Positions 1 to 36,440 of a stretch of DNA of 36,440 bases are shown in pieces. Made by a program: the position numbers and the translations under genes. The notes below the pieces were generated by a model. That model saw only the letters and a list, made by a program, of their open reading frames with translations, had not been told where the DNA came from and did not search any database. This DNA is from Octopus bimaculoides (taxonomy: Eukaryota): NCBI RefSeq assembly GCF_001194135.2, contig NC_069004.1:30132948-30169387 (forward strand). Reading direction: 5' to 3'. Every line of letters starts with the position of its first letter. Positions within the stretch are counted from its first letter, which is position 1.

Positions 1-260
1 CAGTGGTTAGGGCAGCGGACTCGCGGTCGGAGGATCGCGGTTTCGATTCCCAGACCGGGCGTTGTGTGTGTTTATTGAATGAAAACACCTAAAAGCTCCA
101 CGAGGCTCCGGCAGGGGGTGGTGGCGACCCCTGTTGTACTCTTTCACCCCAACTTTCTCTCACTCTTTCTTCCTGTTTCTTGAGTAAAGCTGCGATGTGT
201 GGGGAACACATACGCCATAGAAACCGAGAAACCGGGCCCATGAGGCGCATAAATAAATAA
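1..260 (+). mobile_element. tRNA-derived SINE (middle module B + tail X), 5' end cut by window edge
   Basis: tRNA-like head with B-box-like GGTTTCGATTCC. Head and middle match copies at 33007 (+) and 26244 (-). Tail ATACGCCATAGAAACCGAGAAACCGGGCCCATGAG followed by (AAAT)n. Confidence 0.85.
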
Positions 261-269
261 ATTATCAAT

Positions 270-455
270 ATGGCAAGCGGTTATAAAAATCCTTAAAAAA
301 AGAAGTGCTAAAGAACATGCTTTGTTTGATCCAAAATGGTCTGAGCTTTATGTTTTTTATTGAAATAGATAAGTGCATTTGTCTTATTTGCAACAGACAC
401 GCAGCCGTTCATAAAAAATATAATATTGAAAGGCATTTTGTGAGCATGACATTAA
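270..455 (+). pseudogene. Decayed N-terminus of a hAT (Charlie/SPIN, GTF2IRD2/EPM2AIP1-like) transposase
   Basis: With frameshift correction it reads KRSAKEHALFDPKWSELY-FFIEIDKCICLICNRHAAVHKKYNIERHF. This matches the recalled F..KW...YFF.E....CLIC.......K.YN..RH zinc-finger start of Charlie-group transposases. Stops and frameshifts are present. Confidence 0.6.
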
Positions 456-599
456 AAATTCTCTAAAATCTAATACATATGTTATTTAGGTATTATCGTA
501 ATAAAAATTAAATCTGGTCTGAGCTTGATTGTTACGATTTCTCCATTAGGTTAGGCACATTTTGAAAATATATAGAGTACCTCAAAGTAATATGCCTTA

Positions 600-1120
600 A
601 ATATTGAAGAAGAAAAAAAGAAAATGGAGAAAAAAAATGGCTGTATGAATAATTTATTTGTCGGTTATAAAAATGATGAAAATTTCTTTTAAAAAACATC
701 ACTACAAATAAATTGATTACAAGTTGTAAAACTAAAACTAAAAATAAATAAATAAAGGAACATGCATATATACTTCAGTCCGATCGCCTAGTTGATTAGA
801 AGTTCTAAGCATTTGGTTAAATGCTAAGAAAGGTATCATATTCTAACTATATTGGGTCGGACTTAAGCTCATAGTTAACCCTAAAAAAGTCTTATTCCGT
901 ATAGTTAGAATACAATACCTTTCTTAGCAATTAACCAAGTGCTTATGATTGAAAAACATTTGTACGTTCTTTTATTTTATTTTTTTTTTTTAGCTTTACA
1001 ACTTGTAATCAGTTTATTTGTACGATTATGTTTTTTAAAAGATATTTTCATCATTTTATAAAATACAAATAAATTGTTCATACATCCATTTTTTCTCCAT
1101 TTTCTTTTTCCTTCGATATT
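600..1120. repeat. AT-rich nested inverted repeat (foldback/MITE-like)
   Basis: Outer arms ~600-762 and ~966-1120 are imperfect reverse complements. Inner arms 806-851 (TAAGCATTTGGTTAAATGCTAAGAAAGGTATCATATTCTAACTATA) and 900-945 pair with few mismatches. Confidence 0.8.
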
Positions 1121-1265
1121 GATAATAATATAATTTTAATAATCCCTAACATAGACCAGTGACTTTCGCATTATATAATAGAGATTAACCAGTAGAATAT
1201 CTTGAATTATATAATCCCTAATGAGGATATAACTTCCTCGAATTAACTATATATATATATATATA

Positions 1266-1661
1266 TTCTTTTATTCTTTCAATTGTTGCAGTCATTTGAC
1301 TGCAGCCATGCTGGAGCACTGCCTTAAAGAGTGTTTTTAGTCAAAAATAAGCAACCCCAGGACTTATGATTAGTAAGCCTAGTACTTATTCAATCGGACT
1401 CTTTTGCTAAACCGCTAAGTTACGGGAACATACACACACCAACATTGGTTGTCAAGCACTGATGGTGGGGAGACACTAAACATAAATATATAGATATAGA
1501 TATACACATTGCTTTCTGTTTCCGTCTACCAAATCCACTGAAGGCTTTGGTCAGCCCAAGGCTATAGTAGAAGACACTTGGCCGAGGTGCCACACTGTGG
1601 GTCTGAACAGAGAACCTTATTGTTAGAGAGCAAGCTTCTTACTACACAACCACACCTGTGC
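1266..1661 (-). mobile_element. Major SINE family A, near full-length diverged copy
   Basis: Reverse complement of the family seen at 28291-28713 (CCATGCTGGAGCAC, CCAGGACTTAT, GGCTATAGTAGAAGACACTTG, GCAAGCTTCTTAC). Confidence 0.85.
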
Positions 1662-1774
1662 ATATGCATATATATATATATATATATATATATANNNNNN
1701 NNNNATACACACACAAACACATATATACTTATACACATACACAAACACACACACACACACATAAATATATATAT

Positions 1775-1814
<40 letters not shown>

Positions 1815-2040
1815 GCAAGTAGCAGTGATTGGATATCAAAAGTAATCTGAGCAATAATCCAATCTAAATTCTAAAGTTTAAATTCTGAGGTTGAATCCAT
1901 CAACACACCTGTACTTCTCGCCCAGCTGGACCCCCAACCCCATTTCCCACACCACAACAACATTCCTATCTGGGTTTTAACCCTTCAACCATCTGTTTTA
2001 CTTCACCCTGTCTATTTCTCTTACTCCTTCAATATTCTGT

Positions 2041-2077
2041 TTCTTCTGATGAAGGGCTAATGTCCGAAACATTAAGA
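2041..2077 (+). ncRNA. Decayed minimal type I hammerhead-like motif (Penelope-type)
   Basis: TTCTT-CTGATGA-A-GGGC(TAAT)GTCC-GAAAC-ATT-AAGA. Core boxes, 4-bp stem II and 4-bp stem I are present. ACAT replaces the ACGT palindrome, consistent with CpG decay. Confidence 0.45.
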
Positions 2078-3334
2078 CACTTTCCCTTTCCATTGTAGTG
2101 TTAAGCTGATACATCACTTGTAAATCTCTGCTCCTCCCATGTTGGCTTTTATATTATTTTATATTATTTTAGTCAAAAATAAGCAACCCCAGGACTTATG
2201 AGGAGGAGGACTTTCTAGGTGCAATCCCATGGTCATTTATGATTGATGGAGTGGGGGAAGGGTCTCCTCCTCATTGCTTGGGCTCCTTCAAGCATGTATT
2301 TAAAGCCAAGTGCTATATGTTAGATTTGTATAGGAATTCAGGGCAAGGAGATTACATTTGAGTAATAATTTGCAGTTAGTTGAAGGTTTACTTAGATCTA
2401 TTCGAAATTTCTTATAAGTTTGTAATTGGAAGGGGTTAGAGGTTGGGGAAATTTAGCAGGCATCGTGGCCAGAAAGAATAACAAGGTGCCCAGTCGGACA
2501 TTATAACAGTTTTTGTCAATCTACTGCCTTCAAAAGATTGCCTGCCTATAACAGGGGTCTCTGACCACAATCAATTTAAGTCCCACTGCTTGAGGGATAA
2601 ACTGGGCAATGACTAATTTCCACCTCTTGATTGAAAGGATCTGAACTCAGAAAACAGATCCAAAATCTCAACCAGCCCATCAAGATATCCTCTCACCCTT
2701 ACTAACACCAGCCATGTGGTGGCTGCAAAACTTTTTACCCATAAGATATCTTCCATTTACCACCCACTAAGTCAGTTGAAACATAATGAATTACATAAGC
2801 CTTACGTGTATTATAATCATGGTACCCTACCTCCCATCCACCCTGGTGGTGGTTGTGGTGGTGGGATACCACTACATAGCCACCTGTAATATATTAAACT
2901 ACATAGGTTTATCTGACAATGTGGAACCAGTAGGAGGAGTGGGGGAGTAGGAGCGAGGGGTAGGGAGCAGGGTAGATATGCTGTTGTCTTGGTGCAGTAG
3001 AGGTGGGTGGCAGTACGAAAACAGCCACATTCACAGACATAGGCAGGAGGTATTCAATCGTTTGGGAATGAAAAGAATTCTTAAGATATCTTAGCTGGTG
3101 GTGGTGGTGGTACAGGNNNNNNNNNNNNNNNNNNNNNNNNNNNNNNNNNNNNNNNNNNNNNNNNNNNNNNNNNNNNNNNNNNNNNNNNNNNNNNNNNNNN
3201 NNNNNNNNNNNNNNNNNNNNNNNNNNNNNNNNNNNNNNNNNNNNNNNNNNNGGACGAGGGAGTGGGGTGGAAGGCAGGGTGAAGAAATCAAAAGCAAAAA
3301 AAAAATATCTAACTGTAAAGAAGCGGATTAGCAG

Positions 3335-4085
3335 GTGCTTGTTATCACCATCTTCACCACCACCACCACCAACAACAACAACATAACCATCGTCGTGGGC
3401 TTCTTCCTTTACCTTTATCATCACTGCCATTGCCACAGATACCATCACCTTTATCTTGGCTTTCATCACCACCACCACCAAAATCCGTCCCCATCCCTAT
3501 CACTAACATCAACATCATCAACACCACTATCATCATCAGTACAATCACCATTGCCATCTCCACCACTATCATCATCATCATCCCTATTGCCATCATCATC
3601 CTCTCCGTCATTTGCCTCCCTCCACCGCTACTACCAACTCCACCACCACCANNNNNNNNNNATCCTCTCCGTCATTTGCCTCCCTCCACCGCTACTACCA
3701 ACTCCACCACCACCACCGTCACAGATACTACCATCACCCCTATTGCTGTCATCATTATCCCCATCATCCCCTACCCCGCCACAGCTATTACCATCTCCCA
3801 ACACCACCATCCCGCCATCACTACCGTAATCTGCACCACCATCCCCAACCATCACCAGCACCACTGCACCATCACAAACATCAATGTCACCATTACATAC
3901 ATCCCCGCCATAGACATCAAACATTAGCACTAACAGTCACCATACCACCACCACCGTCATCATCATCATCATCACCCTTCACCATCATCATCATCATGAT
4001 CACCCTATCTCTACAGACATTGCTACCAATATCATCATCATAACCGTCATCACCATTATTGTTATCATCAGCCTCGTTATCACCA
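3335..4085. repeat. (CAC/CAT)n-rich low-complexity tract
   Basis: Degenerate CAC, CAT and AAC triplet runs produce the poly-His/Thr/Pro ORFs. Confidence 0.9.
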
Positions 4086-4596
4086 TCCAGACATCGTTAG
4101 TCAGTGGTGCATGCTGACGGTAATGATCAGAAAGTTATTTTAATAATGAGAAAAGGGTAAGAAAAAGAAAACAAAAAAACAAAACACAAACAATATATAA
4201 AAAGTAAAAGAAAAAGAATAACTAACAATGTTTCCATGGTGATGATGGTATGGCTAGCTGGTCTATGGTAGTGATGGTGGTGGTAGAGATGCACATTGAA
4301 ATATATGTGTGTAGATATATTTATCCACTCATTCATTCAGACAGAAACATAAATATTAGGTATGTGTAATTGTATACAAACAAAAATGTATACACGCCTG
4401 GGTGCAATGGACATCTATATCTTCCTCTTACATATATATATATATATATATACATGATGCATGTGTATGCACGTGCATGTATACACACGTGTATATATGT
4501 GGTTTGTGTCTGAAGAATATGTTTGTGCTCTCTCAACATCTGAAACTATTAGTAGCGCTTTAATACATGTATTGCGATCTTTAAATATCAAATTGT

Positions 4597-4643
4597 CCAA
4601 CCCATGCTAGCATGGAAAGCGGACGTTAAACGATGATGATGAT
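4597..4643 (+). mobile_element. Isolated RTE-type 3' tail
   Basis: GTCCAACCCATGCTAGCATGGAAAGCGGACGTTAAACGATGATGATGAT, the same tail as at 8450-8495 and 5396-5440 (-). Confidence 0.8.
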
Positions 4644-5395
4644 AAGTGTGTGTGTGTAAGCAGTTATTAAAGGGTTGACCGTCTGGAAATATTTTTATAA
4701 ATTCATGTTCTAAGAAATTTCCTATAATTTCGATTTCTCAAGTTTATTGAATTTTTCAACTCCAATTTCTCGCAAATTTAAATATTCATTGCATTCACTG
4801 CATCCAATTATTCACAAATTTAAATATTCATTGCATTCACTGCAGAGTATTCCATTTTCATTTGCAAAGTCTCTCACTTTCTCTTTTAACGTTGTCATTT
4901 CAAGTTTTAATTCGCTATTTGGAAAACCAACAGTTTATTCTATTAATGTATATGTAATAACATTATTTATTGAATGAAAATTTTTAAAAAATACCCGTAT
5001 AATTTTTGTAACACAATTTTGTTGTTATGGCTGTTTGAAATGCTATAAGCCTTAGAATAAATAACTGACTGGACTGATTTTGTCCATTTTCCTTTTTAAC
5101 TTAAAAACCATGGGAGGAGCCTTTTTGGTAAAAAAATTGTATTTTCAGAGGCAAAGGTGAGCAATTCAAGGGAGATTTCACTGTTGTTTCTAGCACAACC
5201 CAAACCACTCTCCCTTTTCACTCTCACATGTATTGATGTTTTTTTTCAATCATTTTCTCCCACTAAACACATTTTATGGAATGATGATGCTGAAGTAACA
5301 CACGCATGGTCCATTGGTGGACTATAAGCAACAAAATGAATTGTAATCTAAATTTTTACCCCCACCTCAATTAAGGGAAGCTGTGTGTGTGTGTG

Positions 5396-5550
5396 TCATC
5401 ATCATCATCATCGTTTAATGTCCGCTTTCCATGCTAGCATGGGTTGGATGATTTGACTGAGGACTGGTGAAACCGGATGGCAACACCAGGCTCCAATCTG
5501 ATTTGGCAGAGTTTCTACAGCTGGATGCCCTTCCTAACGCCAACCACTCA
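5396..5550 (-). mobile_element. RTE-tailed SINE, 3' part
   Basis: (CAT)n, then CCGCTTTCCATGCTAGCATGGGTTGGA ... CTGGATGCCCTTCCTAACGCCAACCACTC. Reverse complement of the 8340-8495 segment. Confidence 0.85.
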
Positions 5551-6198
5551 AGAAAATATATTTCCTAACCGAAAACATTAATACATGCGAGAGTGATAAA
5601 CAAGGAGGGTTGTCTTTGGATGTGCTAGAAACAACAGCCAAATCGCCCTTAAATCACTCACTTTTCCCTCTGAAAATATTAATTTCTATGCTGTTTGAAA
5701 GGGATTTGTATAAACTTTCATTAAAAGATACCCATTTTCCTGAAAGTTATGAGGGGAAAAAAAGTCAGATTATGTGAATTTTCCAAAAATTCCTTTCTCC
5801 AACCCCTCGAAAAAATTCTTTCCCATAAATCCCTATATACTCTAAAGCCATAACATCTAAGTGGTATTTGTAGAAAATTTTGTTAAGTATCCATATTTCT
5901 GGATGTCATAAGGCAACAAATTTGGGGCGTATACATCTGTGGTAATGCCCTTTTATTTATATGATTTTTTCATTTCATATTAATTTCATTCATTAATTGC
6001 AATGTTCNNNNNNNNNNNNNNNNNNNNNNNNNNNNNNNNNNNNNNNNNNNNNNNNNNNNNNNNNNNNNNNNNNNNNNNNNNNNNNNNNNNNNNNNNNNNN
6101 NNNNNNNNNNNNNNNNNNNNNNNNNNNNNNNNNNNNNNNNNNNNNNNNNNNNNNNNNNNNNNNNNNNNNNNNNNNNNNNNNNNNNNNNNNNNNNNNNN

Positions 6199-6552
6199 TA
6201 TATATATATATATATATATACACACATGTAAATGTATATATACATACATATGTATATACACATGTGTATGCATATATATATATGTATATATACATGTATA
6301 TGCATATATACATATGTATATACACATGTATATGCATATATACATATGTAGGTGTATATATAAACGTATGTGTATATATGCACACATATATGTGTGTATA
6401 TATTATATATATAGTACATATATTTATATATATGGATGTACACTTGAGTATGTATATGTACATATTCTCAAGACAGATCAAAATACATCCCAATGTAAAT
6501 ATCACCATGTGTGAGTATATATACATATGTGTGTGTGTGTGTGTGTGTGTGT
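6199..6552. repeat. (TA/CA/TG)n compound microsatellite
   Basis: Alternating purine-pyrimidine dinucleotide runs next to an N gap. Confidence 0.9.
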
Positions 6553-6589
6553 CTAACATTACCATTTTACATCCGTTTTCTAAGTTGGC

Positions 6590-6745
6590 ATCGATTGGAC
6601 TGTTTTGACAGGATCCGACAAGTGGGAGGAACATGTTGTGCTCCAATGTCTGTTTTGGCATTGTTTCCAATGGCTGGATGCCCTGCCTAAGGCCAACCAC
6701 TGAGTGCTTTTGCAGGGGGGGGGGTTTCATTGCACCAGCATTTGT
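6590..6745 (-). mobile_element. Diverged RTE-tailed SINE fragment
   Basis: GCTGGATGCCCTGCCTAAGGCCAACCACT matches the reverse complement of the AGGAAGGGCATCCAGC core. Confidence 0.6.
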
Positions 6746-6799
6746 AAGGTCACCTTGTAACTTGCAAAAGGTAAAGAGGCTCCACCAACAGAAAAAAAG

Positions 6800-7045
6800 A
6801 AAGATGAATAGGAGAGGAGGTGTTAAGAGAGGATGGATTGATGGGGGAATGAGAGAGAGATAGATAGATAGGGGGAATTAGTGAGAGAGAGAGATAGGGG
6901 GAATGATAGAGAGAGGGGGATGAGAGGAGGGGTGAGAGAGGGGGAATGAGAGAGAGGAAAGAGGTGTGATAAGGGGAGAGAGAGGGTGGGAGAGGGGGAG
7001 AGAGAGAAAGGAAAGAGGTGTGATAAGGGGAGAGAGAGGGTGGGA
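6800..7045 (+). repeat. Purine-rich (GA)n low-complexity tract
   Basis: Almost only G/A on the + strand, with a short duplicated unit GGAAAGAGGTGTGATAAGGGGAGAGAGAGGGTGGGAGA. Confidence 0.85.
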
Positions 7046-7789
7046 GATATTGCCAGGCATCTTTCCTGCTCAGTGATATTTACACATCCAACGAAGGACA
7101 CTTTCNNNNNNNNNNNNNNNNNNNNNNNNNNNNNNNNNNNNNNNNNNNNNNNNNNNNNNNNNNNNNNNNNNNNNNNNNNNNNNNNNNNNNNNNNNNNNNN
7201 NNNNNNNNNNNNNNNNNNNNNNNNNNNNNNNNNNNNNNNNNNNNNNNNNNNNNNNNNNNNNNNNNNNNNNNNNNNNNNNNNNNNNNNNNNNNNNNNNNNN
7301 NNNNNNNNNNNNNNNNNNNNNNNNNNNNNNNNNNNNNNNNNNNNNNNNNNNNNNNNNNNNNNNNNNNNNNNNNNNNNNNNNNNNNNNNNNNNNNNNNNNN
7401 NNNNNNNNNNNNNNNNNNNNNNNNNNNNNNNNNNNNNNNNNNNNNNNNNNNNNNNNNNNNNNNNNNNNNNNNNNNNNNNNNNNNNNNNNNNNNNNNNNNN
7501 NNNNNNNNNNNNNNNNNNNNNNNNNNNNNNNNNNNNNNNNNNNNNNNNNNNNNNNNNNNNNNNNNNNNNNNNNNNNNNNNNNNNNNNNNNNNNNNNNNNN
7601 NNNNNNNNNNNNNNNNNNNNNNNNNNNNNNNNNNNNNNNNNNNNNNNNNNNNNNNNNNNNNNNNNNNNNNNNNNNNNNCAGTAGCCCTCTGAACTTTTCC
7701 CCAACTTGGTCTTACTCAGGCCACTATACTCTCATAGCAATCATCTCCACTGCTAATTTGGTCACTGCAATAACAAACTATTGGCTACT

Positions 7790-7860
7790 TTTAGAGTGCC
7801 TTCTGGGCAGCCAAGAGGATCTGTTTCCTGGGTGCTCATCTTGTTTAATGTTTCAGTACA
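7790..7860 (+). pseudogene. Possible tiny fossil of a non-LTR reverse transcriptase motif
   Basis: Reads RVPSGQPRGSVSWVLILFNV, resembling the V.SGVPQGSVLGPILFN RT motif. Short and degenerate. Confidence 0.3.
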
Positions 7861-8175
7861 CCTCCTGTATATGAAGGCTACCTCAGTTGTTATTTAGTAA
7901 AAACAAAAAAAAAACAAAAAAAAAAAAAAGAAAGAAAAGTACAGCTTTGAGGTGTGGAAAATATAACATTTCAGACAAAGTCCTTCACCAGGTATACGTT
8001 TGAAAGGAGTTTTACATCCTCTCAGTCAGAAACCACCTGGTCCCAGATTCATTCTGATTGCGTGGCTCTTTGGACAGGCACCTTCTACTATTGCCTTGGG
8101 CTGACTAAAGCTTTACAAGTGGATTTGGTAGATGGAAACAAAAAAAATATCGCTGACGTGGCCAATGACAGTACT

Positions 8176-8495
8176 GCCAATTGGCACTCGTGGTAGTGGA
8201 ACGTTAAAAGCACATCTGAGTATGATCGTTGCCAAGGCCACAGATTGGCTCCCATGCTGGTGACACATTCGAGCATGATCATTGCCAGAACTGCCTGACT
8301 GGCTCTCGTGCTGGTGGCACATAAAAAGCACCCACTACACTCTGGGACTGGTTGGTGTTAGGAAGGGCATCCAGCAGTAGAAACATTGCCAGACCAGATT
8401 GAGCCTGGTGTAGCCATCTGGCTTGCCAGTCCGCAGTCAAACCGTCCAACCCATGCCAGCATGGAAAGCAGACATTAAACAATGATGATGATGAT
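8176..8495 (+). mobile_element. RTE-tailed SINE with internal tandem subunits
   Basis: Repeated GAG..TGATC.TTGCCA..GCTGGTG subunits, a GGTTGGTGTTAGGAAGGGCATCCAGC core (recalled as Meta-SINE-like, unverified), and an RTE-type tail ending in (GAT)n. Confidence 0.8.
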
Positions 8496-8587
8496 AACTG
8501 AAGCCATTTCATTCAACTACAAATTCTTTAAGGCAGAGCCTCAGCATAACTGAAGTCTAAGGACTGAGACAAGTAAAAGATAATATA

Positions 8588-8697
8588 ATGACAGGCTTCT
8601 TTCAGTTTCCATCTACCAAATCCACTCACAAGGCTGATGCCAAGCAGTGTGACTGAACCAGAAACCATGTGATTGGAAAGCAAACTTTTAAACACAT
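8588..8697 (-). mobile_element. SINE family A, 5' part with deletion
   Basis: GGCTTCTTTCAGTTTCCATCTACCAAATCCACTCACAAGGCT ... AACCATGTG. Confidence 0.75.
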
Positions 8698-8747
8698 AAT
8701 TATATCTCTGCCTATTACATACATACACATATACATACACACACATA

Positions 8748-9120
8748 GGCGCAAGCATGGCTGTGTGGTAAGAAGCTTGCTTCCCAACCACATGGTTCCG
8801 GGTTCAGTCCCACTGCGTGGCACCTTGGGCAAGTGTCTTCTACCATAGCCTCGGGCCGACCAAAGCTTTGTGAGTGGATTTGGTATATCTGTCGCATGAG
8901 TGTGTGCTTGTCCCCCCCCACCACCATCGCTTGACAACCGATGTTGGTGCCTTTGCATCCCCTTAACTTAGTGGTTTGGCAAAAGAGACCGACGGAATAA
9001 GTACTGGGCTTACAAAGAACAAGTCCTGAGGTTGATTTCTTCGACTAGGAGACCCTTTAAGGCTGTGCTCTAGCATGGCCACAATCAAAAATGACTGCAG
9101 CAAGTAAAAGAATAAAAGAA
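8748..9120 (+). mobile_element. SINE family A, full-length
   Basis: Head GGCGCAAGCATGGCTGTGTGGTAAG ... GGTTCAGTCCCAC, body GGCACCTTGGGCAAGTGTCTTCTAC, tail AAGTAAAAGAATAAAAG. Confidence 0.9.
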
Positions 9121-9153
<33 letters not shown>

Positions 9154-9650
9154 CACACAAGAAAACTAGAAGATAAAATGGCAAATGATGAAATAACTGT
9201 TGGCAGTAAAAGAAAAGAAAAAAAAAGAAAAAGAAAAACCGAAAGAGAAAAAGAAAAGAAAACAACAGTGAGACGGCATGGGTGGGTGGGGGTAGGAAGG
9301 CATCAAGAATGAAATATTGCAGCTGCGGATTGTTGGTTGTAGGTAGATGTGAGGTTCTCTGGGGAGATGCATGGATATAGTATGGTGAATTTAATTAACA
9401 ACTGTTGCCAAAGCTACTACAACAACAACAACAGCCACGCCAATAATTTTTAATAATAACAGCCACAACAAGAACAAGCATGAATCTTCATTCGTACATG
9501 TGTCTATGTATCGTGTGTGTGTATGTGTATGTATGCGTGTGTATGCATATAAGTGTGTGTGTATATATATATGTGCATGTATGTATGTGTGTGTGTGCAT
9601 ATATATGTGTGTGTGTGTGCATATATGTGTGTGTGTGTGTGTGTGTATAT

Positions 9651-9840
9651 ACTCTTTTACTTGTTGCAGTCAAGGCCATGCTGGAGTACCACCTTGAAGG
9701 GTTTAGTGAAACATAACTCTGGGATTTACTTCTTATGCCAAGTACTTATTCCAGTCTCTTTTGTCGAACTGCTAAGTTATAGGGATGTAAACACACCAAC
9801 ACCAGTAGTCAAGTGGTGATGGGAGGACAAATCCAGACAA
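9651..9840 (-). mobile_element. SINE family A, 3' half
   Basis: CTCTTTTACTTGTTGCAGTC..GGCCATGCTGGAG ... ACACCAACACC. Abuts the mariner remnant. Confidence 0.8.
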
Positions 9841-9861
9841 AGATACACGCACATATATATA

Positions 9862-10430
9862 GACAAGGTCTGACCAATAAGTATCCAGACTGTTGCCATA
9901 GTAACGAAGCTGGAGGACATAGGGTCAAGCCGCTTGGCACAGATTCACCTTGATCTCTGATATGCATGCGCGCAAAGTTTAAACATTCCAGCTCACTCTT
10001 GCTGTTTACAGCAGTGCTTGGAAGGAAGGTGTGTAGCGTGTGATCGTCGCATTGTCCTTGAGAAAGAAAGTTGTCATGGTGATACCTGCTTAGAAGCCTA
10101 CGCAAAGTTGCAGAAAGTGCATGGGGAAGAGTGTATGTGCTGCACACAAGTGTACAAGTCATTCAGACATTTCTAAGATGACCGAAAAAATGTCGATATT
10201 GACGAATGTTCTGTGAGACCTGCAACCAGCAGAACTGAGAAAAACATCGCAGATGTGTGTGCCGCTGTGAGGGGAAAATCGTCGTCTCATCATCCGTGAG
10301 TTATCAGAGGATGTGCAGATTAGCTATGGTTCAATTCAGTCCATTATCAATGAAGATTTGGGTATGAGACACATGTCTGCCAAGTTTGTGTCGAAACTGC
10401 TTTCAGCTGACCAAAATGACCCTATGCAAA
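9862..10430 (+). mobile_element. Mariner (Tc1/mariner) remnant: left end plus decayed transposase N-terminus
   Basis: Starts ACAAGGTCTGACCAATAAGTATCCAGAC (TIR-like). From 10078: GDTCLEAYAKLQKVHGEECMCCTQVYKSFRHF*DDRKNVDIDECSVRPATSRTEKNIADV, then after a frameshift NRRLIIRELSEDVQISYGSIQSIINEDLGMRHMSAKFVSKLLSADQ. This fits the mariner HTH domains and the WVPHEL-equivalent (FVPKLL) motif. Confidence 0.9.
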
Positions 10431-10479
10431 CAGCCCCAAAACAGCAGGGCACCTTGCTTGACATTAAAAGAGTTCTTGT

Positions 10480-10560
10480 CAATCTGTTTTATTGAACCCT
10501 CAAAGGATGAAAGGTAAAGTGGACTTCAGTGGGATTTGATCTTAGAAAACAGGGAATTGG
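10480..10560 (-). mobile_element. SINE family B fragment
   Basis: GAACCCTCAAAGGATGAAAGGTAAAGTGGAC is the reverse complement of the GTCGACTTTGCCTTTCATCCTTTCGGGG core. Confidence 0.6.
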
Positions 10561-10652
10561 AACAAATAATGCTCTAATACTGTTAGAACTTCACCAATTC
10601 TCTTCTTTCTCTTTCTTTGTATGAATGTATGTGCGTGTGTGTCTACATATGT

Positions 10653-10850
10653 GTGTGTAAATATATATACGTGTATGTGTGTGTAAATATATATACGTGG
10701 ATGAGTGTGTAAATATATATACGTGGATGAGTGTGTAAATATATATACGTGGATGAGTGTGTAAATATATATACGTGGATGAGTGTGTAAATGTATATAC
10801 GTGTGTATGAGCGTGTAAATATATATATACGTATGTGTGTGTAAATGTAT
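10653..10850. repeat. 26-bp minisatellite, about 7 copies
   Basis: Unit GTGTGTAAATATATATACGTGGATGA, exact at 10679, 10705, 10731 and 10757, degenerate at the flanks. Confidence 0.9.
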
Positions 10851-11118
10851 ATATGTGTGTATGTAAGTATATATATGTGTTTGTGTATGTGAGGGTAAAT
10901 ATATGCGTGCATGTATGTGTGTGGTGTGTGTGTGTGTGTATGTGTAAATGCATATGTTTGTAAATATGTGTGTGAGTGGATATGTGTGCGTGTGCATGTG
11001 CGAGTGTGCTTATGTGTGTGCATGCATGTGCGTGTGTGCGTGTGTTTAGAGTAATACAGTTTAGATGAAGCATTGTGTGACAGAATAAATGTTTTTTATG
11101 TTTCTGAAAAAAAAAAAA

Positions 11119-11480
11119 ATGTGAATTGTAAGAAATAAGATAAGTCATTCATTTTTACTTTTATCTTGTATTTGAATATTTCGGGGTTAAGACCCCTTCT
11201 TCAGGAGAAATAATTCTGAGATGTGGTGTTGCAAGCGAGCTTTTGTGCTCCAGTGTGTGTGTGTATTTGCATTTGTAGTTGTAAGAAATAAGATAAGCCA
11301 ATAGTTTGCACTTTTATCTTGTATTTCAATATTTCAGGGGTTAAGACCCCTTGTTTAGGAAAAAGAAATCAGAGATTAGGTGCTCATTTTTTTTCTTGAA
11401 GAAGTGGGGTCTTAACCCCAAAATATTGCAATATAAAGATGAAAGTACAAATCATTGACTTATCTCATTTCTTATAACTC
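11119..11480. mobile_element. Three ~90-bp units (two tandem, one inverted) carrying a hammerhead-like core; Penelope pseudo-LTR-like
   Basis: Unit TGTAAGAAATAAGATAAG...TTTTATCTTGTATTT.AATATTTC.GGGGTTAAGACCCCTT at ~11119 and ~11278, inverted at ~11390-11480. The minus strand of unit 1 reads CTGAAGA-A-GGGGT(CTTA)ACCCC-GAAATATT. Confidence 0.55.
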
Positions 11481-11627
11481 AAAAACAAAAACAAATTTGT
11501 GTGTGTGTGTGTGTGTGTGTGTTTGTGTGTATTCTCCACTGTTCCTGTGTCTGTATGTATTTATATTCTCCACTGTTTGTGTGGGTGTGTATATATATAT
11601 ATATAATTCTTAACTGTTTGTATAGAT

Positions 11628-12056
11628 GTTCTTTTCTTCTTTTACTTGTTTCAGTCATTTGACTATGGCCATGCTGGGGCTCCACCTTGAAGTGATTTTG
11701 TCAAACAATTTGACACCAGGACTTATTTCTAAACCTGATACTTATTCTATTGGTCTCTTTTGCTGAACTGCTAAGTTATGGAGACAAACACACCAACACT
11801 GGTTGTCAAGCAATGATGGGAACAAAGAACGCAGACACACACACACACACACACTATATATATATATATATATATTATACACATACATACATATATGACA
11901 AGTTTCTTTTAGTTTCTGCCTAACAAATCCACCCACAAGACTTTGGTCAGCCTGAGGTTATAGTAGACAGTTGGCCAAAGTGCTATGCAGTGGGAGTGAA
12001 CCTAGAACCATGTGGCTGGGAAGAAAGCTCCTTACCACACAGCCAAGCCTGCACCT
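11628..12056 (-). mobile_element. SINE family A, full-length
   Basis: Tail, body, central (CA)/(TA) microsatellite and head are all recognisable on the minus strand. Confidence 0.85.
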
Positions 12057-12384
12057 ATATATATACATATATATTCTCAACTGTGTGTATTTGATGGAAA
12101 TTTGGTTCCTATTTCAAGCAGATTCCAGCACCTCTGCTGGGGCCTTCCCTTGGTAGCTCAAAATATATATAACGAGGTAGATATATAGATAAGCCATTGA
12201 TACAGCAACATATGACTTGCGTAAGTCATATCTGTAAACAATTGTGTTATCTTCATGACGATGTGGTCCCTGGTCATCTATTTGTGCTATCTGTCTTAGC
12301 TCTCTTCCTAGGTCAGTCGTCCGATTGGACTGTTCGGTGTGGCAAGAATGGAGACGTATCACTCAGCTGCCTCAACATTCTGCA

Positions 12385-12645
12385 TGGAGGCATGTGGCTG
12401 AGTGGTTAAAGTGTTGGATTCATGACTGTAAGATCGTGGTTTCAATTCTTGGACTAGGTGACGTGTTGTGTTCACGAGCAAAACACTTCATTTCACATTG
12501 CTCCAGTCCACTCAGCTGGCGAAAATGAATAATCCTGGAAACAGACTGATGTCCTATACAGGTGGGAAATTTATACGCCATGAAAACCAGGAAACCAGCC
12601 CTTATGAGTCAGCACAATTTGAGAAGGGAACCTTACCTTTAATTT
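12385..12645 (+). mobile_element. tRNA-derived SINE (middle module A + tail X)
   Basis: A-box-like TGGCTGAGTGG, B-box-like GGTTTCAATTC, middle TTGCTCCAGTCCACTCAGCTGGC, tail ATACGCCATGAAAACCAGGAAACCAGCCCTTATGAG. Confidence 0.8.
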
Positions 12646-12941
12646 CAAGTCTGTGGCCTTTTACAGGGTAGAAGAAGATTCTAGTGGAATAAATCACATG
12701 ACCACTTGATGCTGACTGCTGCTTAATAAACCGATCATGTGAAACCATTGTGGTTTGGTCATGATGTCTGACTGGTTGCCTAGTGGTTCAGTTTCAACTC
12801 ACAGCTACACTTTAGCCTCACATCACCTGACACAAAGCCATGTCTATTAATACTACACCCTACTCAACTGAAGAGTCTTGTCTTCTGATTTACTTGGTGA
12901 CTTGACTGAGGTCAGATATTATGAAAAATGCAGTGTCCAGT

Positions 12942-13103
12942 ACACTCTGGAAAGGGATCAGTGTTAGGAAGGAAATCCACCCATAGGAACCATGCCAAAG
13001 TAGACATCGGTGCTCGACACAGTTGTCTGGCTCACCAGCTCTTGTCGAACAATCCAACCCATACCAGCATGGAAAATCAGATGTTAAAAGATGTTGATGC
13101 TGA
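12942..13103 (+). mobile_element. Diverged RTE-tailed SINE, 3' part
   Basis: GTGTTAGGAAGGAAATCCA ... TCCAACCCATACCAGCATGGAAAATCAGATGTTAAAAGATG. Confidence 0.7.
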
Positions 13104-13689
13104 GTATAAATAAACCACAGGGTAACCGCTAAGTCGGCATTTACCCTAAATTCCAATTTAGTTCTCCAATTATCTCACAACTGCTGTGTGTGTGTGTGTG
13201 TGTTTGCAGTTACGCATGAGGAAACGTATTTCCTTATGTGTTTATGTTCCAAGATATCTATGTATATATTATGCCCACGCGTAAATGTTTGTGGAAGTGT
13301 ATGTATATGTAAATGTGTGTATATATATATATATTACATTCACACATACATACATACATATATAGGTGTATACATGTTGGGGGGGGGGGAGATGTTTATG
13401 TAATTTAGTACTTGAACTTTGCTCCTTAAAAGTGACATGATGTATGTTGGAATGAAAGTGGAGGGGGAAACGAGTGGGGGGAACAGGAGGAAAAAAATTT
13501 ACAGGTGTGTGTCTGAAAGTATATAATGTATGCATTGCAGTATGTGAGTGTGTGTGTGTGTGTGTGTATTTATGTAGGTATTTGTACTAACATACATACG
13601 CACACACACACCTACACATAAATAAGTAGGTTATCTGTGATTCACACACATATGTACACACATTCTTGAAATAAATATCCATACATAGA

Positions 13690-13911
13690 AAAATGCCAAT
13701 ACCTATTCATTGAGACACACATACTACATATATATCATATACATGAATATACACACATATACACACACACATACATATATATATACACACACACATACAC
13801 ACATATCCTATATACATATATATACACATCCTAAATACATATATACGTGCACATACACATCTTAAATACATATATATACACGTACATACACATCTTAAAT
13901 ACACATATATC

Positions 13912-14003
<92 letters not shown>
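13690..14003. repeat. (CA/TA)n low-complexity tract ending in a long perfect (TA)n then (CA)n
   Basis: Perfect TA run ~13914-13985 followed by CA repeats. Confidence 0.95.
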
Positions 14004-14004
<1 letters not shown>

Positions 14005-14150
14005 CTGGTAGAATCGTTCTGAGTTCAAATTCCACCGAGGTCAACTTTGCCTTTCATCTTTTTGGGGTCGATAAAATCGACTCGTCCCCCAAAATGGCTG
14101 CACTTATGGCAAAATTTGAAATTATTATCATTATTATTACTATTATAGCT
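14005..14150 (+). mobile_element. SINE family B, internally deleted
   Basis: GAGTTCAAATTCCACCGAGGTCAACTTTGCCTTTCATCTTTTTGGGGTCGATAAAAT ... AAATTTGAAATTATTATC. Confidence 0.8.
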
Positions 14151-14329
14151 GCAGGTACACACACACACATTTACATTGAGATGTATTCATATATCTATAC
14201 ATACAAACATACATTCCTATGCAGACATACACACACACACATTGACAAACACACATGTATATACATACACAAACACATATGCTTCACAGATACATACAAG
14301 CCAATACAGATGCACACACACATCGTCAT

Positions 14330-14665
14330 GGCTGGGTAGTAAGAAGTTTACTTCTCAATGACATGGTTCCAGGTTCAGTCCCACTGTGTCGTCACTTGAG
14401 CAAGTGTCTTCTACTATAGTTCCAGACTGACCAAAGCCTTGTGAGTGGATTTGGTATATGGAAATTGAAAGAAACCCATCGTGTGTGCATACATGTTTAA
14501 CAACTGGCACAAGTCATTGCGACTTAACAGTTCAGCAAAAGACTAATAGATTAAGGATCAGACTTACAAAGAAGACTTAATTACTGGAGTTGATCCATTG
14601 AACTAAAAGCCTTTTGGACCAGTGCCCCAGCATGGCCATGTTCCAACGACAAACAAGCAAAAGGT
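14330..14665 (+). mobile_element. SINE family A, diverged
   Basis: CATGGTTCCAGGTTCAGTCCCACTG ... GAGCAAGTGTCTTCTACTATAG ... CCAGCATGGCC. Confidence 0.8.
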
Positions 14666-14691
14666 CAAAGATACATATACACCTACATAAA

Positions 14692-15244
14692 TACGAGGGT
14701 GAGTCAAAAAGTAATGCCATTTTGTTTAGGACAGGTATAATTACCAACACAGGAACATGCATCATACATCAAAATGAAGCTGGTCTTCTGTGGATCACAT
14801 CCCTACTTCTCAACATAGTCACCGTTTCTCTCAATAGCAATGTTCCACCTTCGAATGAGAGCATGTATCCCTGCCCCGTAAAATTCTGTTGACTGTTCTT
14901 TGAGTTATTTCTTCACTACAGTTTTCACTTCCTCGTCACTGGAATAATGTTTACCTCTCAAACCCTCTTTCATGGGTCCGAAGAGATGATGGTCCAGTGA
15001 CAAGGAAGTGAAAACTGTAGTGAAGAAGTGGCTCAAAGAATAGTCAACAGAATTTTATGGGACAGGGATACATGCTCACATTCGAAGGTGGAACATTGCT
15101 ATTGAGAGAAACGGTGACTATGTTGAGAAGTAGGGATGTGATCCACAGAGGACCAGCTTCATTCTGATGTATGATACAGGTTCCTGTGTTGGTAATTATA
15201 CCTGTCCTAAACAAAATGGCATTACTTTTTGAATCACACGCGTA
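14692..15244. mobile_element. Palindromic non-autonomous mariner element made of two transposase 3' ends, with TA target sites
   Basis: Arms 14694-14943 and 14993-15242 (250 bp each) are near-perfect reverse complements. TA lies at 14692-93 and 15243-44. The minus strand reads HLFGPMKEGLRGKHYSSDEEVKTVVKK*LKEQSTEFYGAGIHALIRRWNIAIERNGDYVEK*, a typical mariner C-terminus. Confidence 0.92.
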
Positions 15245-15417
15245 TATAGTCACATGACTACACACACCCAGACACACATCGATATACACACATGTATCAA
15301 CATAAATATACATACATTCATGCCTGCACAATAAACACATGCTTACATAGATATATATACAGGTACGAACATGAATATACGCAGGTAGGCAGGTGGATCA
15401 ACACACTGACCCATTAC

Positions 15418-15490
15418 TTGGGATACACCAGAAACAGCTGTCGGACATTTCATGTAGGCGGGGTCGGCCCCTGCCGGAAAAAGGGCATAC
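15418..15490 (-). CDS. Candidate 73-nt internal exon of an unidentified host gene
   Basis: Acceptor tcatacatttag|G, donor CAA|gtaatg. Non-repetitive, GC- and CpG-rich island in a repeat background. Open in two frames (YALFPAGADPAYMKCPTAVSGVSQ, or VCPFSGRGRPRLHEMSDSCFWCIP). No homology recognised. Confidence 0.4.
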
Positions 15491-15540
15491 CTAAATGTAT
15501 GACCATGATTTTACTTATAGAACCAAATGTATATGTAAGA

Positions 15541-15760
15541 GTGTGGGTAAGAAGTTTGCTTCCTAACAATATGATCCCAGGTTCAGTTCCACTGCGTAGC
15601 ACCTTGGGCGGCTCAGCAAAAGCGACTGATGGAATAAGTATCAGGCTTTAAAAAAATATTAAAAAAGTGCTGGGGTCTATTCACTCAGCTAAAAAAAATA
15701 ATTCAAGGTGGTGCTTCAGAATGGCCACAGCCTAATTGCTGAAGCAAGTAAAAAAAAAAG
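15541..15760 (+). mobile_element. SINE family A with large internal deletion
   Basis: The head up to CACCTTGGGC joins directly to GGCTCAGCAAAAG of the 3' half. Confidence 0.75.
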
Positions 15761-16017
15761 TAAGATGAAAGAGAAATAAAAAGCTAACCCTAACCCTAAC
15801 ACACAAGGGCAATATGATGTGTACATGCGACTGAAAACAGCAGTGGGTGGGGTACACACATTAAATGGGGTCATTAATAAAAAGAACAAACATCTCTCTA
15901 TACAGCAAACTATTACAAACATTCTTAATATTATATACACACAAGATAAAGAGATTCACCCAGCGACAATAGACAGAAATTCTGCCTACTCATAAGAAGC
16001 ATACCCCGCCCTTCCTT

Positions 16018-16060
<43 letters not shown>

Positions 16061-16596
16061 NNNNNNNNNNNNNNNNNNNNNNNNNNNNNNNNNNNNNNNN
16101 NNNNNNNNNNNNNNNNNNNNNNNNNNNNNNNNNNNNNNNNNNNNNNNNNNNNNNNNNNNNNNNNNNNNNNNNNNNNNNNNNNNNNNNNNNNNNNNNNNNN
16201 NNNNNNNNNNNNNNNNNNNNNNNNNNNNNNNNNNNNNNNNNNNNNNNNNNNNNNNNNNNNNNNNNNNNNNNNNNNNNNNNNNNNNNNNNNNNNNNNNNNN
16301 NNNNNNNNNNNNNNNNNNNNNNNNNNNNNNNNNNNNNNNNNNNNNNNNNNNNNNNNNNNNNNNNNNNNNNNNNNNNNNNNNNNNNNNNNNNNNNNNNNNN
16401 NNNNNNNNNNNNNNNNNNNNNNNNNNNNNNNNNNNNNNNNNNNNNNNNNNNNNNNNNNNNNNNNNNNNNNNNNNNNNNNNNNNNNNNNNNNNNNNNNNNN
16501 NNNNNNNNNNNNNNNNNNNNNNNNNNNNNNNNNNNNNNNNNNNNNNNNNNNNNTATATATGAAAATTTACATACAGTCACTAATACCTATATAGAA

Positions 16597-16656
<60 letters not shown>

Positions 16657-16762
16657 TTATTTACAGAAATACAATCACCTGTCATTTTTGAAATGTGTGT
16701 GTGTGCGTGTGAATGAATGAAATGTTTGGAGAGCAAAGTCAGTCACAAGCAGAAATAATGTA

Positions 16763-16794
<32 letters not shown>

Positions 16795-16954
16795 GTAGGC
16801 AGATAAAGACAGGTGGCGATGGTGGTGGTAGTAGTAAAACGTGTGCAAATAGAAGGTTGTTTGAAGTCATGTATACACGTCAGTGTGTGTGTGTAACCAC
16901 GCATGCTAAGTCACAACTGTTGAAACTTTAAAATCCCAATCAATGAATTATAGA

Positions 16955-17105
16955 TATGTTGAGAAGTTTGGTTCCCAACCACATGGTCTTAGGTTCAGTC
17001 CCACTGCACAAAACCTTCAGCAAAAGTGTCTTCTACTATAGCCCTGGGCCGAACAAAGCATTATGCACAAATTTGGTACTCAGAAAATGTATGGAAGCCC
17101 ATCGT
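16955..17105 (+). mobile_element. SINE family A, 5' half
   Basis: CCCAACCACATGGTCTTAGGTTCAGTCCCACTG ... AAGTGTCTTCTACTATAGCC. Confidence 0.8.
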
Positions 17106-17120
17106 GTGTGTGTGTGATTA

Positions 17121-17277
17121 GATGCAGGCGTGGCTGTGTGGTAAGAAGCTTGCTTCCCGAAACCACATTGCTCTTGGTTCACTCCCACTTTGTGGCACCT
17201 TGGGCAAGTGTCTTCTACTATAGCTTTCAGACTGACCAAAGCCTTGTGAGTGGATTTGGTAGGTATGTGTTTGTGTA

Positions 17278-17343
<66 letters not shown>

Positions 17344-17610
17344 TTTGTGTATGTATATATATTTGTGTCTATGTTTGCCCCTCCCCCACTATCGCTTGAT
17401 AACCGATGTTGGTGTGTTTACATCCCTGGAACTTAGCGGTTCAGCAAAAGAGACCAATAGAATAAGTACTAAGCTTACAAAGAATAAGTCTTGGAGTCAA
17501 TTTCTTCAACTAAAACACCTTTCAAGGTGGTGGTCCAGCATGGCCACAGTCATACGACTGAAACAAGTCCAACCCATGCCAGCATGGGAAGCAGACGTTA
17601 AACGATGATG
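17121..17610 (+). mobile_element. SINE family A copy ending in an RTE-type tail
   Basis: Full family A body with central (TG)/(TA). At ACTGAAACAAGT it switches to CCAACCCATGCCAGCATGGGAAGCAGACGTTAAACGATGATG. Confidence 0.8.
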
Positions 17611-17616
17611 TATCTA

Positions 17617-17772
17617 ATGTCCCCCACCACTGCTTGACAAACAGTGTTGGTTTGTTTATGTTCCTGTAATTTAGCAGTCTGGTTAAAACAGACCAATAAA
17701 ACTACCAGACTCTAAAAAGGAGTTGATTTGTCCAACTAAACCCTGAGATGCAGTGCTCCAGCATGGCCAAGT
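17617..17772 (+). mobile_element. SINE family A, 3' half
   Basis: CCCCCACCACTGCTTGACAA ... GTGCTCCAGCATGGCC. Confidence 0.7.
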
Positions 17773-18305
17773 CCAACGAAAAGGAAACGGCAAAATATAT
17801 ATACATATATCTATCTATACACACATATTTAGATACACACACACACGCGCGCGCGTTTTGTTTGGTTTTATGTCAAGTTATAATGAAAACAATACCTTTT
17901 TGCCGGGTACGTGTTATAATTTTACAAGATTGGTGACAGGGACTTACGTGTGTGTGTGTGTAGACATGTATGTATGAGTGTGTGTATGTTTGTTAGTAGG
18001 TTTGTTGATGCAAACAGAAAAATAGAACTCAAAACGTGTGTGTGTGTGTGTGTATGACAGAGTGGTTCAAAAGCTGAGAGTTTCGTGTGATTCAACCTTT
18101 GAGTCGCTCTATAAACGTCTGCTAATTACTAAAAAAACACATACGTGCATGTATGCATACACACTCGCACACACGCAATAGGTATCAATGTATACTACAT
18201 TCAACAAATAGTTAGCACTAACGATCACAATATATAGCTAACGTTATCATAGGATTACAGTACAATTATCATCGTAATCATTATTATTATAATTATTAAT
18301 CATAA

Positions 18306-18510
18306 GGCAGCAAGCTGCCAGAATCGTTAGGACGCCAGGTGAAATATCGCTAAGTTCGAATTCCGCCGTGGTCGACTTGGCCTTTCATCCTTTCGGGGGG
18401 TCGATAAATTAAGTACCAGTTGCATACTGAGGTCGATCCAAGCGACTGCCCCCCCCCTCTCTCTCTCCCACAATTTCGGGCCTTGTGCCTAGAGTAGAAA
18501 AGAATTGTTA
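18306..18510 (+). mobile_element. SINE family B, near full-length
   Basis: Head GGCAGCAAGCTGCCAGAATCGTTAG, B-box-like AGTTCGAATTCC, core GTCGACTTGGCCTTTCATCCTTTCGGGG, tail GGCCTTGTGCCTAGAGTAGAAA. Confidence 0.85.
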
Positions 18511-18527
18511 CCATTGTTGTTGTCACT

Positions 18528-18915
18528 CGTTTGAAAGGGCTAAAGTCAGACACTTTCCTCTTTGGTCAAGCCCTCGACTTCAAGGTTCACTTGAAGAAGA
18601 AAGTGGGGGTGGAGAGGGACGTGTTGCCTTCTAGCAAGTTTGTTGGAAGAATGGTCAGTGTGAAAGGACCCGTTCTGAGCACACACCTGTGAAAAATTAA
18701 AGAAGGGCTCTTGCCCTGTTGATCAGGCACCCGCGGCTTTTGTGGGGTTTTCCAGAGCAAACTCAAAGCGCATCCCCTTTTGGGAGTTTTACATTGTTTA
18801 ATTTTAATTGTTATTTATTGTTCACACGCTGAAAACCCTTCGTCTCGTCTTGTCTTTAGGTTGTTTCCTGTCCTTTAATGTTATTTTATGTAAGCCCTTG
18901 TGGCTAATAAAAGAA
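18528..18915 (+). mobile_element. 3' end of an L1/Tx1-like LINE (ORF2 C-terminus + 3' UTR)
   Basis: 54 open codons RLKGLKSDTFLFGQALDFKVHLKKKVGVERDVLPSSKFVGRMVSVKGPVLSTHL* (18528-18692), recalled as similar to Tx1-like ORF2 ends. A T-rich UTR and AATAAA at 18906 follow. Confidence 0.5.
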
Positions 18916-18931
18916 TTATCATTGTTGCTGT

Positions 18932-19265
18932 CTGCGTCACGGAGGACAACGATATTATACCGACTTATGAACAGATATTCATTTGACACCCTTTACAGTC
19001 ACTCAATCACTTACGGAACATATCTATGTGGCTACAACTAAACTTCCTTAAAATCATCATCATCATCATTACGATAACTACTATCGTTGTTGTTTGCGTC
19101 ACGTAGGACGCCGATACTATTGCCGGCTTATGAACAGATATTCATAGAATGAAGCGAAGTAGTTTTCTTTTCCTTTTCACACACTTTACAATCACTCCAG
19201 TCACTCAATCACTTACGAAACAACTATGCGGCTATAATACAACAACTAAACTTACTTAACAACAT
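18932..19265. repeat. Imperfect tandem duplication of unique-looking sequence (~160-bp spacing)
   Basis: TGCGTCACG.AGGAC...GATA.TAT..C.G.CTTATGAACAGATATTCAT at ~18932 and ~19095. CAGTCACTCAATCACTTACG.AACA and ACAACTAAACTT also occur twice. Confidence 0.75.
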
Positions 19266-19384
19266 TCATGACATTTTTCTGGACAACTACTATCTACTAT
19301 TAGCTGTCTTGTATGTATGCATGGGTGTGCGTCCATACATACACGAATATATATATATATATATATATGCCTCTTATGTTTTGT

Positions 19385-19860
19385 TTTGGTCATTTGACTG
19401 CAGCCAGGCTGGGGCGCCATCATGAAGAATTTGTAGTCGAATGAATCAGCTCAAAAACATTTTTTTGTTTTTTTTCTAAGCCTTGTATCTATTCTGTTGG
19501 TCTCCTTTGCTGAACCGCTAGTTTACAAGGACGTAAACACACCAACACCAGTTGTCAAGCGGTGGAGGGAGACAAACATTGACACACGCGCGCGCACACA
19601 AATATACGACAGCACTAACGTAGCAAGTGTGTGTGCCGCCCGAGGCGGCCCTTCCGTTTGCCGCCCCCGGACACATTACTTAGGCAGACCCAAAAGTGTC
19701 GCCTGGGGCCGACTACCCCTACTTCCCCACGTTAGCTACGATAGTGTACGACAGACTTCTTCCAGTTTCCGTCTACCAAATCCACTCACAAGGTTTTGGT
19801 CAGCCTGAGGCTATAATAGAAGACACTTGCCCAAGGTGCCATGCAGGGGGATTGATCCTA
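19385..19860 (-). mobile_element. SINE family A interrupted by a MITE
   Basis: 3' half 19385-19612 and 5' half 19747-19860 are collinear once the insert is removed. Confidence 0.85.
19613..19746. mobile_element. 134-bp hAT-type MITE
   Basis: TIRs CACTAACGTAGC and GCTACGATAGTG (11/12 match). Exact 8-bp TSD TACGACAG at 19605-19612 and 19747-19754. GC-rich interior with GCCGCCC motifs. Confidence 0.88.
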
Positions 19861-19949
19861 TACACCTATATTTCAAACCATACCATCATGGAAAATCGAT
19901 GTACGATGATGATATATTTTACCCCGGTATCTATTTGTTTTTTTTTTTA

Positions 19950-20080
19950 ACGTTTGGTTCTTATTCTACCAGTCTCTTTTGCTGAACTGCTAAGTGACTG
20001 GGACATAAAACAGTCGTCAAGCATTGGTAGACAGAACAAAGACACACACACACACACACTATATATGACAGGCTTCTTTC
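19950..20080 (-). mobile_element. SINE family A fragment
   Basis: CTTATTCTACCAGTCTCTTTTGCTGAACTGCTAAG ... GACAGGCTTCTTTCA. Confidence 0.7.
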
Positions 20081-20399
20081 ATCCATTTTTCCAACAGCCT
20101 TCCATTTGATGTCTTGGTCTGTAACATCCACCATCAGCTGTCATGTGTGTTCAGTTAGTGATTGATATCCTACTTATCAAATTCGTTAAAGATACAGTGT
20201 GGTTGGCCAGCCGATTAGTCTGAGAGAAGTCTAAGCTTGAAGAAGCATTCAGATCTCTGGACGTGACTTCAGCATCCTGGACAATGGCTTCTACATTGCA
20301 ATGAATGCTCACTGTGAAATGCAGTACATGATATCTTTAAAATAATGTCTCAGTGCCAATAGTAGGCTTGAGCAGAGACATACATGATATATAATAGAA

Positions 20400-21555
20400 T
20401 ATCATATACATTTATATCATTATCATTCTCTCTATACACAACAAATATATACATATATACACAAATACATACATATATATATATATGGACACAAATACAT
20501 ATACACATACATACACATATATATACACATACAGATATATATATACAAATATGCATACACACATAAATACACACACACACATATATNNNNNNNNNNNNNN
20601 NNNNNNNNNNNNNNNNNNNNNNNNNNNNNNNNNNNNNNNNNNNNNNNNNNNNNNNNNNNNNNNNNNNNNNNNNNNNNNNNNNNNNNNNNNNNNNNNNNNN
20701 NNNNNNNNNNNNNNNNNNNNNNNNNNNNNNNNNNNNNNNNNNNNNNNNNNNNNNNNNNNNNNNNNNNNNNNNNNNNNNNNNNNNNNNNNNNNNNNNNNNN
20801 NNNNNNNNNNNNNNNNNNNNNNNNNNNNNNNNNNNNNNNNNNNNNNNNNNNNNNNNNNNNNNNNNNNNNNNNNNNNNNNNNNNNNNNNNNNNNNNNNNNN
20901 NNNNNNNNNNNNNNNNNNNNNNNNNNNNNNNNNNNNNNNNNNNNNNNNNNNNNNNNNNNNNNNNNNNNNNNNNNNNNNNNNNNNNNNNNNNNNNNNNNNN
21001 NNNNNNNNNNNNNNNNNNNNNNNNNNNNNNNNNNNNNNNNNNNNNNNNNNNNNNNNNNNNNNNNNNNNNNNNNNNNNACACACACATATATATATACAAA
21101 TACACACACACATATATATATACAAATACACACACACATATATATACAAATACACACACACATATATATACAAACGCACACACATATATACAAACGCACA
21201 CACATATATATACAAATACACACATATATACAAATACACACATATATACAAATACACACATATATATACAAATACACACATATATATATACAAACGCACA
21301 CACATATATATACAAATACACACACATATATATACAAATACACACACACACACATATATACACACACATATATACACACACATATATATATATATATATA
21401 TACACACAAATACACATATATACACAAATACACACATATATACACAAATACACACACAAATACACACATATATACACAAATACACACACAAATATACACT
21501 ACATATAAACAGAGATATATATCCAAATATACACACGCACAAATACATACATATA
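20400..21555. repeat. Long (CA/TA)-based minisatellite-like tract spanning an N gap
   Basis: Recurrent ATATATACAAATACACACAC-type units. Source of the Cys/Val/Tyr/Ile ORFs. Confidence 0.9.
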
Positions 21556-21964
21556 AACCTTGTTGTTCTCCATCATTAACACCTTGTTTATCTGCTGTCA
21601 CCCTCAATGCCCTCACATACCTACAACAACCCTGCTGAGCCTCTCCTCTACCTCACTCCATCATATGCCTCTCGCCTCTAACCCACCCACCCACTCCAAG
21701 ACTCTGTATCAGCTCACTTATCGTACCCCACCCTACCACCCTGTGTCCATAAATCGCATACCTCCCTCCCCACCACCTCCTCCTCTCTCAGTATTGCTCT
21801 CCTTATCTGACTCCTTCACTCACCCACCTTCCCTTTTCAACTGAAGTATTCCTGCATCTAATCTCCAACAAAACACCCACCCCTGTCCCTCTGATCTCTC
21901 ATCAACTGGCACCACAACCCTCTCTACTACTTCCTCCCCAAACCGAGTTGGGTATTTGTCTTGC

Positions 21965-22168
21965 AAGTCAGTCGGTGACCCTGTTGGTGGTGGTGCCATG
22001 TAAAAAGCACCCAAGACACTTTGTAAGTGGTTGGTGTTGAGAAGAGAATTCAACCACAGAAACCTTGCGAAAACAGACAACTGGAGCCTGGTGCAGACCC
22101 AGCCTCACTGGCTCCTGTCAAAGTGTTCAACCTATGCCAGCATGGAAAACATTAAATGATGATGATCA
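21965..22168 (+). mobile_element. RTE-tailed SINE, 3' part
   Basis: GGTGCCATGTAAAAAGCACC ... GGAGCCTGGTGCAG ... AACCTATGCCAGCATGGAAAACATTAAATGATGATGAT. Confidence 0.75.
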
Positions 22169-22503
22169 NNNNNNNNNNNNNNNNNNNNNNNNNNNNNNNN
22201 NNNNNNNNNNNNNNNNNNNNNNNNNNNNNNNNNNNNNNNNNNNNNNNNNNNNNNNNNNNNNNNNNNNNNNNNNNNNNNNNNNNNNNNNNNNNNNNNNNNN
22301 NNNNNNNNNNNNNNNNNNNNNNNNNNNNNNNNNNNNNNNNNNNNNNNNNNNNNNNNNNNNNNNNNNNNNNNNNNNNNNNNNNNNNNNNNNNNNNNNNNNN
22401 NNNNNNNNNNNNNNNNNNNNNNNNNNNNNNNNNNNNNNNNNNNNNNNNNNNNNNNNNNNNNNNNNNNNNNNNNNNNNNNNNNNNNNNNNNNNNNNNNNNN
22501 NNN

Positions 22504-22682
22504 GAGAGTGTTACCACTAGAATAAGAATAGCTTGGGCAAAGTTTAGAAAGCTTCTACCCCTAATTGTGACAAAGGGCCTCTCGCTCAGAGTGAAAGATA
22601 GATTGTATGATGCATGTGTGCGAACTGCCATGCTTCACAGCATTGAAACATGGGCCGCGTGACTGTGGAGGCTATGTGTAGG
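22504..22682 (+). pseudogene. RTE-clade LINE ORF2 fragment (post-RT region)
   Basis: ESVTTRIRIAWAKFRKLLPLIVTKGLSLRVKDRLYDACVRTAMLHSIETWA matches the RI..AW..FR.L.P.L......LR.K.RLY.ACVR..ML.G.ETW block of RTE elements. Confidence 0.85.
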
Positions 22683-22687
22683 CGCCC

Positions 22688-22835
22688 TCTTTCAGTTTCT
22701 GCCTACCAAATCAACTCACAAGGCTTTAGTTGGCCCAAGGCTATAGCAGAAGACATTTTCCCAAGGTGCCATGCAATGGGACTGGACCCAGAAACATGTG
22801 GTTGGGAAGCAAGCTTCTTACCACGCAGTCATACC
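22688..22835 (-). mobile_element. SINE family A, 5' half
   Basis: CTTTCAGTTTCTGCCTACCAAATCAACTCACAAGGCT ... GGGAAGCAAGCTTCTTACCAC. Confidence 0.8.
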
Positions 22836-22954
22836 ACTTTTTCTATTGGCCCCAAAAGGACGTAAAGCAAAGTCGGCCTCAATGGAATTTGAACTCAGAA
22901 TGTAAAGCCAGAAGAAACGCTGCTGATCATTTTGTCCTGCATGCTAACAATTCC

Positions 22955-23790
22955 GCCATCACACAGAGGAGTTTAAGGCTCGCTGTACATATGTTGGGGA
23001 TTTATTTGTCAAAAGCTCAAAGGGAATTAAGAGAGGAAATTCCAGGAATTGAAGCTGAACTGAGAAGTCATAAAGTAAACTGAGCAAAGATGAAGGATTT
23101 TGTGAGTAGAAAAAACCCCCCAGATCCTGGTACCCTCAGACAAATGGACCTTGATCAATATGCAGAAAAGGAGTAGGTGTAAATTCCACATGCTGCACCA
23201 AGCATATGGGCGCTACAGTACTGGAATCACAGGTAGGCTCGCAAAGAAAGTAAGTACATATGTGACAGATGCACCAGAGCAGTACGTCCTTGGAACACAC
23301 CAAACGTAGATTCAGTTCAATGCCCAGATGGCTCACTAGAAGTAGTCGATAGCTTCTGTTACCCTGGTAACCTAATTAGCAGGAGAGGAAGTTGCTCTAA
23401 AAGTTATCAGGCTGAGAATGGGTTAGAAAAGGATCAGGGAGCTATTGCAAATTGCTGGAAACAAAGGTTGTTTTCCTCAGAGTGAACAATATATTCTATG
23501 ACTCTTGTGTTAAAGCTGTGATGCAAGCATGCTTCAATGGATGCACAATGTTAGTGTGCATGAATGCTAGAGTACAAAAGAGATATGGGGGGGAAATGGT
23601 CAAAGAGGAATGCACCACAGCTTATTCCACAACTCCATTTCCTGTCTTCTGTGAAAAACATGTCCAGCTATGGGGAAATATTACTTTGCTTGGAAACAGA
23701 TGAGGGTTTGTAACAGCAAGGTCATCCAGCTGTAAGTAAACCTGCCTCAAGAAATTCAGCCTGACCCATGTAAGCATGGAACAATGGATG
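22955..23790 (+). pseudogene. Older, heavily decayed RTE-clade LINE 3' fragment (RT motifs to tail)
   Basis: Collinear motifs across frameshifts: TEEFKARC-YVGDL (YADD equivalent), KVN*AKMKDFVSRK, SDKW..SICRKGVGVNS, DGSLEVVDSFCYPGNLIS, TKVVFLRVNNIFYDSCVKAVMQ, then the tail ACCCATGTAAGCATGGAACAATGGATGTTAAAAC. Confidence 0.8.
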
Positions 23791-23894
23791 TTAAAACAAC
23801 ACAACAGGCAGAATCATTAGGGCACCAGACAAAATGTCTTGAGTTCAAATCCTGCCATGGTCAAATTTATTTTTATCCTTCCAAGATAGAAGTG

Positions 23895-24000
23895 TGCAAC
23901 TGAGTGGTTAGTGTGTCAGACTCATGATCATAAGATTGTGGTTTCAATTCCCAGGCCAGGTGATGTGCTGTGTTCTAGAGCAAAATGCTTCATTTCACAT
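23895..24000 (+). mobile_element. tRNA-derived SINE (middle A type), truncated
   Basis: GAGTGGTTAG ... GGTTTCAATTCCCAGGCCAGG ... GAGCAAAATGCTTCATTTCACAT, matching 12385-12500. Confidence 0.7.
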
Positions 24001-24184
24001 AGTTCAATGGTTCTCAACTGGGGTCCATAGAAGATTTTGTCATTAAAATTTAATGTGCAAATAATAGCAGAAAGAAAAAATTATTATTATTATTATTATT
24101 ATTAGTAGTAGTAGTAGTAGTATTATAATTATTATTAAGGCAGCGACCTGGCAGAATCATTAGTAGGCCTTCTTAACAGACATT

Positions 24185-24500
24185 ATTATTATTATCATTA
24201 TTATTATTGAGTGAGAGAGCAGTGCATGCCATCAAAGTGACACTGGGGTACAATTATACGAAACCCAATATACCCATCATTACTACCTGTCTGATAAAGG
24301 CACACCATGCCCATGCATCACAATCACATGTGCGCAACATGGTGATCTTATATCAAGATAAATAGCGCACAACCTTGCAAGTGGGACCCAGTTACAATTT
24401 TTTCAGGTTGAGTAACCCATCCTGCTCAAAAGGTCCTTGAATAAGGATGAACAAAACATCCATGTTTCCAGAAGTGAATTATTCAAACCCCAAAGAATAA
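24185..24500 (-). mobile_element. Retroposon 3' portion with (AAT)n tail, family unassigned
   Basis: The minus strand ends TTGATGGCATGCACTGCTCTCTCACTCAATAATAATAAT. Recalled as a common repeat, not verified. Confidence 0.5.
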
Positions 24501-24679
24501 TTCTTGGAGGTTCAATTTGTTTGACTAAACCATTCAACGAGGTGCCCCAGCATGGCCACACTCAACTGACAAGTAAATTATGATGACGATACGTTTCTGA
24601 AAAATGCCTTATTTTCTATGAAATTTTGCAGAGATACATTTCCAATGGGATAGATATTGCGATTATTCTTTTAATCTTT

Positions 24680-25112
24680 GGTTCTCTTACTTGCCATGGT
24701 CATTTGGCTGCGGCCATGCTGGAGCACCCGCCGTAAAGGATTTTAGTCAAAGAAATCGACACCAATATCTATTTTATGTGTTAAGTCTGGTACTTGTTCG
24801 ATCGTTACTTTTTTGACGGACTGCTAAGTTACGGGGACGTAAACACACCAACATCGGTCGTCAAGCGATGGCAGGGGCAAAACACAGACACCTAAATACA
24901 TATACATATGTATGTTTACACACATACATACGAGCTTCTTTTAGTTTCCACCTCCCAAAACCACTCACAAGGCTTTCTTAGCCCTGAGTCTACAGTAGAA
25001 GACACTCGCCCAAGATGCCATAATTAAAGCAGGCAGGTAGAAGAAACGTTAGTGTATCGGATTGAACCCGGAACAATGTGGTTGGGAAGCAAGCTTCTTA
25101 CCACACAGCCAC
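24680..25112 (-). mobile_element. SINE family A, full-length with short insertion
   Basis: GGTCATTTGGCTGCGGCCATGCTGGAGCAC ... GCTAAGTTACGGGGACGTAAACACACC ... GGGAAGCAAGCTTCTTACCACACAGCCAC. Confidence 0.85.
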
Positions 25113-25209
25113 GGTTATGTTCATAAAATTGAAGAAAAAAAATCCTTTTTTTTTTAAAGGAATTCCGGATCATTAGCGCCAAGATTTTGTTTCCTCATTA
25201 TCCTTAACC

Positions 25210-25529
25210 TGGCACTCCGTCGTTTACGATGACGAGGGTCCCAGTTGATCCGATCAACGGAACAGCTTGCTCCTGAGATTAACGTGCAAGGGGCTGAGCA
25301 CTCCACAGACACGTGTATCCTTCACATACTCCTCAGGGAGATTCAGCGTGACACAGAGTGTGACATGGCTGGACCCTTTAAATACAGGTACTACTCGTTT
25401 TTGCCAGCTGAGTGGACCGGAGCAACGAGAAATAAAGTATCTTGCTCAAGGACACAACGCGCCGCTGGGAATCGAACTCACGACTCTACGATTGCGAGTC
25501 GCCCTAACCACTAAGCCATGCGCCTTCAC
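25210..25529 (-). mobile_element. tRNA-derived SINE (middle A + tail Y)
   Basis: Minus-strand head GTGAAGGCGCATGGCTTAGTGGTTAGG ... GAGTTCGATTCC, middle TTGCTCCGGTCCACTCAGCTGGC, tail ending CGACGGAGTGCCA. Confidence 0.85.
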
Positions 25530-25873
25530 TGCTTCCTCACAAATCCCTTTAAAATACATATTTTTAAATGACATTTTGCAGAAATATATTTTCGAGTGTG
25601 TAGATTATATAACGTTGATGTCTCAACCATGAAACTGACAGTGACGGGGGTAAAAGTGAAAATCCTTAAGTTACAGACATTGGAGATGATAGATCAGAAA
25701 AGAAAATCAGAAACTTCTTCAAAGAAATTGTGTGTGTGTGTGGTGGGGTTCCCTCTAAATTCTATTTATGTAATAAGCTATATCCTCGAAAATGTATCTG
25801 TGCAAATATTAATTTAAAAACATGCATTTTGTATTTTAAAATATCTACTTTTCACTTCGTCCTGTATATATTA

Positions 25874-26244
25874 TGTTGTTGGCACTCCGTCGCTTACGAC
25901 GACGAGGGTTCCAGTTGATCCGATCAACGGAACAGCCTGCTCGTGAAATTAACGTGCAGGTGGCTGAGCTCTCCACAGGCACGTGTACCCTTAACGTAGT
26001 TCTCGGGGATATTCAGCATGACACAGTGTGACAAGGCTGACCATTTGAATTACAGGCACAACAGAAACAGGAAGAAAGAGTGAGAGAAAGTTGTAGTGGA
26101 AGAGTACAGCAGGGTTCGCCACCATCCCCTGCCGGAGCCTCGTGGAGCTTTTAGGTGTTTTCGCTCAATAAACACTCACAACGCCCGGTCTGGGAATCGA
26201 AACCGCGAGTCCGCTGCCCTAACCACTGGGCCATTGCGCCTCCA
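25874..26244 (-). mobile_element. tRNA-derived SINE (middle B + tail Y)
   Basis: Head TGGAGGCGCAATGGCCCAGTGG, middle as at 1-180, tail near-identical to 25210-25390. Confidence 0.88.
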
Positions 26245-26298
26245 CAAATATTATGTAGGTAAATATGAAACAAAATCGAGGTTGAAGTGGAGAGGTGC

Positions 26299-26720
26299 AA
26301 AGCGGCGAGCTGTCAGAATTGTTAGCATGCCGGACAAAATGCTCGTCGGTATTACATCCGTCTTGACATTCTCGGTTCATATTCCGCCGAGGTCGACTTT
26401 GCTTTTCATCCTTTTTGTGGTAGCTGAAATAAGTACCAATGCAGACCTCTCACCCACAGAAAGTTTATAGCAGAAAAGGTTACCAATAACTAAAACAGGC
26501 AGCTAGAAGAAACGTCAGTGTGTCGGACAAAATAGTGAATGGTGTTATTTCCGGATCATCACGGTCGGAGTTCAAATGCCGTCAAGGTCGACTTCGCTTC
26601 TCGTCCTTTCAGGGTCGAAAAAAATAAAGTACCAATCAGTCACTGGGGTCGATGTAATAGGCTTCCCCTACCCCCTCAAAATTACAGGCCTTGCACTAAA
26701 ATTTGAAACCATCATTGTTA
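26299..26720 (+). mobile_element. Two tandem SINE family B copies (~26299-26440 and ~26495-26720)
   Basis: The core CCG..AGGTCGACTT.GCTT.TC.TCCTTT occurs twice, with a head GCGGCGAGCTGTCAGAAT and a tail AAATTTGAAACCATCATT. Confidence 0.8.
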
Positions 26721-26939
26721 AATTATACACACACTTTCACGACAGGAATTGTAATGTGGGCCGGAAACAGGCAACTCCGAGCAGTAATCCATGCAGTTTC
26801 TTCATCTTGGAACTCAGCATGATCTCATTATTCCGTCGACCCTTTTGGGGGGGGGGGGGGCTGATTGAGAGTGTTCATGTGTGGCACAGCAGAGGTGTAT
26901 AACCAGTGAAAAGGTAAAATAACCATTAAAACAAAAAAT

Positions 26940-27085
26940 TCTTTCAACTCTAGGCACAAGGCCTGAAATCTGGTTAGGGAAGAGAAGCAGTCGACCCCAG
27001 TACCAAGATGGTATTGATTTTCATCGATCTCGATAGGGATGAAAAAGCAACGTAGGCAGAAATGCTGCCAAGCATTTTGTCCAGT
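26940..27085 (-). mobile_element. SINE family B, diverged
   Basis: CTCTAGGCACAAGGCCTGAAAT ... GTCGACCCCAG ... GATGAAAAAGCAA. Confidence 0.65.
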
Positions 27086-28290
27086 TATGTACCTTTTTTA
27101 CTCGGGTGGGACTCCCATAGCCATTTGATGTTTTAAAAATCTTATATTTCTTAAATATTAGGAATTGGACGGAGGTAAAAAATACGTACACCNNNNNNNN
27201 NNNNNNNNNNNNNNNNNNNNNNNNNNNNNNNNNNNNNNNNNNNNNNNNNNNNNNNNNNNNNNNNNNNNNNNNNNNNNNNNNNNNNNNNNNNNNNNNNNNN
27301 NNNNNNNNNNNNNNNNNNNNNNNNNNNNNNNNNNNNNNNNNNNNNNNNNNNNNNNNNNNNNNNNNNNNNNNNNNNNNNNNNNNNNNNNNNNNNNNNNNNN
27401 NNNNNNNNNNNNNNNNNNNNNNNNNNNNNNNNNNNNNNNNNNNNNNNNNNNNNNNNNNNNNNNNNNNNNNNNNNNNNNNNNNNNNNNNNNNNNNNNNNNN
27501 NNNNNNNNNNNNNNNNNNNNNNNNNNNNNNNNNNNNNNNNNNNNNNNNNNNNNNNNNNNNNNNNNNNNNNNNNNNNNNNNNNNNNNNNNNNNNNNNNNNN
27601 NNNNNNNNNNNNNNNNNNNNNNNNNNNNNNNNNNNNNNNNNNNNNNNNNNNNNNNNNNNNNNNNNNNNNNNNNNNNNNNNNNNNNNNNNNNNNNNNNNNN
27701 NNNNNNNNNNNNNNNNNNNNNNNNNNNNNNNNNNNNNNNNNNNNNNNNNNNNNNNNNNNNNNNNNNNNNNNNNNNNNNNNNNNNNNNNNNNNNNNNNNNN
27801 NNNNNNNNNNNNNNNNNNNNNNNNNNNNNNNNNNNNNNNNNNNNNNNNNNNNNNNNNNNNNNNNNNNNNNNNNNNNNNNNNNNNNNNNNNNNNNNNNNNN
27901 NNNNNNNNNNNNNNNNNNNNNNNNNNNNNNNNNNNNNNNNNNNNNNNNNNNNNNNNNNNNNNNNNNNNNNNNNNNNNNNNNNNNNNNNNNNNNNNNNNNN
28001 NNNNNNNNNNNNNNNNNNNNNNNNNNCCAACAGCTGACCCTACCACTGTTACTTTCTCTGTTGTACCTGTAGAAATTCTCAATTATCAACCAGGCAAAAT
28101 CTGCAAAATACCGAGGAGAAAATAGGTAACTAAACTCCTCGGTATTACAATCCTTTCTTACTCCTCTCCTCACCCCGTGAATAGAGACCCAGGTGGACTT
28201 ATGACAGTGATAAAAACAAACATTATTATTTATTTGTCCATAACTTTTCACCGTGCGCAGGTGCGCGTAATATATATATATATATATATA

Positions 28291-28457
28291 GGCGCAAGAG
28301 TGGTTGTGTGGTAAGTAGCTTGCTAACCAACCACATGGTTCCTGGTTCAGTCCCACTGCGTGGCACCTTGGGCAAGTGTCTTCTACTATAGCCTCGGGCC
28401 GACCAAAGCCTTGTGAGTGAATTTGGTACACGGAAACTGAAAGAAGCCCGTCGTATA

Positions 28458-28502
<45 letters not shown>

Positions 28503-28713
28503 ATGTTGTGTCTCTGTCTTTGTCACCCCAACATCGCTTGACAATCGATGCTGTGTTTAGGTTCTCGTAACCTAGCGGTTCGGCAAAAAGAGACCGATAG
28601 AATAAGTACTAGGCTTACAAAGAATAAGTCCTGGGGGGGATCGAGTTGATTCGACTAAAGGCGGTGCTCCAGCATGGCCACAGTCAAATCACTGAAACAA
28701 GTAAAGGAATAAA
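28291..28713 (+). mobile_element. SINE family A, full-length, least diverged copy
   Basis: Complete head, GGCACCTTGGGCAAGTGTCTTCTACTATAGCCTCGGGCCGACCAAAGCC body, central (TA)n, and 3' GGCGGTGCTCCAGCATGGCCACAGTCAAAT..CTGAAACAAGTAAAGGAATAAA. Confidence 0.92.
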
Positions 28714-28729
28714 TGGTTTTTACGATTTG

Positions 28730-28850
28730 AGTTCAAACGCCGCCGGTGTCCACTTTACCTTTCATGCTTTTGGGGGGCGATAAAATAAGTACCAGTCGAA
28801 CACTTTACTCCCTCGTTGGTCTTCTGCCAAATTTTGAAACCATTATTATA
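28730..28850 (+). mobile_element. SINE family B, deleted copy
   Basis: GAGTTCAAACGCCGCCGGTGTCCACTTTACCTTTCATGCTTTTGGGGG ... AAATTTTGAAACCATTATTAT. Confidence 0.7.
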
Positions 28851-29613
28851 AGTAGTAGAAGCAGCTTATTGTGATCTGCGAGAAGCCTTTTGGTCTCTCA
28901 GATTTCATTAAACCGGCTGATAATTATAAGTAGAGGATACTTAAATATCCACCTGAATGCGTGTGGGACCTCGCTAATTTTGATAACTATAACCGCTTGC
29001 TAACGTAATTACAAACAAGCGGCTTCTACTACACTATATATATAAAAATGCGCGTGTGTGTGTGTGTGTTTATGTGTGTATTCATCGCTTTAAATTATAT
29101 ACACTCTACCCGGTATTAAATCCATTTTTCTTTCTCTAGTCTTTAACTTTCTCGGACACAATCTGCAAACCTTTCATAACCCATGCAAATATACATACAT
29201 TAATATATACCTATATACATACCTACATACCTATATATAGAAAAACAAATACACACACATCAGAATTAAAATGTAGGTCCCAAGTTTAAGAGTTTCGGGG
29301 ACTTGTGAGCGTGTATATACGTATATATGCGTGTGTGTATATATATATATGCATAATCATTTTATTCGACTGGTCGACTAATTTCCAACAGTTTATCTGT
29401 CCCACCCACCTTTTCTTTTAATAGTACCAATGTATATATATATATATATGATTACAATATTTGTAATTATATTAAACGTGAATGACTGTAGTAGTACTAA
29501 TGATCCGTAGAGTAACATAACATAAAATATGTATGTATGTATATATATAACCTAAGGTAAGCTATAAGAGAAGCAAGTTAGTATAAATGAAATAAAATAA
29601 GGTTTAGACTTAC

Positions 29614-29657
29614 CAACTTCAGAGGTAAAACTCCTTTCGCTGTGAAAAACTTCTTCA
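29614..29657 (-). CDS. Candidate 44-nt exon, coding status unknown
   Basis: Perfect consensus donor TTG|gtaagt, AT-rich acceptor aagatattcag|T. Two open frames (EEVFHSERSFTSEV or KKFFTAKGVLPLKL). Confidence 0.3.
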
Positions 29658-29669
29658 CTGAATATCTTA

Positions 29670-31200
29670 ATTGTAATTGTAGTAGTAGTAGTAGTAGTGG
29701 TGGTGGTGGTGAATTGTTAGTGAAGATCTAATTGTTGGTGTTGTAGTTGTGATGATAGTGGTGGGAGATAGGTTAGTATAAGTCTTAATTGTTGTTGTTG
29801 TTGTTGTGGTCGCAGCGGTGGTAGTGGTTATGGTGAAGATAGTAGTGGTGGTAGTAGTAGTAGTAGGAGAAGGAGGTAGTTACTGAGTTGCGGTGGCAGT
29901 AAAGGGTGAGAGAGGTGATGATTTATGATGGTTGGTGGTGGTGACGGAGACGATAAGGTAATGTGTGGTGGAGAGGGAAAAGAGAGTTACAGTGGCGTTG
30001 CTGTCGTCGTGGTGGCGGTGGTGGTAACGGTCTGCTTGTATGCGGTAGCGGTGGTAGTGGTGGCAGCGGTAACTGTCATTGAGGTGGTGGTGGTGGTGAT
30101 GGCAGTGGTGATAGCTATTATGTGGTGGTGGGAGAGGGAACAAGAGTTACAGTGGTGTTGTTTTTAGTGATGGTTATGATGCTGATCGCGGTGGCGGGGA
30201 GAAGGTAACTATTCTAAGGTAGAGGTGGCGGTGGTGGCGGAGATAGGTACCGTGTGGTGGGAGAGGGAAGGTGAGACTTACAGTGGTGTTGTTGTTTTAA
30301 GTCTTGGCGGTGGTGGCGATATGTAGTGTATAGTGGGAGGGGAAAAAAAGAGAGAGAGAGAGAGAGAGTTACANNNNNNNNNNNNNNNNNNNNNNNNNNN
30401 NNNNNNNNNNNNNNNNNNNNNNNNNNNNNNNNNNNNNNNNNNNNNNNNNNNNNNNNNNNNNNNNNNNNNNNNNNNNNNNNNNNNNNNNNNNNNNNNNNNN
30501 NNNNNNNNNNNNNNNNNNNNNNNNNNNNNNNNNNNNNNNNNNNNNNNNNNNNNNNNNNNNNNNNNNNNNNNNNNNNNNNNNNNNNNNNNNNNNNNNNNNN
30601 NNNNNNNNNNNNNNNNNNNNNNNNNNNNNNNNNNNNNNNNNNNNNNNNNNNNNNNNNNNNNNNNNNNNNNNNNNNNNNNNNNNNNNNNNNNNNNNNNNNN
30701 NNNNNNNNNNNNNNNNNNNNNNNNNNNNNNNNNNNNGTGGTGGTGGCGGCGGTAGCGGTGGCGGTGGTGGCGGCGGTGGTGGTGGTGGTGGCGGGTTATG
30801 CAGTAGTAGTAGTAGTAGTAATAGTAATAGTAGTAGTAGTAGTAGTAGTGTTAGTGGTGGCGGTGGAGACTCGAGGTAGGAAGGGAAGTGTAATAGTGAA
30901 CAGTGCAAGTGTAGCGGTGATGACGGAAACGGTGGTGGTGGTAGTGGTGCTGATGACAGTGGTGATGCGGTCGCTGATGATGGTGATGGAGTTGGTGAAG
31001 GTGGTGATGGCAGGGGGGACGGGGTGCTGATACCAATAGTAACAAGGAAGAGTGTGACGGCGGAGGCAGCGGCAATACTACTGTTGATATGTCAGTGTTA
31101 GTATCAATAACAGCACCAGCAGTAGGTAGTAGTAGTAGTAGTAGTAGTAGTAGTAAAATGGGGGTGTAGTTAGTAGCGTGGTGGTGGAGGGGAGGGGGTT
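29670..31200. repeat. (GTG/GTA/GCG)n low-complexity region with a recurring ~45-bp motif
   Basis: TGTGGTGG.AGAGGGAA..GAGA.TTACAGTGG.GTTG recurs at ~29960, ~30120, ~30250 and ~30325. Spans an N gap. Confidence 0.85.
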
Positions 31201-31405
31201 ACCGCTGTCTATCTCTCTCTCTCCCCACCCCCACACACTATTTGATATATGACACGTTAAGTAGAAGAGAAAAAGAGAAAGAAAGTGTGAGTGTGCATGT
31301 GTGTGTGTGTGCGTGTGTGTGTGTGCGTGTGTGTGTGTAAGAAAGAGGCGGCGGAGGTGTAATTTCAGACGTGGGAGACTGAGAAAAGAGATACATGTAT
31401 ATATA

Positions 31406-31814
31406 GGCGCTGGCGTGGCTGTGTGGTAAGACGCTGGCTACCCAGCCACATGGTTCCGGGTTCAGTCCCACTGCTTGCAACTTTGAGTAAGTGTCTTCTG
31501 CTGTTGTCGCTGGCCAAACAAAGCCTTTGTGAGTGGATTTAGTACACGGAATCTAAAAGAAGTCCGTCGTATAAATGTGTGTGTGTGTGTATTTGTGTGG
31601 GTGTCTGTTTTTGTCCACCGACCGTTGCTTGACAACCGATGCTGGTGTGTTTATGTCCTTGTAACTTAGCGGTTCGGCAAAAGGCACCGATAGTATAAGT
31701 ATTACGCTTACAAAGAATAAGTCCTGGGATCGATTTCTTCAACTATAACCCTTTAAGGTAGTGAGTGCTCCAGTATGGCTACAGTCAAATGAAACAAGTA
31801 AAAAAATAAAAGAA
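31406..31814 (+). mobile_element. SINE family A, full-length
   Basis: Head GGCGCTGGCGTGGCTGTGTGGTAAG through tail GAAACAAGTAAAAAAATAAAAG. Followed at 31833-31868 by the tail of an inverted copy running into the gap. Confidence 0.9.
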
Positions 31815-33006
31815 TATATAAATATATATATACTCTTGTATTCTTTTACTTGTTTCTGTCATTTGACTNNNNNNNNNNNNNNNNNNNNNNNNNNNNNNNN
31901 NNNNNNNNNNNNNNNNNNNNNNNNNNNNNNNNNNNNNNNNNNNNNNNNNNNNNNNNNNNNNNNNNNNNNNNNNNNNNNNNNNNNNNNNNNNNNNNNNNNN
32001 NNNNNNNNNNNNNNNNNNNNNNNNNNNNNNNNNNNNNNNNNNNNNNNNNNNNNNNNNNNNNNNNNNNNNNNNNNNNNNNNNNNNNNNNNNNNNNNNNNNN
32101 NNNNNNNNNNNNNNNNNNNNNNNNNNNNNNNNNNNNNNNNNNNNNNNNNNNNNNNNNNNNNNNNNNNNNNNNNNNNNNNNNNNNNNNNNNNNNNNNNNNN
32201 NNNNNNNNNNNNNNNNNNNNNNNNNNNNNNNNNNNNNNNNNNNNNNNNNNNNNNNNNNNNNNNNNNNNNNNNNNNNNNNNNNNNNNNNNNNNNNNNNNNN
32301 NNNNNNNNNNNNNNNNNNNNNNNNNNNNNNNNNNNNNNNNNNNNNNNNNNNNNNNNNNNNNNNNNNNNNNNNNNNNNNNNNNNNNNNNNNNNNNNNNNNN
32401 NNNNNNNNNNNNNNNNNNNNNNNNNNNNNNNNNNNNNNNNNNNNNNNNNNNNNNNNNNNNNNNNNNNNNNNNNNNNNNNNNNNNNNNNNNNNNNNNNNNN
32501 NNNNNNNNNNNNNNNNNNNNNNNNNNNNNNNNNNNNNNNNNNNNNNNNNNNNNNNNNNNNNNNNNNNNNNNNNNNNNNNNNNNNNNNNNNNNNNNNNNNN
32601 NNNNNNNNNNNNNNNNNNNNNNNNNNNNNNNNNNNNNNNNNNNNNNNNNNNNNNNNNNNNNNNNNNNNNNNNNNNNNNNNNNNNNNNNNNNNNNNNNNNN
32701 NNNNNNNNNNNNNNNNNNNNNNNNNNNNNNNNNNNNNNNNNNNNNNNNNNNNNNNNNNNNNNNNNNNNNACACACACACACACACATTTTACTACTCCTA
32801 TGCCTTGACAATATTTATGACCATACGTAGCCATGAGCTGTCAACTCACTCTTAACCTTCATTCTAGACAGATACAGTCCTTAAGTCTTAGATTTAGTAG
32901 TTGATAAAAAGACAAATAAATTAGAAATGAACCACAATCCTTTACAAGCTATGACCCCAGTAAGCTTCAAGCCTTTCTTGGAAGTGTAGTCTATTCTTTG
33001 CTACAG

Positions 33007-33225
33007 TGGAGGTGCAATGGCCCAGTGGTTAGGCAGCGGACTCGCGGTCATAGGATCGCGGTTTCGATTCCCAGACCGGGCGTTGTGAGTGTTTATTGAG
33101 CGAAAACACCCAAAGTTCCACGAGGTTCCAGCAGGGGATGGTGGCGAACTCTGCTGTACTCTTTCACCACAACTTTCTCTCTCTCTTATTTCCTGTTTCT
33201 GTTGTACCTGTATTTCAAAGGGACC
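33007..33225 (+). mobile_element. tRNA-derived SINE (middle B + tail Y), truncated by gap
   Basis: A-box-like TGGCCCAGTGG, GGTTTCGATTCC, middle B, then GTACCTGTATTTCAAAGGG, the start of tail Y. Confidence 0.85.
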
Positions 33226-33930
33226 NNNNNNNNNNNNNNNNNNNNNNNNNNNNNNNNNNNNNNNNNNNNNNNNNNNNNNNNNNNNNNNNNNNNNNNNNNN
33301 NNNNNNNNNNNNNNNNNNNNNNNNNNNNNNNNNNNNNNNNNNNNNNNNNNNNNNNNNNNNNNNNNNNNNNNNNNNNNNNNNNNNNNNNNNNNNNNNNNNN
33401 NNNNNNNNNNNNNNNNNNNNNNNNNNNNNNNNNNNNNNNNNNNNNNNNNNNNNNNNNNNNNNNNNNNNNNNNNNNNNNNNNNNNNNNNNNNNNNNNNNNN
33501 NNNNNNNNNNNNNNNNNNNNNNNNNNNNNNNNNNNNNNNNNNNNNNNNNNNNNNNNNNNNNNNNNNNNNNNNNNNNNNNNNNNNNNNNNNNNNNNNNNNN
33601 NNNNNNNNNNNNNNNNNNNNNNNNNNNNNNNNNNNNNNNNNNNNNNNNNNNNNNNNNNNNNNNNNNNNNNNNNNNNNNNNNNNNNNNNNNNNNNNNNNNN
33701 NNNNNNNNNNNNNNNNNNNNNNNNNNNNNNNNNNNNNNNNNNNNNNNNNNNNNNNNNNNNNNNNNNNNNNNNNNNNNNNNNNNNNNNNNNNNNNNNNNNN
33801 NNNNNNNNNNNNNNNNNNNNNNNNNNNNNNNNNNNNNNNNNNNNNNNNNNNNNNNNNNNNNNNNNNNNNNNNNNNNNNNNNNNNNNNNNNNNNNNNNNNN
33901 NNNNNNNNNNNTATATATATATATATATAT

Positions 33931-34170
33931 GTAGGAGTGGCTGTGTGGTAAGTAGCTTGCTTACGAACCACATGGTTCCGGGTTCAGCTCCACTGCGTGG
34001 CACCTTGGGCAATTGTCTTCCACTATAACCTCGGACTGACCAAAGCCTTGTGAGTGCATTTTGTGAATGGAAACTGAAGGAAGCTTGTCATGTGTGTGTA
34101 TTTGTCTGTTTGTTTCTTTGTGCCCCACCACTGCTTGACAACTGGGCTTGGTGTGTTTACGTCCCCATAA
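33931..34170 (+). mobile_element. SINE family A, 3'-truncated
   Basis: GTAGGAGTGGCTGTGTGGTAAGTAGCTTGC ... GGTGTGTTTACGTCCCCATAA. Confidence 0.85.
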
Positions 34171-34334
34171 AGGGTGACTTTTGAATCACCATGTATATAT
34201 ATATGGCTCAAATTTACAGAAAACAAAAGACGAAGATAGGTGAGGGAACGACAAGCAATGATTATTAGTTTGACGCTTTAGAAGAATGGAAAAGTCTTTG
34301 ACGTTTTGAGCCTATGATCTTCGACAGAAAATAT

Positions 34335-35215
34335 TGAGAGATAGAGGGGGTAGGAGCGAGAGTGGGAGAGACGGAAGTATAAAGAGGAATACTGAAAGTG
34401 AACGTTGAGATGAAAGAGAAGAAAAAAGAGGGATAGAGAAATATGAGAGTTAGAAAGAGAGGGAGATACAGAAGGATGAGCTGATGGGGGAGGAGAGAAA
34501 GCTAAAAGATGGAAAGAGAGGTGGAAGAGAGAGAGAGAGAGAGGAAGAAAGAGTAAGAGATTAGTAAAAGATAACGAAAGGCTATAAAAAAACCTCAAGA
34601 GAAGATGGAGAAAGGTAATGAAGTAAGTTAAGGAGTTAAGAGAGAGGGGCGGGGAGAGATATATGGACAGGGGTAAAAGAAAGACAGGTGAACGATAAGA
34701 GAGAGGAAGAGTGAGAGACAGGCAGAGGGTGGGAGAGAGACAAGATGTAAGAGGGGGAGGGAGAGATGTAGGTGGAGATAAAAGGACAGGTGAACGATAA
34801 GAGAGTGGAAGAATGAGAGACAGGCAGAGGATGAGGGGTGAGAAAGAGATATAGGCGGAGATTAAAGAAGGATAGGTGAACAATAAGAGAGAGGAAGAAT
34901 GAGAGATAGGCAGAGGATGGGAGAGAGACAAGATGAGAGAGGGGGAGAGAGTGAGGAAGAGATATGGGCGGAGATTAAAGAAGGACAGGTGAACGATAAG
35001 AGAGAGGAAGAGTGAGAGACAGACAGAGGATGAGAGGGTACGTGAGAGAGAGAGAGAGTGAAAAGCAGACAGGAGAAAGAATGAGGAGGGAAGAGATGAG
35101 TAGAAGGAGATGAACTGGAGAAGGAGGAGGGGGAAAAAAGGTAAGAGGTGTTCAGAATATCAGAAGGAACTTAGGTACAATGGCTAGAGGAGGAGGCGGA
35201 GGAGGAAGAGGAGGA
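34335..35215 (+). repeat. Purine-rich tract containing four tandem 80-113 bp units (34659-35040)
   Basis: The unit core AAGGACAGGTGAACGATAAGAGAGAGGAAGAGTGAGAGACAGGCAGAGG occurs four times. Confidence 0.85.
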
Positions 35216-35317
35216 AGCCAAACTGTTGTTGTTGTTGAGTCCCAGGTCAATATTTTTCGAGCATAGCTAAAATCGAAAGTTTCCAAGCGTGCCCATCCCT
35301 GCGTTATTTAATTTCAC

Positions 35318-35705
35318 CACGTTCAGTTAGAGATCAAGATTACCTTTTGACATTAATACTACTTCTATCACAAATTAATTATTTTTTAATAAGCCCACTA
35401 GCTACTTGCGACACTAAGATTCTGTATACCGCTGACGGGAAATTCGTCTGTTATCGCGCTGCTGGACAACTGTCACTGAAGAACCCGTAGCAGGGTGAAA
35501 TTACGTGATCTGACAGTTGTAGAATCCGTAGCAAACGATTTCCGTCTGTCAACGATATAATTTCGAGTGCTTTTATGCACTGCAAGTCCCGTGAGAGATT
35601 TTCTCACGGTAAATAATACAGAAATCTGTGTCCAAGCACAACCTCCACGCTAAGCTAGACATCAAGGATTACCTTTTGATATTAATACTGCTTCTGTCGC
35701 AATTA
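35318..35705 (+). mobile_element. Retrozyme-like unit: ~328-bp monomer bounded by ~60-bp direct repeats, containing a hammerhead ribozyme
   Basis: CACG.T.AG.TAGA.ATCAAG-ATTACCTTTTGA.ATTAATACT.CTTCT.TC.CAA at 35318-35377 and 35646-35705. Hammerhead and additional hairpins lie between them. Confidence 0.65.
35466..35520 (+). ncRNA. Type I hammerhead ribozyme, apparently intact
   Basis: Stem I ACAACUGUCA/UGACAGUUGU (10 perfect bp). Core CUGAAGA 35476-35482. Stem II ACCC/GGGU with loop GUAGCA. GAA 35497-99. Stem III AUU-ACGU-GAU. Cleavage triplet AUC, predicted cut after 35510. Confidence 0.88.
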
Positions 35706-35925
35706 AATATACATATAAATATTTCATTTAGTATATAGAGTACTTAAAAATACTTGTTACAAATAGTTTTATACTGTGGAAGCACGATAATTCGGAAGAT
35801 TTATATCTATCAAGCCTGATGTCTCCTAGCAATCGTTCACGCTCGAAACGGTTTGTTTTCCTTCCTGTGTTTTCTCATAGGACAGCGCTATTTACTCGGT
35901 TTTTCAAATAAGACCAGCCCACGGC

Positions 35926-36158
35926 CATGTGGCGTAGTGGTTAAGAGCGCGGGCTACTGACCCCAATATTCCGAGTTCGATTCCAGGCAGTGACTTGAAT
36001 AATAATAATAATAATATCAAAAATACTTTAGGAATGAGAACCCAGGTTCGAAATTTCCCCCAAGACACCTGATGAAGGCTGGAGGGTATATCAGCCGAAA
36101 CGTTGTGTTAACAACAAATAAGATGAGGACAAATATCCGTCAAATGTAAATAATGTAA
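35926..36158 (+). mobile_element. tRNA-derived SINE with (AAT)n linker and hammerhead-bearing tail
   Basis: A-box TGGCGTAGTGG, B-box GAGTTCGATTCC, AATAATAAT, then a tail containing CTGATGA...GAAACGT. Confidence 0.8.
36064..36109 (+). ncRNA. Minimal type I hammerhead-like motif (Penelope-type, dimer-dependent stem III)
   Basis: Stem I GACAC/GUGUU, CUGAUGA plus an extra A, stem II GGCUG/CAGCC, GAA, palindrome ACGU, triplet GUU with predicted cut after 36104. Confidence 0.65.
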
Positions 36159-36357
36159 GACCAGCCATGTTGTTTTATTTGAGCGTGAAGGATTTCTAGG
36201 AGGCTGAAGACATGACATCGGTCAAATTATTGTGTTTCTATGGCATGAAACTATTAATAGCTCATATTCAAATGCTGTGTATTGCGAATATGTTTATCTC
36301 TCACCGGATGCAGTACTTTTTTCGTTGTTGATCCTTGTAATAACTGAACAGTAAACT

Positions 36358-36408
36358 ATATACATGTATGTGTGTGTGTGTGTGTGTGTATATATAGACG
36401 TAGATATA

Positions 36409-36440
<32 letters not shown>
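36358..36440. repeat. (TG)n/(TA)n microsatellite
   Basis: Dinucleotide runs to the window end. Confidence 0.95.

What the first reader, a model, noticed from the sequence alone, without database searches (positions are those of the whole stretch)
35318..35705. Intact hammerhead ribozyme inside a ~328-bp direct-repeat-bounded, highly structured unit (candidate retrozyme / self-cleaving circRNA)
Seen: 35466-35520 has every element of a type I hammerhead, namely a 10-bp perfect stem I, CUGAAGA, 4-bp stem II, GAA, stem III and an AUC cleavage triplet. Stem III AUUACGUGAU is also self-complementary, so it could form between two RNAs. Stem I appears to continue past an AGAAU bulge (35458-35465 with 35526-35532) and further (35434-35447 with 35535-35546). 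A separate 8-bp hairpin lies at 35589-35609, and ~60-bp direct repeats sit 328 bp apart. Established: metazoan non-LTR retrozymes are small non-coding tandem units with one type I hammerhead that yield circular RNAs, and Penelope-like element termini also carry type I hammerheads. Inference: this is a member of such a family, possibly not described in this (probably cephalopod) genome. Caveat: the 10.1-11.1 pair is A-U rather than the usual G-C, and only one ribozyme copy is present here, so this locus alone cannot release a monomer by double cleavage.
Basis: partly seen in the sequence, partly recalled or inferred. Interest (0 to 1): 0.9.

Follow-up and report, generated by a model that had tools for sequence, protein, structure and literature searches.

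The report
Lone hammerhead retrozyme copy, likely octopus
A real, intact-looking self-cleaving hammerhead RNA motif sits in one 328-base, strongly folded non-coding repeat unit of the kind that makes small circular RNAs in many invertebrates, but this locus has only one ribozyme and the element class is already well known.

Summary
Positions 35466-35520 (+) encode a complete type I hammerhead: a 10-bp helix I, CUGAAGA, a 4-bp helix II, GAA, a 3-bp helix III with an ACGU loop, and cleavage after C35510. None of 3000 simulated windows gave a motif this good.

A covariance model built from four experimentally validated retrozyme hammerheads (coral, mussel, two axolotl) finds it as the only significant hit in the window (24.1 bits, E about 5e-5). 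Rfam's Hammerhead_1 model misses it entirely, although that model worked on control sequences.

The motif lies in a 328-nt unit that is 40.5% GC, has no ORF, and folds far better than shuffles (z = -3.7). The unit is present as 1.2 copies: 67-nt direct repeats, 84% identical, 328 bp apart.

Helix III is unstable as a hairpin but forms a 10-bp intermolecular helix, so the ribozyme probably works as a dimer.

The best reading is a dispersed, single-ribozyme copy of a non-LTR retrozyme (Penelope-related, non-autonomous), in a genome that is probably an octopus. It cannot release a circle on its own.

Not tested: cleavage, circular RNA, genomic copy number and tandem arrays. No cephalopod DNA was reachable with these tools.

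This is a new member of a known kind, of modest interest.

The parts
35317..35644 (+). One full 328-nt repeat unit (one period of the element). It is non-coding, 40.5% GC and strongly self-paired.
   Evidence: The period of 328 comes from the direct repeats. The longest ORF in the region is 47 aa. Folded as a circle the unit gives -81.1 kcal/mol, z = -3.75 against 200 dinucleotide shuffles, with 57% of bases paired. The linear fold gives z = -3.55.
35317..35382 (+). Left copy of the terminal direct repeat. It is AT-rich and largely unpaired in the predicted fold.
   Evidence: blastn self-match to 35645-35710, 83.6% over 67 columns. Family D4. Unpaired in the MFE structure.
35645..35710 (+). 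Partial second unit (right copy of the direct repeat). Homology to the unit stops at about 35710.
   Evidence: the global alignment of the two arms with their flanks loses similarity outside these limits.
35466..35520 (+). Type I hammerhead ribozyme motif with helices I, II and III and the full catalytic core.
   Evidence: Read directly from the sequence. It is the only descriptor hit in the window, and 0 of 3000 simulations were as good. Model R1, built from validated retrozyme hammerheads, gives 24.1 bits, E = 4.9e-5, over 35470-35516. Helices I and II are kept in the MFE of the 55-mer and of the whole unit.
35476..35482 (+). Core box CUGAAGA (C3-A9, with N7 = A).
35483..35496 (+). Helix II (ACCC/GGGU, 4 bp, with A10.1-U11.1 at its base) and the 6-nt loop 2 GUAGCA.
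35497..35510 (+). G12-A13-A14, then the 10-nt near-palindromic helix III segment AUUACGUGAU, then the cleavage nucleotide C17. The predicted scissile bond lies between 35510 and 35511.
   Evidence: As a hairpin, helix III costs +1.8 kcal/mol (-15.0 against the MFE of -16.8). In a two-molecule fold it forms a 10-bp intermolecular helix, and the dimer is 11.7 kcal/mol more stable than two monomers.
35434..35465 (+). 5' strand of the outward extension of helix I (rod-like arm).
   Evidence: MFE structures. Pairing checked by eye.
35521..35546 (+). 3' strand of the outward extension of helix I, starting with the AGAAU bulge.
35566..35581 (+). 5-bp hairpin (AGUGC / GCACU, loop UUUUAU).
   Evidence: MFE and the sequence.
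35589..35609 (+). 8-bp hairpin (CCGUGAGA / UCUCACGG, loop GAUUU).
   Evidence: MFE and the sequence.

Best explanation
Positions 35317-35710 are a dispersed genomic copy, 1.2 units long, of a small non-coding retroelement of the metazoan non-LTR retrozyme kind. That kind is thought to be a non-autonomous relative of Penelope-like elements.

How the family would work (inferred by analogy with the coral, mussel and axolotl elements, not shown here):
1. Transcripts that span two or more units bring two hammerheads together.
2. Their 10-nt palindromic helix III segments pair with each other to form the active double hammerhead.
3. Each unit is cut after the C equivalent to 35510.
4. The 328-nt monomer, with 5'-OH and 2',3'-cyclic phosphate ends, is closed by the RtcB tRNA ligase into a highly paired circular RNA.
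5. A reverse transcriptase supplied in trans, most likely from a Penelope-like element, copies the circle or multimer and integrates the cDNA.

This particular locus carries a single ribozyme. At most it can cut a read-through transcript once, and it cannot release a monomer.

Shown here: the motif, its statistical significance, its fit to validated retrozyme hammerheads, the unit's size, composition and fold, and the predicted preference for a dimeric helix III.

Inferred: cleavage activity, circular RNA, the mobilising enzyme, and the existence of further copies.
For: - Complete hammerhead at 35466-35520. It is the only descriptor hit, and 0 of 3000 simulated windows were as good.
- Model R1 was built from the four hammerheads whose self-cleavage was demonstrated in PMC7229834 (sequences from its Supplementary Table 2; alignment A1). 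It scores the site 24.1 bits, E = 4.9e-5. The next hit in 36 kb scores 9.3 bits.
- The architecture parallels those ribozymes: UCA-CUGANGA, a 4-bp helix II with a 5-6-nt loop, a 6-10-nt palindromic helix III segment, and C|UG at the cut. The coral ribozyme also has a 10-nt helix III palindrome.
- The unit is 328 nt and 40.5% GC, has no ORF above 47 aa, and has a circular-fold z of -3.75. The published criteria are 150-450 bp, low GC, and highly self-paired circles of 170-400 nt.
- The dimer fold gains 11.7 kcal/mol through a 10-bp intermolecular helix III, as described for newt, axolotl and Penelope hammerheads.
- The copy runs uninterrupted across the cleavage/ligation site and ends in the unpaired AT-rich segment, with terminal redundancy. 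This is what a cDNA made on a circular or multimeric template would look like (inference).
- CpG observed/expected is 1.18 in the element against 0.53 in the window, so the element is compositionally foreign to its surroundings.
- Penelope-type minimal hammerheads occur in the same window at 36064-36109 and 2042-2077. None appeared in 300 simulations. This fits the reported co-occurrence of retrozymes and Penelope-like elements.
- Dispersed monomer copies of retrozyme families are described in 10.64898/2026.07.22.740005.
Against: - There is only one ribozyme and 1.2 units. The defining tandem arrangement is absent here.
- No second copy lies in the window, and no relative was found anywhere I could search. 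Family status, covariation and copy number are therefore untested.
- Rfam Hammerhead_1 gives no hit even at E <= 10 on 78 nt, although the same model detects control type I hammerheads at 36.1 bits.
- The 10.1-11.1 pair is A-U, whereas G-C is the most conserved helix pair after 15.1-16.1.
- Helix I runs 10 bp without the internal loop that normally contacts loop 2. Fast cleavage at physiological Mg2+ is therefore doubtful.
- The two repeat arms differ at 16% of positions. If they were identical at insertion, the copy is old and probably inert.
- No significant target-site duplication was found.
Confidence: 0.72

Rival explanations
1. It is a 5'-truncated remnant, or solo terminal repeat (pLTR), of an autonomous Penelope-like element, not a member of a separate non-autonomous retrozyme family. 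The partial tandem would be the usual Penelope insertion structure.
For: Penelope-like elements carry type I hammerheads in their terminal repeats, insert as partial tandems, and favour microsatellite-rich DNA. The locus sits between a GA-rich minisatellite and (TG)n/(TA)n tracts. Penelope-type minimal hammerheads are present nearby. A 2026 preprint finds retrozymes to be sister to pLTRs, so the boundary between the two is thin.
Against: The repeats are 328 bp apart with no ORF between them, and no RT/GIY-YIG signal appeared in the ten stop-free segments tested. The repeated arms do not contain the ribozyme, whereas a pLTR does. The ribozyme architecture is the retrozyme type (helix II of 4 bp, helix I of at least 10 bp, helix III with a loop, no bulged base after A9). 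The Penelope minimal type has helix II of 6-8 bp, helix I of 4-5 bp, a bulged base and no helix III loop. It also scores 24.1 bits with the retrozyme model, against 8.6 bits for the neighbouring minimal motif.
Confidence: 0.17
2. It is a single-copy hammerhead recruited by the host, for example to process an intron or UTR as the conserved amniote hammerheads do, and is kept intact by selection at this locus.
For: The 55-nt motif is flawless while the flanking repeat arms differ at 16% of sites. CpG is fully retained (o/e 1.18 against 0.53). Isolated, conserved hammerheads with roles in mRNA biogenesis exist in amniotes.
Against: No gene, exon or conserved context was identified in the window. 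The integrity argument rests on the unproven assumption that the arms were identical at insertion. A ribozyme that needs a partner copy for helix III is a poor stand-alone processor. No orthologous sequence could be examined.
Confidence: 0.06
3. It is a chance hammerhead-like motif, or a different small RNA such as a C/D-box snoRNA. The CUGAAGA and CUGA boxes with a terminal stem gave weak snoRNA matches.
For: Rfam gives no hammerhead hit. The best weak matches on the 78-nt stretch are SNORD70 (16 bits, E = 2.6) and SNORD78 (11.7 bits).
Against: 0 of 3000 simulated windows produced a motif this good. The retrozyme-trained model gives E about 5e-5. The snoRNA scores are far below gathering (16 against 50 bits). 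The putative D box lies inside the perfect 10-bp helix, and the putative C box has two mismatches to RUGAUGA. The control shows that Rfam's 45-position Hammerhead_1 model is narrow: only 3 of the 9 canonical pattern matches in the four control loci pass it.
Confidence: 0.03

Closest known systems
Metazoan non-LTR retrozymes (Cervera & de la Pena 2020, PMC7229834), especially the Mytilus galloprovincialis ~350-390-bp and Acropora millepora ~225-245-bp elements
   Same: One type I hammerhead per non-coding unit of a few hundred bases. Low GC. A strongly self-paired predicted circle. Helix II of 4 bp. A short helix III with a palindromic segment (10 nt in coral, as here). The cut occurs in UC|UG. 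As in the mussel ribozymes, the usual loop 1/loop 2 contact nucleotides are missing.
   Different: Only 1.2 units and one ribozyme at this locus. A-U instead of G-C at 10.1-11.1. Helix I is uninterrupted for 10 bp. There is no sequence similarity to the mussel or coral units outside the ribozyme (best blastn E = 0.32). Neither expression nor circularity is known.
Newt/axolotl satellite 2 hammerhead repeats (330 and 350 bp)
   Same: Almost the same unit length (328 against 330-350). A weak helix III that makes the ribozyme depend on a dimer. One axolotl family also departs from G10.1-C11.1 (a U.U mismatch) and still cleaves.
   Different: The amphibian units occur in huge tandem arrays and keep the loop 1/loop 2 contacts (Amex1). 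Their sequences are unrelated, and the host is a vertebrate.
Minimal hammerheads of Penelope-like elements (Cervera & de la Pena 2014, PMC4209133)
   Same: Type I topology, a palindromic helix III, presumed action as dimers, and association with retroelement repeats. Genuine examples lie in the same window (36064-36109 and 2042-2077).
   Different: The Penelope minimal motifs have a bulged base after A9, a long helix II, a short helix I and no helix III loop. They also sit in repeats that flank an RT/GIY-YIG ORF. None of this applies to the candidate.
Rfam RF00163 Hammerhead_1
   Same: The same ribozyme class and the same topology.
   Different: The candidate does not reach even E <= 10 against this model, although the model is present and working.

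Membership tests
Hammerhead ribozyme, type I | Conserved core: C3-U4-G5-A6-N7-G8-A9, G12-A13-A14, the A15.1-U16.1 pair, and H17 at the cleavage site | tested here: met
   All are present at 35476-35482, 35497-35499, 35500/35509 and C35510.
Hammerhead ribozyme, type I | Three helices around the core, with helix I open and helices II and III closed by loops | tested here: met
   Helices of 10, 4 and 3 bp. Helices I and II are in the MFE. Full-length match to model R1.
Hammerhead ribozyme, type I | G10.1-C11.1 base pair (highly conserved, not absolute) | tested here: not met
   The pair is A35483-U35496. Natural active exceptions exist: a U.U mismatch in axolotl Ax353 and in bacterial hammerheads.
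Hammerhead ribozyme, type I | Score at or above the gathering threshold of Rfam RF00163 | tested here: not met
   No hit at gathering or at E <= 10. Positive control: 36.1 bits on phage contigs.
Hammerhead ribozyme, type I | Loop 1 / loop 2 tertiary contact of 'extended' fast-cleaving hammerheads (helix I interrupted about 5-7 bp from the core) | tested here: not met
   Helix I is perfect for 10 bp, and the first irregularity is the AGAAU bulge at 35521-35525. The mussel retrozyme ribozymes also lack the canonical contact.
Hammerhead ribozyme, type I | Site-specific Mg2+-dependent self-cleavage | not testable with these tools
   Needs in vitro transcription of monomer and dimer constructs.
Metazoan non-LTR retrozyme | Type I hammerhead of the kind found in validated retrozymes | tested here: met
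   Model R1 (coral, mussel and two axolotl ribozymes): 24.1 bits, E = 4.9e-5, the sole significant hit.
Metazoan non-LTR retrozyme | Unit of about 150-450 bp with low GC (<45-50%), no ORF, and no LTR/PBS/PPT | tested here: met
   328 bp and 40.5% GC. The longest ORF is 47 aa. The 67-nt arms are unit redundancy and carry no ribozyme. PBS and PPT were not searched for specifically.
Metazoan non-LTR retrozyme | Tandem arrangement (dimers to multimers) with one ribozyme per unit | tested here: not met
   1.2 units, one ribozyme, and no further copy in 36 kb. Monomer derivatives of retrozyme families are reported elsewhere.
Metazoan non-LTR retrozyme | Predicted highly self-paired circular monomer | tested here: met
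   Circular MFE -81.1 kcal/mol, z = -3.75, 0 of 200 shuffles as low.
Metazoan non-LTR retrozyme | Many genomic copies, and expression as linear and circular RNA | not testable with these tools
   No cephalopod DNA or RNA collection was available. Indirect routes found nothing.
Penelope-like element (terminal repeat) | Direct repeats flanking an ORF with reverse transcriptase and GIY-YIG endonuclease, each repeat carrying the ribozyme | tested here: not met
   The repeats are 328 bp apart. There is no long ORF and no Pfam hit in the ten segments tested. The ribozyme lies between the repeats, not in them.
Penelope-like element (terminal repeat) | Minimal hammerhead architecture (bulged base after A9, long helix II, short helix I, no helix III loop) | tested here: not met
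   The minimal-motif descriptor picks 36069 and 2046 but not the candidate.
Plant-type LTR retrozyme | Type III hammerhead inside each of two ~350-bp LTRs | tested here: not met
   The topology is type I, there is a single ribozyme, and it lies outside the 67-nt repeats.
Sm-alpha-like tRNA-headed SINE with hammerhead | Pol III A and B boxes upstream of the ribozyme | tested here: not met
   No A or B box at <= 1 mismatch within 35317-35710. The neighbouring element at 35920-36155 does have them.
C/D-box snoRNA | C box RUGAUGA and D box CUGA next to a short terminal stem, and an Rfam family score | tested here: not met
   SNORD70 scores 16 bits against a gathering score of 50. The 'C box' has two mismatches, and the 'D box' is buried in the 10-bp helix.

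The most novel reading that the evidence does not exclude
This copy is the visible tip of an undescribed octopod retrozyme family. Its hammerhead would be an obligate-dimer variant: A10.1-U11.1, an uninterrupted helix I of at least 10 bp, and a 10-nt palindromic helix III. Rfam-based annotation cannot see it. Elsewhere in the genome the family would form tandem arrays that are transcribed into abundant ~328-nt circular RNAs.
Probability: 0.4. Interest if true: 0.45.

Novelty: new member of a known kind. Interest (0 to 1): 0.3.

Why it matters
If the family exists in tandem arrays, it would extend ribozyme-made circular RNAs to cephalopods, where I found no report of retrozymes in the searchable literature. 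The only related report is 235 Rfam hammerhead hits in the giant squid.

It would also add a natural A10.1-U11.1 hammerhead that the standard Rfam model misses. This is a practical warning that Rfam-based counts of hammerheads in invertebrate genomes are underestimates.

The biology itself is already established in corals, mussels, insects and amphibians: a self-cleaving repeat, RtcB ligation, a circular RNA, and probable Penelope-dependent spread. This locus would add a member and not a new principle.

Tried and rejected
1. Rfam at gathering score on the whole window, then at E <= 10 on 551 nt and 78 nt. No hammerhead hit. I checked that the model is present and working on phage contigs and concluded that it is narrow.

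2. Fishing for other copies:
- Translated every stop-free frame of the unit and searched 5.8 billion proteins. Nothing.
- Exact look-up of two window ORFs. Nothing.
- Look-up of the Octopus proteins found later, to sample octopus DNA. Not on record.

3. DNA pattern scans with the ribozyme:
- Metagenomes, exact and degenerate patterns: 0.
- Viral contigs: 0.
- Bacterial and archaeal genomes: 5 hits, which by my own estimate is no more than chance would give; not followed up.

4. Searching papers for the ribozyme's sequence strings returned only unrelated primers.

5. blastn of the unit against the published mussel and coral retrozymes. No similarity outside the core.

6. Target-site duplication around 35317-35710. 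The best match, TATTTAATTT/TATTTCATTT, is within the chance range.

7. A two-ribozyme reading, in which the hammerhead at 35476 and the minimal one at 36069 (same strand, ~590 nt apart) release a ~600-nt RNA. I rejected it for three reasons. Their helix III segments differ in length (10 against 4 nt), so they cannot form a double hammerhead. The minimal one belongs to a separate insert bounded by an 11-bp duplication. The sequence between them is unrelated flank.

8. Reading the A after A9 as the bulged base typical of Penelope motifs. I rejected it because it would leave U35496 unpaired between helix II and G12, whereas A-U pairing explains both bases.

9. Pfam scan of ten stop-free segments for RT/GIY-YIG. 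Nothing.

Full report
**The window.** It is a gapped eukaryotic scaffold with 5022 N. It is crowded with microsatellites and has no convincing long ORF. Translated fragments of transposon proteins at 10271-10492, 22520-22662 and 23237-23482 have as their only named matches two Octopus bimaculoides uncharacterised proteins, at 73-75% identity; two unnamed metaclust sequences match at 75-81%. I could not confirm the species.

**The observation.** Read directly, 35466-35520 on the + strand is ACAACUGUCA / CUGAAGA / ACCC-GUAGCA-GGGU / GAA / AUU-ACGU-GAU / C / UGACAGUUGU.
- This gives a perfect 10-bp helix I, the C3-A9 box, a 4-bp helix II with A-U at 10.1-11.1, and G12-A14.
- Helix III has A15.1-U16.1, U-A and U.G pairs closed by ACGU. 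C17 is followed by the 3' strand of helix I.
- The predicted cut lies between 35510 and 35511.
- The outward continuation of helix I, the 8-bp hairpin at 35589-35609 and the direct repeats all check out. The repeats are 35317-35382 and 35645-35710, with 67 aligned positions, 83.6% identity and an offset of 328.

**Is it chance?** A descriptor scan of both strands finds only this site. In 3000 windows simulated with a second-order Markov model of the window, 32 motifs met minimal thresholds. None reached helix I >= 8, II >= 4 and III >= 3 bp, whereas the real motif has 10, 4 and 3. The motif is not a chance match.

**Rfam.** No hammerhead family is hit at gathering score, nor at E <= 10 when only 551 or 78 nt are searched.
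- The weak hits on the short stretch are C/D snoRNA models (SNORD70, 16 bits against a gathering score of 50). This reflects the resemblance of CUGAAGA...CUGA plus a terminal stem to C and D boxes.
- As a control I pulled canonical hammerhead patterns from viral contigs. RF00163 is present and scores three of them 36.1 bits against a gathering score of 34. The four loci I scanned hold nine such patterns, and the other six are missed.
- The 45-position Rfam model is therefore narrow, and its silence counts only weakly against the candidate.

**A fairer model.** The supplement of Cervera & de la Pena 2020 (PMC7229834) prints four genomic retrozyme clones whose self-cleavage was shown experimentally: coral Amil224, mussel Mg353, and axolotl Ax353 and Ax330.
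- I aligned their hammerheads (A1) and built a covariance model with the canonical structure (R1).
- I scanned the whole window with the filters off. The candidate is the top hit, full length, at 24.1 bits with E about 5e-5. The next hit scores 9.3 bits with E = 1.5.
- The candidate shares with these ribozymes UCA before CUGANGA, a 4-bp helix II with a 5-6-nt loop, a 6-10-nt palindromic helix III segment, and UG after the cut.
- The coral ribozyme, the fastest of the four, also has a 10-nt palindrome (ACAGUACUGU).

**Folding.**
- The monomeric helix III hairpin is unfavourable. The full hammerhead fold is -15.0 kcal/mol, against -16.8 for the MFE, which leaves helix III open.
- Two 77-nt copies cofold to -60.1 kcal/mol, against 2 x -24.2, through a 10-bp intermolecular helix III.
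- This is the double-hammerhead arrangement described for newt, axolotl and Penelope ribozymes.
- AUUACGUGAU is one transition away from the perfect palindrome AUUACGUAAU.

**The unit.**
- One period, closed into a circle at the cleavage site, is 328 nt and 40.5% GC. It folds to -81.1 kcal/mol, z = -3.75, with none of 200 dinucleotide shuffles as low. The linear fold gives z = -3.55.
- No ORF exceeds 47 aa.
- These values match the published description of non-LTR retrozymes: 150-450-bp units, low GC, highly self-paired circles of 170-400 nt, mussel units of 350-390 bp and newt units of ~330 bp.
- Outside the ribozyme there is no similarity to the mussel or coral units. This is expected, because the sequences are species-specific.

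**What this locus is not.**
- It has 1.2 units and one ribozyme, so the defining tandem arrangement is absent. No second copy exists in the 36 kb.
- The repeats do not contain the ribozyme and lie 328 bp apart with no ORF between them. It is therefore neither a plant-type LTR retrozyme nor an intact Penelope-like element.
- It has no pol III A or B boxes, unlike the Schistosoma Sm-alpha type.
- No significant target-site duplication flanks it.

**Age and constraint.**
- The two arms differ at about 16% of sites. If they were identical at insertion, as they would be for a cDNA made by going more than once round one circle, the copy is old. An untouched 55-nt ribozyme would then be somewhat unlikely: my rough estimate is a few per cent, and this is inference.
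- Against great age, CpG observed/expected is 1.18 in the element and 0.53 in the window.
- I cannot resolve this conflict. The arms may come from different monomers of a heterogeneous multimer.

**Context.**
- Using the features listed by Cervera & de la Pena 2014, I found two Penelope-type minimal hammerheads in the window. These features are a bulged base after A9, G10.1-C11.1, a short helix I and a palindromic ACGU without a helix III loop.
- A clean one lies at 36064-36109 and a decayed one at 2042-2077. None appeared in 300 simulations.
- The first lies in a SINE-like insert with pol III boxes.
- The genome therefore hosts Penelope-type hammerhead elements. This fits the reported co-occurrence of retrozymes with Penelope-like elements, and the recent proposal that retrozymes derive from Penelope terminal repeats.

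**Relatives.** I could not reach any cephalopod DNA. A translated-frame search, exact ORF look-ups, pattern scans of metagenomes, viral contigs and prokaryotic genomes, and a literature string search all found nothing informative. Covariation, copy number and tandem arrays remain untested.

**Verdict.** The motif is real and belongs to the retrozyme type of hammerhead.
- The locus is best read as a dispersed, probably inert monomer copy of a non-LTR retrozyme family in an octopod genome (confidence about 0.7).
- The main rival is a truncated Penelope terminal repeat (about 0.17).
- The class has been known since 1987 and was characterised in 2020, and hammerhead hits are already reported for a squid genome.
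- It is a new member of a known kind and of modest interest. The useful side result is that Rfam's type I model misses it.

Noticed in passing
window 35909-36166 (element 35920-36155; hammerhead 36064-36109, + strand): A SINE-like insert of about 236 bp. It has an exact pol III A box (TGGCGTAGTGG at 35930) and a B box with one mismatch (35974). It carries a clean Penelope-type minimal hammerhead: GACAC / CUGAUGA / bulged A / GGCUG-10 nt-CAGCC / GAA / ACGU / U / GUGUU. It is bounded by an exact 11-bp repeat, TAAGACCAGCC (35909-35919 and 36156-36166). A tRNA-headed SINE with a Penelope-style ribozyme tail would suggest mobilisation by Penelope-like elements. Rfam's tRNA model does not hit the head.
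   Followed up: partly
window 2042-2077 (+) and about 11168-11204 (-): A second minimal hammerhead, partly decayed (ACAU in place of ACGU, helix I of 4 bp), lies at 2042-2077. A core-only look-alike (CUGAAGA-A-GGGG..CCCC-GAAAUAUU) without a helix I lies near 11204 on the minus strand.
   Followed up: partly
window 35810-35847 and 36178-36215: A 38-nt inverted repeat, 76% complementary, brackets the SINE-like insert. The insert may have landed inside an older foldback or MITE-like sequence.
   Followed up: no
window 34278-35220: A purine-rich (GA) minisatellite with units of about 86-113 bp lies immediately upstream of the element. (TG)n/(TA)n tracts lie at 36362-36440.
   Followed up: no
window 35317-35710 against the whole window: CpG observed/expected is 1.18 in the element and 0.53 overall (0.24-0.82 in 3-kb bins). 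This is hard to reconcile with the 16% divergence of the element's two repeat arms.
   Followed up: partly
window 10271-10492, 22520-22662, 23237-23482: Stop-free fragments that look like transposon proteins. Their only named database matches are two Octopus bimaculoides uncharacterised proteins at 73-75% identity; two unnamed metaclust sequences match at 75-81%. Pfam gave no hit on them.
   Followed up: partly
locus L068 (IMG/VR contig, 366 nt): The control scan for canonical hammerheads returned a 366-nt 'viral' contig with a hammerhead pattern, possibly a viroid-like or satellite circular RNA. I did not open or print it.
   Followed up: no
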